64,000 nt of DNA from the NCBI GenBank assembly GCA_963779415.1, contig CAVZYA010000002.1, positions 320,001 to 384,000 of the forward strand. The letters are read 5' to 3'. Within the stretch, counting starts at the first letter, position 1; each line of letters opens with the position of its first letter. Positions 1 through 64,000 of this stretch are shown piece by piece. The DNA is from an uncultured Acidobacteriota bacterium. Lineage in GTDB: Bacteria > Acidobacteriota > Thermoanaerobaculia > UBA5066. Both the position numbers and the translations under genes were made by a program. The notes beneath the pieces were generated by a model, which was not told the origin of the DNA, did not search any database, and worked only from the letters and a program-made list of their open reading frames with translations.

Positions 1-1
1 C

Positions 2-1246
2 ACCTGTCACGAGCAGAAGACGCCGGGCCTCGTGGCGCAGTGGAAGGAGTCGAAGCACCACGCGCAGGGCGTCGGATGCTGGGAATGCCACAACGCCGAC
101 CCGAAGAATCCCGCCGCCTTCAGGCACGAAGGGGCGACGATCGTCACCGTCGTCTCGCCGGACGCCTGCGCTCCCTGCCACGGCGAGATCGTCTCGGAGT
201 TCCAGGCGAGCCACCACGCGAGCGCCGCGAAGTTCATCGGGTCGCTCGACAACGTCCTCGGCGAAATCGTGGAGGGGCGCCTCGCCGCGGTGAACGGCTG
301 CTGGCAGTGTCACGGTTCGACGCTCTCGTTCCTGAAGAACGCGGACGGCTCGGTGAAGAAGAGCGCGACCGGGGCGCCGCTCCTCGACCCGACGACCTGG
401 CCGAACACCGGGATCGGCCGCGTGAACCTCGACGGAACGCGCGGCTCCTGCACGGCGTGCCACAGCCGCCACGTCTTCTCCAGGAAGATGGGGCGCCAGC
501 CGGAGGTCTGCGGCAAGTGTCACCTCGGTCCCGACCACCCGCAGGCCGAGATCTACGAGGAGAGCAAGCACGGGATCGCCTACCGGACCCGGAAGAGCGA
601 GATGAATCTCGATGCGGACAAGTGGGTCGTCGGCCGCGACTACACGGCGGCGCCCACCTGCGCGACCTGCCACATGTCCGCCACGGCGGCACTCCCCCTG
701 ACGCACGACGTCGGGGCCCGGCTCTCCTGGACCCTCCGTCCCGTCGTCTCCCAGAAGCTCGAGAACTGGGAGAAGAAGCGGGCCGACATGAAGTCCGTCT
801 GCACGGCCTGTCACGGGGCTCCCTTCGTCGACGCCTTCTACAAGACGTACGACGACACGATCGACCTCTGGAACACGAAGTTCGCGCTGCCGGCGCAGAA
901 CATCATGACCGCCCTTCGCGAGGCCGGAAAGCTCACCCCGACGCCCTTCGACGAGGAGATCGAGTGGACGTTCTACCGCCTCTGGCACCACGAGGGGCGG
1001 CGCGCGCGGATGGGAGCGTCGATGCAGGGGCCCGACTTCGTCCAGTGGCACGGCTTCTTCGAAGTGGCCGAGAACTTCTACACGAAGTTCCTGCCGCAGG
1101 CGAAGGAAGCCGCGCATGGCGACCCGAAGGTCCTCGCCGTGATCAAGGCCGTGGAGGACGCTCCGCAGCACGCCTGGCGGAAGGGGCTCTCGCCCGAGGA
1201 ACGGAAGAAGATCGACGAGTTCTACAAGCAGCGGTACGGGAACTGA
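2..1246 (+). CDS. Octaheme cytochrome c, hydroxylamine oxidoreductase (HAO)-like family; 5'-truncated by the window edge
   Basis: Frame open from base 2 (TCHEQKTPGLVAQW). Seven complete CxxCH motifs (CWECH, CAPCH, CWQCH, CTACH, CGKCH, CATCH, CTACH) plus a partial xTCH at the edge. HAO-family motifs CHLGPDHPQ.EIY.ESKHG and HHEGRRARMG. Confidence 0.85.
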   Translation, partial: TCHEQKTPGLVAQWKESKHHAQGVGCWECHNADPKNPAAFRHEGATIVTVVSPDACAPCHGEIVSEFQASHHASAAKFIGSLDNVLGEIVEGRLAAVNGCWQCHGSTLSFLKNADGSVKKSATGAPLLDPTTWPNTGIGRVNLDGTRGSCTACHSRHVFSRKMGRQPEVCGKCHLGPDHPQAEIYEESKHGIAYRTRKSEMNLDADKWVVGRDYTAAPTCATCHMSATAALPLTHDVGARLSWTLRPVVSQKLENWEKKRADMKSVCTACHGAPFVDAFYKTYDDTIDLWNTKFALPAQNIMTALREAGKLTPTPFDEEIEWTFYRLWHHEGRRARMGASMQGPDFVQWHGFFEVAENFYTKFLPQAKEAAHGDPKVLAVIKAVEDAPQHAWRKGLSPEERKKIDEFYKQRYGN

Positions 1247-1274
1247 CCCCGGCCCGGCCCGCCTCCCGACGAGT

Positions 1275-1310
1275 TGATACCGGTTCTCAGCCGGCAGGTG
1301 TAATCTCTCC
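1275..1310 (+). repeat. 36-bp direct repeat, copy 1 (contains -10-like TAATCT)
   Basis: tgataccggttctcagccggcaggtgtaatctctcc matches 4898-4933 with 2 mismatches. Confidence 0.9.
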
Positions 1311-1364
1311 TCCCTGTGATGAAAAGGCACTTCTGGCGGTCCCTCTGAACGTCTAGGTGACACC

Positions 1365-4300
1365 ATGCGCGCTGCGATTGCCGCGCTTCGTTACGCGGGA
1401 ACCCTGAGTCTTCTCGCCGCCGGTGCATCGCTCTCCCCGTCTGTTAACGCCGGACAGGGCGCCTGGACGAGCGGCGGGCCCTACGGCGGGAATATTTCCG
1501 CCTTGGCCATCGACCCCTCGAACCCCGCCACGCTCTATGCCGGCACGTCAGGTGGCCGCGTCTTCAAGAGCACCGATGGCGGGAAGAGCTGGACGTTCAA
1601 AGTCGGCCTTACACCCACTTCGGCCATACAAGCAAGTGTCCACGCCCTGGCCATCGATCCCTCGGCCCCGACCACGCTCTACGCCGCGACCGGTTACTTC
1701 GACCCGGACCATTTTCGCTTTGATGGCGGTGTCTATAAGTCCACCGATTCCGGTGGCACCTGGGTTGCCACGGGGTTGGCGGGCGAGTCCGTCGGTGCAT
1801 GTTTATTTTTTTTTTTTTATAGTTTTTTTTTATTAAGTTATTTTTTTTTTTTATTTTGTATTTTTATGTTTTTACGGTGTCTATAAGTCCACCGATTCCG
1901 GTGGCACCTGGGTTGCCACGGGGTTGGCGGGCGAGTCCGTCGGTGCTCTGGCCATCGATCCCGCGACCTCCTCTACGCTCTATGCCGGGACAGGCGGTGT
2001 CTTGAAGTCCACCGACTCCGGCGTCACCTGGGCCGCTGCAAGTACGGGACTCTCGAGCCCGCACATCAGCACTCTGGCCATCAGTCCCGTGGCTCCCGCC
2101 ACGCTCTACGCCGGGACGTCCGACGGCGGCGTCTTCAAGTCGACCGATTCCGGGGGTACCTGGGCAGCCGTAAATACGGGCCTGTTGAACCTGACCGTCT
2201 TCGCCATGGCCATCAATCCCTTGACCCCCTCGACGCTCTATGTCGGGACGACCGACGGCGGCGTCTTCAGGTCCACCGACTCCGGTGGCACCTGGGCCGC
2301 TGCGAACACGGGAATCACGAACCCGGACATCCGCGCCCTGGCCATCAGTCCCGCGGCTCCCACCACGCTCTACGCAGGAACAGCCGACGGCCCGGTCTTC
2401 AGGTCGACCGACTCCGGCGGCTCCTGGGCCGCTGCGGGATTGGCGAGCGAGACCGTCCTCGCCCTGGCCATAAATCCTTCGACCAACTCGACGCTCTATG
2501 CCGGGACATTCCGAGGCGGGGTCTTCAAGTCTACCGACTCCGGAGGCAACTGGGCAGCCGCAAGTACGGGCCTGTTGAACCTGAGCGTCCTCGCCCTGGC
2601 CGTGAATCCCGCGACTCCCTCTACGCTCTACGCCGGCGCGGCTCTTGGGGGGCTGTTCAAGTCGGCCGACTCCGGCCGTACGTGGGCTGCCGCCAATACG
2701 GGACTGTTCGATCCCTACGTCTCGGCCCTTGCCATCAATCCGACGGACCCATCTACGCTCTACGCCGGGTCGATCAACGGCCTGGTCTACAAGTCCACCG
2801 ACTCCGGGGGCAGCTGGGCTCTCACGGGTTTGCAAGGTGACTTTGATTCCGGGGATGTCTGGGCCCTGGCCATCGACCCTGCCAACCCCGCCACGCTCTA
2901 CGCCGGAACACTTTTCGGCGGGGTCGTCAAGTCCACCGACTCCGGCGGCACCTGGGCCGCCGCGCAATTGGCAACGGAGGGCGTCCTCGCCCTGGCCATC
3001 AATCCATCGACCTCCTCTACGCTCTACGCTGGGACGTACGGCGTCGGGGTCTTCAAGTCCACCGACTCCGGCGGCACCTGGGCCGCCGCGGGATTGGAAG
3101 GCCAGGCCATCCTCGCCCTGGCCGTCAATCCCGCGGACCCTTCCACGCTCTACGCCGGGGGCTGGGGCGGCGTCTTCAAGTCCACCGACGGCGGCGGCAC
3201 CTGGGCCGCCGTCAACACGGGGCTCACGAACCTGTCCGTCAGCAGCCTGGCCATCAACCCCTCCAATCCCACGACGCTGTACGCCGGGACCTACGGCGGC
3301 GGGGTCTTCAGGTCCACCGACGCCGGCGGCACCTGGGAGGCCGTCAACACCGGCTTGCCATCCCTTCCCGTCAACGCCGTGGCGCTGGACCCCACCGGGG
3401 CCACGACTCTCTACGCCGGGCTTGACGGCGGCAGCGTTTGGCAGTCGACGGCCGCGGCGCCCAGCATCACCTCCCTCCTCCCCGCAAGCGCCCATTCCCG
3501 GGGCGCCAACGGCGCCTTCTACACGACCGACGTCTCGGTTTCGAATGTGGGCGACGCGAACGCTACGTTCACCCTCAAGTTCCTCGGAAACAACCAGGAC
3601 GGATCGAGCGGCCCGGAAAAGACCTTCAATCTCGGTCCCGGCAAGTCCACGACATTCCTCGATGTCCTCGGCTCCGTCTTCAACCAGACGAGCAACTTCG
3701 GGGCCATCCGGATAACGTCGAACAGTTCGACGCTCGACATCGTCTCCGTGACGTCCACTCCCGGCTTCGGCGGAACTTTCGGCCAGACCATTCCGGCCGT
3801 CTCGGCATCGGACTTGATTCCCGCCGGCTCCTCGCGATCCATCCTCTACATCCGCGAGGGCGACGGCTTCCGTTCCAACCTCATTCTCGCGAACGGCGCC
3901 TCCGTTTCCACCAACGTCGACGTCACGCTCGTCTTGCCGGCGAGCCCTTGGGATTACGCGCGCATAGGAGCGAGCCTGGCGACGAAGACCTACTCCGTTC
4001 CGCCGAACGGAATGACGCAGATCAACCGCGTAGTCCGCGACATGGGCGCCACAGACATCGTGCACCGGCACCCGGCTCGTCGTCTCCAGCTCCACCCCGG
4101 GCGCCGCCTTCACCGCGTTCGTCTCCGTCATCGACGAGACCACCAACGATCCGACGACGGTGACCACCCAGCCGGCGGCAGTCTCCGGATCCGCGCCGTA
4201 CATCTGGCTTCTTCCCGCGAGCGCTCACTCGCCCGGCGCCAACGGTGCTTTCTACACGACGAATGTCGCGGTCGCCAACGTCGGCGCGGGGCCGCTGTCG

Positions 4301-4882
4301 TTCACCATGAAGTTTCTCGGCCACAACCAGGACGGCTCGGGCGGCCCCGAACAGACCTTCAACCTCGAGTCCGGCAAGACGGTCGCCTTTTTCGATATTC
4401 TGGGCTCTGTCTTCAGCCAGAACTCGACCTTCGGGGCCATTCGCATCACGTCGGACGCCCCGACGCTGAACGTTGTCTCCGTGACGTCCACTCCCGGGTT
4501 CGGAGGGTCTTTCGGCCAGACAGTCCCCGCCGTGCCATGGAGCGATCTGATTCCCGCAGGTTCAACGCGCTCCATCCTCCACATCCTGGAGGGCAACGGA
4601 TTCCGCTCCAACCTCATCCTCGCAAGCGGCGCCAGCGTCTCCACGACGGTCGACGCGGTTCTCGTGTCTGCCGACGGGGCAACGCTAGCCGAGAAGAGCT
4701 ACTCGGTTCCTCCCAATGGCATGACACAGGTCAACCGCGTCGTCCGCGACATGGGCGCCTCGGACATCGTGACCGGCGCCCGGCTCGTCGTCTCCAGCTC
4801 CACCCCGGGCGTCGCCTTCACCGCCATCGTCTCGGTCATCGACGAGACGACGAACGACCCCACGACGGTGGAGGCGAAATAG
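1365..4882 (+). pseudogene. Secreted Asp-box/BNR-repeat beta-propeller protein with two tandem C-terminal domains; frame broken twice (real lesions or assembly errors)
   Basis: Signal peptide-like N-terminus; 13 KSTDxGxTW Asp-box repeats plus one partial; two homologous C-terminal domains. Disrupted by a 76-bp T-rich insert with a 72-bp duplication (1727-1946) and an extra C at about 4063. Removing both gives one 1122-aa ORF joining track ORFs 1365, 1924 and 4160. Confidence 0.8.
1727..1946. repeat. Exact 72-bp duplication (1727-1798 and 1875-1946) flanking a 76-bp poly-T-rich tract
   Basis: Direct comparison of the two copies; the tract 1799-1874 is almost entirely T/A in a very GC-rich context. 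Confidence 0.9.
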
Positions 4883-4897
4883 GCCTCGGGGCGAAGC

Positions 4898-4933
4898 TGA
4901 TACCGGTTCTCAGCCGGCAGGCGTACTCTCTCC
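4898..4933 (+). repeat. 36-bp direct repeat, copy 2; putative promoter (-10 TACTCT) of the desaturase gene
   Basis: tgataccggttctcagccggcaggcgtactctctcc; TACTCT ends 8 nt before ATG 4938. Confidence 0.85.
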
Positions 4934-4937
4934 GCGC

Positions 4938-5906
4938 ATGAAAGGGGGCTTCTACTGGCGCGCGATCGGCGACCTCAAGCACCGTCTCGGCGAGGCGGTG
5001 CCTCACGAGGTCCTGAAGGCGCTTCACCGGAAGGTCCCCGCGCGGCATTTCGCCGTCTCGCTCCGGCAGCTCGTCCTCTTCGCCGGCGCCTTCGCCCTCG
5101 GGTGGCAGGTGGATGCCCTCTGGGTCCGGGTTTCCTGCGCTCTCGTCATTGGCTTCGTCGTCTTCGACGGGACCGTCCTTCTTCACGAGGTCGTCCACAA
5201 GGCGGTCTTCGACGGCGACCGGCCCCGGGCCTACCGGCTCCTCGGCCTCCTCTACGCCCTTCCTTCGGGGATCTCCCCGACGCAGTTCACCCGCTGGCAC
5301 CTCGACCACCACAACGAGCTGGGGTCGAACACCGACGATCCGAAGCGCGCCCGTCTCTCGCCGAAGAGAAACGCCCGCTGGCTGAAGCTCCTCTACGCGA
5401 CGCCCGCGCTCTTCCCGATCTATTTCCGCGCCGCGCGGGCCGAGACGGCCGCCTACCCGCCGGAAGTAGGGGCGGTGATCCGCCGGGAGCGCTTCGCCGC
5501 GATCGCCCTTCATCTCGCTGCCGCCGCGACGATCTTGTTTTTCGGGGGCTTTTCCCGCTTCCTCTGGCTCTACGCGGTCCCGGTCTTCTTCGTCTTTCCC
5601 CCCGCCTTCACCCTGAACCGTCTCGGACAGCACTACGACATCGTTCCGGGGGAGCCCGCCAAGTGGTCGACGCGGATGGCCCGGTCGCGCTTCTGGGAGT
5701 TCGTCTACCTCTGGTCGAACTACCACCTCGAGCACCACTACTTCCCCGCCGTCCCCTTCTACCGGCTGTCGGCGCTCAACGCCGCGCTCACTCCCTTCTT
5801 CGAGAAAGAAGAGATCCGCCCCCACACCTACAGGGAGCTTCTCTGGTGCTGGTTCGTCCGGAACCGCCCCCCGCACGCCGACTGGGATTCGACTCCGGCC
5901 GCGTGA
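4938..5906 (+). CDS. Membrane fatty acid desaturase family protein
   Basis: Three His boxes HEVVH, HLDHH and HLEHH; several hydrophobic segments. Confidence 0.85.
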   Translation: MKGGFYWRAIGDLKHRLGEAVPHEVLKALHRKVPARHFAVSLRQLVLFAGAFALGWQVDALWVRVSCALVIGFVVFDGTVLLHEVVHKAVFDGDRPRAYRLLGLLYALPSGISPTQFTRWHLDHHNELGSNTDDPKRARLSPKRNARWLKLLYATPALFPIYFRAARAETAAYPPEVGAVIRRERFAAIALHLAAAATILFFGGFSRFLWLYAVPVFFVFPPAFTLNRLGQHYDIVPGEPAKWSTRMARSRFWEFVYLWSNYHLEHHYFPAVPFYRLSALNAALTPFFEKEEIRPHTYRELLWCWFVRNRPPHADWDSTPAA

Positions 5907-5985
5907 TCTCCTCCTGAAACACGGTCGCAGGAAAGCCCGTAACAGGGAGACACGGCCTCGCCACGAGGCCGAGGGGAGGTGTTCG

Positions 5986-7128
5986 ATGAGGTCTTGCGTC
6001 CGTCCCGTTTTCGCCCTCGCGCTGCCGGCCCTTCTCGCGGCCGGCCCCGCCTTCGCCCAGGGGCTGGTCCTCTCGCCCTCCGGCGGTAACCAGCGCGCCA
6101 CCGTCACACAGCAGATCGGCCCCGTGAAGGTCACGATCGACTACTCCAGCCCTCGGGTGGTCCTCCGGGGGCAGGACCGGAAAGGGAAGATCTGGGGGCA
6201 GCTCGTCCCGTACGGCCTCTCCGATCTCGGCTACAACGACTGCACGGCGTGCCCGTGGCGCGCCGGGGCGAACATGAACACGACTTTCGCCGTCACCCAC
6301 GACGTCCAGGTCGAGGGGAAGACGCTCCCCGCCGGGACGTACGGCCTCCACATGATCCCCGGCGAGGCGGAGTGGACCGTCATCTTCTCGAAGGACAGCA
6401 ATTCCTGGGGGAGCTACTGGTACGACCCGAAGGAGGACGCCCTCCGGGTGACCGTCAAGCCGACGAAGTCGGAGTACCACGAGTGGCTGACGTACGAGTT
6501 CACCGATCGCGAGCCCGAGAAGGCGACCGTCGCCCTGAAGTGGGAGGAGCGGGAGGTCCCGATCCAGATCGCGGTCCCGAACGCCAAGGAGCTCTGGGTG
6601 GCCTCGCTCAGGAGCCAGCTCCGCGCCGGTCTCGGGTTCGACGGACGCTACCTTCAGGAGGCCGCCGACTGGTGCATCCAGAACAAGGTGAACCTCCCCC
6701 AGGCTCTGGTCTGGGCCGAGAAGGCGACGACTCCCGGCGTGGGCGGCTCCGAGACCTTCTCGACGCTTTCGACCGTCTGGCGCGCCCAGCTTGCGAACGG
6801 CAAGGACGCCGACGCCGCGAAGACCCTCGAGAAGGCGCTCGCGAGCCCGACCGCCACGCCGATCGCAATCCATTATCTGGGCCGCCAGCTCCAGGCCGAG
6901 GGGAAAAAGGACGAAGCGGTCCGCGTCTACCAGATGAATGCGAAGCGCTTTCCGGGGCAGTGGCCCGTGAACGTCGGCCTCATGCGCGCCTGGGCGGCGA
7001 CCGGCGACAGGAAGAAGGCGCTCGAGTACGCGAAGCTCGCCGTCGTCCAGGCCCCCGATCCGCCGAACAAGATGAACCTCGAGAAGATGGTGAAGCTCCT
7101 CGAGGAGGGAAAAGACATCCCGCAGTGA
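5986..7128 (+). CDS. DUF2911-domain exported protein with C-terminal TPR-like helices
   Basis: Signal peptide; motifs VTIDYSSP, IWGQLVPYG, WRAGAN, LPAGTYGL. Confidence 0.75.
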   Translation: MRSCVRPVFALALPALLAAGPAFAQGLVLSPSGGNQRATVTQQIGPVKVTIDYSSPRVVLRGQDRKGKIWGQLVPYGLSDLGYNDCTACPWRAGANMNTTFAVTHDVQVEGKTLPAGTYGLHMIPGEAEWTVIFSKDSNSWGSYWYDPKEDALRVTVKPTKSEYHEWLTYEFTDREPEKATVALKWEEREVPIQIAVPNAKELWVASLRSQLRAGLGFDGRYLQEAADWCIQNKVNLPQALVWAEKATTPGVGGSETFSTLSTVWRAQLANGKDADAAKTLEKALASPTATPIAIHYLGRQLQAEGKKDEAVRVYQMNAKRFPGQWPVNVGLMRAWAATGDRKKALEYAKLAVVQAPDPPNKMNLEKMVKLLEEGKDIPQ

Positions 7129-7209
7129 CCGTCCGGGGGAGCCCGGCTCGAGGGTTCCCCCGTCCTTCCCCGCGCGGAATCGGTCCCCTTCGGCTAATCT
7201 CCGCCGTCA

Positions 7210-9345
7210 ATGGCGACCGAGGCACCCGCCGAGACGGCGGAGAAGTATTTCGGCCTTTCGAAAGAGGATCTCCTTCAGGCCTTCCGGACCGTCTACACGT
7301 CGCGCCGGATCGACGACAAGGAGATCCAGCTCAAGCGGCAGAACCGGATCTTCTTCCAGATCTCCGGGGCGGGGCACGAGGCGGCTCAGGTGGCGCTCGC
7401 CCGGAGCCTCCGCCCCGGGGTCGACTGGCTCTTCGGCTACTACAGGGACCGCGCCCTTTGCCTCGCCCTCGGTGTGACGCCTTTCGACATGTTCCTCGGG
7501 GCGGTGGGTGCCGCGTCGGACCCCTCCTCGGCGGGGCGGCAGATGCCATCGCACTGGTCCTCGCCGGCGCTCCGGATCTTCACACTCTCTTCGCCCACGG
7601 GGACGGAGTGCCTCCCCGGCGTCGGCGCCGCCGAGGCCGGACGTTTCCTCGAGCGCCCCGGGTCGGCCGGCTTTGCTCCGTCGACGTCCGGCGTGGCTGC
7701 CGACGAAGTCGTCGTCGTGACGATCGGGGACGGCGCGACGTCGGAAGGCGAGTTCTGGGAGGCGCTTGACGCTGCCTGCACGAAGAAGCTCCCCGTCGTC
7801 TTCGTCGTGGAAGACAACGGCTACGCGATCTCCGTCCCGGTCGAGGTGAACACGCCGGGCGGGTCGATCTCGAAGCTCGTCCGGGGATACCCCGGCCTCT
7901 TCGTCGCCGAGACGGACGGGTGCGACTTCCTCGATTCGTACGACGCCTTCCGCTGGGCCGTCGCGTACGCGCGAGAGAGAAAGGGGCCCGCCCTCGTTCA
8001 CGCGCACGTCGTCCGTCCCTACTCCCACTCCCTCTCCGACGACGAGCGGCTCTACAAGACCGAGGCCGAGCGGAAGAAGGAAGCCGAGCGGGATCCGGTC
8101 GAGGCGCTCGCGCGGCTCCTCCGCTCGGAGGGGCTCGCCACGGAGGAGGAGCTCTCGGCCGTGAAGGCGGCCTGCGACGCGGAGGTGGACGACGCGGCCG
8201 ACCGCGCGCTCCGCGAACCGCAACCCTCCCCCGAGACGCTCTTTTCGAACGTCACCTCCGACTCCGTCGACCCGACCTCCGCCACCTTCGACACCGAGGA
8301 CCAAAAGGAGACGACGGGAAACGAGACGACGATGGTCGACCTGATCAACACCTGCCTCCGCGACGAGATGGCGCGCGACGGCCGGATCGTCGTCTTCGGC
8401 GAGGACGTGGCGGACGCCTCCCGCGAGGAGGTCCTCTCCGAGTGCAAGGGGAAGGGGGGCGTCTTCAAGGTCACCGCCGGGCTCCAGAAGCTCTACGGAG
8501 GAGCCCGCGTCTTCAACGCCCCTCTCGCCGAGGCGAGCATCGTCGGACGGTCGATCGGCTGGGCGGCACGGGGGCTGAAGCCGGTCGTCGAGATCCAGTT
8601 CTTCGACTACATCTGGCCCGCGATGCAGCAGCTCCGCGACGAGCTGGCGACGATCCGGTGGAGGTCGGCGGGGCGTTTTTCGGCTCCGGTCGTCGTCCGC
8701 TGCGCGATCGGCGGCTACCTTACGGGGGGCGGGCCGTACCACTCACAGTCGGGCGAGGTGACGTTCACCCACATCCCGGGGCTCCGGGTCGTGATGCCGT
8801 CGACCGCCCTCGACGCGTGCGGCCTCCTCAGGACCGCGATCCGGTGCGATGATCCGGTTCTCTTCCTCGAGCACAAGCACCTCTATCGCCAGACACACAA
8901 CAAGGGGACCTACCCGGGGAAGGAGTTCCTCGTCCCGTTCGGAAAGGCAAAGACCGTTCGCGCCGGGAACGCCGCGACGGTCGTGACGTACGGGGCGACG
9001 GTTTTCCGGAGCGTCACGGCGGCCAACCGCCTCGCCGACGAGACGGGGAGCGAGGTGGAGGTGATCGATCTCCGGACGCTCGCCCCGTTCGACTGGGCCT
9101 CGATCGTCGCATCGGTGAAGCGGACGAACCGTCTCCTCGTCGTCCACGAGGACTGGCTCACGCACGGCTTCGGCGCGGAGATCGCGGCGCGCGCCGCCGA
9201 CGAGCTCTTCCCCTTCCTCGACGCACCGGTCCGCCGCGTCGCGGCGAAGGACGTCTTCTGCGGCTACGCTCCGCGGCTCGAGGAGGCGACGCTCCCGCAG
9301 ACGAGCGACATTCACGACGCGCTCGCCGGCCTCCTCGCGTACTAA
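7210..9345 (+). CDS. Fused E1 alpha/beta 2-oxoacid (probably branched-chain) dehydrogenase, TPP-dependent
   Basis: [12 protein letters not shown]...[11 protein letters not shown] motif; HSLSDD loop; beta-part motifs FGEDVA, EIQFFDY, HSQS. Confidence 0.9.
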
Positions 9346-9355
9346 TCTCGCGGGC

Positions 9356-10288
9356 GTGACCCGCCGCGCGGCCGCGGCCGCCCTCCTCGTTCTCGTCGCC
9401 GGCGTTTCGCTCCTCGCCGGGGCGTTTCTCGCCGACCCGATCGGCCTCGCGGGCATCCTCGGCGAGGCGGCGCTCCGGCGGGCCGGGACGCACTCGGAGA
9501 CGTTCCGGGCGCCGGACGGAACGCCTCTTCGCGTTCTCGTGGTCGGGCCCCTCTCGGCCGATCGCCCCGTCGTTCTTCTCCACGGCCTCGGCGCCGACGC
9601 GCTCTACTGGACCGGGACGATGCTCTCCCTGAGGCGCGAGGGGAGGACCGTTCTCGCGCTGGACGCCCCGGGCTCGGGCGGAAGCGCGACCCCCGCGACT
9701 CCGGAAGGGTTTTCGCTTCCGGCGCGTGTCGCCGCGGTGGAGGCGCTCGCCGTCACGCTCCGCCTCGACCGTTTCGATCTCGTCGGCCACTCCCTCGGGG
9801 GCGCGACCGCGGGGCTCTTCGCCCTCGCCCGTCCGGAGCGCGTCGGCCGACTCGTTCTCGTCGACACGGCGGGCTTCACCTCTCCGACCGATGCCGACAT
9901 GGAACGATTCCTCGCGCTCACGCGTCCGCGCGACCGGCAAGGCGCCCGCCGGCTTCTCGATCTTCTCTTCTTCGCAAAGCCGTTCCCGGCTCCCGGGGCC
10001 GTCGCGGACGCGCTCGCCCGCCGGTTCCTCACCCCGAACGTCCAGACGACGATTGCCGAGGCCGGGCGGGCGGACGTCCTCCTCGGCCGCGAGAGGGAGC
10101 TGCCGGAAGGAACGGCGCTCCTCTGGGGAGCCGAGGAGGCGCTCTTTCCCCTCGTCGACGCGGAGGCGGCCGTCACGAAGATCCGCGGCGGAACTCTCGC
10201 CGTCATCCCCGGCGCGGGGCACGACGTCCCGATCGAGAAGCCCGCGGAGTTCCTCCGCGCTCTTCTCGGCGCCCTCTCCCGCCCCTGA
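9356..10288 (+). CDS. Alpha/beta hydrolase with N-terminal membrane anchor or signal
   Basis: LLHGLG oxyanion motif, GHSLG nucleophile elbow, AGHD catalytic His. Confidence 0.85.
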   Translation: MTRRAAAAALLVLVAGVSLLAGAFLADPIGLAGILGEAALRRAGTHSETFRAPDGTPLRVLVVGPLSADRPVVLLHGLGADALYWTGTMLSLRREGRTVLALDAPGSGGSATPATPEGFSLPARVAAVEALAVTLRLDRFDLVGHSLGGATAGLFALARPERVGRLVLVDTAGFTSPTDADMERFLALTRPRDRQGARRLLDLLFFAKPFPAPGAVADALARRFLTPNVQTTIAEAGRADVLLGRERELPEGTALLWGAEEALFPLVDAEAAVTKIRGGTLAVIPGAGHDVPIEKPAEFLRALLGALSRP

Positions 10289-10297
10289 GCACGCGCC

Positions 10298-11902
10298 CTA
10301 CTGCGGGCCGCCCGGCTCGAAGGTCGTGACGATCGGGATGCTCGTCGAGCGGGCGAAGCGCTCGTCGAACGCTTCCGCGAGGACCCGGCCGTCCATGTCG
10401 CGGGCCATCGGCTCGCCGGCGAGGACGAGAAGCGTCGGCGCGAGGTCGAGGAGCTGCGCCGAGGTGAGTCGAACTCCCGACCGGATCCCCGCGCCCGCGA
10501 GAAGGAGGAATCCGTCGGCCCCCGCGTCCGGGCTGGCGGAGGGGGGCACGGCCCGTACGAACGCACCGACGGCGTCGAGCGGCGGCGGCGGGCCGAAGGA
10601 GACGGGGGAGAAGACGCAGATCGTCCGGTCGCGTCCCTGCCGCTCCAGGAGTTCGTGGAGGAGATCGTCGAGAAACCGATAGTACGCGTCGAGCGCGCGG
10701 GACTTCGGCCCGGCGTCCGGAACGGGGAGCCCCCAGTAATGGGCATCCCCGGCGGCGCCAAAGGGACGTGAGACGAGGGTGGTCCCCGAGAGGACCAGAA
10801 CGAGCACGTTGCTCGGCCCCTGTGGCGGCGTCCCGAGAGCGGCGCCGAGGATCGTCAGGTCCTCCGCCGCGGCCCGGAGCGTCGTCCGGGCCGCGAGCTC
10901 CGTGGAGAGCCCTGCCGGCACGAGGCTCCGGACGAGGGGGCGGTCGAGGTGGGACGGGTCGACACGGAAGAGCTCCAGCCGGTCGTCCCCTTCGGAGGCA
11001 GCCGCCGCGGGCCAGCCGAGGACCGAGGTTTCGTGCCCGAGACGCGCGAGGATCTGCCAGAACGCGAGGCTCCGGCTTTCGGGGGGCGCCGGTCGCGGCC
11101 GCGTGAAGGGGAGCCCGAGCCGAAGCGAGCTTCCCGGCAGAAGCGTCCGGAGGCGAAGCGGTCCGGCAGGCGTCTCGCGCACCTCCTCCGAGACGACGCC
11201 ATGTTTGAAAGGGCGCTTTCCGGTCGCGGCCGTCGTCCAGAGGGCCGCGTGTTCGACCGCCGCGACGCTCGCAAGGGGACCGGCCGCCCCCTTCTTCAGA
11301 AGCTCGGCGAGAGTCGGGAGGGATCCCTCCGACGCCCCCGCCGTCACGCGTTCCCACGAAACCCCTTCCAGCCCGACGATGAGAAGGCTCCGCCGGGCGG
11401 CTGCCGGGAGAGACGGCAGCGTCGCGAGCGCCGCGGGGGGGGCGGCACGCCCCGAAAGGAGCGGCATCGCGAGAAAGAGGACGAAGAAGAGCGCCGGGAG
11501 CGGAGCCGCGTGTCTCGCGTGACCCGGCCTCAGGAAGGCCGAGACGAGCGCCACGAGAGCCCAGAGCCCCGCCACCACCGCGGAAGCGCCGAGGACGCGC
11601 CGCGCGCCCCCGGCGACGAAGGTATAGAAGATCAGACGCTGCGCCTCGGCGAACGCCGCGAAAAGAGCGGCCGCAAGGGCGAAAAGGAAAGCGCCCCCCC
11701 GGACTCCGCCTCGCGAGCGCGCCGGAAGAAAGAGAAAAGGCGTCGCGACGAGGACGCCCCCCGCTGCCGAGAGTAAGCCGAGGGTAAGGGCCCGCGATGG
11801 AGTGAGGAGCCCGGGGTTGAGGCCGAGGAGAAGGTCCGCCCATGCCGCGCCCGCCGCCGCTCCGACGACGAGGGGGTGGAACCGCCGGAGGGCCTCGCTC
11901 AT
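10298..11902 (-). CDS. Membrane protein with an alkaline phosphatase/nucleotide pyrophosphatase-like domain (degenerate active site)
   Basis: About 5 N-terminal TM helices; IVGLEG, WTTAATGKRP.KHG and LLDLAPTLL...DMDGRVL motifs. Start moved to ATG 11902. Confidence 0.7.
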   Translation of the reverse strand: MSEALRRFHPLVVGAAAGAAWADLLLGLNPGLLTPSRALTLGLLSAAGGVLVATPFLFLPARSRGGVRGGAFLFALAAALFAAFAEAQRLIFYTFVAGGARRVLGASAVVAGLWALVALVSAFLRPGHARHAAPLPALFFVLFLAMPLLSGRAAPPAALATLPSLPAAARRSLLIVGLEGVSWERVTAGASEGSLPTLAELLKKGAAGPLASVAAVEHAALWTTAATGKRPFKHGVVSEEVRETPAGPLRLRTLLPGSSLRLGLPFTRPRPAPPESRSLAFWQILARLGHETSVLGWPAAAASEGDDRLELFRVDPSHLDRPLVRSLVPAGLSTELAARTTLRAAAEDLTILGAALGTPPQGPSNVLVLVLSGTTLVSRPFGAAGDAHYWGLPVPDAGPKSRALDAYYRFLDDLLHELLERQGRDRTICVFSPVSFGPPPPLDAVGAFVRAVPPSASPDAGADGFLLLAGAGIRSGVRLTSAQLLDLAPTLLVLAGEPMARDMDGRVLAEAFDERFARSTSIPIVTTFEPGGPQ

Positions 11903-11935
11903 AATCCGCGCCCGGCGAGTCTCGCCCCCCTCACG

Positions 11936-12742
11936 ATGCCCGTCAACGAAGCTCTGCGCGTCCTCAGGACCGTCCATTACGACGCGACGCACTACTCCCT
12001 CTTTCTCCAGGCGGGAACCATCGGGCCGGAGACGAAGCCGGGGCAGTTTGCGATGCTTCAGGCGGGGGAGGGCCTCCGACCCTATCTCCGGCGCGCCTTC
12101 TCGATCGCCGACGTCACGAAGCTCGCCGGCGTTCCCGCGATGGAGTTCGTCATCAAGGTGGTGGGGATCGGGACGGGGCTCCTGGGGCGCTTCGCCGAAG
12201 GGACTCCGATCCCGGTCCTCGGCCCGCTCGGCGTTCCGTTTCCCACGGAGGACCTCACGTCCGCGGACCGGGTCGCCCTCGTGGCCGGCGGGATCGGCCT
12301 GGCGCCGCTTCTCCTCCTCTCGCGCGAGCTCTCGGCGCGGGGCGTCTCGGCGGACCTCTTCTACGGCGGACGGAACGAGACGGACGTCCTCAAGCGCGCC
12401 GACTTCGCACGCTTCCTCGGACCGCACCGCTGCCGGTACGCGACGGACGACGGCTCGCTCGGCCGGAAGGGGCCGGTCACCGACCTCGTCTTTCACGCCC
12501 TGGAAGGAGGAGTCCGCTGGAAGCGTCTTTTCGCATGCGGCCCTCTCCCGATGTTCCGGACTCTCGCGGCAATCGTCGAGGAAGCGAAGCTGGACGCCTC
12601 CTTCGCCCTCGAATCGGAGATGGCGTGCGGCTTCGGCGTCTGCCTCGGCTGCGTGGCGCCGACGGTGGACGGCCGATTCGCGACCGTCTGCACCGAAGGC
12701 CCCTGCGTCCCTCCGTCGGCCGTCGACTGGAGCCGGGTGTAA
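11936..12742 (+). CDS. pyrK: Dihydroorotate dehydrogenase electron transfer subunit
   Basis: LRRAFSI, AGGIGLAP, ACGP and MACGFGVCLGC...VCTEGP 2Fe-2S motif; directly upstream of pyrD. Confidence 0.9.
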   Translation: MPVNEALRVLRTVHYDATHYSLFLQAGTIGPETKPGQFAMLQAGEGLRPYLRRAFSIADVTKLAGVPAMEFVIKVVGIGTGLLGRFAEGTPIPVLGPLGVPFPTEDLTSADRVALVAGGIGLAPLLLLSRELSARGVSADLFYGGRNETDVLKRADFARFLGPHRCRYATDDGSLGRKGPVTDLVFHALEGGVRWKRLFACGPLPMFRTLAAIVEEAKLDASFALESEMACGFGVCLGCVAPTVDGRFATVCTEGPCVPPSAVDWSRV

Positions 12743-12747
12743 CGCTC

Positions 12748-13692
12748 ATGGCCGTCGACCTCTCCGTCCGTCTCGGCCGCCTCGCCCTGAAGAACCCGAT
12801 CGCGACGGCGTCGGGGACATTCGGGTACGGGCTCGAGTTCGCCGGGTTCGTCCCGCTCGCGAAGCTCGGCGCGATCTCGGTCAAGGGACTCTCGCTCCGT
12901 CCCTGCTTCGGGAATCCCCCGCCCCGCATCTGCGAGACCGACGCCGGGATGCTGAACGCCATCGGCCTCCAGAACGTCGGAGTCGAGGCGTTCCTCGGCG
13001 AGAAGCTCCCGGAGCTCCAGCGGCTCGGGGCGACGGTCATCGCGAACGTCTGGGGGGACACCGAGGACGATTACGTCGCCGTCGTCGAGCGGATCGGCGC
13101 CGACCGGCGCGTGGCCGCCATCGAGCTGAACGTCTCCTGCCCGAACGTCGTCAAGGGAGGGCTCATCTTCGGAAACAACCCGCAGGCTCTCGGTCTCCTC
13201 GTGGCGCGCGTCCGGGCGGCGACGAAGCTTCCGCTCGTCGTGAAGCTCTCTCCGAACGTCACGGACATCACGGCGACCGCGAAGGCCGCCGTCGATAGCG
13301 GGGCCGAAATCCTCTCCCTCATCAACACGCTCGTCGGCCTCTCGATCGACATCGAGACGCGCCGGCCGAAGATCGGCTTCACGACGGGGGGCCTCTCCGG
13401 CCCGGCCATCCGCCCCATCGCCGTCCGCATGGTCTGGGAGGTGCGAAAGGCGTTGCCGAAGGTGCCGATCTTCGGTGTCGGCGGGATCGAGAGCGTCGAG
13501 CACGTCATCGAGTTCCTGATCGCCGGGGCGGACGCCGTCCAGGTCGGAACGGCCAACTTCCGCGACCCGACGCTCTCGGCGCGGCTCGTGGAAGACCTCG
13601 CCCGGTGGTGCGCCGCGCACGGCATCCGACGCGTGTCGGACCTGACGGGAACGCTCAGGACCCGCCCGCAGCCCGAGCACAAGTTCGCATGA
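12748..13692 (+). CDS. pyrD: Dihydroorotate dehydrogenase, family 1B catalytic subunit
   Basis: ASGTFGYG, NAIGLQN, ELNVSCPN, KLSPN, GGLSGPAI. Confidence 0.95.
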   Translation: MAVDLSVRLGRLALKNPIATASGTFGYGLEFAGFVPLAKLGAISVKGLSLRPCFGNPPPRICETDAGMLNAIGLQNVGVEAFLGEKLPELQRLGATVIANVWGDTEDDYVAVVERIGADRRVAAIELNVSCPNVVKGGLIFGNNPQALGLLVARVRAATKLPLVVKLSPNVTDITATAKAAVDSGAEILSLINTLVGLSIDIETRRPKIGFTTGGLSGPAIRPIAVRMVWEVRKALPKVPIFGVGGIESVEHVIEFLIAGADAVQVGTANFRDPTLSARLVEDLARWCAAHGIRRVSDLTGTLRTRPQPEHKFA

Positions 13693-14423
13693 GCGACATC
13701 CCCCGCTCCCGCCTCGCCGTCGCCCTCGACCTCCCCACGCGCGACGCGCTCCTCGCCGCCGCCCGGACCCTCGCGACCGAGGTGGGCGTTCTGAAGCTCG
13801 GCCTCGAGGCGTTCGTCTCCGAGGGACCGGGGCTCGTTCGCGACGTCACGGCGGCCGGAGCCCGCGTCTTTCTCGACCTGAAGCTCCACGACATTCCGAA
13901 CACCGTCGGGCGCGCCGCTGCCGCGGCCGTCCGGACGGGGGCGTCGATCCTGAACTGTCATGCGGCGGGCGGCCCCGAGATGATGAAGGTCTTCGGTGCC
14001 GAGAGCCGCGAGGCCGCTTCGAAGGCCGGCCTCTCCCTCCCCTCCCTCATCGCGGTCACGGTCCTGACCTCGCTCGATCCGGAGACCCTCTCGAGGATCG
14101 GATTCTCCGGAACGCCGCGCGAAGCCGCGGTCCGGCTCGCGATTCTCGCGAAGGAGTCGGGCCTCGACGGGGTCGTCTGCTCGCCGGAAGAGGCCGCGGC
14201 GATCCGCGCGGCCTGCGGGAAGGATTTTCTCCTCGTCGTCCCCGGCGTCCGCCCCGCCGGCACCGAGACGGGCGACCAGAAGCGCGTGTCGACGCCCGGT
14301 GACGCCATCCGCGCCGGCGCCGACCTCCTCGTCGTGGGCCGCCCCATTCTCGCCGCCACGGACCCCGTCGCCGCGGCGCGGGCCATCGTGGCCGAGATCG
14401 CCGCGGCAATAGCCGACGTCTAG
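13689..14423 (+). CDS. pyrF: Orotidine-5'-phosphate decarboxylase
   Basis: FLDLKLHDIPNTV, VTVLTS, PGVRP, DQKR, VGRPI; ATGA overlap with pyrD. Confidence 0.95.
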   Translation: MSDIPRSRLAVALDLPTRDALLAAARTLATEVGVLKLGLEAFVSEGPGLVRDVTAAGARVFLDLKLHDIPNTVGRAAAAAVRTGASILNCHAAGGPEMMKVFGAESREAASKAGLSLPSLIAVTVLTSLDPETLSRIGFSGTPREAAVRLAILAKESGLDGVVCSPEEAAAIRAACGKDFLLVVPGVRPAGTETGDQKRVSTPGDAIRAGADLLVVGRPILAATDPVAAARAIVAEIAAAIADV

Positions 14424-14524
14424 GAGCTGGAAACCTTTCCCCGACGCGCAGGGGCGACTCCCTGCAGGAGCAGACAGCGGAGGTAAGGCCTGGCTCCGCC
14501 CGGCGCAATCCGGCGTGAAGAGCG

Positions 14525-16108
14525 TCACCTCTCGAAAGGAGGCGGGGCTGATCCCGTCGCCGCCGCCTTGTCCGGCAGACCCGAATCCTTCGAGAAGCCG
14601 GCAAAGGAACGACGGAAGGCGCCGTCGCCGGACCAGACGGGAGTCGCCTTGTAGCGCCAGTGGGCCGCGTCGCCACCGTCCGCCTGTTCGTGCATCGCGA
14701 GGGTCCGGATCTGGCTCTCGAAGACGAGGCCGTCCGAGGACCTGACGCAGGTATGGAGGCTCCGGTACCCGTTCTCCTTGGGCTGGGCGATGTAGTCCTT
14801 GAACCGCAGGAGCAACGGCTCGAACCGCTCGTGGATCGCCTTCAGGGCGCGGTAGCAGTCCTTCTCGTCCATGACGATGATCCGGAACGCGACGATGTCG
14901 TGAACCTGGTCGATGGCGAGGCCCTTCGACAGCGTCTTTTTCCAGATTCCCGCCGGGTGCTTGACCCGGTATTGCAGGGCCTTGTGCCGCACGCCTGCCT
15001 CGGCGAGGGCTTTGCGGATCTCCGACTCCCGTTTTCGCAGCCAGGCCTTGTTCGTCGCGGGCAACTTCGCGAGTCGTCGGTTGATTGCTTCGAATGCCTC
15101 GGGCTCGAGGATCCGGAAAGCGGCGTCCTCGAGACGCGACTTCAGCCCGCTTTCTCCCAGCCGCTCGGCCTCGAGGACGTCACGTTCCCAGGTTTCCCTC
15201 GCGGCGGCACGGGCCCCGGCGTCCTTCGGGCCCCGAGTCTCCAGGAATCGGCAGCGCGAAAGGAAGTAACGACGGAGGAGTTTCCTGTGGAAGGCGGCTT
15301 CCTCGTTCGACTCCGGCGCGGCGTGATCTTCCACGGGCACGGGGGGCCTTCCGTCCGCGGCGAGGAGCGATTCCTGCCTCAGTCCGAACAGGGCACGGCG
15401 TTCGGCCTCGACCAGCCGCCTCACCGTCTCCTCGAGCTGCGTTCCGAGGTTCCTGAACCGGTAAGCGAGCCAGCGCATCTCCCAGGCACCGCGCGGAATC
15501 TCGAGCCCGCTCCAGTAGCCCTTCTCCATCTGGTCCACGCCGTGCAACAGCCGGCGCAGGGGCCGGTCTATCAAGAGCTGGTAAGCGACGTAGAGCGAGA
15601 GAAGGATGGATGCGATGGCCGCCGCGATGCTCAGGACCCAGAACCACCAGCGCCGATTCACCAGCGACTGGAACTCGGCGCCGTCCTGCCAGACTTCGAG
15701 CGTTCCGCGGCCGCCGGGGAGGAACTCCGAGACGACCGGGACCCCGCCACGGAGCGAGCCGGGGGGTGGCTCCCGCTGCGGGCCCGTAAGGAGGGAATCC
15801 ACCGGGCGACCTTCGGCATCGAGGAGGAGCGTGTGCAGGTGTCTGTACCCGCGCCTCGTGTGCGCCTCCCCGAAGGCCTGGAGCCGCTCCCGGATGGCCT
15901 CGATGTCCGGCGAAGCCTCGATGTCCGAGGCGAGCGGCGCGGCGGCCTGTCCCATCAGCTCCTCGCGATCCTGGCGGGACCGCTCGACATCGTTCTCCTG
16001 GAAGAAGAAGGTCAACGAGCCGAGAACCAGCGTCACGATCACCGAAGTCGACAGGCCGAGCCGCCAACGGAGAGGCACGCCTCGCGGCGGGGCGTCGTTC
16101 TGGCTCAT
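14525..16108 (-). CDS. Transmembrane sensor (2 TM + HAMP) fused to a RelA/SpoT (p)ppGpp synthetase domain
   Basis: TM1 LGLSTSVIVTLVLGSLTFFF; TM2 WWFWVLSIAAAIASILLSLYVAY; HAMP RPLRRL...EMRWLAYRF; synthetase motifs ERLG...LKSRLEDAAFR, RVKH, HDIVAFRII, RFKDYIAQPKENGYRSLHT, ESQIRT, AAHWRYK. Confidence 0.85.
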   Translation of the reverse strand: MSQNDAPPRGVPLRWRLGLSTSVIVTLVLGSLTFFFQENDVERSRQDREELMGQAAAPLASDIEASPDIEAIRERLQAFGEAHTRRGYRHLHTLLLDAEGRPVDSLLTGPQREPPPGSLRGGVPVVSEFLPGGRGTLEVWQDGAEFQSLVNRRWWFWVLSIAAAIASILLSLYVAYQLLIDRPLRRLLHGVDQMEKGYWSGLEIPRGAWEMRWLAYRFRNLGTQLEETVRRLVEAERRALFGLRQESLLAADGRPPVPVEDHAAPESNEEAAFHRKLLRRYFLSRCRFLETRGPKDAGARAAARETWERDVLEAERLGESGLKSRLEDAAFRILEPEAFEAINRRLAKLPATNKAWLRKRESEIRKALAEAGVRHKALQYRVKHPAGIWKKTLSKGLAIDQVHDIVAFRIIVMDEKDCYRALKAIHERFEPLLLRFKDYIAQPKENGYRSLHTCVRSSDGLVFESQIRTLAMHEQADGGDAAHWRYKATPVWSGDGAFRRSFAGFSKDSGLPDKAAATGSAPPPFER

Positions 16109-16151
16109 CGACGGAAACCCTCATTCATCGATCGTGCCATCCCAGAGCGCG

Positions 16152-16547
16152 CTACTCGACCTTGATCCTCTCGTAGTGCTTCGGAGCGGCTTCGCCCTTC
16201 CCCGCGGCCCGTTCCGCGAGAACGATCTCCTCGTCGAGGAAGTCGCGAAGGGCCTTGAGAATCTCCACGCCCGAGAAAGCCGCGCGCCCGAGCGCGGCGC
16301 GGCCGGCGAGGGAGAAGGTGAATCGCCCGATGAGGTCCGCGGCCGGTTTCAGGAGGCAGTTGTCTCCGCCGCAGGCGAGCCCCGGGATCGGCCCCGCCGC
16401 GGAGGGGGAAGAAGCCTCCGGCTTCGGTGCGTGCGGCTCGGCTTTTTCTCCGGGGCCGAAGTCACGCTCGATCGGGTCGACGTCGGCACTTCGCCGGCGT
16501 GTCCGGCCTGGAGACTTCCTCTTTCGCCCCGCTTTCGCGTCGCTCAT
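16152..16547 (-). CDS. Small hypothetical protein coupled to the ArsA/Get3-like ATPase
   Basis: ATG overlaps the ATPase stop (ATGA); SD-like GGAGGAA upstream; ends ...YERIKVE. Confidence 0.6.
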   Translation of the reverse strand: MSDAKAGRKRKSPGRTRRRSADVDPIERDFGPGEKAEPHAPKPEASSPSAAGPIPGLACGGDNCLLKPAADLIGRFTFSLAGRAALGRAAFSGVEILKALRDFLDEEIVLAERAAGKGEAAPKHYERIKVE

Positions 16548-17782
16548 CTTTTCCTCCCCGGCTCGGCCACGTGTGCCGCCGGCGCTCCCGCTTCGGACTT
16601 CCCCTTCGCGAACCGGACGACGAGCTTCCCGTCCTCCACCTTCGCGGCCGAAGGGGCGAGCCCGCCGAGCGTCCGCGGGATCGGGATGTGGTGCCGGACG
16701 TTCCCGATCCGGACGATCAGGTCTCCCGAGGCGACCGCCAGTTCCACCTCGTCCTTCTCGACGAACGGCAGCTCCAGCGTCAGGACGTAGACGCCGCCGC
16801 TCTTGGCGAACCGGTAGGGAGGCGTGACGCGGTACGAGGCCGCCGGATTCCGGTCGCCGTAGAGGTCGCTCCCGAGCCGGGCGAGCGCCTCGCGCCCCAC
16901 GACCTGGTCGTCGCGAAGCGGCAACGTCCAGATCGGGACCGGGTCGAAGTAGCGCCGCGCCTCCTCGAGGAACTGCGCCTGCGTCCTTCTCCACTTGTCG
17001 AAGAAAGGGTCCGCCACGTCGTCGGGGAGGAGGCGGTTCACGAGGACGGCGTCGACCGTGAAACCGTAGAGGCCGAAGTACATGAACGCGCGCTGGGTCT
17101 CCCGGATGACGATCTTCTCGGCGTTCGTGACGAGCCGGACTGTCGTCGTCTTCGGGTCCTTCAGGAGGGCGTCGACGCCGTCCAGCTTCTCGGCGAGCGA
17201 CGCGACGTTGTCGAAGTACCGCTCGGGGGGGAGCGGGACGTTGGCGACCTTTTTCGCCATCGGGCGCGCCACCTTCAGGATCGTCCGCTGGATCCGGAAG
17301 AGCTTCTTCATGTACCAGTCGAGCGTCGGCGGCAGGGAGACGAAGCGGAGCGACTCGCCCGTCGGCGCGCAGTCGAGGATCAAAACGTCGTACGCCTTCT
17401 CGCGCGCGTAGCGGTTGACGTAGAGGAGGGCGGAGACCTCTTCCATGCCGGGGAAGATGGCGAGCTCCTCGGCGAGGACCTCCTCGACGCCGGTGACGGC
17501 GAGGAGGGCCGCGATGTACCCGGCGATGTCCTTCCAGTGCCGGCCGATCTCCTCGGTCACGTCGACTTCCTGGATCCAGAGATTCTCCGCGACGGCCACC
17601 GGCTCGCCCCGGTTGCGGTCCGTGAGGCTCACCGGGAGGTCGAAGGCATCCGCGAGGGAGTGCGCGGCGTCCACGGACATGACGAGCGTCCTTGTGCCGC
17701 GCGCGGCCAGCGTCAGCCCCGTCGCCGCGGCGACGGTCGTCTTTCCGACGCCTCCCTTTCCCGTGTAGAGGAGGATCCGCAT
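16544..17782 (-). CDS. ArsA/Get3-family ATPase with C-terminal HSP20/alpha-crystallin-like domain
   Basis: MRILLYTGKGGVGKTT deviant Walker A, SVDAAHSL, PGMEE, DCAPTG; beta-rich C-terminal extension (YVLTLELPF...LIVRIGN...LVVRF). Confidence 0.85.
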   Translation of the reverse strand: MRILLYTGKGGVGKTTVAAATGLTLAARGTRTLVMSVDAAHSLADAFDLPVSLTDRNRGEPVAVAENLWIQEVDVTEEIGRHWKDIAGYIAALLAVTGVEEVLAEELAIFPGMEEVSALLYVNRYAREKAYDVLILDCAPTGESLRFVSLPPTLDWYMKKLFRIQRTILKVARPMAKKVANVPLPPERYFDNVASLAEKLDGVDALLKDPKTTTVRLVTNAEKIVIRETQRAFMYFGLYGFTVDAVLVNRLLPDDVADPFFDKWRRTQAQFLEEARRYFDPVPIWTLPLRDDQVVGREALARLGSDLYGDRNPAASYRVTPPYRFAKSGGVYVLTLELPFVEKDEVELAVASGDLIVRIGNVRHHIPIPRTLGGLAPSAAKVEDGKLVVRFAKGKSEAGAPAAHVAEPGRKR

Positions 17783-17840
17783 CTTTCCAAGAACGGATGT
17801 TACGTCCCCGGAGTAGCTCTTCCCGTCAAGGAAAGCCTCG

Positions 17841-18836
17841 TCAGGTGGCTCCGAGCTTCTCGCCGAGGCGCCAGCAGAGGGCCGCCAGGAGAAGCCCCGC
17901 ATAGCCGTCCACCGCGTAATGCCAGCCGGTGACGAGCGAGCCGTAGAAGGTGAGCCCTGTGGCTGCGGCGAAAAAGATGAAGAGAGGCCGACTCCGTCTT
18001 CGCGCGAAGAGAGCGAGAAACGCGTGCGCCGCCACGTGGAGACTCGGCATCGCCCCGATGCCGAGGACCGGGAGGATCCGAATCGTCTCGTCCTGCGCCG
18101 CCGCGCCGAGGAGTGCGCGGTAGTGGGTCATGAGGATCTTCTGCGTCGCGGTCTGAAGGGGGAGGTTCTTCGCCGCCTGGGCGTAGTCCGCCGCGTAGAC
18201 GTAGCAGGGGCCAAGGGACGGGACGACGACGTAGATCCAGGCCCCGAGAAGCCAGAGGAGCGCGAAGCCCGCCGCGAAGCGGGCCCGCTCGGGGCGCGAC
18301 GGGGCCGTAAGGAACCACGCCATTCCCGCAACCGTGAGCGGGACGAACGCCGCGTAGTAGACGTCGATCGCCCGGAGGAAGAAGGGCCACGGGAAAAGGC
18401 CGAGCGCGAAAGGTCCCGGATTCAGTCCGAAATGGATCGCGGCGTCGAGGCGGGCCAGCGACCCGTCGAGGAGCTGCGGGTTCAGGAACGGCACGATGAC
18501 CTTGAGCCAGACATGGCCGTAGTAGACGAGGCTCGCGCCCGCCACGAGGCGGACGAGATCGAAGGCCGAGCGGGGACGGAACGTCATCGAGAGGAGCCGG
18601 CCGGCGCGCGGCGTCCCTCCGGACGCCGCGAGAGCGGCCGCTCGCACGGCCACCGCTCCCAGAACGAAGAGCGCCATCGGAATCGCGAAAAGGCGGATCC
18701 CGCGGAGCGTCCCCCACGGGAGAGAGGGGAAGCGGCCGACGGCACGGACGAGGACGAGGACCGCCGCGACGTGGAGAAGGACGAGAATCTCGTAGACGCG
18801 CGGACGGAGCCGGCGCACGAGGCCGGCCGGCGTCAT
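17841..18836 (-). CDS. PAP2/AUR1 (IPC synthase-like) membrane protein, paralog 2
   Basis: PSLGPC, AMPSLHVA and GWHYAVDG motifs; multiple TM helices. Confidence 0.8.
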   Translation of the reverse strand: MTPAGLVRRLRPRVYEILVLLHVAAVLVLVRAVGRFPSLPWGTLRGIRLFAIPMALFVLGAVAVRAAALAASGGTPRAGRLLSMTFRPRSAFDLVRLVAGASLVYYGHVWLKVIVPFLNPQLLDGSLARLDAAIHFGLNPGPFALGLFPWPFFLRAIDVYYAAFVPLTVAGMAWFLTAPSRPERARFAAGFALLWLLGAWIYVVVPSLGPCYVYAADYAQAAKNLPLQTATQKILMTHYRALLGAAAQDETIRILPVLGIGAMPSLHVAAHAFLALFARRRSRPLFIFFAAATGLTFYGSLVTGWHYAVDGYAGLLLAALCWRLGEKLGAT

Positions 18837-19843
18837 GCCCGCCGCCCGGGCGGCCGGCCCGCCCATCGCGCCGCGAGAGCGGCCATCACGAAGCCGGCAT
18901 AGCCGTCCACGGCGTAGTGCCAGCCGGTGACGAGCGAGCCGAAGAACGTCAGGGCGGCCGCCGTCGTGTAGAGAAGGAAGAGGGGCCGGCTCCGGCGTCG
19001 CGCGAAGAAAGCCACGTACGCCTGGGCCGCGACATGGAGACTGGGCATGGCCGCGACGCCGAGGACGGGGTCGATGACCATCCCTTCGGCGCCGCTCGTC
19101 CGGAGGCCCCGGACCAGGCGGTACTGCCGGAGGAGCCGTTCCTGCGTGAACGTCTGGAGCGGCATCGACCGCCGGGCCTCGACGAAGTCTCCGGGAAAGG
19201 CGTAGCACGGCCCGAGGCTCGGCACGGCGAGGTAGAGCCATGCCGAGGAGAGCCAGAGAACGGCGAGCCCGGAGGCGAACCGCGTCCGCTCCGCGATCGA
19301 GAGGCCCGTCGCGAACCAGCCGACGGCGATGAGGACCGTCGCGAGAAAGAGGCCGTAGAACGAATCGAGCGCGTGGAGGAGAGCCGGAAACGGAAGAAGC
19401 TCGAGGGCGAACCGGTTCACGTCCAGGCCGAGGTGGAGGGCGGCATCGAGGCGGGCGAGAGCGGCGTCCCGAAGCGACGCGTTCAGGAGCGGGACGGAGA
19501 CCTTGAGCCACGAGTAGCCGTACGCTGCGAGGGAGAGGACGGCGAAGAGGCGGACGAGGTCGACGAGGGGGCCGGGACGGACGAAGGCGCGAAGGAAGCG
19601 GCCGGCGCGACGGCTCCCCCGCCGCGCCGCCACCGCGCCCGTCCGGACGAGGAGCGCCGCGAAGACGAAGAGCGCGAGAAGGCCCGCGGCCGTCCGCGTG
19701 CCGGCCAGAGTTCCGAGGATCGGAAGGTCGATTCGCGCGACGCCCCGGATCAGGGCCACGACGACCACGACCTGCAGGATGACAAGGATCTCGTAGGCGC
19801 GGACGGGACGAAGGAGTCGTCTGCGGCCGCGGCCCGCCGTCAC
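18833..19843 (-). CDS. PAP2/AUR1 (IPC synthase-like) membrane protein, paralog 1
   Basis: Same motifs as the neighbour; GTG start overlapping the upstream stop (alternative start 19846). Confidence 0.8.
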   Translation of the reverse strand: MTAGRGRRRLLRPVRAYEILVILQVVVVVALIRGVARIDLPILGTLAGTRTAAGLLALFVFAALLVRTGAVAARRGSRRAGRFLRAFVRPGPLVDLVRLFAVLSLAAYGYSWLKVSVPLLNASLRDAALARLDAALHLGLDVNRFALELLPFPALLHALDSFYGLFLATVLIAVGWFATGLSIAERTRFASGLAVLWLSSAWLYLAVPSLGPCYAFPGDFVEARRSMPLQTFTQERLLRQYRLVRGLRTSGAEGMVIDPVLGVAAMPSLHVAAQAYVAFFARRRSRPLFLLYTTAAALTFFGSLVTGWHYAVDGYAGFVMAALAARWAGRPPGRRA

Positions 19844-20274
19844 CACCCCCGGAACCTCTCGCGTTCGCGCCGCTCGCGCTTCGAGAGGCGGCCGCCCCCG
19901 TCTCCGCCCTCCGGGGCGAGGAGGCGCTCGAGGCGCCGCGCCTCGATCTGCTCCGGCGTCGGCGGGGGGGTCGTCTCCTCGCGGAGGGTCCGCGCGACGG
20001 CCTTCGGGAGGTGCCTTTCCGCGAGGGCGCGGACGACGAACGTCCGGCGCCCCGCCGCCATCGTGATGGCGAGCGTGTCACCCACACGGATCATCCTGTG
20101 GGGCGGGGCGGTGTGCCCGTTCACGTCCACCTTCCCCCCCTTGCAGGCGCCCGAGGCCTGCGACCGGGTCGGGAAGAGGCACGAGACGTCGAGGAAGACG
20201 TCCAGCCGGACTTCGGCGGGCCCGGCGGTGGTTTGTTCCTTCTTGGATGGCCGTTCCATCACGCACACCGCCAT
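19840..20274 (-). CDS. S4-domain RNA-binding protein (Hsp15/HslR-like)
   Basis: VRLDVFL...TRSQA...GKVDVNG S4 motif; GRLSKRERR tail. Start uncertain. Confidence 0.8.
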   Translation of the reverse strand: MAVCVMERPSKKEQTTAGPAEVRLDVFLDVSCLFPTRSQASGACKGGKVDVNGHTAPPHRMIRVGDTLAITMAAGRRTFVVRALAERHLPKAVARTLREETTPPPTPEQIEARRLERLLAPEGGDGGGRLSKRERRERERFRGW

Positions 20275-20341
20275 GCGCGGAGGGGACGGACGCGAAGCGT
20301 TCGTCGGGGAACCCGGCGACCGGGTTCCTCCCGGCCCATTC

Positions 20342-20710
20342 TCAAAAGACGAGCTTCTCGACTTTCTTGTCGAAGTTATAGACGTAACTGTACGTGAACA
20401 CCTCGACCGTCTCCTGGTATTTCACCTGGACGTTGATGTAGCCGCCGTTGCGGATGACGTTGACGTCCTGCGGCTTGACCGGCACGCGAATCTCCTGTGC
20501 CTTCATCAGAAGCTCATCCCGAAGCTTGTCGACGGGCTTCAGGCCGCCAAAGTTCGCCGCCTCGTTCATCGCATCGAACATCTCGGCCCCGCGGATGTGA
20601 AGCGGGATGATCTTGATGCCGGCCGTCACGGCCACGAAGAGGAGGCCGAGGCCGATGAGAAGGCCGAACATCCCCTCGCCCCGCTGCCACCGCCTCGACT
20701 CTCCGCGCAT
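20342..20710 (-). CDS. Small single-TM protein downstream of lepB (DUF4845-like, pilin-like N-terminus)
   Basis: Basic N-terminus, QRGEG, then a hydrophobic helix; typical position after lepB. Confidence 0.6.
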   Translation of the reverse strand: MRGESRRWQRGEGMFGLLIGLGLLFVAVTAGIKIIPLHIRGAEMFDAMNEAANFGGLKPVDKLRDELLMKAQEIRVPVKPQDVNVIRNGGYINVQVKYQETVEVFTYSYVYNFDKKVEKLVF

Positions 20711-20746
20711 CGTTTCCCCTCCCCCGAGCCGGCCGCGGGAACGGCG

Positions 20747-21457
20747 TCACCGGACCCGGCGGCCTGTTCGCCCCCAGCGGGTTCTCTCGAAAAAGTGTAG
20801 CGCGTTATCGAGGAGCCGGCGCAGCCCCGCCCCGCGCCCCCGGATCCCCGCGGCCGCCCCTTCATCGAAGGACCAGTAGATCAGGACGGACCGCCCCTTG
20901 AGATGGCTCCGCGGAACGGGGCCGAAGACGCGCGAGTCGAGCGAGTCGTCACGGTTGTCGCCGAGGGCAAGGTACTCCCCCGAAGTGAGCGTGAGCGGCC
21001 CGAAATGGTCACGGGTCGCGAGGAGCTTCGGCACATCCGGGCTCTTCGGGAGGACGTCCGGATCGCGGTGGACGGCGTACGGCTCTTCCCGGGCCACCCC
21101 GTCCACGAGGAGGCGCTTCGCGGCGATCTCGACGGTTTCCCCCGGCAGTCCGACGAAGCGCTTCACGAGGTCCCGCGACGGCTCGGCCGGCGACCGGAAG
21201 ACGACGACGTCCCCGCGTGCCGGGTCTCGTCTCGGCAGGAGCCGTCCCCAGGGCCCGGCGGAGGCGCCGTAGAGGAACTTGTCGACGACGATGTGGTCTC
21301 CCGGAAGGAGCCCCGGCTCCATCGACCCGCTCGGGATGTTGAAGGCCTCGACGACCCAGGTCCGGAAGAAGAGCGCCACGAGGACGGCCGCGAGCATCGC
21401 CTCGGCGTAGGCGGAAAGCTCGGCCAAAAGCGGCCGGCGCCGGGCGGCGACCGCCAT
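20747..21457 (-). CDS. lepB: Signal peptidase I
   Basis: IPSGSMEP (Ser), LVKRFVGLPG (Lys), GDNRDDSLDSR; follows lepA. Confidence 0.92.
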   Translation of the reverse strand: MAVAARRRPLLAELSAYAEAMLAAVLVALFFRTWVVEAFNIPSGSMEPGLLPGDHIVVDKFLYGASAGPWGRLLPRRDPARGDVVVFRSPAEPSRDLVKRFVGLPGETVEIAAKRLLVDGVAREEPYAVHRDPDVLPKSPDVPKLLATRDHFGPLTLTSGEYLALGDNRDDSLDSRVFGPVPRSHLKGRSVLIYWSFDEGAAAGIRGRGAGLRRLLDNALHFFERTRWGRTGRRVR

Positions 21458-23256
21458 CAGTCGACCTTCAGGACGGCGAGGAAAGCCTCCTGCGGCAGGT
21501 CGACGCGGCCGACCTTCTTCATCCGCTTCTTCCCTTCCTTCTGCTTCTCGAGGAGCTTCCTCTTCCGGGTGATGTCTCCGCCATAGCACTTCGCGAGGAC
21601 GTTCTTCCGGAGCGCCTTGACCGTCTGGCGCGCGATGATCTTCGAGCCGATCCCCGCCTGGATGACGACCTCGAACATCTGCTGCGGGATCATCTCCTTC
21701 ATCTTCTCGCAGAGCGCCCGTCCCTTCGCCGCCGCCTTCTCGCGGTGGACGATGAGGGCGAGCGCGTCGACGGGGTCCCCGTTCAGGAGGATGTCGAGCT
21801 TCACGAGGTCCCCGGGGCGGTAGTCGATGAGCTGGTAGTCGAACGACGCGTAGCCGCGAGAGATCGACTTCAGCTTGTCGTAGAAATCGAGGATCACCTC
21901 GTTCAGGGGAAATTCGTACTTCAGGACCGCCCGGTCGGTCCCGGCGTACTCCAGCGAGACCTGGTTTCCCCGCCGCTCCTCCGCGAGGGCGAGGAGCCCC
22001 CCGAGGAACTCGTCCTTCGTGATGATCGTCGCGAGGATGTACGGTTCGCGGATCTCGTCGACCAGCTGCGGCCCCGGAAGCTTCACCGGGTTCGAAATCA
22101 TCACGGTTTCGCCACGGGTCGTCAGGACTTCGTACGGGACGGAGGGGGCCGTCGTCACGAGCGAAAGGTTGAACTCCCTCTCGAGGCGCTCCTGGACGAT
22201 CTCCATGTGGAGGAGGCCGAGGTAGCCGCATCGGAAGCCGAAGCCGAGGGCCGTCGACGACTCGGGCTCGAACGTGAACGACGCGTCGTTCAGGCGGAGC
22301 TTTTCCATCGCGTCGCGAAGGTTCTCGTAGTCGTCCGACTCGATCGGGAAGAGCGACGCGAAGACCATCGGCCTCACGTCCTGAAAGCCGGGAAGGGCCT
22401 CGGCGGTGGGGCGCTCCGCTTCGGTCATCGTGTCGCCGATCTTCGTGGCGTGGAGGTCCTTGATCCCGGCGATGACGTAACCGACCTCGCCGACGGAGAG
22501 CTCGGGAACGACCTCGGCCTTCGGAGAGAAGATCCCGACCTCCTGCACCTCGAAGGCGAGACCCGCCCCCATCATCCGGATCCGCATCCCCGGCCGGATC
22601 GTGCCTTCGTGGACCCGGACGAGGCAGGTGACGCCACGGTAGATGTCGAACCAGGAGTCGAAGAGGAGGGCCTTCAGGGGCGCGGCGGGATCTCCGGCAG
22701 GGGGCGGGACGAGATGAACGATCTCCTCGAGAAGGTCCCTGACACCCGTTCCGACCTTCCCCGAGGTGAGGACGGCGTGCTTCGCGGGGATCCCGAGCAC
22801 TTCTTCGATTTGCTCGCGGGCCATCTCGGGGACGGCCGACGGGAGGTCGACCTTGTTGATGCAGGGGACGATCGTCAGGTTGTTGTGGATCGCGAGGTAG
22901 GCGTTCGCGAGCGTCTGCGCCTCGACCCCCTGCGTCGAGTCGACGACGAGAACGGCCCCCTCGCACGCGGCGAGCGAGCGGGAGACCTCGTACGTGAAGT
23001 CGACGTGCCCCGGCGTGTCGATCAGGTTCAGGATGTAGTCGTCGCCGTCCTCCGAGCGGTACTTCAGCGTGACGGAGCGGGCCTTGATCGTGATGCCACG
23101 CTCCTTCTCGATCGGGTTGTCGTCGAGCACCTGCGCGTGCATCTCGCGGGCGGAGAGCGCTCCGGTGATCTCGAGGATCCGGTCCGAGAGCGTCGTCTTC
23201 CCGTGGTCGATGTGGGCGACGATCGAGAAATTGCGGATGTGCGAGGGGTCCGTCAT
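21457..23256 (-). CDS. lepA: Elongation factor 4
   Basis: [42 protein letters not shown]. Confidence 0.98.
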
Positions 23257-23334
23257 GGGGTCCCGCGCCCGGCCCGGGGGCCCGGGCGACGCGGGGGCGT
23301 CATTCTAGCGGACGCCCCTCTTGCCCCGGGCCTT

Positions 23335-23994
23335 CTAGCGGCTTCCGAAGATGGCCGTCCCGATCCGGACGAGCGTCGCCCCTTCCTCGATCGCCGCCTC
23401 GAAGTCGTCGCTCATCCCCATCGAGAGGGCCGGAAGGCCGATCTCTCCGGCGAGCCGGCGGAGCGTCGCGAAGTGGGGGCGGGTCTCTCCCGGAGGGGGG
23501 ATCGTCATCAGGCCCGCCAGATCGAGCGCCGGGAGGGACCGGACCACTCCGGCAAGCCCCGGGAGCAATTCCGGGAGGACGCCCGCCTTCGTCGCCTCGC
23601 CGCCGAGGTGGACTTCGAGGAACACCTTCAGCCGCCTTCCGGCGATCTCGGCTCCGCGGGCGAGCCGCTGTGCGATCTCTGCCGCGTCGATCGTCTGGAC
23701 GACGTCGGCGATCTTCGCGGCGCGATTCGCCTTGTTCGACTGGATCGGACCGATGAGATGCCGGACAGCGTCCGCGGGAAGAGCCGGGAACTTCTCTCCG
23801 GCTTCCTGTACCCGGTTCTCGCCGAAGTCGCGGACGCCGGCCGCGTACGCATGGAGAAGATCCTCGAGCGGCTTCGTCTTCCCGACGGCGACGAGCGTGA
23901 TCGAGGCCGGGTCGCGCCGGGCGCGCGCGGCTGCATTCGCGATCCGCTCCCGCACCTTCTCGAGGTTCGTCGCGATCTCCTCCGCACGGTTCAC
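23335..23994 (-). CDS. yggS: PLP homeostasis protein, YggS family
   Basis: LVAVGKTKP, FGENRVQE, HLIGPIQSNK, LSMGMSDDF, VRIGTAIFG. Confidence 0.93.
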   Translation of the reverse strand: MNRAEEIATNLEKVRERIANAAARARRDPASITLVAVGKTKPLEDLLHAYAAGVRDFGENRVQEAGEKFPALPADAVRHLIGPIQSNKANRAAKIADVVQTIDAAEIAQRLARGAEIAGRRLKVFLEVHLGGEATKAGVLPELLPGLAGVVRSLPALDLAGLMTIPPPGETRPHFATLRRLAGEIGLPALSMGMSDDFEAAIEEGATLVRIGTAIFGSR

Positions 23995-24398
23995 GGCTTT
24001 TCCTCCTCGTCGAGCGCGGCGTTCGCGAGGGCGTCGGCCTCACGGTTTTCGCGGCGCGGGACGTGGACCACCTCGAGCCGCCGGAATCGCCGCGCCTTCT
24101 GGCGCGCCGCGGCGAGGTACGGGGCGAGGTGATGCGCCTTCACCCGGTACGTCCCGAGGAACTGCTTGACGACGAGCTCGCTGTCGGCCCGGACCTCGAC
24201 GACGGTCGCTCCCGCCTCGGCCGCCAGGTCGAGCGCCGCGAGAAACCCCTGCCACTCGGCCACGTTGTTCGTCGTCCGGCCGATCGTCCGGCTCGCCGAG
24301 CGGCCCGCCGGAGAGAAGACCCCCCACGCGGCGGGACCGGGGTTTCCACGCGATGCGCCGTCGAAGTAGACGACGAAGGGGGGCTTACTCGCCTCCAT
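23991..24398 (-). CDS. Ribonuclease HI family protein
   Basis: FDGASRGNPG, TNNVAEW, DSELVVKQ, NREADALAN. Confidence 0.88.
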   Translation of the reverse strand: MEASKPPFVVYFDGASRGNPGPAAWGVFSPAGRSASRTIGRTTNNVAEWQGFLAALDLAAEAGATVVEVRADSELVVKQFLGTYRVKAHHLAPYLAAARQKARRFRRLEVVHVPRRENREADALANAALDEEEKP

Positions 24399-25122
24399 CC
24401 CAGTAGAGGATCCGCTTGCAGCTGTCGCAGATGATCGGCTCTTTGGAGAGCCGGATGTCCGAGAGGAGCTGCGGACGGAGGCGGACGTGGCAGGCCGTGC
24501 ACGAGGCTGTCTGCGGCCCGACCATGGCGACGCGGGCGAGCGCCACGCCGCCACGTCTGCCGGCGATCTGCCGGAAGCGGCGAAGCAGCACTTTGTCGAT
24601 CGTCTTCTCGAGCGCGCGCGCCGCCTCCTCGGCGGCCGCGATCTCCTTCGCGAGGGAGGCCTGCTCGGCGCGCCATTCCTTCATCTGTTCCTCGTAGCCC
24701 GCCTCTTCCTCCGGGAAGGAAGCCTCGTGCGCGGCGACCTCGGCCGAGGAGGCCGCGAGGTTCTCCTCGAGTCCGAGGATCTCGTCCTCGCGGGTCCGGA
24801 TCTCGCGTTTGACCGCGTCGAGCTCGTTCAACAGGGCGCCATACTCGCGATTCGTCTTCACCGAGGGGAGCTGCTGCTGGTACTTCTTCAGCTTCTCGGC
24901 GAGGTCCGAGATCTCCTCCTCGAGGACGTTCTTTCGGGCGCCCGCACGCACGTGCTTCTCGTCGGCCTCGTGGCGGCGCCGTCGCGCGTCCTGGAAGGCC
25001 GCCTCGACGTGGGTCAGGTGGTCGGGGGTCCGGGACATCCGCTCCGTCTTCCGCTGGACATCGAGGAGCAGCTCCTGAAGCCGATAGAGCGGTTCCAGGG
25101 GGTGGTCCGGGCTCATGCGCAC
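24385..25122 (-). CDS. Coiled-coil protein with C-terminal C4 zinc ribbon (CT398/CdsZ-like)
   Basis: VKTNREY coiled coil; CTAC...CDSCKRILY. Start 25122 (GTG) or 25116 (ATG). Confidence 0.85.
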   Translation of the reverse strand: MRMSPDHPLEPLYRLQELLLDVQRKTERMSRTPDHLTHVEAAFQDARRRRHEADEKHVRAGARKNVLEEEISDLAEKLKKYQQQLPSVKTNREYGALLNELDAVKREIRTREDEILGLEENLAASSAEVAAHEASFPEEEAGYEEQMKEWRAEQASLAKEIAAAEEAARALEKTIDKVLLRRFRQIAGRRGGVALARVAMVGPQTASCTACHVRLRPQLLSDIRLSKEPIICDSCKRILYWDGGE

Positions 25123-25255
25123 CCTCCCTGAAAAAGGAACGGGCGCCGTTCGGCGCCCATCTTCATCCCGCGAGAAAACCGGCGCCGCGCGGCGCCGGAG
25201 GAGATCGTGATTTCGCTTCGCACCCCTTGCTTCTCTCCTCCACCGGCGGGACCGG

Positions 25256-25328
25256 TGGGTCCGCCCGGATTCGAACCGGGGACCTGCCGGTTATGAGCCG
25301 GTGGCTCTGACCGCTGAGCTACGGACCC
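25256..25328 (-). tRNA. tRNA with CAT anticodon, probably tRNA-Ile2 (lysidine) or elongator Met; CCA not encoded (followed by CCG)
   Basis: GGGTCCG/CGGACCC acceptor stem, TAGCTCAG D-arm, CTCATAA anticodon loop, GGTTCGAATCC T-arm. The G1-C72 pair argues against initiator tRNA. Confidence 0.92.
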
Positions 25329-25360
25329 AAAAGGGCCGGACTTCGAAGGATAGCAGGGTT

Positions 25361-27103
<1,743 letters not shown>

Positions 27104-27110
27104 CGAATCG

Positions 27111-28937
27111 TCACTCCCTGGCGTCCCCTGTATTGGGACGCCTCAACTCCGATTTGAGTTCCGCCTTGAGGCGAGAGGCCTCGACGGCCAGCCCGTGCTT
27201 TTCTCTCGTGAGCCTCGCATGGGCATCTATGTCTCCGGCAATCTCGGCCTTCTGGATCTCAGGCTGAAGCCGAGCCGCCGACTCCTCCAAGAAACGTATT
27301 TTGAGCTGCAGCAATGGGATATGAAGGCGCCCGAACCCCCTGCCCCCTTGTTCCTTCTCTTCTCCCGAAAACGACTCCTGAAGCAGAAGGCGAGCAACCC
27401 ACGCGCCCGCATCCGCTCCAACATGGGACTCGAGATCAGAAAAATCAAGGGGCTGCCCCGCCTCGGCCCGGGACTTGAGCGCCGTAAATAGTTCTCTGGC
27501 AATGGGATGAGAGAAAATCTCCGATGGAATCCGCGGTATCACCGAGACGGCGTCTTCCCACTCCGCAATCAGAAGTGAAAGGACCCTCTCCTCCCCCTCG
27601 GGGAGCTTCTTCGGAGACGCGTCCCTTGCGGCCGCGGACCCCCCCTCGGGCCTGGTGGGAACCAGGGCCGAAGCCGAGAGGACGCCTAAGGGCACCCCGG
27701 TGCCACGGGAGAGGGCCGACAGCAGCTCGTGGCGAAGAACCGCCTCCCGAGCCTGGGAGACGATCTCGGCGGCCTCCTTGAGGCGTCCGGCTCGAGCCGT
27801 GGGATCTTCCCCGGCGAGAGGGATCCGCGAGAGGAGGGCAGGAACGATCGCGGGGGCCGCACTCACGGCTGCCCGGAGCGCTTCCGGCCCTTTCTCCTGA
27901 AGGAAGGAATCCGGGTCGTGCCCGTCCGGCAGCGCGAGGTGCCTCACGGCGACGCCCCGCGAAAGGAGGAGCGGGAAGGCCTTGTACGACGCCGCGATGC
28001 CGGCGGCGTCTCCGTCGTACCCGACGACGACCGTCGCGGCATGTCGGGCGAGGAGATCGGATTGCGAAGGGGTCAGCGCGGTCCCCATCGACGCGACCGC
28101 GTTCTCGCATCCGGCCCGGGCGAGAGCGATCTGGTCGAAGTACCCCTCGACGAGGATCGCCGTTTCCGACCGGCGGATCGGCTCCTTCGCCCGGTCGAGG
28201 CCGTAGAGGATCTTCCCTTTCGTGAAGCGGTTCGTCTCGGGTGTGTTCAGGTATTTCGGGAGGTCGTCCCCGAGGGCGCGTGCTCCAAATCCGAGCACCT
28301 CGCCGCGTGCGTCGCGGATCTCGATCGTGAGGCGGTTGCGGAACCGGTCGTAGACGCGCCCCGTGTCGGGATGCCGTTGAAGAAGACCCGCCTCGACGAG
28401 AGCCTCCTCGGTGAAACGGGGCGACAGCGACGACTTGAGCGTCTCCCATCCGTCGGGGGCTGCGCCGATGCCGAAGCCGGACGCTTCTTCGATGCCGAGA
28501 CCGCGCCGGGCGAGGAGAGCCACGGCGGCGGCGTGGCGGGGGAGCGCGGCCGAGAAGAACGCCGCGGCCGCGGCGAGCGCCTCGGCGACGCGCGTCTCCT
28601 TCGCGCGGTCGGCCCGCGTCCCTCCCTTCCGGACGGGGAGCGTGATCCCGGCCTGCCGGGCGAGATAGGCGACCGCTTCCGGAAACTCGAGACGCTCGGT
28701 CTCGCGCACGAACGTGATCGCATCCCCCTTCGCCCCGCAGCCGAAGCAGTAATAGAAACCCTTCTCCGGGTGGACGTGGAAGGAAGGCGTCTTCTCCGTG
28801 TGGAACGGGCAGAGACCTTTCCACGAGCGCCCGGTCTTCTTCAGGCCGGTGACGGCTCCGATCAGCGAGACGAGATCGGTCGCCGAAAGGACGTCCCTCT
28901 TGACGTCATCGCTCAAGTCGTAGAAGACGTCAGACAT
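27111..28937 (-). CDS. dnaG: DNA primase
   Basis: [11 protein letters not shown]...CFGC zinc finger, KYLNTPE, VEGYFD, YDGDAAG, DPDS. Confidence 0.96.
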
Positions 28938-31344
28938 CGAGCACGGCGATCGTGACCGCCGGCCCCCCTTCCCGGGGCTCGCCCGGACGGTGAGCCGCGA
29001 CGCCCGGGTGGTCGTCGAGGAACTCGCGCACCGCGGCGGCGAGCCGCCCCGTCCCGTGGCCGTGGACGATCCGGAGCGATGAGCGCCCGGAGAGGAGGGC
29101 CGCGTTCAGAGCCTGCTCCACCTCGGGGAGCGCCTCGTCGACGCGCTTGCCCACGAGAACGATCTCGGCCGCCGGGGATGTGACCCCGCTCCCCGCCGCG
29201 GCGTGCGGCGGCGGAGCCGAGCGGGACGCGGATCGCGTCACGGCAACGGGCGAGGCGCCTCCAGCCGGCGCGAGGGCTGCCGCGTCCACCTTCATCCGTT
29301 TTCCGCCGAGATCCACCTCCGCCTCGCCGCGAGCCGCGTCGAGCCTGAGAAGCCTCCCCGTTGCCTTCCACGGCCTCACCCGGACCAGCTCTCCGACGGC
29401 GACGGGCCCTCCCGGGCCCTCATCCCCCTTCTCGTCCTCGACGAACTCGAGCGCGGCCTGCCGGGAGGCGTTCGTCACCGTCATGAGCGCCCCGCGTGAC
29501 ACCGCGCGCCCGGCCCGAAGCTCTTCCCTCAGCCGCTCGATCTCGCGGCGCGTCGTCTCCCGGAGCGCCTCGAGCGCCCGGTCGATCCGCTCGCGCGCCT
29601 TCTCGGCGAGTCGCGACTTCTCGGCCGTGAGCGCCGCCTTCTCGCGCGAAAGGAGCTCGAGGCGAGCCTCGGCCTCCGACGCGAGGGCCTGCGCCCGCTC
29701 CCGCTCGGCCCGGGCACCCCGCGTCTCGGCCTCGAGCCGCGCGACCGCCGCGTCCCCGGCCGCCCATGCGGCCCCGAGCCGCTCGCGCGCCGCGTCGAGG
29801 ACGGGGCGGGGGAGTCCCGCCCGCTCCGCGACCGCGAGGGCCCGCGAACGCCCGACCGCTCCGGGGCGGATCGCGTAAGTCGGACGGCCGCTCGCCTCGT
29901 CGAACTCCATCGCGGCCGAGAGGGCGGCGGGCTCGCCGTGTCCCCATTCCTTGACCGCGGCGAGGTGCGTCGTCGCGACGGTGAGCCCCCCGCGTACCGC
30001 CTCGTGCGCGAGAAGGGCAACGGCGAGCGCGCCCCCTTCGTCGGGATCCGTCCCGCTGCCGAGCTCGTCGAGTAGGACGAGGCTCTTCGGCGTCGCGCTC
30101 GCGAGGACGCGCGCCGTGCGGCTCATCGCCGCCTCGAACGACGAGAGGTCGCCGAGGAGGTCCTGCGCGTCGCCGGCGACGACGAGGACATGGTCGAAGA
30201 CGGGAAGGCTCGTTCCGCGCGAGGCCGGCAGGGCGAAGCCGGACTGCGAGAGGAGCGCGAAAAGGCCGATCGTCTTCAGGACGACCGTCTTCCCCCCCGC
30301 GTTCGGGCCCGAGAGGAGAAGGAGCCTCTTTCCATCCGGCATCTCGAGATCGAGCGGCACGGCGTCGGCGGCGCGCTCCGCCGCGTTCTCGCCGAAGACC
30401 TCCTCACGGAGCGGAGCGAGCCGCCGGTCGAGGAGCGGGTGCCGGGCGCCTCGCAGGACGACGCGGTCTCCCTCTTCCGGGAAGACGCCGTCGACGCGCG
30501 AGGACCACTCCGCGCGGGCCTGGAACGCGTCGAGTTCCGTCAGGACCCCGACCGCGGCGAGGAGATCCGCCTTTCGCGCCGCGAACCGGGCCGTGAGCGC
30601 GGTCAGGATGCGATGCACCTCTTCGCGTTCCTCCTCGAGCGCCTCCGCAAGGGCGTTATTCGCCTCCACGGCGGCGAGCGGCTCGACGAAGAGCGTCTGC
30701 CCCGAGCCGGATTTCTCGTGAACGATTCCCGGGAGAGCGTCGCGCCGGTCGGCGCGGAGCGGCAGGCAGTAGCGCCCCCCCTTTTCCGTGACGTACCCCT
30801 CCGACAGAAGGTCCGCTTTCTCCCGCGCCAGCTCCTCCAGCCGCTTCACGACGTCGCGGCGGAGGCGCAGGATGGCGGCCCGGACGGAGTGGAGCCGGAC
30901 GGTGGCCGTGTCCTTCACCCGGCCATCCGCCTCGAAGACGCGGTCCTTTTCCGACGCGAGGTCCGAGAGATCGACGAGGGGAGCGAGGAGCCCGGCCAGC
31001 GCCGGCAGCGCGAGGTCGGGGACCGGAACGGCGCGCCGCGCCCCTTCCGAGCGCTCCACGAGCGTAAAGAGGTCGAGCAGATCCTCCGGAGAGAGAGCGA
31101 GTCCCGACGGGCCGAGCGCGAAAAGGAGCTCGGCCCCTTCGTCGAGGCCGCCGATCGGGACCGGGGGACGCGCGGCGCGGCGGACGATCAGGTCGCGCGT
31201 CACGCTCCGGAGCCGCGCAACCTCCAGCGCCGTGCCCGAGGGCAAGAGGCCGAGGACGCGCTCGCGGCCCCGCTCCGTGGAACAAAAACGCCCGGCGAGC
31301 CGAAGCACGCCGGGCCAGTCGAGTTCGGAGAACGTCTCGTTCAG
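28930..31344 (-). CDS. mutS2: MutS2 family protein with C-terminal Smr domain
   Basis: ARHPLL, SGPNAGGKT, LSSF, LLDELGSGTDP, TTH, IVHGHGTG. Probable CTG start at 31344; first canonical start is GTG 31308. Confidence 0.92.
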   Translation of the reverse strand: MNETFSELDWPGVLRLAGRFCSTERGRERVLGLLPSGTALEVARLRSVTRDLIVRRAARPPVPIGGLDEGAELLFALGPSGLALSPEDLLDLFTLVERSEGARRAVPVPDLALPALAGLLAPLVDLSDLASEKDRVFEADGRVKDTATVRLHSVRAAILRLRRDVVKRLEELAREKADLLSEGYVTEKGGRYCLPLRADRRDALPGIVHEKSGSGQTLFVEPLAAVEANNALAEALEEEREEVHRILTALTARFAARKADLLAAVGVLTELDAFQARAEWSSRVDGVFPEEGDRVVLRGARHPLLDRRLAPLREEVFGENAAERAADAVPLDLEMPDGKRLLLLSGPNAGGKTVVLKTIGLFALLSQSGFALPASRGTSLPVFDHVLVVAGDAQDLLGDLSSFEAAMSRTARVLASATPKSLVLLDELGSGTDPDEGGALAVALLAHEAVRGGLTVATTHLAAVKEWGHGEPAALSAAMEFDEASGRPTYAIRPGAVGRSRALAVAERAGLPRPVLDAARERLGAAWAAGDAAVARLEAETRGARAERERAQALASEAEARLELLSREKAALTAEKSRLAEKARERIDRALEALRETTRREIERLREELRAGRAVSRGALMTVTNASRQAALEFVEDEKGDEGPGGPVAVGELVRVRPWKATGRLLRLDAARGEAEVDLGGKRMKVDAAALAPAGGASPVAVTRSASRSAPPPHAAAGSGVTSPAAEIVLVGKRVDEALPEVEQALNAALLSGRSSLRIVHGHGTGRLAAAVREFLDDHPGVAAHRPGEPREGGPAVTIAVLDV

Positions 31345-31347
31345 CGT

Positions 31348-31554
31348 CTACATCCCCCCGCGGCGCTCTTCGGCGAGCTTCCGGAGCATCTTCTTTCGGG
31401 CGGCGATGGCCTTGCGCTTGCGCTTGGCCGAGGGCTTCTCGTAATGCTGGCGCTTCTTCAGCTCGGAAAGGATGCCGGACTTTTCGCATTTCCGCTTGAA
31501 ACGGCGGAGCGCGTTCTCGAAGGATTCGTCTTCCTTGACAACGATCAGCGGCAT
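31348..31554 (-). CDS. rpsU: 30S ribosomal protein S21
   Basis: [12 protein letters not shown]...HYEKPS; SD GAGGGTGA. Confidence 0.97.
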
Positions 31555-31760
31555 GTCGTCTCACCCCTCTCCCAGCCGAATTGACCCGCGTCGATAACGG
31601 GCGTAGCCGAACCTCAAATTCTATTCGCGAGAGCGAATCCCGTCAACGGACACCCCGGCCGAATCCGGCTGCCGGGCGGGGGGCCGCCCGGGTGCCTATA
31701 ATCGGCGTTCTGCCCCAGGCGGATTTTCCCCCGGAGGCTCCGAGAGGAGACGCTGACGCC

Positions 31761-33608
31761 ATGCCGGCCGACCCTGCCGCTACAAGACGCCTGATCGAAT
31801 CGCTCTCCACGCATCTCGAGGACCACCTCGCGACATGGAAGTCGTCGCTCGTCGACGCGCGGCGCGACATCGAGGCGCTCCTTGCGGCCATCTCCGACAA
31901 GATCCCCGCCCAGGCCAAGCCGCTCTTCCCCGAGGACGTCGTCTCCATGATGCTGGAGGACGTCATCCCGCCTCCGCCGCCGCCCGAAACCAGGATCGTC
32001 GAGAGAGTCGTCGAGAAGATCGTCGAGAAGACCGTCCCCGGCGCCGCCGCCCCGGCGGACTGGACCCTCGTCCGCGGCTCTCTCTCCTCCGTCGAGTCGG
32101 CGCGGACCCAGGTGGACGTCCTGACCCGCTTCATCGCGCAGGCCGCCACGCATGCGTCGCGCGTCGCCCTCCTCGTCCTCCGGAACGACCGGATCACGGG
32201 ATGGAAGGCGATGGGCTTCGACGCCTCGGGCGGACACGACGAGTCGGTTCGCTCGGCCGACCTCGGCGCGGAGGAGGACGCCTTCGCCAGCGACGTGATC
32301 CGCGCCCAGCGTTCGCGCCTCGCGGAGCCCCCCGACGAGTCCGCGCCGCTCCGGAAGGCGCTGGGCGGACGGCCGGCCGCGCGGACGCTCCTCGTGCCGA
32401 TGGTCATCCGGGACCGTCTCGCCGGACTCGTCTACGCGGACGAGCTCCCCGGCGAGGAGGGGCGGCTGAACGAAGCGGCCATCGAAGTCCTCACGTTCGT
32501 CACGGGACTCGCGGTGGACCTCCTCGCCGCCCGGAAGAAGATCCCCTCGCCCGCGCTGACGCCGACCGGGGAGTCGATCGAGCACTTCCGGGTCGTCGCG
32601 CACGAGGCGCCGGCCGCAAGGCCCGCTCCCCCCCTGGTCTTCGACGTTCCGGCTGCTGCCGCGCCGGCCGGGCCGGCGCGCGAGCCGGTCAAGCACGCGG
32701 CCCTCGAGCCGCCGGTCTCGGCGAGCGGAATCCGGCCGCGCCCGATGGCGGCCGAAGAGCAGCTTCGCGCTCTCGCCGAGTCGGCCGGGATCACCCGGAA
32801 GCCGGTTCCTCCGGCTCCTGGCGACGCCGGGGTCACCGTCGCCGTCCCGACGCTCGTTCCGCCGCCTCCACAGCCTCCGCCGCCGCACGTCGCGGCCCCG
32901 CCGCCCTCCCATCTACTCGCTCCTCCGCCCCCGCCGGTTCCGGTCGAGCCTCCTACACCGGCGGCGCCTCCGGAGCTGGACCTTCACCTCGAACCCGTCG
33001 CGGAGCCCGCGCACACGCCCCCGCCGCCGGCGCCGACGGTTCCGGCACTCGCACCCCCGCCGGTCCCGACCCGCCCGCCGAGTTCCTTCCCGCCCCCTCT
33101 TTCGCAGACGACGACCGGCGACATCAGGCAGGCTTTCGACTCCCTGCGCGGTACCGCCGGGCCCTCCGTTCCCGCTCAGGTCCCTCCCCCCGCCGTCATT
33201 CCACACGCTCCCCCGCCGGCCCCCATGACGCCGCCCCCCACGATTCCCGCCGTCGGCGCAAAGCCTGCGGCTGCGGCCCCAACGACCGAGGTCCGTCCGA
33301 TTTCCGGCTTCATCCCGCGCTCACGGCTCGCGGGGGGAGCCGCCGATCCTCAGCGGCAGCGGGACGACGCCCGCCGCCTCGCCCGTCTTCTCGTCTCCGA
33401 GATCAAGCTCTACAACGAAAAGAAGGTCGAGGAAGGGCGCGCGGCGAACGACCTCTACGAGCGGCTGAAGGACGACATCGACCGGAGCCGCCAGGTCTTC
33501 GAGGAACGGACTCCCGAAGCGATCCGCCGCGAGGGGGACTTCTTCCGCGACGAGCTCGTCCGGATCCTCGCCGACGGACGCGCCGAGGCGCTTGGCTCCG
33601 CGGGCTGA
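31761..33608 (+). CDS. Hypothetical protein: GAF-like domain, long Pro-rich linker, helical C-terminal domain
   Basis: LLVPMVIRDRLAGLVYAD GAF-like strands; poly-Pro stretch; ARRLARLLVSEIKLYN C-terminal motif; SD GAGGAG. Confidence 0.65.
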   Translation: MPADPAATRRLIESLSTHLEDHLATWKSSLVDARRDIEALLAAISDKIPAQAKPLFPEDVVSMMLEDVIPPPPPPETRIVERVVEKIVEKTVPGAAAPADWTLVRGSLSSVESARTQVDVLTRFIAQAATHASRVALLVLRNDRITGWKAMGFDASGGHDESVRSADLGAEEDAFASDVIRAQRSRLAEPPDESAPLRKALGGRPAARTLLVPMVIRDRLAGLVYADELPGEEGRLNEAAIEVLTFVTGLAVDLLAARKKIPSPALTPTGESIEHFRVVAHEAPAARPAPPLVFDVPAAAAPAGPAREPVKHAALEPPVSASGIRPRPMAAEEQLRALAESAGITRKPVPPAPGDAGVTVAVPTLVPPPPQPPPPHVAAPPPSHLLAPPPPPVPVEPPTPAAPPELDLHLEPVAEPAHTPPPPAPTVPALAPPPVPTRPPSSFPPPLSQTTTGDIRQAFDSLRGTAGPSVPAQVPPPAVIPHAPPPAPMTPPPTIPAVGAKPAAAAPTTEVRPISGFIPRSRLAGGAADPQRQRDDARRLARLLVSEIKLYNEKKVEEGRAANDLYERLKDDIDRSRQVFEERTPEAIRREGDFFRDELVRILADGRAEALGSAG

Positions 33609-33624
33609 CGACGCTCGCCCGATC

Positions 33625-35880
33625 GTGACCCGACCCGTGAGGCGCACGACGGCCTGCGCCGTTTTCCTGCTGCTGCTCGCATCGCCGGGGCTCTTCGGAG
33701 ACGAGCCGGCGATCCCTCTCTCGAGTCCGAGCGAGCGGCTCGCGACGTTCCGGCAGCTCCTTCGGGAGGAGGGGAGCGCCTCGTCCCGCGCCGCCGCGGT
33801 GGGACTGCCGCTCAGCGCCGGAGAGAGTCTCTGGCCCGTCCGGCTTCGGACGGCCCGGGCAGTTCTCGCCCTCCCGGGGGGGAGCGATCCGACGATCGGA
33901 ACCACGGACGCTCTCCCGACGGGCCGGCTCGGGCTCCCCGGCCTCGCGGGCTGGATCTCACTGATGGGGGAGAACCCGACCGTCCGCGCGCTTCTCGCCT
34001 ACGCGACGTCCGAGCCGTTCGAGCCTCTCGCGCGCGACGCCGCGGTCCTCGCCGCGCGGGTCGCGCGGACCTCCGGAGAGAAGAGCGCCGCGCGGACGGC
34101 TCTGGCCGGATGGGACACGCACGGGCCGCGGGGAGCGCGGGCCGCCATCGACATCGCGCTCGCGCGCGCCCGTGTCGCGGCGACCGCCGCCGACGCGAGG
34201 CGGCTCCGTCTGGGACTCGCGGCCGCGTTTCCCGACGCTCCGGAACGGGCCGGAGATCTCTTCGACACAACCGACCTCGCCGAGTTCGAAGCGGCCGTTC
34301 GCGCAGGCCCCGAAGAGGTCCGGGCGGCTCGCGCTCTCGTCCTCGTCTCCCGCAATTCGAGGCAGGCCTCGAGGCTCGTTCCCCGCTTTCCCGTCTCGAC
34401 GGCCGCCCGGCTCGACGCCGCCCAGACTCGCCTCGCCCTCGGCGATACCGTAGAGGCGCTCCGGATCGCCCGGCTGGTCCGGGCCTCCGGGACAGACGGC
34501 GTGCCCGCTCTCCGTTCACGCGCCCTCGAGCTCGACGCCGAGATGAGAAGCCTCCTTCGGAGCGAGAGCGCGCCGGCCCCGGGGCGCCGCTCGCGCCACG
34601 GACGCGCGAAGAGACCCACGACTCCCCCCGTCGCGCCCCGGGCCTTCAGCGACCCGGCACGCCGACGTGCCGACGAATTTCTTTCTCGCGCAGACGCGCT
34701 CTTCGCACAGCCCCTCGCCGCGGCCGACCGCCGACGCCTTCTCGCAGACGCCGCGCGCCTCGCGCACCGATCGGGCCGGGACGACATCGCCCGCCGCCTT
34801 CTCGAGGAGCTTCTCGTTCTCGATCCCGGCTCGGAGGCGGTCGCGAGCGACCTCTTCCGGGAAGCCTTCGAGGAATACCGGCACGGCCGATTCGCCGAGG
34901 CGGCCGCCACCTTCGAGCAGCAGGCTCTCCTCTATCGCGAACCCGCGATCCGCCGGCGTTCGACGTATTGGGCCGGGCGCGCCCGCGAGAAGGCCGGTTC
35001 GGCGGAGGCGGCGCACGCACACTTCGCGTCCCTCCTCGCCGGCACTTCGCCCGACCTCTATGCAACCTGGGCGGCAGCGGCGCTCGGTCTCCCGCCTCCC
35101 GGAGGGGCACCGTCCCCACCCCTCGGGGAGGACCCGGGCGGCCTCGGCGCCGACTCTCCGGGGCTCCCTTCGCGCGAGCTCCTCGCCTGTGGCCTTCCCG
35201 ACCTCGCCGAGGACGCCGCCGAGGCGGAGGGGAGCGACGATCCTCTCTTTCTCGCGTCCACCGCGGCGGAGAGGGGAGACCACCGCCGCGCCGTCACGTA
35301 TCTCAAACAGCGCTGGCCCGAGCTCGGCTCGCCGGAGGAGGGAGGCGTCCCCCTCTTCGTCCGGCATCTCTATTACCCCAACGACCATGCGGCCCTTCTC
35401 TCCGGCCTCGCGACCGCCTCCGCGGTCCCCCCCGCCCTCGTCTTCGGCCTCGTCCGGCAGGAGAGCGTCTTCTCCTCCGGCATCCATTCCCGCGCGGGCG
35501 CCGTCGGGCTGATGCAGCTGATGCCGGCCACCGGGCGGCAGCTCCACCGGCGCGAAGGACACGGGGGACGCCCCGATCTCGAGAACCCCGCGGTCAACGC
35601 CCGTCTCGGCGTCACCTACCTGCGCCGGCTCCTCGACGACTTCGGCGGAGACGCCGTCCTCGCCCTCGCCGCCTACAACGCGGGGCCCGCGAGGGCGCGC
35701 CGATGGAGATCCGACCTCGCCGCCCTCCCCGCCGACGAGTTCTTCGAATCGATCCCCTTCTCCGAGACCCGCTTCTACGTCAAGCGCGTCCTCTTCTTCG
35801 AAGGGGCGTACGCGTCGCTCTACGGTGTTTCCGCCTCGGCCCCGGCCCCGCCGGTCAGGATCGGCTCCGTCGTTCCCTGA
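33625..35880 (+). CDS. Lytic transglycosylase (SLT domain) with helical/TPR N-terminus
   Basis: RQES catalytic Glu, GAVGLMQLMP, AAYNAG, IPFSETRFYVKRV. Start approximate. Confidence 0.85.
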   Translation: MTRPVRRTTACAVFLLLLASPGLFGDEPAIPLSSPSERLATFRQLLREEGSASSRAAAVGLPLSAGESLWPVRLRTARAVLALPGGSDPTIGTTDALPTGRLGLPGLAGWISLMGENPTVRALLAYATSEPFEPLARDAAVLAARVARTSGEKSAARTALAGWDTHGPRGARAAIDIALARARVAATAADARRLRLGLAAAFPDAPERAGDLFDTTDLAEFEAAVRAGPEEVRAARALVLVSRNSRQASRLVPRFPVSTAARLDAAQTRLALGDTVEALRIARLVRASGTDGVPALRSRALELDAEMRSLLRSESAPAPGRRSRHGRAKRPTTPPVAPRAFSDPARRRADEFLSRADALFAQPLAAADRRRLLADAARLAHRSGRDDIARRLLEELLVLDPGSEAVASDLFREAFEEYRHGRFAEAAATFEQQALLYREPAIRRRSTYWAGRAREKAGSAEAAHAHFASLLAGTSPDLYATWAAAALGLPPPGGAPSPPLGEDPGGLGADSPGLPSRELLACGLPDLAEDAAEAEGSDDPLFLASTAAERGDHRRAVTYLKQRWPELGSPEEGGVPLFVRHLYYPNDHAALLSGLATASAVPPALVFGLVRQESVFSSGIHSRAGAVGLMQLMPATGRQLHRREGHGGRPDLENPAVNARLGVTYLRRLLDDFGGDAVLALAAYNAGPARARRWRSDLAALPADEFFESIPFSETRFYVKRVLFFEGAYASLYGVSASAPAPPVRIGSVVP

Positions 35881-35891
35881 CCCCGCCCGCC

Positions 35892-37301
35892 TCAGCGCCG
35901 AAGCGTCGCGAAGGCGGCGAGCGCCGCCACGCGCGCGGCGGCGTGCTCGACGACGGGAGCGGGGTAGTCGCGCGGCGGATCCGCAAGGTTCCATGGCTCG
36001 TGTACCGCCACGCCCGCGACATCCGAAAGCTCCGGCACGAAACGCCGGACGAAGATTCCCTCGGGGTCGAATTTTCGCCCCTGCAGGACGGGGTTGAAGA
36101 TCCGGAAGAACGGCTGTGCGTCGGTCCCCGAGCCTGCCGCCCACTGCCAGCCGCCGCTGTTCGACGCGACGTCGCCGTCGGCAAGGTGCCGCCGGAAGAG
36201 GGCTTCCCCTTTCCGCCAGTCGACGAGGAGGTCCTTCGTCAGGAACGACGCCACGATCATCCGGACCCGGTTGTGCATCCATCCTTCGCGAAGAAGCTGC
36301 CGCATCCCGGCATCCACGATCGGATAACCGGTCCGGCCTTCGGCCCACGCCAAGAAGCGCCGCGCCTCCTTCTCTCCGGAGATCCAGGGGAACCGGTCGA
36401 ACTCCGGCCGGATGTTCTCCGTTGCGGCGCCCGGGAAGCTCTCGAGGACCGAGGCGTAGAACTCCCGCCAGGCAAGTTCCTTCACGAACGTCTCGATCGA
36501 CCGCTTTCCCGCGGCGTCCGCTTCTCGAAAGACCGCGCGCGCTTCGGAAAAGAGCCGACGGACGCCGATCGTGCCGAAGCGGAGGTGCGGCGAAAGGCGC
36601 GACGTCCCGGGAAGGTCGGGCCGGTCTCTCTCCCCGGCGTACCGTTTGAGCGCCCCGGACCGGAACGCATTCCAGAGGAGGCGCGCCTCGCGCGCGCCTC
36701 CTTTCGGATTCTCCGGGGCGCCTTTTTCGCGGAATCCACGAGACTTCGAGAGGGGAATCGAGGGGAAGGACGGGGCGAGGACGGCGGCCGGGGTCGGGAT
36801 CTCTCCCGGCTCCGGGAGCGGCGGCTCCTTGTCGCGCTCGAGCCAGCGGCGGGCGAACGGCGTGAAGACGGTGAACGGCTTTCCGGCCGCCGACGTCAGG
36901 GAGCCCGCCGGGACGAGATGGAGGTCCTCGACGAGATGGAGGTGCGCGCCGACCGCCTCGAGCGAAATTCGTGCCCTGGTCTCGCGCTCCTTCGCGTGCG
37001 GCTCGTGGTCGCGGTGGGTGAAAACGGCGTCGGCCCCCGTCTCCCGGCAGAGCGCGACGAGCGAATCGGCCGGTGGGCCCTTCCGGACGACGAGGCGCGA
37101 GCCGCGATCCCGGAGAGCCGCGGCGAGTTCGCCGAGCGAGTCGGCGAGGACCGCCTGTCGTGGCGGCGAATCGTCGCCCGGAACGCCGTTGTCGAAGACG
37201 AAGACCGGCACGACCGCGTCGGCGTGCCGGAGGGCTGCAGAGAGGGCCGCGTTGTCGTCCAGCCGGAGGTCGCGTCGGAGCCAGACGACGGCGGCGGTCA
37301 C
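35892..37301 (-). CDS. phrB: Deoxyribodipyrimidine photolyase (class I CPD)
   Basis: WLRRDLRLDDN, TSRLSPHLRFG, GRTGYPIVDAGMRQL, WMHNRVRM, GGWQW. Confidence 0.93.
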   Translation of the reverse strand: MTAAVVWLRRDLRLDDNAALSAALRHADAVVPVFVFDNGVPGDDSPPRQAVLADSLGELAAALRDRGSRLVVRKGPPADSLVALCRETGADAVFTHRDHEPHAKERETRARISLEAVGAHLHLVEDLHLVPAGSLTSAAGKPFTVFTPFARRWLERDKEPPLPEPGEIPTPAAVLAPSFPSIPLSKSRGFREKGAPENPKGGAREARLLWNAFRSGALKRYAGERDRPDLPGTSRLSPHLRFGTIGVRRLFSEARAVFREADAAGKRSIETFVKELAWREFYASVLESFPGAATENIRPEFDRFPWISGEKEARRFLAWAEGRTGYPIVDAGMRQLLREGWMHNRVRMIVASFLTKDLLVDWRKGEALFRRHLADGDVASNSGGWQWAAGSGTDAQPFFRIFNPVLQGRKFDPEGIFVRRFVPELSDVAGVAVHEPWNLADPPRDYPAPVVEHAAARVAALAAFATLRR

Positions 37302-37308
37302 GCCCTTC

Positions 37309-37782
37309 CTACGGCGTCGCGGGATGCCGGGACGCTTTTCCGCCCCGGGGCCGGCACGAAGCGCAGAGGCCCCGGATCTGGTGCGCGTGCGAGCTGGCGA
37401 GGAAATCGTGCTGCCGGCAGACGGCTTCCTGCCGCCGCTCGATCGCCCGGTCGACGAACTCGAACACCTTCCCGCACGACGTGCAGACGAGGTGGTCGTG
37501 GTGCTCGCCCGTCCGGAGCCGCTCGTACCGGTACTTCTCTTCGTTGAGGCGGACGCGGCCGACGAGGCCGCACTCGAAGAGAAGCTCCAGTGTCCGGTAG
37601 ACGGTCGCGCGGCTGATCTTCGCTCCCCGCTCGCGCATCCGGAGGACGAGGTCCTCCGCGTCGAAATGCCGGTGGGTCGAGAAGATCTCGTCGAAGAGCG
37701 CCGTCCGTTCGCGTGTCGTCTTCAGCCCCCGGCGCTTGAGAAAGTCGGAGAAGAGGCGTCGTTCTTCAGTGTGAGAACTCAT
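37309..37782 (-). CDS. Fur-family transcriptional regulator
   Basis: SRATVYRTL helix, HHDHLVCTSCG, second CxxC (CASC). Confidence 0.9.
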   Translation of the reverse strand: MSSHTEERRLFSDFLKRRGLKTTRERTALFDEIFSTHRHFDAEDLVLRMRERGAKISRATVYRTLELLFECGLVGRVRLNEEKYRYERLRTGEHHDHLVCTSCGKVFEFVDRAIERRQEAVCRQHDFLASSHAHQIRGLCASCRPRGGKASRHPATP

Positions 37783-37792
37783 CTCGATTAGA

Positions 37793-38641
37793 TTACCCCA
37801 TCCGGCGCTTGGACCACGAGACTTCTCCGGCCACCCGCCGCAGGCCGGCCGGGTCGAGGTAAGGGGGATGTCCCGGAACCTCCCTCGCCTCCCCCTTCAG
37901 CCGGGCAAGGACGCCGCTTCGGGCGAGGCCCGGCTCCTTCGAAAGGAGACGGGTCGCCGCCCCCGCGACGAGCGACGCGGCGAACGAGGTTCCCCCGGCC
38001 GTCTCGGGTGTCCGGCCCCCGTCGACCGCCGGAACCACCAGGGGCGTCGAGGGGGAAAGGAGGTCGGGCTTCGGGACCCCCCGGACCCGCCCGAACCGGG
38101 GTCCCGCCGCCGGCGCGTCGTGGTCGAGGTCCCACCCCCCGACGCCGATCGCGTGCGAAGAGGAGGCGGGAGAGACGCAGTGCGCCTGGGGATCCCACCC
38201 GGCCGCGGCGAGAACCACCAGCCCGGCCTCGTCCAGCTCCCTGACGAGGCCGGGCACGGGGCTCGGCGCCCCTGGGGTCTCCGGGTCGTCGCCGAAGGGG
38301 CAGAGGAGGACCCGGACGCCGAATTCCGGTCCCTCGCGAAGAAGCCACTCGAAGGCGCGGACGATCGCGGCGCGGGGAACCCGATGTCCCTCGCCGACCT
38401 TCACGAGAACGACCGGAGCGCCCGGAGAGAGGGAGCGGATCCCGCTCGACCGGCCGTCCCCGGCCGCAAGGAGCATCGTCCGGGTCCCGTGCTCGGCGAA
38501 CGTCGCCGGATCCCCGTACCGGAAGGGGCGGAGGACCCTTCCCGTCGCATCGCGCGAGGCGAGAACGCGCCGGGACGGAAGGTCGGGGTGCTTCGTGAAG
38601 CCCACGTCGAGGACCGCGAGGGCAGGGGGATCGGGGTGCAT
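37793..38641 (-). CDS. Short S8 subtilase-like protein without signal or propeptide
   Basis: Triad motifs VLDVGF, EHGT, GGTSFAA; KPDLLSP. Confidence 0.7.
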   Translation of the reverse strand: MHPDPPALAVLDVGFTKHPDLPSRRVLASRDATGRVLRPFRYGDPATFAEHGTRTMLLAAGDGRSSGIRSLSPGAPVVLVKVGEGHRVPRAAIVRAFEWLLREGPEFGVRVLLCPFGDDPETPGAPSPVPGLVRELDEAGLVVLAAAGWDPQAHCVSPASSSHAIGVGGWDLDHDAPAAGPRFGRVRGVPKPDLLSPSTPLVVPAVDGGRTPETAGGTSFAASLVAGAATRLLSKEPGLARSGVLARLKGEAREVPGHPPYLDPAGLRRVAGEVSWSKRRMG

Positions 38642-38688
38642 GGAGGCCGGGAGTGTAGCGGCCCGGCGCCGCTACGTAAGATCGGACC

Positions 38689-39108
38689 ATGAAGTCCTAC
38701 CGGAAAGTCCTGACGCTGAACGTTCCGAAGAGGATCGGCTTTCGGAACATCACCCCCGAGGTCGAAGCCGCCGTGAAGGAGAGCGGGGTGACGGAGGGTC
38801 TCTGCCTCGTCAACCCGATGCACATCACCGCGTCGGTCTTCGTGAACGACGACGAGCAGGGGCTCCACCGCGACTACGAGAGCTTCTTCGAGAGCCTCGT
38901 CCCGCATGAGCCCGTCGGGCAGTACCGCCACAACGACACGGGCGAGGAGAACGCCGACGCCCACATCAAGCGACAGCTGATGGGGCGCGAGGCCGTCGTC
39001 GCGATCACGAACGGCCGGCTCGATTTCGGGACCTGGGAACGGATCTTCTACGGCGAATGGGACGGCCGGAGGCCGAAGCGGATTCTCATAAAGGTCATCG
39101 GGGACTAG
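38689..39108 (+). CDS. YjbQ/UPF0047 family protein
   Basis: [33 protein letters not shown]. Confidence 0.88.
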
Positions 39109-41000
39109 CCCTTCCATCCCTCGGCTTCGAGCCCGAGGGTGATGAGCGCATCCGCGAGAACCGCCGCGCCGGGCGCATCGGCGCCAAGCGTCTCCTCGAA
39201 ACGGGCGCGGACCGTCGCTTCGCGCGCTTCGTCCCGGATCGGCCGGCCGCTCGCCCGCTTCGTCTCCGCGACCGCCCGGCAGAGGGCGAGGCGGCGCGAG
39301 ACGTTCCGCCCGATCTCGGCGTCCACCCGGTCGATGGCGCGGCGGACTCGCTCGACCGAGCCGCTCGGCCCCGGGAGAAAGCCGAACTCGTCGAGGAGCG
39401 CCTCGAGGTCCTCGGGAAGGAGCGCCTGTGGCCCGTCGCAAAGCGCGCTCTCGGGGACGTCATGCACCTCGATCATCAGGCCGTCGGCTCCCGCGCCCCA
39501 GGCCGCGCGCGCGAGGCCCGCCACCAGCTCGCGCCGCCCCGCCGCGTGCGACGGGTCGGCGAGGAGCGGAAGGTGCGTCAGGCCGCGTGCGACGAGGAGG
39601 CCGCCGAGATCGAGCGTGCCGCGCGTTGATTTCTCGAACGTCCGGATCCCCCGCTCGCAGAGCATGACGTCGCGGCTTCCCCCTTCGAGGACGTACTCCG
39701 CGGCGGCGAGCCACTCCTCCACCGTCGTTCCGAAACCGCGCTTGAGGAGCACCGGCCGCCCGCTCTTTCCCGCCTCGCGAAGGAGGTCGTAGTTCTGGCA
39801 GTTCCGCGCGCCGATCTGGAGGACGTCGGCCACCTCGGCCACCGGCCCGACCTGCGCGGGCGCCATCACCTCCGTCACGATCGGGAGTCCGACGGAATCC
39901 CCCGCCGCCTTCAGCCACGAGAGCGCCTCGAAGCCATGTCCCTGGAAGGCGTAGGGGCTCGTCCGCGGCTTGAAGACCCCTCCGCGAAGCGCCGTGGCCC
40001 CCGCGCGGGCCACTTCCCTGGCGAGGCGCATCACCTGGTCGGGAGACTCGACGGCGCAGGGGCCCGCGATGATGGCGCGGTGCCCCCCTCCGACGACGAA
40101 TCCCCTGACCGCGACCACGGTCGGCGGCCGGATCTCCGTGGCCTTTGGAAGGTCCTTCAGGTGGGGCGGCGGGACGTGGTCCGGCGTCGGCCCGAGCCAG
40201 ACGAGCGTCTCTCCCGTCCGGGCCTTCAACCCCGAGGCCTTCGAAACGGATCCGGCCGCGAGGACCGCGAAGCCGTGGACCGGCGTCTCCGGGCTCCCCG
40301 GCAGCGCCAGGATCTCGGCGCCCATCTCCGCGAGCCCGGCCGCGAGGCGGGCCCCGGCGAAGCGGAGGGCGCGGATCGAGGGCTCGACGTCGTGGCCGCT
40401 TTCCCGGAGGAGACGGAAGAACCGCGTCGCGTTCGGCCGGAGGTCGGAGACGTCCTCCTCCAGGATGACGAGTCCCGCTTCGAGCGCCGCCTCCTCGGCG
40501 CAGACCGCGGCGCGAGGGCCCCCGAGCGCTGCGACCCGCTGGGCCGCCTCGGCCGTGTCGTACGTCTCGAAGACGACCGCGTCGAGGCTTGCGAGGAGCT
40601 TCCCGCACTGCCGGAGGGCCGGAGGCTGCGACCAGACCTCCCGGATCCCCCGAAGCTCCACGCCGCGCGGAGCCGCAAGGACGAGCCGAACGGGAATCTC
40701 GATCTCGTCGGCGACGATGAGGCGCGCTCCCCCGGGCGCGAGGATTCGCGCGAGAGCCTCGAGCGGCTCGAGGATCGGCCCGGCAACTCGTGTCGCCGCC
40801 GGGATCACGGCCTCGTCCACCTCTCCGGCCGCGAGGGCGCGGAGGAGCCTGTCGAACGACGGATAGGGGACCGGCCGGCCGCAGCGGGCGGCGGCCCGGG
40901 CCGAGAACGAGCCGGGCTGTCCCTGATAGCCCGTGTTTGGGCTTGCCACCGGTGTCGTCGTGTCGTTCTCCCGGATGGTCTCGCTCATCGTCGCCTCCAC
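39105..41000 (-). CDS. Fusion: prephenate dehydratase-like domain + DAHP synthase (I-beta) + chorismate mutase (AroQ)
   Basis: [10 protein letters not shown]...ALRQC...NATRF (PDT); [36 protein letters not shown] (DAHPS); [11 protein letters not shown]...RR...K...IRD..RE (CM). Start 41000 (GTG) or 40988 (ATG). Confidence 0.88.
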
Positions 41001-41011
41001 GCCCTCGAATG

Positions 41012-41053
41012 AAAAAAGCCCCCCTCCGCCGTCTGTCTCGGGGAGGGGGGCTT
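41012..41053 (-). terminator. Rho-independent attenuator terminator upstream of the aromatic fusion gene
   Basis: Minus strand AAGCCCCCCTCC-loop-GGAGGGGGGCTT followed by TTTT. Confidence 0.85.
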
Positions 41054-41082
41054 CTCTTGAAGCCCGGGTGTCTCGCGCGGCC

Positions 41083-41166
41083 TTACGCGGCCGGCCCCCT
41101 CCCTGCCGTCGGATACGAGTATCCGAAGTGGGTAGAGCGGGCCGTCGTAAAGAGTCGCGCGTTCAT
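41083..41166 (-). CDS. Phe/Tyr-containing attenuator leader peptide MNARLFTTARSTHFGYSYPTAGRGPAA
   Basis: 27-codon ORF with F..FGYSY; its GGGAGGGGGC segment is complementary to the 5' arm of the terminator (antiterminator). Confidence 0.75.
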   Translation of the reverse strand: MNARLFTTARSTHFGYSYPTAGRGPAA

Positions 41167-41203
41167 CGAGGCAGACAGCGTACCTTGCCTGTCAAGCCGG
41201 AGT

Positions 41204-42052
41204 TCACTTCGCGATCTTCGCGTTCTCGACGAGGACGGGATAGGCGTAGCCGGCGCCGAAGTCCTTGTCGAGGCGGACCGTGCCGGTCACGAGGATCACG
41301 TCCCCTACGGCCGCAGGGTCCGTCGTCGTGACCGTGATGTCGTCGTCCTTCCCCTCGCGCGACCCCGTGCCGTCGCGCAGGTGGATCCAGTTCTTCCCCA
41401 TCACCCCCGCGGTGAACTTCACGACCTTCCCGCGGACTGCGACTTCCCTTTCCTTCAGGGCCGCTCTCTGGGCGAACAGCTCGGCGACGGTCCGGCCGTT
41501 TACTCCTTCGGCCTTCTTCACCTCGATCTTCCCGACGTCGGCCGGCCCGGAGGCGGCCGCCGCGTGCTGCGTTTTCATCTCCTCGCGAACCTTCGTGAGA
41601 TCGGCCGACTCGTGTCCCGAGGCCATCGCGGCGGGCGCGACGCCCGGTGTCCCGTGGGGAGACGTCGCGGCCGCGGGTTCGTCTCCCGCTGCGGCGAGAT
41701 TCCCGAAGACGATCCGGTCGAACGTCCGCTTGAGCGTCCTGCTCTCGAAGCCGTCCATCGGGGCGGCGTTGACGACCGTGACCTCGTCCCCCTTCTTCAC
41801 GGGGGCCTTCAGGACGGCTGCCCACGTTTCGCCGTCGGCCGTCTTCAGGCGCATGTACGTGTAGTCCGATGCGTCAAAGGTCTCCTCGACGAGGCCGTGG
41901 ATCGTGAGCCTGGCCGCCGGGGCCGCGGCCGAGGAGGCGGTATCGGGCGGGGCCGGAGCCTTCCCGGCGGGGGAGGCGGGGGCTTCCTTTCTCCCGCAGG
42001 CGGGGAGGACGAGAACGAGGGCGAGAAGAAGAGAAGTGACGGGACGATTCAC
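41204..42052 (-). CDS. Lipoprotein with OB-fold-like domains (NrfJ-like)
   Basis: Lipobox LPAC; YTYMRL...TWAAV, FESRTLKRTF, NWIHLRDGTG, KDFGAGY.Y. Confidence 0.65.
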   Translation of the reverse strand: MNRPVTSLLLALVLVLPACGRKEAPASPAGKAPAPPDTASSAAAPAARLTIHGLVEETFDASDYTYMRLKTADGETWAAVLKAPVKKGDEVTVVNAAPMDGFESRTLKRTFDRIVFGNLAAAGDEPAAATSPHGTPGVAPAAMASGHESADLTKVREEMKTQHAAAASGPADVGKIEVKKAEGVNGRTVAELFAQRAALKEREVAVRGKVVKFTAGVMGKNWIHLRDGTGSREGKDDDITVTTTDPAAVGDVILVTGTVRLDKDFGAGYAYPVLVENAKIAK

Positions 42053-42062
42053 GAGAATCTCC

Positions 42063-42419
42063 TTAGTTCCCTTCCGCGAAGAGCCACGAAAGGACGGTCG
42101 AGACGATCGAGACGAGAAGGGCTCCGAGGAACGCCGCCAGAAAGCCGTCCACCCGGAAGTCGATCCCCAGCTTCGCCCCGAACCACGCCGTCAGGAGGAG
42201 CATGACGGCGTTCACGACGAGGGTGAAGAGGCCGAGCGTCAGGAGAATGATCGGACAGCTCACGAGCTTCAGGAACGGCCGGATCAGCGCGTTGAGGACG
42301 CCGAAAACGACCGCGATCGCGAGGATCGAGCCGATTCCCCCCGCTTCGATCCCCGGAACGAGCCGGGCCGCCACCCAGAGGGCCGCTGCGTTGACGAGAA
42401 TGCGGACGATGAAATTCAT
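42063..42419 (-). CDS. Phage holin family (YvlD-like, 4 TM) membrane protein
   Basis: LNALIRPFL...P..LLTLGLFTLVVNA motif. Confidence 0.85.
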   Translation of the reverse strand: MNFIVRILVNAAALWVAARLVPGIEAGGIGSILAIAVVFGVLNALIRPFLKLVSCPIILLTLGLFTLVVNAVMLLLTAWFGAKLGIDFRVDGFLAAFLGALLVSIVSTVLSWLFAEGN

Positions 42420-42462
42420 GGTGGCCGGCATTGTAGAGGAGCGCCCACCGTAGAATGCTCCG

Positions 42463-42891
42463 GTGCCGGACCGGAAGTACCGTCAGAAGGGATATCAGGA
42501 CAACGCGCCGCACGCGCGGCGCAGCGACGCTTTCTCCGACGCCGGAAAGCGTCTCGAGGGGGCACCGAAAGGACGGGGCGCCGAGCGGAACCGCGACGAG
42601 GTCTTCCGCTGCAAGCTCTGCGGCGAGAAGAATGACTCCGAGGTGGCCGCCGCCTCCCTTTGCCGGAAGTGCCGGGCCCCCCTTCATGCCTGCAACCAAT
42701 GTCGTTTCTTCGACGGAGCGGCTCGCTGGCAATGCCGGGCCGAAATCCCCGCTCCGGTCGCCGCCAAGTCCAAGGCGAACGACTGCACGTTCTACGCCCC
42801 CGTCGTCACGCTTGACCTGACCGGCACGAAGTCCTCCGAGTCGCCGGACCAGGCCCGCGCAGCGTTCGACAAGCTCTTCGGGAAGCGTTAG
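42463..42891 (+). CDS. Cys-rich hypothetical protein (probable Zn/Fe-S binding)
   Basis: CKLC, CRKC, CNQC and further Cys; ends ARAAFDKLF. Confidence 0.7.
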   Translation: MPDRKYRQKGYQDNAPHARRSDAFSDAGKRLEGAPKGRGAERNRDEVFRCKLCGEKNDSEVAAASLCRKCRAPLHACNQCRFFDGAARWQCRAEIPAPVAAKSKANDCTFYAPVVTLDLTGTKSSESPDQARAAFDKLFGKR

Positions 42892-42931
42892 GAGGGGGTC
42901 CGGGGGAACACCGTTCCCCCGGCATCGGGGT

Positions 42932-43336
42932 TCAGGACCGGAGAGCTTCCACGATGCGACGGAGTGCGGCACCAACCTCGGCGCCGATGGGCGCGAGCGC
43001 GGGCTTCCCGACGACGGCCATGACGCTCTCCGGGTTCATCGCGCGGACGATGGTCTTTCCCCCCTCCACCGAGATCGTCACGTTGCAGGGGAGGAGGACC
43101 CCCGCCTCCGGGGCCGCCGAGAGGGCCTTGTGGGCCGACGACGGATGGCAGGCCCCGAGAATCAGGTACGGCGCGACGTCCACGTCCAGCTTCTTCTTGA
43201 ACGTCGCTTTGACGTCGATCTCCGTGATGACGCCGAAGCCCTCGGCGGCGAGAAGTTCCCGGGCGCGAGCGACGGCGTTCTCGAAGGAACGGGACGAGAC
43301 GGTTTCATACGCGACCGGGGAGGTGGAGACGCTCAT
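42932..43336 (-). CDS. DUF302 domain protein
   Basis: EGFGVITEIDV..TFKKKL, YLILGACHP, GVLLPCNV. Confidence 0.88.
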   Translation of the reverse strand: MSVSTSPVAYETVSSRSFENAVARARELLAAEGFGVITEIDVKATFKKKLDVDVAPYLILGACHPSSAHKALSAAPEAGVLLPCNVTISVEGGKTIVRAMNPESVMAVVGKPALAPIGAEVGAALRRIVEALRS

Positions 43337-43539
43337 CGGGGCTCCATCGGCGTCACGCTCTTTTCCGGGCCGCCTCCGGATGCCTCCTCCCTCTTCTCTC
43401 CCGTCCCTCCGCAGCCTCCCCGGCCCCCGGCCGGGTTCGGCACGGCTCACGTCGGGACGCCGAAGCGCGGAAGGACGACCGTCTGGAGCAGCCACCAGCC
43501 GGCGAGGAAGAGGGCGAAGCCGAGGAGATCTCCCGACAT
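43333..43539 (-). CDS. Putative small membrane selenoprotein (68 aa; in-frame UGA at codon 31, 43447-43449)
   Basis: MSGDLLGFALFLAGWWLLQTVVLPRFGVPT-UGA-AVPNPAGGRGGCGG...MEPR-stop; the second stop overlaps the DUF302 ATG (ATGA); SECIS-like hairpin after the UGA. Confidence 0.6.
43419..43435 (-). promoter_or_regulatory. Bacterial SECIS-like hairpin
   Basis: CCCGGCC-GGG-GGCCGGG beginning 11 nt 3' of the UGA; extendable by a GCC/GGC lower stem. Confidence 0.55.
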
Positions 43540-43713
43540 CGCCCTGACTGTCGCTCTTTAGCTGCGAAGAGTCAATGAAGTCCGGAGGGGGCGCGGAAGG
43601 GTACAGGGGGACGACGCGAGAGCGTCGTCGCCACCGGGTTCCCCGGCGGAACGATCTCGAACAAGCGAAAGCTCATTCGGAAGGCTCTCGGAAGCTGCGT
43701 GAACAGGTCGGCG

Positions 43714-44133
43714 AAAGCGATCGTAATGGGCATCCTCGAGCGCGGCGGGCGGGTCCGGACGAAGGTCGTTCCGGGCGCTACTGGGCCGACGCTCAGGGGC
43801 GAGTCCGAGCGGATCTCCAGCCTGTCGTGACGACCTACACGGATGCCCTGCCCTCCTATCGTGGGCTCGAATAGATGCTCCTTCACGACACCGTGAACCA
43901 CCTAGAACCCTACGTCCGTGGGCGGGTTCATACTCAGGGAATCGAGAATTTCTGGAGCGCTTGAAGCGGGTCCGGAAGGGAACCTTCGTCAACGCGGTGC
44001 CCGCGCACGTTGGCGCTTATGTGGACGAGCAGGCGTTCCGGTTCTACGAGCGTGAGAAGAATGATGTCGGGCGACACGCGGTGGGGCGGCGGCCATTGGC
44101 CGGAAGCGGCTCACGTACAAACAGCTCATTGCG
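43714..44133 (+). pseudogene. IS1595-family (ISXO2-like DDE) transposase remnant
   Basis: Fragments in shifting frames: KAIVMGILERGGRVRTKVVP, YTDALPSYRGL-stop, VNH...YVRGRVHTQGIENFWS, YVDEQAFRF, KRLTYKQLI. Confidence 0.85.
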
Positions 44134-44144
44134 GAGAGGCCAGC

Positions 44145-44324
44145 GTGGTAAGCGTCACCGGCAGAATCGCGGGAAGCGAAAGAAGACAGCCACCTCGAAG
44201 CGAGACGTCACCAAGGTTCGACACGCTTGAGGCCCGGACGAAGAAGATCCTGAGGGTGCCGAAGACGGGCGTCATCAAACTAGACGAGAAGAGATGGGCG
44301 AAAGAGCAAAGGAGACGTCGATGA
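44145..44324 (+). CDS. Small basic hypothetical protein downstream of the transposase
   Basis: GTG with upstream GGAGAGG; FDTL...KKILRVPK; stop overlaps the next ATG. Confidence 0.4.
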   Translation: MVSVTGRIAGSERRQPPRSETSPRFDTLEARTKKILRVPKTGVIKLDEKRWAKEQRRRR

Positions 44325-44845
44325 GCGCAGAGACCGTCCTCTCCGATTATGAGTTAGCTCGCTGTATGGCCGGAATCGAGGCGGTAGATCGGCTCGGGAA
44401 GCCAGTTTTCGAAATAGGGGGAAAACTGCTGAAGAGTCGCGTCGAGGCAGTGCATCTCCGCCGTGAACTCAGATGTCTGGCGAATGGAAGCCATCTTCGA
44501 AGTTACGTCCTTATTGACGATGATGGATGGGCTCGTTTCGGTTTCTTCCGAGAAGCTTGGGTGAAGAATGCGTTGCGCTTTCTGGAAGAAGAGGGCGGCA
44601 GCCTGAAGGAGCGAGACCTCGCGTGGATACAGGGGCTCCTCTTCGGTTACCGCCCCGAGAGTATTAGGAACTACCTACGTGCTAGTTCTGCGTCTGCCGA
44701 ACCAGCACCCAGGTTACGGCGAAACGGCAACGCCGTTTGCACGGCGGAAACGTCTCGCCGCGCGAGAGAGCGATCTGCTCGTTGCAGCATGCCGCCAAGT
44801 AGATTCCGCTCTGCGCACACTTCTGACCAGTCGTTCCGGACATAA
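44321..44845 (+). CDS. Hypothetical IS passenger protein
   Basis: SD AAGGAG before ATG 44321; globular part ends near WIQGLLFGYRPESIRNYL; the tail overlaps an antisense gene. Confidence 0.6.
   Translation: MSAETVLSDYELARCMAGIEAVDRLGKPVFEIGGKLLKSRVEAVHLRRELRCLANGSHLRSYVLIDDDGWARFGFFREAWVKNALRFLEEEGGSLKERDLAWIQGLLFGYRPESIRNYLRASSASAEPAPRLRRNGNAVCTAETSRRARERSARCSMPPSRFRSAHTSDQSFRT
44682..44843 (-). CDS. YjzC-like zinc-ribbon microprotein (53 aa), missing from the ORF track
   Basis: MSGTTGQKCAQSGIYLAACCNEQIALSRGETFPPCKRRCRFAVTWVLVRQTQN; SD GAGGGA; TG....SG.Y...GE.FPPC...W.LV pattern. Confidence 0.75.
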   Translation of the reverse strand: MSGTTGQKCAQSGIYLAACCNEQIALSRGETFPPCKRRCRFAVTWVLVRQTQN

Positions 44846-45150
44846 ATCCCTCATTGCTCCAAACGGAGCTTAAGAAAGTGGGATCGCCCTTGCGGATCGG
44901 GTCACGATGCCGTACTGTACGGCTTGCTCAATAACGTGCCCTAGAGGCGGGCGACCCCGCCCTGCCCCCGAGCCGTGACCCTTTCTGGAGGGTTCACGGC
45001 TCGTCCTTTCTACTGATAGTCGCGCCTTGGTGGCGCTCTGATTCGGGTCACCTCTTCATTCCCACCTCCGTTTCATGGACCCTCGGGGAGACGATCCCCG
45101 CGGATCGGGATCCAGAATCCCGTCCCGGCCACCACGGCAAGGCCCCCTGC

Positions 45151-45543
45151 TCAGCCGACAAGCGATGCCTGCACTTCGGGTTCTCGCGCAACGGCGAGGC
45201 GGTATCGACCCCGTCGCACCTTCTTTAGGATCTTCTTGTCGGTCAGACGAAACACTGTCGAGCGGAAAGAACGAAGGTTGCCGGCTCCGATCTTCTTGGC
45301 CAGATCCTTCGCCGACATCTCGCCTCGGGGTTCTCCGGCGAGAGTCCTAAGAATCCTATCGGCTACGCTGCCTTCCTTCACGGCGAATTGCGGCGGCTCA
45401 TTATGGGGCTCCGCCGCGGGAGAGGGATGTTCGCTGCCGCCGACCAGCCTATTAAGCTCTTCCTCAGCCTTTCGGAGTGCCTGGCGGAGTCTGATCACCT
45501 CGGCTCCCAGGGCCACGGCGCATTCGGCCTTCGAGTTCAGCAT
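45151..45543 (-). CDS. Coiled-coil plus winged-helix putative DNA-binding protein
   Basis: N-terminal LRQALRKAEEELNRL; C-terminal SAKDLAKKI...FRSTVFRL...VRRGRYRL; TTGACT-18-TACTTA promoter-like sequence at 45551-45580. Confidence 0.65.
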   Translation of the reverse strand: MLNSKAECAVALGAEVIRLRQALRKAEEELNRLVGGSEHPSPAAEPHNEPPQFAVKEGSVADRILRTLAGEPRGEMSAKDLAKKIGAGNLRSFRSTVFRLTDKKILKKVRRGRYRLAVAREPEVQASLVG

Positions 45544-45643
45544 GGAGGATTAAGTACCACGAAGGCATCACGGAAGTCAACACGCCGTAAGAAAGGCGTG
45601 CCTCCCTTGGCCGGAACTTTCGTGGAGCATCCGGCGGAGCATC

Positions 45644-45850
45644 TCAGCTGGGCATTTCCGCCCAGTGGCTCACGTGGAGAAGAACGATCTGGGAGGGTTG
45701 TCCCTTCACGACTTCTCTGAATTTCTTGTCCGCGCCGAAGATCGCGAAGGCGGCTCGCTGCTCAGGTTCAAGAACAAAGACCACTACCTGTTCGTCCGAC
45801 TCCGGCTTGGTCGCCGGAAAGGGATTCCAGTTTGACGGCTGTGTCTTCAT
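45644..45850 (-). CDS. Small hypothetical protein
   Basis: 68 aa; SD GGAGGA; W.P...KP...V...VSHWAEMP pattern reminiscent of phage DUF551-type proteins. Confidence 0.5.
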   Translation of the reverse strand: MKTQPSNWNPFPATKPESDEQVVVFVLEPEQRAAFAIFGADKKFREVVKGQPSQIVLLHVSHWAEMPS

Positions 45851-45931
45851 TTCGCAGGTCCTCCCGGAAACGTATTCGAGAGCATCGACCGGTTAGTCAA
45901 GAATGTTGATGCTGGGTTCCCCGGATCCATT

Positions 45932-48820
45932 TCAACTGCAGCCCCACGTCGCGCCGCAGTTGAGGCACTTGTAGCAGGCGGCGCTCCGGACCATGAGGCT
46001 CCCGCACTCGTGGCAGCTCGGCGCGTCCGCGCTGTTCTCGAAGGTGGCCGTGGGACGAACCGGGACCTCCGCGGCGGCCGCGAAACCGATGGCGCGCGGC
46101 TCCGGCGCCTCGGCCTTCGGCAGGGCGGCGACGGCTCCGGGCCCGGCCACGGCGGTCGCCGCGGCTCCGGCCGCGGCATGCGGGCCGTTCTCGTCGGCGC
46201 GGGCCGGTGCGCCGGACACCTCGCGCGCGACGACGCCCGCCCGCTCCTTCAGGTCCGCCGAGAGAAACTTCGAGGCGAGCCAGCGGAAGATGTAGTCGAT
46301 GAGGCTCTTGGCGATCGGGATCTCCGGGTTCTTCGTGTATCCGGCCGGCTCGAAGCGCATGTGGCTGAACTTCTCGACGAGCGCCTCGAGCGGGACGCCG
46401 TACTGGAGCGTCAGCGAAATTGCGGTCGCGAAGCCGTCCATGAGCCCCGAGATCGTCGAGCCTTCCTTGGCCATCGTCAGGAAGATCTCGCCCGGCGTCC
46501 CGTCCTCGTAGAGCCCGACGGTGATGTACCCCTCGTGCCCGGCGACGGAGAACTTGTGCGTGATGGCGCGCCGCTCGTCCGGAAGCTTCCGCCGGCGGGG
46601 GGTGGTCGGGGCCGGCGCGGCCGGCGCCGGAGCGGCAGCGGCTCCCTTCCTCCCCTTCACGGCGTCGTCGCTCTTCGAGGCCGCCGTGTTGAGCGGCTGG
46701 GTCCGCTTGCAGCCGTCGCGGTAGATCGCGATCGCCTTGAGACCCAGCTTCCACCCTTCGCGGTAGACGTTCTCGATCTCCTCGACCGTCGCGTCGTGCG
46801 GGAGGTTCACCGTCTTCGAGATCGCGCCCGAAAGGAACGGCTGGACCGCCGCCATCATCCGGACGTGTCCCATCGGCGCGATGGAGCGCGTGCCGCCGAC
46901 CGCCCGGAAGGCGCAGTCGAAGACAGGAAGGTGCTCGCTCTTCAGCCCCGGCGCTCCCTCGATCGTCCCCTTCTCGTCGATCCACCGGACGATCGTGTTC
47001 GCCTCCGCCTCGCTGTAGCCGAGGCGCAGGAGCGCGTGCGGCACCGTGTTGTTGACGATCTTGATCGTCCCGCCCCCGACGAGCTTCTTGTACTTCACGA
47101 GGGCGAGGTCGGGCTCCACGCCCGTCGTGTCGCAGTCCATCATGAAGCCGATCGTCCCCGTCGGCGCGAGGACCGTCGCCTGGGCGTTGCGGTAGCCGTG
47201 CTGCCGCCCCGACTCGAGCGTCAGGTCCCACACCGCCCGCTGCGCCTCGAAGAGGTCCTTCGGTACGCCGCCGCGGGAGACGCGGTAGGCCGCGTCCCGG
47301 TGCATCCCGATCACCTCGAGGAAGGGATCGCGGTTGGGCGCGTAGAACGCGAAGGGGCCCAGCTCGGCGGCCAGCTTGGCGGAGGTGAGGAACGCCTGCC
47401 CGTGCATCAGGCTCGTGACCGCGGCCGCGTAATGCCGCCCCTCGTCGCCGTCGTAGGGGAGCCCGTTGTACATCAGGAGCGCCCCGAGGTTCGCGTAGCC
47501 GAGGCCGATCGGACGGAAGTCGTGGGAGTTCTTCTCGATGGCCGGCGTCGGGTAGGAGGCCTCGTCCACGAGAATCTCCTGGGCGGTAAAGACGACGTCC
47601 ACGGCGTGCCGGAACTTCTCGATCTCGAGGCCGCCGTCCTCCCGCGCGAACTTCATCAGGTTCAGCGAGGCGAGGTTGCAGGCCGAGTCATCGATGAACA
47701 TGTACTCGGAGCAGGGGTTCGAGGCGTTGATCCGGTGCGTCGCCTTGCAGGGATTCCAGTGGTTGACCGTCGTGTCGTACTGCATCCCCGGGTCGCCGCA
47801 GATCCATGCGGCCTCGGACATCTTCTTGAAGAGGGTCCGGGCGTCGAACGTCCCGAGGGGCTCGCCGGTCGTCACGGCGTGCGTCACGTGCACTCCCCCC
47901 GTTTCGACGGCCTGCATGAAGGCGTCCGTCACGCGAACGGAGTGATTCGCGTTCTGGAAGCCGAGCTGGTTGTAGACCTCGCCGCCGAAGGAGCCGTCCC
48001 AGCCCGCCTCGATGAGGTCCCAGGCCTTTCGTTCCTCCTTCGCCTTGCAGTCGATGAACTCCTCGATGTCCGGGTGGTCCACGTTCAGGATGACCATCTT
48101 CGCGGCCCGCCGCGTCTTCCCGCCCGACTTGATCGCTCCGGCGAAGCTGTCGAATCCCTTCATGAACGAGACCGGCCCGGAGGCGATCCCGCCCGAGGAG
48201 AGCGATTCGGTCGAGGAGCGGAGCGAGGAGAGGTTCGATCCGGTCCCCGATCCGAACTTGAAGAGCATCCCCTCCGTCTTCGCGAGGTCGAGAATGGAGC
48301 CCATCGAGTCCCCGACGGCGTTGATGAAGCAGGCGGAGGCCTGCGGCTTCGCCTCGACGCCGACGTTGAACCAGACGGGGGAGTTGAAGCTCGCGGCCTG
48401 GTTGACGAGCAGGTACGTCAGCTCGTCGGAAAAGACGTCGCGGTCGGCGGCGGTCCGGAAGGTGCCGTTCTTCCAGCCCCAGCCGGTGATCGCGTTGACG
48501 ACGCGCGACACGAGCTGCCGGACCGAGCGTTCGCGCTGCGGCGTCCCGGCCTTTCCGTGAAAATACTTCTGCGCGACGATGTTCGTCGCCGTCATCGACC
48601 ACGACTTCGGGACCTCGACGTCCTTCTGCTCGAAGAAGACCTCGCCTTTCTCGTTCGTGATCGCGGCTGTCCGGAGCTCCCACTCCACCGCTTCGAACGG
48701 CGGGGTGACGCCGTCCGTGTAGAGGCGCCGGAAGGTGAGGCCCGAAAGGCCCGATCCTGCGGCAGCAGCCGCTCTTGCCTTCGTCTCCCCGACCGTCGTC
48801 TCTTTTTCGCGTGCGCTCAT
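45932..48820 (-). CDS. nrdJ: Vitamin B12-dependent (class II) ribonucleotide reductase
   Basis: FNSPVWFN, QASACFI, GGKTRRAAKM, SNPCSEY, APTGTI, SKTVN, C-terminal CHEC/CLNC. Start moved to ATG 48820. Confidence 0.95.
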   Translation of the reverse strand: MSAREKETTVGETKARAAAAAGSGLSGLTFRRLYTDGVTPPFEAVEWELRTAAITNEKGEVFFEQKDVEVPKSWSMTATNIVAQKYFHGKAGTPQRERSVRQLVSRVVNAITGWGWKNGTFRTAADRDVFSDELTYLLVNQAASFNSPVWFNVGVEAKPQASACFINAVGDSMGSILDLAKTEGMLFKFGSGTGSNLSSLRSSTESLSSGGIASGPVSFMKGFDSFAGAIKSGGKTRRAAKMVILNVDHPDIEEFIDCKAKEERKAWDLIEAGWDGSFGGEVYNQLGFQNANHSVRVTDAFMQAVETGGVHVTHAVTTGEPLGTFDARTLFKKMSEAAWICGDPGMQYDTTVNHWNPCKATHRINASNPCSEYMFIDDSACNLASLNLMKFAREDGGLEIEKFRHAVDVVFTAQEILVDEASYPTPAIEKNSHDFRPIGLGYANLGALLMYNGLPYDGDEGRHYAAAVTSLMHGQAFLTSAKLAAELGPFAFYAPNRDPFLEVIGMHRDAAYRVSRGGVPKDLFEAQRAVWDLTLESGRQHGYRNAQATVLAPTGTIGFMMDCDTTGVEPDLALVKYKKLVGGGTIKIVNNTVPHALLRLGYSEAEANTIVRWIDEKGTIEGAPGLKSEHLPVFDCAFRAVGGTRSIAPMGHVRMMAAVQPFLSGAISKTVNLPHDATVEEIENVYREGWKLGLKAIAIYRDGCKRTQPLNTAASKSDDAVKGRKGAAAAPAPAAPAPTTPRRRKLPDERRAITHKFSVAGHEGYITVGLYEDGTPGEIFLTMAKEGSTISGLMDGFATAISLTLQYGVPLEALVEKFSHMRFEPAGYTKNPEIPIAKSLIDYIFRWLASKFLSADLKERAGVVAREVSGAPARADENGPHAAAGAAATAVAGPGAVAALPKAEAPEPRAIGFAAAAEVPVRPTATFENSADAPSCHECGSLMVRSAACYKCLNCGATWGCS

Positions 48821-48973
48821 GCCGAAACCCCCACCGCTTCGCCCGTGAAGGCGACTTCCCGCACCGTATCGGGGAGTCGGGGGATCCCCGTTCCCCTCGG
48901 GATTTATCGCGTCAGCCGGATTTAGCGGACGTTTCTCAAGGTAGTCCCGCGATTCGGGATTTTCAAGGGGAAA

Positions 48974-49020
48974 ATACAATCCATAGTGTGCTTGTAACCT
49001 GGAGGCACTAGATCCTGTGG
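48974..49020 (-). promoter_or_regulatory. Tandem NrdR boxes upstream of nrdJ
   Basis: ACACTATGGATTGTAT (48974-48989) and CCACAGGATCTAGTGC (49005-49020) resemble the 16-bp NrdR consensus, with the characteristic 31-bp offset. Confidence 0.75.
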
Positions 49021-49130
49021 CCCGAAGGATGCTTCCGCGGTTCTGGAACGACTCCCATCCGATTGACAGGGACGAGCGGATACATTGAAGATGTTCGGAC
49101 GGGCGGGGAGTCCGTCCTGGGAGGTTGTCG

Positions 49131-49502
49131 ATGTCGTCCACGCTCACCGAGAACAGTTCTGCTGCGCCTGAGGGCGATTTCGTCCTCACCCTGACCGACC
49201 GGGCCGTCGACAAGGTGAAGGACTTTGCGGCCAAGATGCCCGATGCCGCCGGCAAGGCGCTCCGCGTCTTCATCCAGGGAGGGGGCTGTTCCGGCTTCCA
49301 GTACGGCTTCACGTTCGACGACAAGCGCCCGACGGATCACGTCCTTTCGGTCCGGGACGTCGAGGTCGTCGTCGATCCGGCGAGCGCCGCCAAGCTCCAC
49401 GGTGCGACGGTCGACTTCGTCGAGGACTTCCGGGGCGCGGGATTCTCCGTCGAGAACCCGAACGCCTCGCACGGCTGCGGCTGCGGCAAGTCCTTCAGCT
49501 GA
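49131..49502 (+). CDS. A-type Fe-S carrier, HesB/IscA/ErpA family
   Basis: GGGCSGFQY and NPNA..GCGCGKSF. Confidence 0.92.
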   Translation: MSSTLTENSSAAPEGDFVLTLTDRAVDKVKDFAAKMPDAAGKALRVFIQGGGCSGFQYGFTFDDKRPTDHVLSVRDVEVVVDPASAAKLHGATVDFVEDFRGAGFSVENPNASHGCGCGKSFS

Positions 49503-49625
49503 AATGTTCCGGGAGAACCCGGACGTCGGGTTCTCCCGGCCCACTCCGCACGAATCGCGGTCTACTCCGGGCGGCCCGATGCGGCCGCCCGAATCTTCTG
49601 ACTCACCGTCTATAGTTCGCACCGC

Positions 49626-50813
49626 GTGACGCGTCCCCCCCGCTCGATCCTCGTCGTCGTCTTCCTGACGGTTTTCATCGACCTCGTCGGGTTCGGGATC
49701 GTCATCCCGCTTCTCCCGCTCTACGCAAAGACACATTCGCCGTCGCCGGCGGTCCTCGGACTCCTGATGGCGTCGTTCTCGGCCATGCAGTTCTTCTTCG
49801 CACCGGTTCTCGGCAGGCTCTCGGACCGGTTCGGCCGGCGGCCCATCGTCCTCTTCTCGCTCCTCGGGACGGTCGTGAGCTATCTCCTCTTCGCGTTCGC
49901 CCACACGATCCCGGGCCTCTTCGCCTCGCGAATCCTCGCGGGGATCACCGGCGGGAACATCGCCGCCGCGCAGGCGATCATCGCGGACGTGACGCCCCCC
50001 GAGGAGCGCGCACGCGGGATGGCGCTCGTCGGGATGGCCTTCGGGCTCGGCTTCATCTTCGGGCCGGCCATCGGCGGCTTCGCCGTCCGCCTCGGCGAGG
50101 CGGGGCCCGGCTTCTTCGCCGCCTCCCTCTCGGCCCTCGCGTTTCTCTGGGCCTTCTTCCGTCTCCCGGAGACGCGCCCCGAAAACGCGGCCCCTCGCCC
50201 GGCGACGCTTCTTCCGGTCGCGGCCCTCGTCCGGACCTTCCGGCGCCCCGGAATCGGCGTCTTTCTCCTTCTCTCGGCTCTGACGACGACGGCCTTCGCG
50301 AACTTCGAGGGGACCTTCTCGCTCTTCCTTTCGATGACCTTCCGCCTCCCGCCGGAGAAGGTCGCCGGAGCGTTCGTCGCGATCGGCGTTCTCGGCGTCC
50401 TCGTCCAGGGGGGGCTGATCCGGCCTCTCGTGAAGCGCTTCGGCGAGGTGTGGGTCCTCGTCGTCGGCGCGGCCCTCGTTCTCGCCGGCTTTCTTTCCCT
50501 CCTCGGCGCCCGGACGCTCGCGACTCTCGTTCCCGCCGTCGGCATTCTCGGCATCGGAATCGGCATCACGAACCCCGCCCTCTCCGGCGTCGTCTCGCGC
50601 CGCACGTCCCCCGCCGAGCAGGGCGAGGTGCTGGGCTCGTTCCAGTCGATGGCCTCCCTCGGGCGGGTCATCGGTCCCTTCTGGGGGGCGAGCGCTTTCC
50701 TTCGCTACGGGCCGGTCGGCCCCTTCGGCGCGGGGGTCCTTCTCGAGGCGGCGGCGTTGATCCTCTGCCTCTCGCGCCTCGCCCGGGAAAGACGGGAGGC
50801 GAGCACGGCATGA
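49626..50813 (+). CDS. MFS transporter, TetA/DHA1-like
   Basis: GRLSDRFGRRP motif A; GLGFIFGPAIGG; about 12 TM helices. Confidence 0.9.
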   Translation: MTRPPRSILVVVFLTVFIDLVGFGIVIPLLPLYAKTHSPSPAVLGLLMASFSAMQFFFAPVLGRLSDRFGRRPIVLFSLLGTVVSYLLFAFAHTIPGLFASRILAGITGGNIAAAQAIIADVTPPEERARGMALVGMAFGLGFIFGPAIGGFAVRLGEAGPGFFAASLSALAFLWAFFRLPETRPENAAPRPATLLPVAALVRTFRRPGIGVFLLLSALTTTAFANFEGTFSLFLSMTFRLPPEKVAGAFVAIGVLGVLVQGGLIRPLVKRFGEVWVLVVGAALVLAGFLSLLGARTLATLVPAVGILGIGIGITNPALSGVVSRRTSPAEQGEVLGSFQSMASLGRVIGPFWGASAFLRYGPVGPFGAGVLLEAAALILCLSRLARERREASTA

Positions 50814-51358
50814 GCGCCCCCGTGGCGCTCCTGCGGGAATGTCCCGCGATCCGGATCCCGGAGGGGATGCTGTTCGTCCTCCCGGCGGGAACGCCGGTCA
50901 CCCTCATGCAGGCTCTCGGCGGCTCTTACACGGTCGAGGTGCCGTCGTTCGGCGGCCTCTTCCGGATCGCAGGGCGCGACGCCGACGCGCTCGGCCGCGC
51001 GCCCGCCGCGCGCGGGGACGCCCCGGCGGCCGGAGCGGCCGGCCCAGTCACGGAAGAGGCCGTCTGGGACCAGCTTCGGGGCTGCTACGACCCCGAGATT
51101 CCCGTCAACGTCGTCGACCTCGGCCTCGTCTACGACCTGAAGCTCCTCCCGCACCGGTCGGGGAAGAGCCGCGTCGAAGTGAAGATGACCCTTACGGCGC
51201 CCGGGTGCGGGATGGGTCCGGCCATCGCGGCCGATGCCCAGCAGAAGATCGCAGCGCTCCCCACCGTCGCCGAAGCGGAGGTCGCCATCGTCTGGGACCC
51301 GCCCTGGAGCGCCGACATGATGACCCCCGAAGGGAAACGCCGGCTGGGGATAGGTTAG
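50810..51358 (+). CDS. sufT: Fe-S cluster assembly protein SufT (DUF59)
   Basis: QALGGSYTV...FRIAG.DADALG N-domain; YDPEIPVNVVDLGLVY, MTLTAPGCGMG, WDPPW. Confidence 0.88.
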   Translation: MSAPVALLRECPAIRIPEGMLFVLPAGTPVTLMQALGGSYTVEVPSFGGLFRIAGRDADALGRAPAARGDAPAAGAAGPVTEEAVWDQLRGCYDPEIPVNVVDLGLVYDLKLLPHRSGKSRVEVKMTLTAPGCGMGPAIAADAQQKIAALPTVAEAEVAIVWDPPWSADMMTPEGKRRLGIG

Positions 51359-51360
51359 CC

Positions 51361-53145
51361 TCAGTTTGGCTCGGCCTCGTCGTCCGAAGCGGGCAGGAAA
51401 GACGGATCCCCCGAGACGTTGTCGATGACGGAAACGTAGGGGAAGACGGGCGCCGCGGCCGTGACGACGAGATACGCGTTCGACGTGACGACCGAGCCTG
51501 CGCCGACGAGGTCGAAGATGTTCGGCGAGAGCTGGTAGGCCTCCAGAGGAGCGTACGTCCTCGTCGCGGCCCCCAGAAGCGTTCCGTCCCCGTCCCGGAG
51601 CGTGAAGGTGATCTCCACGGGCGTCTCGTTCGGGTTGTAGGCCCCGGCATTCGAGCGCGAGCCGACGGTAGTGCTTCCTCCCCACGCAAGGCCGAGGAAC
51701 AGCGCCCGCATTCTGGCCGCCGACTGAGGAAGGGCCGGGATCATCGTCCCGAAGGCGGGAGCGGGGGGAAGAGGAGAGGAGATCCGGGACGAGGCGCTGA
51801 CCGGCCCGGTGGAGGTCGGCCACGAGATCTCGATGGCGCCGGCGGTGCCGGGAGCCATGAACGTCTGGCCGATGACGTCGGTCAGCATCACCTCCTGGCG
51901 CGGGGCAAGGCTGAGAACCTGCGTTCCGTTCCCGCAGCTCAACCCGGCGAAGCATCGATAGACGAGCGTCACGGGCGTCGACGAACCATAGGACCGATTC
52001 ATTAGCCAGACGTCCGTGTGGAAGAAGGTCCCGTTCCAGCCGGCCTTCGAGGCGGCCGTCGGAACGGTCAGCATGGCTTTCCCTGAAGCCGGCCCCGAAA
52101 GAGAAAGCCGGCCCACCTTGTGTGCCTTGCTCTCCGTGAACCAGATGTTCCCGTCCGGGCCGGCGCAGATGGCGGCCGGCCCCGCGTCGGGTGTCGGCAC
52201 CTGAAACTCCGTGACGACACCCTGCGGCGTAATCCGCCCGATCTTGTTGCCGTCAAACTCGGTGAACCAGAGGTTCCCATCGAGGCCAGCGGCGATGTCG
52301 AACGGAGAGCTGTTCGGCGTCGGCATGGCGTACTTCGTCACGGCGCCGGCCGCCGTCACCTTGCCGATGGCGTTGCTCCTCATCGTGATCCAGGCATTTC
52401 CGCCCGGGCCGAGCACCATAGAAGTGGCCTGATCCGGGTCGAGCGAGGCGACGATGCTGAGCCCCGTTCCGTCAAGATTGATGCGCTGAATGCCCGCGAA
52501 CGGCAGCGTCGGATGAGACTGGTGAAACAGGTCCGAGAAGATGAACCAGAGGCTGCCTTCTGGGGAGACGATGATTCCCGTAGCGCTCGTGCCGTATGGG
52601 AGCGGGTACGTCGTGATCTGCCCACCGGGCGAGGCCTTTCCGATGGCCGTAAGGCCGGGGCCGATGGGCCCGGTTATCCCCGCTGACGTAAACCAGACAT
52701 TTCCATCGGGGCCGGACACGAAGCCTACCGGCACCGCAAGATACAAGCCAAGCGGAAGCTCGAGGAGCTGGCCCGATGTCGAGATCCGGCCAATGCCGGG
52801 AGGCCCCCCTTCCATTCCAAACCAGATGTTCTGATCGGGTCCGACCGTGATCCCTGACGGGCCTACTCCGGGCGCCACGTCGAACTCGGTGGTCGATCCG
52901 TCCATCGCCACCCGCACGATCCTGGAAGAGCCGAACTCTGTCATCCAGAGGGCCCCGTCCGGGCCTGCTGTCATCGAGTGGGCGTAGAAGTCTGGCTCGC
53001 TGTTTACCCACCCTGATCCAGCCAGCGGGAATTCCGTCATGAGACCCTGGCCCTTGGTCGCAGGCGCCCACACGACGAGGCAGCAGGCGAGGGTGGCTGG
53101 CACGAGCCGGGGAAACCTAGGGGGCCTTACGTGAACCTGCGTCAT
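51361..53145 (-). CDS. Secreted Vgb (virginiamycin B lyase)-like beta-propeller with the shared C-terminal domain
   Basis: Repeated GPDGN.WFT motifs; signal peptide; C-terminal GTFFHTDVWLMN...SVIDNVSGDP domain. Confidence 0.8.
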   Translation of the reverse strand: MTQVHVRPPRFPRLVPATLACCLVVWAPATKGQGLMTEFPLAGSGWVNSEPDFYAHSMTAGPDGALWMTEFGSSRIVRVAMDGSTTEFDVAPGVGPSGITVGPDQNIWFGMEGGPPGIGRISTSGQLLELPLGLYLAVPVGFVSGPDGNVWFTSAGITGPIGPGLTAIGKASPGGQITTYPLPYGTSATGIIVSPEGSLWFIFSDLFHQSHPTLPFAGIQRINLDGTGLSIVASLDPDQATSMVLGPGGNAWITMRSNAIGKVTAAGAVTKYAMPTPNSSPFDIAAGLDGNLWFTEFDGNKIGRITPQGVVTEFQVPTPDAGPAAICAGPDGNIWFTESKAHKVGRLSLSGPASGKAMLTVPTAASKAGWNGTFFHTDVWLMNRSYGSSTPVTLVYRCFAGLSCGNGTQVLSLAPRQEVMLTDVIGQTFMAPGTAGAIEISWPTSTGPVSASSRISSPLPPAPAFGTMIPALPQSAARMRALFLGLAWGGSTTVGSRSNAGAYNPNETPVEITFTLRDGDGTLLGAATRTYAPLEAYQLSPNIFDLVGAGSVVTSNAYLVVTAAAPVFPYVSVIDNVSGDPSFLPASDDEAEPN

Positions 53146-53349
53146 AGGATTGCTTCCCTTCCGTACGTGCTACCAGGTTGACTGGACCCTCCGGGCTTCC
53201 CGCCAAGTCTGACAGGGCGTGGCTCGTTTTCGCCGCAGTCACGCCCCGTAGGGTGCAAAACTGCGCGCCGTCTCGTCGGGCGTCGGCCGCACGTTTCAGG
53301 TCCAACGCCGAGAAGTCGGAACCTAAACGGTCGGCAGCGCCCGTAGCCT

Positions 53350-56121
53350 TCAATGCGCATTCGAAATGGCGATGGCGAAGTCCTGCCGCCGAGTGTTCCC
53401 GGTTGGATCGATGCCGTCGCCCTGAAGGGATGTTGCCGTAACGCTAAGGGTGAATTGTGTCCCGTTGGCTGCGAACGCGTAGGCCGGGAGCGAGATGCGC
53501 TCCACATTGTTCTTGTGGTCGAAGTTGAGCGTCCCATACTGACCAATGGAATACCCTTGTCGATCGCAACACGTGCTGCATGTGTAGTAATAGTCACCGG
53601 TAAAGACAGGCGCGCCGCCAGGGCCCGGGATATCCAGCCGCAGATCGAGGTCATTGACCAGCGTGCCGACAGGATTCAACAGATTCACTATGGTGACAGC
53701 ATCGGTCCAGACCAACGTGATTTCGATCGGCAGCGTGTAGTCGACCACAGAAAACGTCTGCCACCAATACTGCCCGTTGGCGGTAAACGGCTGTTGCTGG
53801 TCGCGGAAGAAGTAATTAGTGACCGGACGAAACAGCTCGTTCAGTGCGAGACCGCCCCAGCCCTGATGTCGATCAGGCCTGGGAAGCGTTGTGCCGCAAT
53901 ACGAACAGGTCGTGCAGCTCGGTGGGGGGTTTGTGCACGCCGGGTTGCAGGGGGCCAGATTCTTGCTAGCGGTGAGAAGAATGGCCTTTGTGAGGGCGGG
54001 CGAGGGGTCGGCAATGTTGAAGGCCGGGGTACTATGTACCCATTCTCGAACGAGAGCGGCGGCGCCTGTAACGACAGGTGTCGCAAAGCTCGTCCCCGAA
54101 TCCCACTGATAGTGTGGCTGACCAGATCCGGCGCCAGTCAGATTCTCATTGCAGCCCAAGAGACAGGGGTTGGCCGCGGCAGTTGAACGGCCGTAAGAGC
54201 GGGTGCCCGGGGCGACAAGGTCGGGCTTGGCGCGATTGAGGGACCATCCGATCCGACTAAACAGGGCCACCTGTCGCTGGTCGTCTGCGTCGGTGCCCCT
54301 CATGCAGGGGCATGTGCCAGTGCCGTAGGTCTGCTGGTTATACGATTCCGTGGCGCCGACTGTGATCACGTTCCTGGCGGTGCCCGGCGCTGGGATGGAC
54401 CCGGGTTGCTGGGAGCTACAGGCCGAGTAATCGTTGTCTGCGGCCACGACATGGAGGGCTTGCTTCGGCTGGCCCGAGGCGCCGTAAAGCCTTGTATTGG
54501 CATCGAAGTCCCAGTAGTAGTAGTTCAGCCGTCGAGTGCTGCGGTCGAGTATGACCGCGGTCTCCTCATAGCCGCCTTCGGAGTACGGGTCGTTCCTCGC
54601 CCAACTGTGGTTGAAAAGTGTCACGCCAGGTCCGGTGACGTGGTAGTCGGGCAGGGTCGTGGTTGCCGAGAGCTCGACGAGGGAGTACACGAGGCGGGTG
54701 TATGAGTTACTGAGGTCGCCGCCATATGGAGTTCTATAAGCTTCAGGATGAGCAGGGCACTGCAAGGTCCGCCAGAATTTGGAGAGTGCGAGGCGGGCGC
54801 CTTGAGTGGTGCCCTGAGTGTTGGGAGCAGCGACGCCTTGGGTGAAGTTATAATGGTCGGTATCGTAGCCAGGGCTCGCTGGGCCGGCGTTGCCGGCGAG
54901 AATCGAGGCGACAAGCGTGCCGTGGAACCAGTAATCGTCGCCGCGCGTGTTGAGAACAGCGTCCCCAGTGGTGGTATCAGCGGCGAATACAAGACGGCAG
55001 GCGCTGGCGGTGCCCAGGAAGGGTGGGCAGTAAGCGACGCCGTTCTCAGTTAGGCCGGCATCGACGCCGGTATCAAGGAGACCGATCACCTGGTTTTCGG
55101 GATGAATGCCGATGGCGGATAGGCGTTTGAGGTACTCGTCCGAGTAGTAAAGGTTGTAGTAGTTAGGGTTAGGAGTATTGGAGGGGAGGGAGGATTGGGT
55201 ATACGTGGTGTTCGGGGTGGCGAAGGTGCCGCCGACGATGCGGTTGGAGCGCTCATCGGCGGGTCCCAAATGGATCGACATGCGCCGCACGCTCAAGACT
55301 TCAGGGAAGGAGGCGAAGTCGATGGCTTCCTGGCGGGTCAGGAGGGTGGTGTACGAAATGACGGTCGGCGTCTGGTCGATGATGGTGGGCTCGGCGCCCC
55401 CCCGGGTTCGAAGAAGGCCTGCTACCGTTTCGGAGGCAGCGGCGACGACATGAACGTAGGTCCACTGGGGGCCGTCGTCATCTCCCTCCTCGCGGGTGTC
55501 GAGGTTGAAGCGCTTTAGGCCTGCGGGAAGGTCGGTGGTCTTGTAGATCGTGGTGAATCGTCTGGGGAGCTGGCTGATGGCGGAGCGGGGACCGTAGAAG
55601 AGCCAGGCCATTGACTGCATGGGAGTCACGGGCTGAAAGCCGGCTTTTTCGAGGGCGTCGATCCAGGCTGGCTCGGGCCAGGCCTTGAAGACAACTGCGA
55701 AGAGGGCGTTGGAGAGCAGCGGGGTCGTCTCGGTGCGCCCGGGGAAGTCAGCTTCGAAGGCGTCGGTATCAGCGTCGTAGGGGCTCTTCGCGAAGTAGAT
55801 CTTTCTGGCGTCCGGCAGGGGCTCCAGCGTGACGAGCCCCTGTGATTGGAGGCTCTTCAACGCGGCGATTTGAGCCGGCGCGGACGTAAACACGACGCAT
55901 TGAAGTGCATTGCAGAACTGTTCCCCCACGTTGCTGCCGGCAAGGATGTCTGCTGGCGCGGACAGGCCGGTGGCGGTTGTGGCCCCGTGGCCGGACCGGA
56001 CCACGAACGTGCCCGCGGAGGTCTGGTCCTGCGCCAAGGCCGTCGGGGATGCAACCGCGAACAGTAGGGCTGTGAGGAAAAAAAGGGCAATGCCAAGAAT
56101 GCCCTCTGGGCTTCGTTTCAT
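53350..56121 (-). CDS. Large secreted S8 subtilase with propeptide and Cys-rich inserts
   Basis: LLDTGVD, HGTLVA, KPDLVAPG, GTSFATP, PSPALTKA, QGWG, LVWTD...LVNDLDL, NNVE; SD GGAGG before ATG 56121. Confidence 0.88.
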   Translation of the reverse strand: MKRSPEGILGIALFFLTALLFAVASPTALAQDQTSAGTFVVRSGHGATTATGLSAPADILAGSNVGEQFCNALQCVVFTSAPAQIAALKSLQSQGLVTLEPLPDARKIYFAKSPYDADTDAFEADFPGRTETTPLLSNALFAVVFKAWPEPAWIDALEKAGFQPVTPMQSMAWLFYGPRSAISQLPRRFTTIYKTTDLPAGLKRFNLDTREEGDDDGPQWTYVHVVAAASETVAGLLRTRGGAEPTIIDQTPTVISYTTLLTRQEAIDFASFPEVLSVRRMSIHLGPADERSNRIVGGTFATPNTTYTQSSLPSNTPNPNYYNLYYSDEYLKRLSAIGIHPENQVIGLLDTGVDAGLTENGVAYCPPFLGTASACRLVFAADTTTGDAVLNTRGDDYWFHGTLVASILAGNAGPASPGYDTDHYNFTQGVAAPNTQGTTQGARLALSKFWRTLQCPAHPEAYRTPYGGDLSNSYTRLVYSLVELSATTTLPDYHVTGPGVTLFNHSWARNDPYSEGGYEETAVILDRSTRRLNYYYWDFDANTRLYGASGQPKQALHVVAADNDYSACSSQQPGSIPAPGTARNVITVGATESYNQQTYGTGTCPCMRGTDADDQRQVALFSRIGWSLNRAKPDLVAPGTRSYGRSTAAANPCLLGCNENLTGAGSGQPHYQWDSGTSFATPVVTGAAALVREWVHSTPAFNIADPSPALTKAILLTASKNLAPCNPACTNPPPSCTTCSYCGTTLPRPDRHQGWGGLALNELFRPVTNYFFRDQQQPFTANGQYWWQTFSVVDYTLPIEITLVWTDAVTIVNLLNPVGTLVNDLDLRLDIPGPGGAPVFTGDYYYTCSTCCDRQGYSIGQYGTLNFDHKNNVERISLPAYAFAANGTQFTLSVTATSLQGDGIDPTGNTRRQDFAIAISNAH

Positions 56122-56272
56122 AAGTGCCTCCAATGAAAGGAGATCAGCGAATAAGGCTCGGTGCTAAGGGTTCCAGGGTTTCGATAGACGACACTTGGCC
56201 TCACGTCTTCAATGGGCGAAAGGAAGCGATGTTTCTCTTGTTGAAGTTAGGGCCGGGGGCTCAGTCTCGCAG

Positions 56273-56737
56273 TTACCTTTTCCTGCCAAACTTGTCTTCT
56301 TCTGCCATTCGAGGCACCGGTGCGGCGATAGCCGGCCTCCGAAGTGCGCCCAGCATCTCTTCTTCCTTCACCCGGCACCGGAGGCGCCCCGGCGTATCGG
56401 CGAACTCTCGGTGAACGAAACGGCAGAGCGACGGCGGGCTCGCGAAGCCGAGGCGCTCGCAGACACAGGAAAGAGGAATGTCCTCCAGAAGCTCGTGCCG
56501 CAGCTCGCGGCGTCGCCAGATGACGAGGAGGTCCCGGACGGTGAGACCTGCCTCACGAAGCCTTCGGTGAAGAGTCCGCTCAGAAACTCCGAGGCGGTGA
56601 GCGAAGGCCTTGGCCCCAAGCCGGGCGAGGAGGCCGAGTCGTTCCGGATCAGTCAGAAGGCCGCCCACCGTCAGAGACGACGGCAGGGGCTTCCTCGTCT
56701 TTCTATGAGTTGCCCCGATGCGTTTCGATGCCGACAT
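56273..56737 (-). CDS. AraC-family helix-turn-helix protein (DNA-binding domain only)
   Basis: AHRLGVSERTLHRRL...LGFASPPSLCRFVHREFADTPG. Confidence 0.75.
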   Translation of the reverse strand: MSASKRIGATHRKTRKPLPSSLTVGGLLTDPERLGLLARLGAKAFAHRLGVSERTLHRRLREAGLTVRDLLVIWRRRELRHELLEDIPLSCVCERLGFASPPSLCRFVHREFADTPGRLRCRVKEEEMLGALRRPAIAAPVPRMAEEDKFGRKR

Positions 56738-57055
56738 GGTCGGTGCCTTCTTCGGATCGGTCGTTCCTCTTACTCGCAGAGCCTTGATCTGCCCCGTCCC
56801 GGTGCGTCGCGAGAGCCGCCTCAGGAAGGTACTCAGCCCTACTCCATCAGTAGAGTGGCCACGAGAGGCCTTTTTTCGGACAGGCTCCGGAACTTTTTCT
56901 TCTACGGAAGTCGAGAGTCGAGACCCGTCGCTTCCGAGCGGCGAGCGCGTAGTCCAGATCAGGCTCGATGGCGTTCGATGGGAGCGGCCGCGATTCGCTC
57001 CTAGAATCGATGACTTAGAGGTCGAAGATCCCCTCTGATGCGGAAGATGGGCGAT

Positions 57056-57412
57056 CTACTGAATCCGAACTCTTCCGGAGAAGCCTTCTTCGTAACCGTG
57101 GAAGTAGTCGAGCGACTCCTCGGGCCATTTCCAGCAGAAGTAGCCGCCCCCCGAGTCGAAGTCGACGAGCCACGGCCCCTTGACCTCGATCCCGAGAGCC
57201 TCGATGTCGCGGGCCCACGCCCCGAGGATCTCGGCGGCCTCCCGTTCCAGCTGCTCGCGCGATTCCTCCGCGTCGTCGGATTCTCCCCCCGTCGTTCGGG
57301 CCAGCGCCGAAAGGGCTTCCTTCGTCCGCTTTCGAACGGCCGGTATCAGGTTCCGTGCCTCCTCGTATGAGAAAACCCGCTTCGCGGCGCCCACGCCGGC
57401 ATCGTAACGCAC
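57056..57412 (-). CDS. DUF2203 family protein
   Basis: FSYEEARNLIP, GIEVKG..LVDF, CWKWPE, HGYEEGFSGR. Confidence 0.82.
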   Translation of the reverse strand: MRYDAGVGAAKRVFSYEEARNLIPAVRKRTKEALSALARTTGGESDDAEESREQLEREAAEILGAWARDIEALGIEVKGPWLVDFDSGGGYFCWKWPEESLDYFHGYEEGFSGRVRIQ

Positions 57413-57434
57413 CGGCTCTGTCTATGATCCGCGC

Positions 57435-58612
57435 GTGAGACCCCTCGAGACCGACGCGGCGCGCCTGGCTGCCGGCGCCATCGCTCTTCGCCGACAGATT
57501 CACGCGCGGCCCGAGACCGCCTTCGAGGAAGTGGAGACGGCGGCACTTGTCGCCGGCCGGATGCGTGCGCGCGGCCTCACCGTGAGGACCGGCCTCGGTA
57601 AGACCGGCCTCGCGGCCCTTCTGGACACGGGGCGTCCGGGGCGGACGGTGCTCCTCCGCGCCGAGCTCGACGCGCTCCCCGTCGCGGAGCGGACCGGCCT
57701 CCCGTTCGCCTCAACCAACGGGAAGATGCACGCCTGTGGGCACGACGGCCACATCGCGGCGCTCGACATGGCCGCCGATCTCCTCCTTGGGGACCCTCCG
57801 GAACGGGGACGGATCGTCTTCGCCTTCCAGCCTGCCGAAGAGAGCACCGGAGGCGCGACCTCGATGATCGCCGATGGCGTTCTCGCCGACCCGCGTCCGG
57901 ACGTCGTTTTCGGCCTCCATCTCTGGACGCCGCTCCCGTTCGGCACGGTCGGCGTGATGGCGGGCCCGATGATGGCGGCGGTGGACGAGTTCTCAATCGA
58001 GGTGACCGGCCGGGGAGGACACGCCGCCTCGCCCCACGAGACATCCGACGCGGTTCTGGCCGCTTCGAACGTCGTGCAGGCGCTCCAGTCCGTCGTTTCG
58101 CGGCGGCTCCCGCCCCTCTCGCCCGCCGTGGTTTCGGTTGCGTCCATCCACGGAGGAACCGCCTTCAATGTCCTCCCCGACCGTGTCGTCCTGACGGGCA
58201 CCTGCCGCTCCTTCGAATCCGGTACGGTCGACGCGCTTCCCGGACTCGTGACCGGAATTGCCACGGCAGCCGCAATCGTCTCGGGCTGCACGGCGGAGAC
58301 CACCTACATCCGGAAGAGCCGGGCTCTCGTCAACGACGCCGGCGAAGCAAGTCGCGCCGCCCGATGCGCGGCCGCCATCGTCGGGGAAAGGAACGTGACA
58401 TCCGACTGCCGGACGATGGGGGGGAGGATTTCAGCGAATTCCTCGCGAGGCTTCCGGGTGCGTTCGCCTTCGTCGGCGCCGCGCCGGTCTCGAACTCGCC
58501 GGGACTCCGGCGGATGCACCACGCTCCCGATTTCGACTTCGACGAGCGCGCTCTTCCCGTCGCCGCGAGGCTCCTCGCCGCGTACGCCCGCTCTGTCCTC
58601 GCGGGCGAATGA
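57435..58612 (+). pseudogene. M20D amidohydrolase, frameshifted in a G7 run at 58418-58424
   Basis: RRQIHARPE, LRAELDALP, MHACGHDGH, FQPAEE, GGHA. The conserved MGGEDFS and HH.PDFDFDE continue in another frame; eight Gs would restore the frame. Confidence 0.8.
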
Positions 58613-59940
58613 CGCTCGCCCTTCTCCTTTACGGCGCCGTCGTCCTCCTCGTCGGCGCGGCGGCGGCCCGCGCCTCCTCGCGCGGGCCGGAGTCGTTCCT
58701 CGTCGGGGATCGCTCGTTCGGAGCCCTCGCCGTCTGGGCCGCGCTCTCCTCGACGACGATCGGGGGGTCCACGACGCTCGTCCTCGCGGCACTCGTCGCG
58801 CGCTCCGGCCTTCCGGCGCTCTGGCTCGACATCGCCGGGGCGCTCGGCCTGGCCGCCCTCGGGCTCTTCCTCGCGCGGCGCGTCCGCGCCACCGGCGCCG
58901 TCACCATCGCCGAGGTGATCGGCCTCTTCTACGGACCCTCCGTCCGGCGGATCGCCGCCTTCCTCGTCGTCCTCGCCGAGATCGTCTGGTTCGCGCTCCT
59001 CGCGGAGGCGACGACGGCCGTCCTGACGGCCGCCACGCCGTGGGAGCCGCGGCGCGTCCTCGTCCTCTCGACGCTCGTCTTCGTCGCCTACACGCTCCTC
59101 GGCGGGCAGCGCGCCGTCGTCCGGACCGACCTCCTCCAGCTCGCGCTGATGGCGGCGGGGATTCTCGCCATCGCCGCCCCCCTCGCGGTCCGTTCCCTCG
59201 CCGGGACGGGCCTGCCGCACGCACTTCTCTCGTTCCCGTTCGGCCCGCGCCTCGGGCCGCTCGACGCGGCTGCGCTGCTGGTCCTCGTCGGGCTCCCCCA
59301 TGCGGTGGGGAGCGACGTCTGGGCGAAGCTCCTTTCCGCGCGGGACGAGACGGCGGCACGCCGGGCCGCCCTCGGCGCCGCCGGATCGAAGCTCCTGTTC
59401 GGTCTCGCGACGGTCACGATCGCCCTCGCGGGGTCGGCGCGCGGCCTCGGCGCCGGGCCGGAGCTCTTCCCGCGGACCGTTCTGGCGCTCGTCGGAGAGG
59501 CGCTCGGCCCGTTCCTCCTCGTCGCGATGGTCGCGACGATGCAATCCTCCTCCGACTCCGTCCTTCTCTCCGCCGCCGCGGCCACGGTCCACGATCTCCT
59601 TCCGCGCCGCTTCGACACGCCGGGAATGGCGCGCCTCTTCGTGGCGCTCTACGGCGGCTGCGGCCTCGCGGTCGCGCTGGCCCTTCCCGACCTCGTCGAG
59701 ACCTTCCGGCTCGGATACACGCTCTTTGCGTCGGGGCTGATCCTCCCGACGCTCGTCGCGCTGACTCCCTCTCTCCGCGTCTCGCGTGCCGTCGCCGGGG
59801 CCGCGATGCTGACGGGGGCCGCTGCGGCCATGGCCGAGCGCCTCTTCGGTCTCACGGGCCTCGACCCGGTCCTCTTCGGAACGGGCGCCAATGCCGCGGT
59901 CCTCCTCGCGGGCCTCCGGCGGCGGGAGACCTCCCTCTAG
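58609..59940 (+). CDS. Sodium:solute symporter family protein
   Basis: FLVGDRS, STTIGG, YTLLGGQRAVVRTDLLQ, ATMQSSSDS; many TM helices. Confidence 0.85.
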   Translation: MTLALLLYGAVVLLVGAAAARASSRGPESFLVGDRSFGALAVWAALSSTTIGGSTTLVLAALVARSGLPALWLDIAGALGLAALGLFLARRVRATGAVTIAEVIGLFYGPSVRRIAAFLVVLAEIVWFALLAEATTAVLTAATPWEPRRVLVLSTLVFVAYTLLGGQRAVVRTDLLQLALMAAGILAIAAPLAVRSLAGTGLPHALLSFPFGPRLGPLDAAALLVLVGLPHAVGSDVWAKLLSARDETAARRAALGAAGSKLLFGLATVTIALAGSARGLGAGPELFPRTVLALVGEALGPFLLVAMVATMQSSSDSVLLSAAAATVHDLLPRRFDTPGMARLFVALYGGCGLAVALALPDLVETFRLGYTLFASGLILPTLVALTPSLRVSRAVAGAAMLTGAAAAMAERLFGLTGLDPVLFGTGANAAVLLAGLRRRETSL

Positions 59941-60551
59941 CGGACGAAGCCGGCGAGCCGGAGGGCGGCGGCCACGACCGCCTCTCGCGAGGCGCTCGCG
60001 AGTCCTTCCACCGGAGAGCTCCCGTTCGTCCCCGCGCGGAGCGCCACTACCGAGCTGTCGAGGACGCTCACGATCATCCGGGCCGCATCCGCCGGCGGAA
60101 GGCCGCGCGGCGGTCCGCCGTTGGCTCCCCCGCCGAGCGTGCGGCGGAGGATCGCGACCCGTGTGTCCTCTTCGGGCGCTTCCGTCGCGGCCGGAGCGGG
60201 ACCTGCCAGGCGGTCGAGCAGGGAGAGGCGCGCGAGGCTCGGGCGGGAGACGCCGAAGTCCCAGAGCTGCCCCACGAGCCGCGAAAGCCGCTCGGCCGGA
60301 GTTCCCGTCCCGTCGACGGCGGGAAGAGAGCCGGCTCCCGCCCGCCCGAGAACGGCGCGGTAGAGCCCTTCCTTGTTTCCGAAGTGGTAGTGGAGGGTCG
60401 CGACGTTCACGCCCGCCCGCGAGGCCACCTGTCGCGTCGTCGCCCCCGCGAAGCCGGCGCTCGCGAAGCACGCTTCCGCGGCCTCGAGGATTCCCCGGCG
60501 CGTTTCCGCCGGATCCCCGTCTCGCGGCCGCCCCACGGATTTCTTTTCCAT
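59937..60551 (-). CDS. TetR/AcrR family regulator
   Basis: GRPR...TRRGILEAA..CF...GFAGATTRQVASRAGVNVATLHYHFGNKEGL. Confidence 0.9.
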   Translation of the reverse strand: MEKKSVGRPRDGDPAETRRGILEAAEACFASAGFAGATTRQVASRAGVNVATLHYHFGNKEGLYRAVLGRAGAGSLPAVDGTGTPAERLSRLVGQLWDFGVSRPSLARLSLLDRLAGPAPAATEAPEEDTRVAILRRTLGGGANGGPPRGLPPADAARMIVSVLDSSVVALRAGTNGSSPVEGLASASREAVVAAALRLAGFVR

Positions 60552-60675
60552 CGACTGAGTCTCCGTTGCAACTTCCCCGGGGGGATTGTAGCGGATCTCG
60601 ACGAGGCCGCGCCAGGGCGTCCGCCGGGCGCGTCCGGGCCGTCCCGGCGTGGAATCGGGATACGCTCGGCCCCGG

Positions 60676-61515
60676 GTGAGCCCCGCCAACGTCCTGCTCC
60701 GGGTCCGCCACGCCCGGGAGAACGATCTCCCGACGGACGCGGCGGATTTTCGCCACGCCTTCGCGACCGACCCCGAGGGGGTTTTCGCGGCCGGGGCCGA
60801 AGGGGCGGCGCCGGAAGGGCTCGCGGCGGGCGTGGTCCGGGGCGACCTCCTGCAGATCGTCCACCTCGAGGTCTCGCGCTCCGCGCGTGGGCGTGGCGTC
60901 GGGGCGGCGCTCTTTGCCTCCGTTCGCGGCTATGGCGCCTCGCGCGGCACCCGGGGGGTCGAGTTCGCGCAGGGGACCGACGAGGCGACGCTCGGATTCC
61001 TCCTTGGTCTCGGTCTCCCGATCCGGGGCGTCGCCGTCCGGCTGCGCACGCGGACGCTCCGGGCCGGCGCCGGGGTTCCCCTTCTTCTCGTCCCCGTTCC
61101 TCCCGGCGCCCCTTTCTCGGGGTGGGTCGCCGATCTCGACCGGGAGACGCGCGGCTTCGCGAGGATTCCGGACTGGGCGTACTGGGCACGCCGGGGAGGT
61201 CTGCTCTTCTCGACGCGGCGCCGCGGACGGCCTGAGGCGATCGGCGCCCTGACCACGACGGGCCGGGAGGCCACGGTCGGCCCTGTCGTCGCCGCGACAC
61301 CGGAAGGGGCCGCCGGGCTTCTCCTCGCCCTCGCGGCAGAGGCGGTCCGGCGGGGGGCGGGTGAAATTCGCGTCACGATTCCCGCCGAGGCCCGTCTTCT
61401 CCTCGAGCGCGTCCTCGTCTGCGGCTTCCGCGTCGAGGGGACCTTCCCGCTCCTTTCGACCCGCGCCCGGGGCGATCTCCGCCGGTACGCCGCCTCGCCG
61501 ACCGCCTTCTTCTGA
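60676..61515 (+). CDS. GNAT-family acetyltransferase (two-domain)
   Basis: LEVSRSARGRGVGAAL acetyl-CoA motif; second domain with VGPVVA. Confidence 0.75.
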   Translation: MSPANVLLRVRHARENDLPTDAADFRHAFATDPEGVFAAGAEGAAPEGLAAGVVRGDLLQIVHLEVSRSARGRGVGAALFASVRGYGASRGTRGVEFAQGTDEATLGFLLGLGLPIRGVAVRLRTRTLRAGAGVPLLLVPVPPGAPFSGWVADLDRETRGFARIPDWAYWARRGGLLFSTRRRGRPEAIGALTTTGREATVGPVVAATPEGAAGLLLALAAEAVRRGAGEIRVTIPAEARLLLERVLVCGFRVEGTFPLLSTRARGDLRRYAASPTAFF

Positions 61516-61614
61516 CCGCGAAAGGCGCCGTCACTTCCAGGAAGAGACTCCGGCGTTCCCGCCCCCCGGTCCCTTGGTCCGGAGAGAGAATCACCGCCCG
61601 AAAGAGAGGACGCC

Positions 61615-62880
61615 ATGCGCCCAGGCCGAATCCCGCTTCTCGCCCTTCTTTTCGCCCTCCTCTTCACCGCCTCGCCGCTCGCCGCCGTGGACAGCCCCGC
61701 GGTCTCGCAGGGGCTCGTCACGTCCGGCCACGCCACAGGCTCGCACGGCGAGCAGTTCGTCACGTCGCTCCGGATCGTGAACGACAACGCCGCGGCGGCG
61801 ACCGTGGACGTGACGTACTACCCCCGCGTCACCTTCGACAAGCCGTCGGCGTCCGCGTCGGCCGACAACACGTTCAACGTACTGACGGCGACCGTCACGG
61901 TCCCGGCGAGGAGGACCTACGCCGTCGACGACGCTCTCGGGACGCTCTTCGGGATCACCTCGACCTCGGCGTCCGGCGCCCTCTGGATCGACTCCCGTAC
62001 CGTCGTGCCGCTCTCGGTCCTCTCCGAGACCCTCGTCGTGAACGCGCGTGGCCTCGACCCGCAGGGGAACCCCGTCAGCGGAACGTACGGGTTCGCCATC
62101 CCCGGCCAGATCCCGGAGAACGCCCTCGCCATCGGAGACGTCGGATACGTTCCCTATCTCGCGGGCTCGTCGACGACGACGCAAGGCTACCGGTCCAACC
62201 TCTTCCTCTTCGCGGCGAACGGGGAGACGAACACGGTCGTGAACGTGAAGCTCGTGCGCGGCGCGGACGGGACGACGGTCGGCTCGCGCGACGTCACGCT
62301 CGGCAAGTGGGTCCAGACCCAGATCAACGACATGGCCGGCTTCTTCGGCCTTTCCGAGACGAATACGAATCTCACGGTCGTCCTCACCGTCAAGAGCGGC
62401 GGGCCGGTCTTCACCGGCGCCTCCGTCAACGACAACGGCACCGGCTCACAGGTCTATGCCCCGCCGACGAAGCGTTGGGCTCCGCGAGACGCGTCGTTCG
62501 GCCTCCTTCTCGTCGACGGCGGCTTCGGGTTCTCGGGCCGGCTCGACATCCGGCCCGACGGCCTCGCGGACTTTCTCACGGCGACGGTCGCCCTCCCCAC
62601 ATGCGATCCCTCCACGGGGAACGTCTTCCTTCTGATCGCCGGCAACACGGACTCGCTCGCGAACACCACGTTCACGCGGAACGCCGACGGCTCGACCAGC
62701 TTCAACGGCGGCGACTCCGCCTCCACATGGTCCGGCTCCTTCGCCTACAACGCCGACGGGTCGATCCAGGGAAACCTCACGTACACTCGGCTGAGCGGCT
62801 CGGCCGGCAGCCCCTGCCCCGGCGGCACGACGACGATGCCGTTCGTCGGAGGGAGAATCATCGCGTATGGGATCTTCTGA
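61615..62880 (+). CDS. Secreted protein carrying the shared lineage-specific domain
   Basis: Signal peptide; GEQFVTSLRIVN, GTYGFAIPG, GYRSNL, SVNDNGTG motifs shared with the 1365 and 51361 proteins. Confidence 0.7.
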   Translation: MRPGRIPLLALLFALLFTASPLAAVDSPAVSQGLVTSGHATGSHGEQFVTSLRIVNDNAAAATVDVTYYPRVTFDKPSASASADNTFNVLTATVTVPARRTYAVDDALGTLFGITSTSASGALWIDSRTVVPLSVLSETLVVNARGLDPQGNPVSGTYGFAIPGQIPENALAIGDVGYVPYLAGSSTTTQGYRSNLFLFAANGETNTVVNVKLVRGADGTTVGSRDVTLGKWVQTQINDMAGFFGLSETNTNLTVVLTVKSGGPVFTGASVNDNGTGSQVYAPPTKRWAPRDASFGLLLVDGGFGFSGRLDIRPDGLADFLTATVALPTCDPSTGNVFLLIAGNTDSLANTTFTRNADGSTSFNGGDSASTWSGSFAYNADGSIQGNLTYTRLSGSAGSPCPGGTTTMPFVGGRIIAYGIF

Positions 62881-63259
62881 GGTCGCCCTCGCGTCCGGCT
62901 CCGGCCGTCCGCGGGCGTTCCTCGCCGCCCTGATTCTCGTTCCCGTCTTCGCCGCGCCGCTTTGGGGGGCGGACCTCTATGGCAAGCCGCTTCGCGGCCT
63001 TTCGGCCGTCCCCGTACGCGACGTCGTGGCGAATCCCGGAAGGTACGCCGACCGCGACGTCCGGGTGGCAGGCGAGAACGCCGGCTCCGACGGCAAGCCG
63101 GCGTTCCGGGACGGCGAGGCTGTCCTTCCCATCGTGACGGACGGATCGTTCCGTCTCCCCGAGGGTCTCGTCGGCGCCCGGCTCGCCGCCGAAGGACGGG
63201 TGAAGCAAACCGGAGGGTCGGTCGTCTTCGTCGCCTCCGGCGTGGAGGTGACCCGATGA
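62867..63259 (+). CDS. Small exported hypothetical protein
   Basis: Signal-like segment; YGKPL...V.DVVANP..Y....VRVAG. Confidence 0.55.
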   Translation: MGSSEVALASGSGRPRAFLAALILVPVFAAPLWGADLYGKPLRGLSAVPVRDVVANPGRYADRDVRVAGENAGSDGKPAFRDGEAVLPIVTDGSFRLPEGLVGARLAAEGRVKQTGGSVVFVASGVEVTR

Positions 63260-63774
63260 ATCGTCTGGAAATCGTCCTTCTGGCCGTGGCGCTGGCCGTC
63301 GCCGGGTGCCGGCGCGCCGAAGAGACGCGGATTCTGAACTTCGATCCCGAGACGACGGCCGGACACCTCGTCTCCGGCTGGTCCGGCTGGGAGAAGACCC
63401 CCGAGGGAGACTCGTTCGTCTGGGCCGAGGCGCGCGAGGCGAAGGTCAAGGTGACGAACGAGGGCGGAAGCGACCGGGTCGTCCGCTTCCGGGCCTCCGG
63501 CTTCGTCTATCCGGACTCGCCCGAGCAGAAGGTGACCCTCTTCGTCAATGGAACGCGCGTCGACGCCGCCGGCCTCTACCGCGAGCCACACGTCGTCTCG
63601 TTCGTCGTCCCGAAGGCCCTCTGGAGAAAAGGGGAGAACGAGCTGAAGTTCGAGTTCCTCTGGACCGCGTCGCCGAAGGACCGGGTGCCGGGAGCGTCGG
63701 ACCCGAGGACGCTCGCCGCCGCGTTCGACTGGATCGAGATCCTTCCGCCCCCGACGTCGCCCCCGTCGAAGTGA
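63256..63774 (+). CDS. Putative lipoprotein
   Basis: Lipobox VAGC; GWSGWE...FVWA, DPRTLAAAFD beta-sandwich-like motifs; ATGA overlap. Confidence 0.7.
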   Translation: MNRLEIVLLAVALAVAGCRRAEETRILNFDPETTAGHLVSGWSGWEKTPEGDSFVWAEAREAKVKVTNEGGSDRVVRFRASGFVYPDSPEQKVTLFVNGTRVDAAGLYREPHVVSFVVPKALWRKGENELKFEFLWTASPKDRVPGASDPRTLAAAFDWIEILPPPTSPPSK

Positions 63775-63777
63775 GGG

Positions 63778-64000
63778 TTAAGGCCTCCCGGTTCTCGTCT
63801 CGTGGGCCGCGGCCGGGGCCACCTCCAGGATCACGGCGAAGATCTCACCGGCCGCGCCCTCCCGTCGGCCGTTCCGGAAAACATAGTGCTCGCCCTCTTT
63901 CGTCCGGAGCGACCACTCGTAGCAGGTCGCCGGGACGAGGGAATCGCGGCAGACCCGGCGGTGGGAAGCGATCCGGGCCACGGGGAGGACGAGATTCCGG
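63778..64000 (-). CDS. 3' end of a hypothetical gene extending beyond the window
   Basis: Open frame runs to the window edge; convergent with the lipoprotein gene. Confidence 0.4.
   Translation of the reverse strand, partial: RNLVLPVARIASHRRVCRDSLVPATCYEWSLRTKEGEHYVFRNGRREGAAGEIFAVILEVAPAAAHETRTGRP

Follow-up and report, generated by a model that had tools for sequence, protein, structure and literature searches.

A putative single-helix membrane micro-selenoprotein encoded upstream of a DUF302 gene in an uncultured Acidobacteriota bacterium

Closest described selenoproteins and layout of the locus

The textbook bacterial SECIS-dependent selenoprotein gene is fdhF of E. coli, and bacterial selenoproteomes are still compiled family by family. 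In eukaryotes, SELENOK and SELENOS are small proteins that cross the membrane once and whose disordered cytosolic tail, Gly/Pro/charged, carries the selenocysteine (Sec), which stands at the extreme C-terminus, the SECIS element lying in the 3' UTR of the gene.

The 119 families of prokaryotic selenoproteins tabulated with model accessions in a May 2026 review (Table 1) include small, motif-defined ones, e.g., the LULAxC-motif TsoA (NF045695), dual-CXXC (NF041197), and KCU-star/DUF466 (NF033934) families (PMC13188914). Among these 119 families there is no single-helix membrane protein and no PT-U-x4-C motif, and the Haft & Tolstoy 2025 families of the same table carry NCBIfam accessions, none of which matches the micro protein described here (PMC13188914). 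In passages of the deep-Sep and BSepDB papers and of the Haft 2022 preprint, no similar family is mentioned.

The locus lies on the minus strand of the window, i.e., the whole stretch of 64,000 nucleotides of DNA that was analyzed, and is laid out as follows:

43450..43539, minus strand: N-terminal ORF of 30 codons MSGDLLGFALFLAGWWLLQTVVLPRFGVPT, with its ATG at 43539-43537, one TM helix, and the LPRFGVPT motif
43447..43449, minus strand: in-frame TGA directly 3' of the 30-codon ORF, the proposed codon for Sec31
43436..43446, minus strand: 11-nt spacer from the UGA to the hairpin
43419..43435, minus strand: SECIS-like hairpin CCCGGCC-GGG-GGCCGGG, with a perfect 7-bp stem (arms 43435-43429 and 43425-43419) and the loop GGG at 43428-43426
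43336..43446, minus strand: putative post-Sec extension of 37 codons AVPNPAGGRGGCGGTGEKREEASGGGPEKSVTPMEPR, reading AVPNPAGGRGG-Cys43 (TGC at 43413-43411) and then a charged disordered tail
43333..43335, minus strand: terminal TGA of the extended ORF, in an ATGA overlap with the DUF302 ATG (43336-43334), the first two bases of this TGA being the last two of the ATG
42932..43336, minus strand: downstream DUF302 gene, 134 aa (Pfam PF03625, E 3.5e-21), which also has a GGAG of its own, 7 nt before the ATG

The micro gene is unannotated. An initial annotation made from the DNA letters had proposed this arrangement of a 30-codon TM ORF, a UGA, a 37-codon open frame with a Cys, and an ATGA overlap, and every one of these elements is present at correct coordinates, as is the perfect 7-bp stem with a G-rich loop that it placed 11 nt after the UGA (43435-43419). 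The hairpin is followed by GAGGCUGC and thus does not combine a GC hairpin with the U-tract of an intrinsic terminator; no terminator-like site was found in 42800-43800, a promoter scan at the locus returned no sigma-70-like site, and the sole Rfam match in 43200-43700 at E<=10 is to an lncRNA and due to chance. Upstream of the micro gene, a lower-GC stretch holds weak remnants of an IS1595 transposase.

Compared with the described systems, the micro gene shares with fdhA and selD of its own genome an in-frame UGA, an 11-nt spacer, and a 6- to 8-bp hairpin inside the coding sequence, and shares with bacterial SECIS-dependent selenoprotein genes the existence of Cys homologs and an occurrence tied to selA. 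It differs from such genes (fdhA and selD) by its far smaller product (68 aa), by a Sec that would directly follow a TM helix, and by a loop GGG instead of GUC, and its product has no homology to any listed selenoprotein family. SELENOK and SELENOS resemble it in their general build, with no sequence kinship expected; unlike in these proteins, the Sec would here abut the membrane, and the SECIS would lie in frame. Like the NF045695, NF041197, and NF033934 families, the micro protein is short and defined mainly by a Sec/Cys motif and a neighborhood, but its motif is PT-U-x4-C after a TM helix, and it has no NCBIfam match. The YgaP-like TM proteins (PF11127, DUF2892) are also small membrane proteins, with a conserved Cys in a WCP motif; PF11127 is the family of a neighboring gene, and neither the Sec form nor 10 Cys forms matched it. 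Kinship with FeoB-associated Cys-rich membrane proteins, considered for their likeness, was dropped, there being no Pfam match.

More broadly, Pfam gave no match for the Sec form at E<=0.1 and none above noise for the 10 Cys forms, and the NCBIfam models (June 2026 release) left the Sec form, with Cys put for U, unmatched at E<=1 and the same 10 Cys forms unmatched above noise. No relative was found in the PDB, and the nearest ESM Atlas entry is an unnamed 56-aa Planctomycetota cluster (score of 0.84). As far as could be found, this is a widespread and previously undescribed family of small membrane proteins.

Codon 31, the open frame, and the downstream hairpin

Because the DNA of the locus is of ~69% G+C (68-69%), one open frame and one GC hairpin prove little, and comparison had to settle the reading of the UGA. 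The 30-aa peptide, searched in six frames against the source genome and 40 relatives, matched 26 of the 41 genomes at E<=10, and in all 20 loci returned from the search of the relatives a TGA comes immediately 3' of L(P)(R/K)LGV(P)T, with the frame open for 23 to 45 codons past it. When a profile built from these 20 sequences (U read as C) was run at E<=0.01 on a phylum-wide sample of 401 genomes, 125 matched, and nearly all matches spanning profile position 31 contain one TGA; this tally includes one genome flagged as unpublished (G025), as the selA tally given below includes three (G025, G088, and G190), and no individual claim rests on them. Among the 67 distinct loci obtained, out of 70 examined, by protein-similarity searches in which no TGA was demanded, the aligned codon is TGA in 66 and TGT in 1 (genome G394) and never TAA or TAG, i.e., the homologs ending in UAA or UAG that the initial annotation had named as fatal to its proposal did not appear. 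TGA accounts for 69% of the stops of long ORFs in the source genome.

Searched against 1.84 billion representative proteins, the same profile returned 802 at E<=1e-3, falling into two classes, those of 29 to 30 aa ending at T30 and those of 44 to 90 aa reading through. By-eye reading of 46 fetched representatives gave Cys at position 31 in 29, mostly as LG(V/I)PT-C-MSG(G/A)-C, one of them being a "hypothetical protein" of Thermogutta terrifontis, and others end at T30. Position 31 was W in seven, G in three, and R in two, residues that might stem from point mutations or from gene calling with another genetic code. In two Cys-form alignments (25 and 26 sequences), C31 and C36 are invariant or nearly so, and a DNA pattern scan of metagenomes returned 80 loci, of which 73 are family members in the Cys form, with TGC or TGT. 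The Cys-containing homologs that had been suggested as a check are thus plentiful, with a conserved C-x4-C, and the UGA (66 TGA against 1 TGT) aligns with an invariant Cys column. A further pattern scan of species genomes demanded TGA and returned 80 loci, 76 of which are family members; these Sec loci therefore test the hairpin, not the codon. By the titles of their records (our own count), 41 of the 76 belong to Acidobacteriota classes, 14 are delta-proteobacterial or myxobacterial, and 21 are others, including Planctomycetes, Armatimonadota, Nitrospirae, Spirochaetes, Gemmatimonadota, KSB1, Zixibacteria, Latescibacteria, and Rokubacteria; Geomobilimonas luticola JCM 17780 is a cultured carrier among the TGA-pattern loci, and the family was found under at least 15 phylum-level labels.

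Past the UGA, a run of 15 or more open codons is seen in this frame in 140/140 Sec loci, compared to 118/140 and 90/140 for the other two frames, with a median of 27 codons, 1 of the 141 Sec loci having run off its locus. The frame past the UGA is thus open and conserved, with a weakly constrained tail past the second Cys, and codon periodicity is weak in the tail (G+C by codon position of 0.67/0.60/0.71 versus 0.65/0.39/0.80 in the N-terminal part).

Comparison shows a family of 45- to 90-aa predicted bitopic proteins with a short acidic N-terminus, one TM helix, and LP(R/K)LG(V/I)PT followed by Sec or Cys. Its second Cys stands in most members at +5 (U/C-x4-C; 131 of 206 members), in the clade of the window 10 to 15 residues after the putative U, and in a third clade at the C-terminus (last or penultimate residue in 12 members of 206). 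All 14 members devoid of a downstream Cys are Sec forms (14/141). The AlphaFold (AF2) model has a helix at residues 3 to 25 with pLDDT of about 90 and disorder after it. The TM flanks average 0.28 K+R and 0.92 D+E on the N-terminal side and 3.86 K+R on the C-terminal side, which by the positive-inside rule suggests an N-out/C-in topology that would place Sec31 at the cytoplasmic face of the membrane.

We defined a positioned hairpin as a stem of at least 6 bp with an apical loop starting 17 to 24 nt after the codon, 48 nt being examined. It is found in 110 of 141 Sec forms (50/67 U-x4-C forms and 60/74 other Sec forms) versus 8 of 65 Cys forms; if the position is left free within the 48 nt, 33/65 Cys forms have a stem of 6 bp or more. 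Median folding z-scores are -1.18 for U-x4-C, -0.49 for other Sec, and -0.17 for Cys forms (U-x4-C versus Cys, Mann-Whitney p = 3e-8, a value that overstates independence because the sequences are related).

Covariation was scored, with the same overstatement due to relatedness, for a helix that we specified on gap-free sub-alignments grouped by geometry. In the clade of the window (7 bp, gap-free, 42 sequences), 87.5% of cells are paired, compensatory changes occur in 5/7 pairs (49 cells), and the score of 0.445 compares to a shuffle mean of 0.127 (reached by 0/500 shuffles) and to at most 0.161 for slid pairing. The U-x4-C helix (8 bp, 67 sequences) is paired in 64.4% of cells and scores 0.405 versus 0.195 for shuffles (0/500) and at most 0.228 when slid. 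The same 8-bp structure imposed on 64 Cys forms gives 47.6% paired and 0.250 versus 0.182 (slid, at most 0.216), a weak leftover signal that perhaps reflects recent Sec-to-Cys switches. Given a plain MAFFT alignment of 74 segments of Sec forms, RNAalifold predicted no pairs, because the 3- to 5-nt loops were aligned out of register. Hence, the lack of a conserved hairpin, also named in advance as contrary to a selenoprotein, is not what was observed: a structure-conserved, SECIS-type hairpin just 3' of the UGA is kept, with compensatory base changes, in Sec forms and is for the most part not found in Cys forms. Its apical loop is GGG in the window and GGCG, GGUG, GGUC, or GGGC in relatives. 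In the source genome, fdhA has an 11-nt spacer, an 8-bp stem, and a GUC loop, and selD has an 11-nt spacer, a 6-bp stem, and a GUC loop; the window loop is without the U of these GUC loops, which counts against it.

Selenocysteine machinery and the state of selB

Across the phylum sample, selA was found in 301 of 401 genomes, and a comparison of the tables by hand places it in 106 of 108 carriers of the UGA form versus 195 of 293 other genomes. The two UGA-form carriers without a selA match are G267 (95% complete) and G365 (64% complete), and the single Cys-form genome of the sample, G394 (99% complete), has no selA match.

Judging from its closest named relatives, the source organism probably belongs to Acidobacteriota, class Thermoanaerobaculia. 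The assembly of the source genome (3 contigs, 4.36 Mb) encodes selA (439.7 bits versus a cut-off of 267.9), selD (347.8 bits, one in-frame TGA), fdhA (1363.5 bits, one in-frame TGA), and a tRNA-Sec (66.1 bits) that ARAGORN calls as tRNA-SeC with anticodon TCA. Among the sel genes that the initial annotation had suggested looking for, selA, a UGA-containing selD, and tRNA-Sec(TCA) are thus in place, and selB is present but in three frames: at C2:454600-456530, it falls into three pieces, none of which reaches the 242-bit cut-off (169.7, 107.5, and 22.5 bits), the frame changing twice in the assembly. In the same genome, a single frame is kept in each of rpoB and rpoC (about 8.5 kb) and likewise in fdhA, in selA, and in nrd. 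Of 5 genomes of the genus, 4 have selB in one frame and above the cut-off, and contigs of related populations (94-97% alike) are without exactly one base at each of the two selB junctions, places 2033 and 1458. The FAD-oxidoreductase gene adjoining selB also switches frame several times, which points to a locally poor consensus rather than to selective decay of selB. No sequencing run with reads of this strain was found, the best sharing 0.16 of the sampled selB-locus words, and no RNA sequencing run with this strain is listed. The broken frame may reflect either a locally poor consensus or real decay, and whether this organism still decodes UGA31 depends on the state of selB; with genuine frameshifts, the organism does not decode UGA31.

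Three explanations compete with selenocysteine at this UGA. According to the one that takes these frameshifts at face value, the family is a true selenoprotein family, but SelB function has been lost here through two of them, so that UGA31 terminates and leaves a 30-aa anchor or nothing useful. The three frames of selB, set against the single-frame genes of this genome, the single-frame selB of the genus, and the related contigs without exactly the two extra bases, argue for such a relic; the frame changes of the adjoining FAD-oxidoreductase gene, the UGA and intact SECIS hairpins retained by selD and fdhA, and the perfect 7-bp stem retained by the micro gene argue against it, and we hold it to be improbable. 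Less probable still is a 30-aa membrane peptide truly ending at the UGA, with the hairpin acting as a regulatory or mRNA-stabilizing element for the downstream gene. It would agree with the 30-aa part being the best conserved, with the 29- to 30-aa proteins given by gene callers, and with a poorly conserved tail of weak codon periodicity. Nevertheless, in homologs with a Cys codon the reading frame carries on and includes an invariant second Cys, neither TAA nor TAG ever serves as the stop, the hairpin is missing from most Cys forms and does not form a U-tract terminator, and carriers are almost confined to selA-positive genomes. As for a chance ORF followed by a chance GC-rich hairpin in DNA of 69% G+C, open frames and GC hairpins are indeed common in such DNA, and the 33 of 65 Cys forms mentioned above also have some stem of at least 6 bp within 48 nt; the conservation of peptide, TGA, spacing, and hairpin over many phyla leaves this explanation practically no credit, and we consider it as already refuted.

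Altogether, homolog codons, Cys forms, and hairpin covariation support the reading first proposed, with Sec at the UGA giving a 68-aa membrane-anchored peptide with a Sec...Cys pair. Judged by sequence comparison, it is very likely that the family as such is one of selenoproteins; that this locus encodes a 68-residue selenoprotein is the best explanation and a likely one. Decoding would follow ordinary bacterial Sec insertion: SelB-GTP-Sec-tRNA(Sec) would bind the in-frame hairpin and insert Sec at UGA31, and translation would run on to the second UGA overlapping the DUF302 start. Sec31 would then lie at the cytoplasmic membrane face, with the partner Cys carried by the flexible tail.

Gene neighborhood and proposed function

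We clustered the ORFs of 206 distinct loci (141 Sec and 65 Cys), with flanks of 1.5 kb for most Sec loci and of 0.6 kb for Cys loci, and scanned cluster representatives versus Pfam. At least one of the ten families listed below was found in 141 of the 206 loci:

YgaP-like TM (PF11127): Sec 30/141, Cys 31/65
DUF302, downstream on the same strand: Sec 36/141, Cys 8/65
zf-HC2 anti-sigma: Sec 8/141, Cys 27/65
ArsR HTH: Sec 26/141 (directly upstream), Cys 1/65
Thioredoxin: Sec 14/141, Cys 12/65
AcrB-type RND pump: Sec 20/141 (nearby), Cys 4/65
FmdB zinc ribbon: Sec 18/141, Cys 0/65
DUF6132: Sec 1/141, Cys 10/65
DsbD_TM: Sec 2/141, Cys 8/65
MBL+rhodanese: Sec 7/141, Cys 1/65

The YgaP-like TM protein is the most frequent same-strand neighbor (61/206 loci) and is common to Sec and Cys forms, and in several Cys loci the stop of the micro gene and the start of the YgaP-like gene have one base in common. 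In the window and its genus, DUF302 alone is kept among the usual neighbors; in the window, a decayed mobile element stands where the usual upstream neighbors would be, and the two PF11127 genes of the source genome are located elsewhere. At 52 of 140 Sec loci, the second stop overlaps a start codon in an NTGA-type arrangement, and at 22 of these 52 the ORF that follows is 60 aa or longer; translational coupling is therefore plausible. No relevant paper joining selenoprotein and DUF302, DUF2892 and DUF302, or YgaP and selenocysteine was found among the papers searched.

Our best guess for the function, drawn entirely from this gene neighborhood and to which we grant somewhat less than an even chance, is that of a membrane-anchored selenol/thiol (selenenylsulfide) relay. 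It would act in the response to thiol, reactive-sulfur, or soft-metal stress, its partner being probably the YgaP-like two-helix membrane protein. A complex prediction joining the YgaP-like TM protein (residues 1-68) and a Cys-form micro protein (residues 1-48), with 26-row alignments, scored 0.01 versus a mark of 0.32. The U/C...C pair might instead serve resistance or trafficking by binding either selenium itself or a soft metal or metalloid (Hg, Cd, Cu(I), As(III)), an alternative that concerns the function only. It would account for the ArsR-family regulator directly upstream in 26/141 Sec loci and the AcrB-type RND pump nearby in 20/141, and several known selenoproteins, namely, MerT-like, HgcA, and MbdU, handle metal (Table 1, PMC13188914). 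We nevertheless find metal binding rather unlikely: the neighbors common to Sec and Cys forms (YgaP-like TM, thioredoxin, DsbD_TM, zinc-finger anti-sigma, and MBL+rhodanese) point to thiol/sulfur chemistry. Moreover, ArsR-family sensors also include persulfide sensors.

A bolder form of the relay is conceivable, although we regard it as unlikely in its entirety. The micro-selenoprotein would be the selenol-bearing subunit of an unrecognized two-component membrane module with the YgaP-like two-helix protein, through which sulfane sulfur, selenium, or reducing equivalents would be handed on, either at the cytoplasmic membrane or across it. Given the frequent translational overlap of the Sec gene with the gene after it, expression of the partner (here, DUF302) would be selenium-gated.

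If true, the proposed reading would add to the bacterial selenoproteome a family that gene callers shorten to 29 to 30 aa or miss, and, as far as our searches show, its product would be the first single-helix membrane micro-selenoprotein described in bacteria. It would also give a functional lead on the YgaP-like TM (DUF2892) and DUF302 proteins, and its Sec and Cys forms would constitute a natural experiment on why Sec is preferred at the membrane interface.

Genes neighboring the micro gene in the window

A gene and an ORF of the window lie on the DUF302 side of the micro gene, the candidate selenoprotein gene at 43539-43333 (-):
39105-41000 (-), a 631-aa protein with prephenate dehydratase (PF00800), DAHP synthase (PF00793), and chorismate mutase (PF01817) domains
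42463-42891 (+), a Cys-rich ORF of 142 aa in convergent orientation to the DUF302 gene, whose only matches are sub-threshold ones to zinc ribbons (best E value, 0.0012)

Directly upstream of the micro gene, the G+C content of positions 43560-45900 is 0.59 to 0.63 versus ~0.70, and this stretch contains family-less ORFs together with weak and fragmented matches to IS1595/ISXO2 transposases at 43699-43964 (E values, 0.005 to 0.009). It seems to have taken the place of the ArsR/YgaP-like genes that precede the micro gene in other members of the family.

SECIS layout and selB in the genome

Three genes elsewhere in the same genome relate to selenocysteine use:
C1:241385-244453, fdhA, with in-frame TGA kept, 11-nt spacer, and GUC-capped hairpin
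C2:866668-867636, selD, with in-frame TGA kept, 11-nt spacer, and GUC-capped hairpin
C2:454600-456530, selB (loci L001/L003), outside the window, in three frames

With their identical spacer and GUC cap, fdhA and selD show a consistent SECIS layout for this organism. Compared with related contigs, two single-base insertions break the selB frame, and several frame switches also occur in the FAD-dependent oxidoreductase gene adjoining selB upstream; rpoB, rpoC, fdhA, and selA are intact.

Variation at and after the U/C position

Database homologs P0002, P0005, P0009, P0019, P0037, P0047, and P0079, among others, carry W, G, or R exactly at the U/C position of the family. Probably these are either gene calls made under genetic codes in which TGA means Trp or Gly, or mutants one step away from TGA. 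In three relatives (L071, L178, and L179), a stop-free frame runs from the UGA into an FmdB-type zinc-ribbon domain (MPxYEYRC...); these are either fusion proteins or cases in which the stop is missing by chance. The selenoproteins listed in a 2026 review (PMC13188914) include FmdB-family proteins (UxxU). Finally, some acidobacterial-type Cys forms (C-MSGAC-NVAARRKR), e.g., L231, L243, L249, and L267, still have part of a hairpin where the SECIS lies in Sec forms, suggesting that Sec-to-Cys replacement was recent in such forms.
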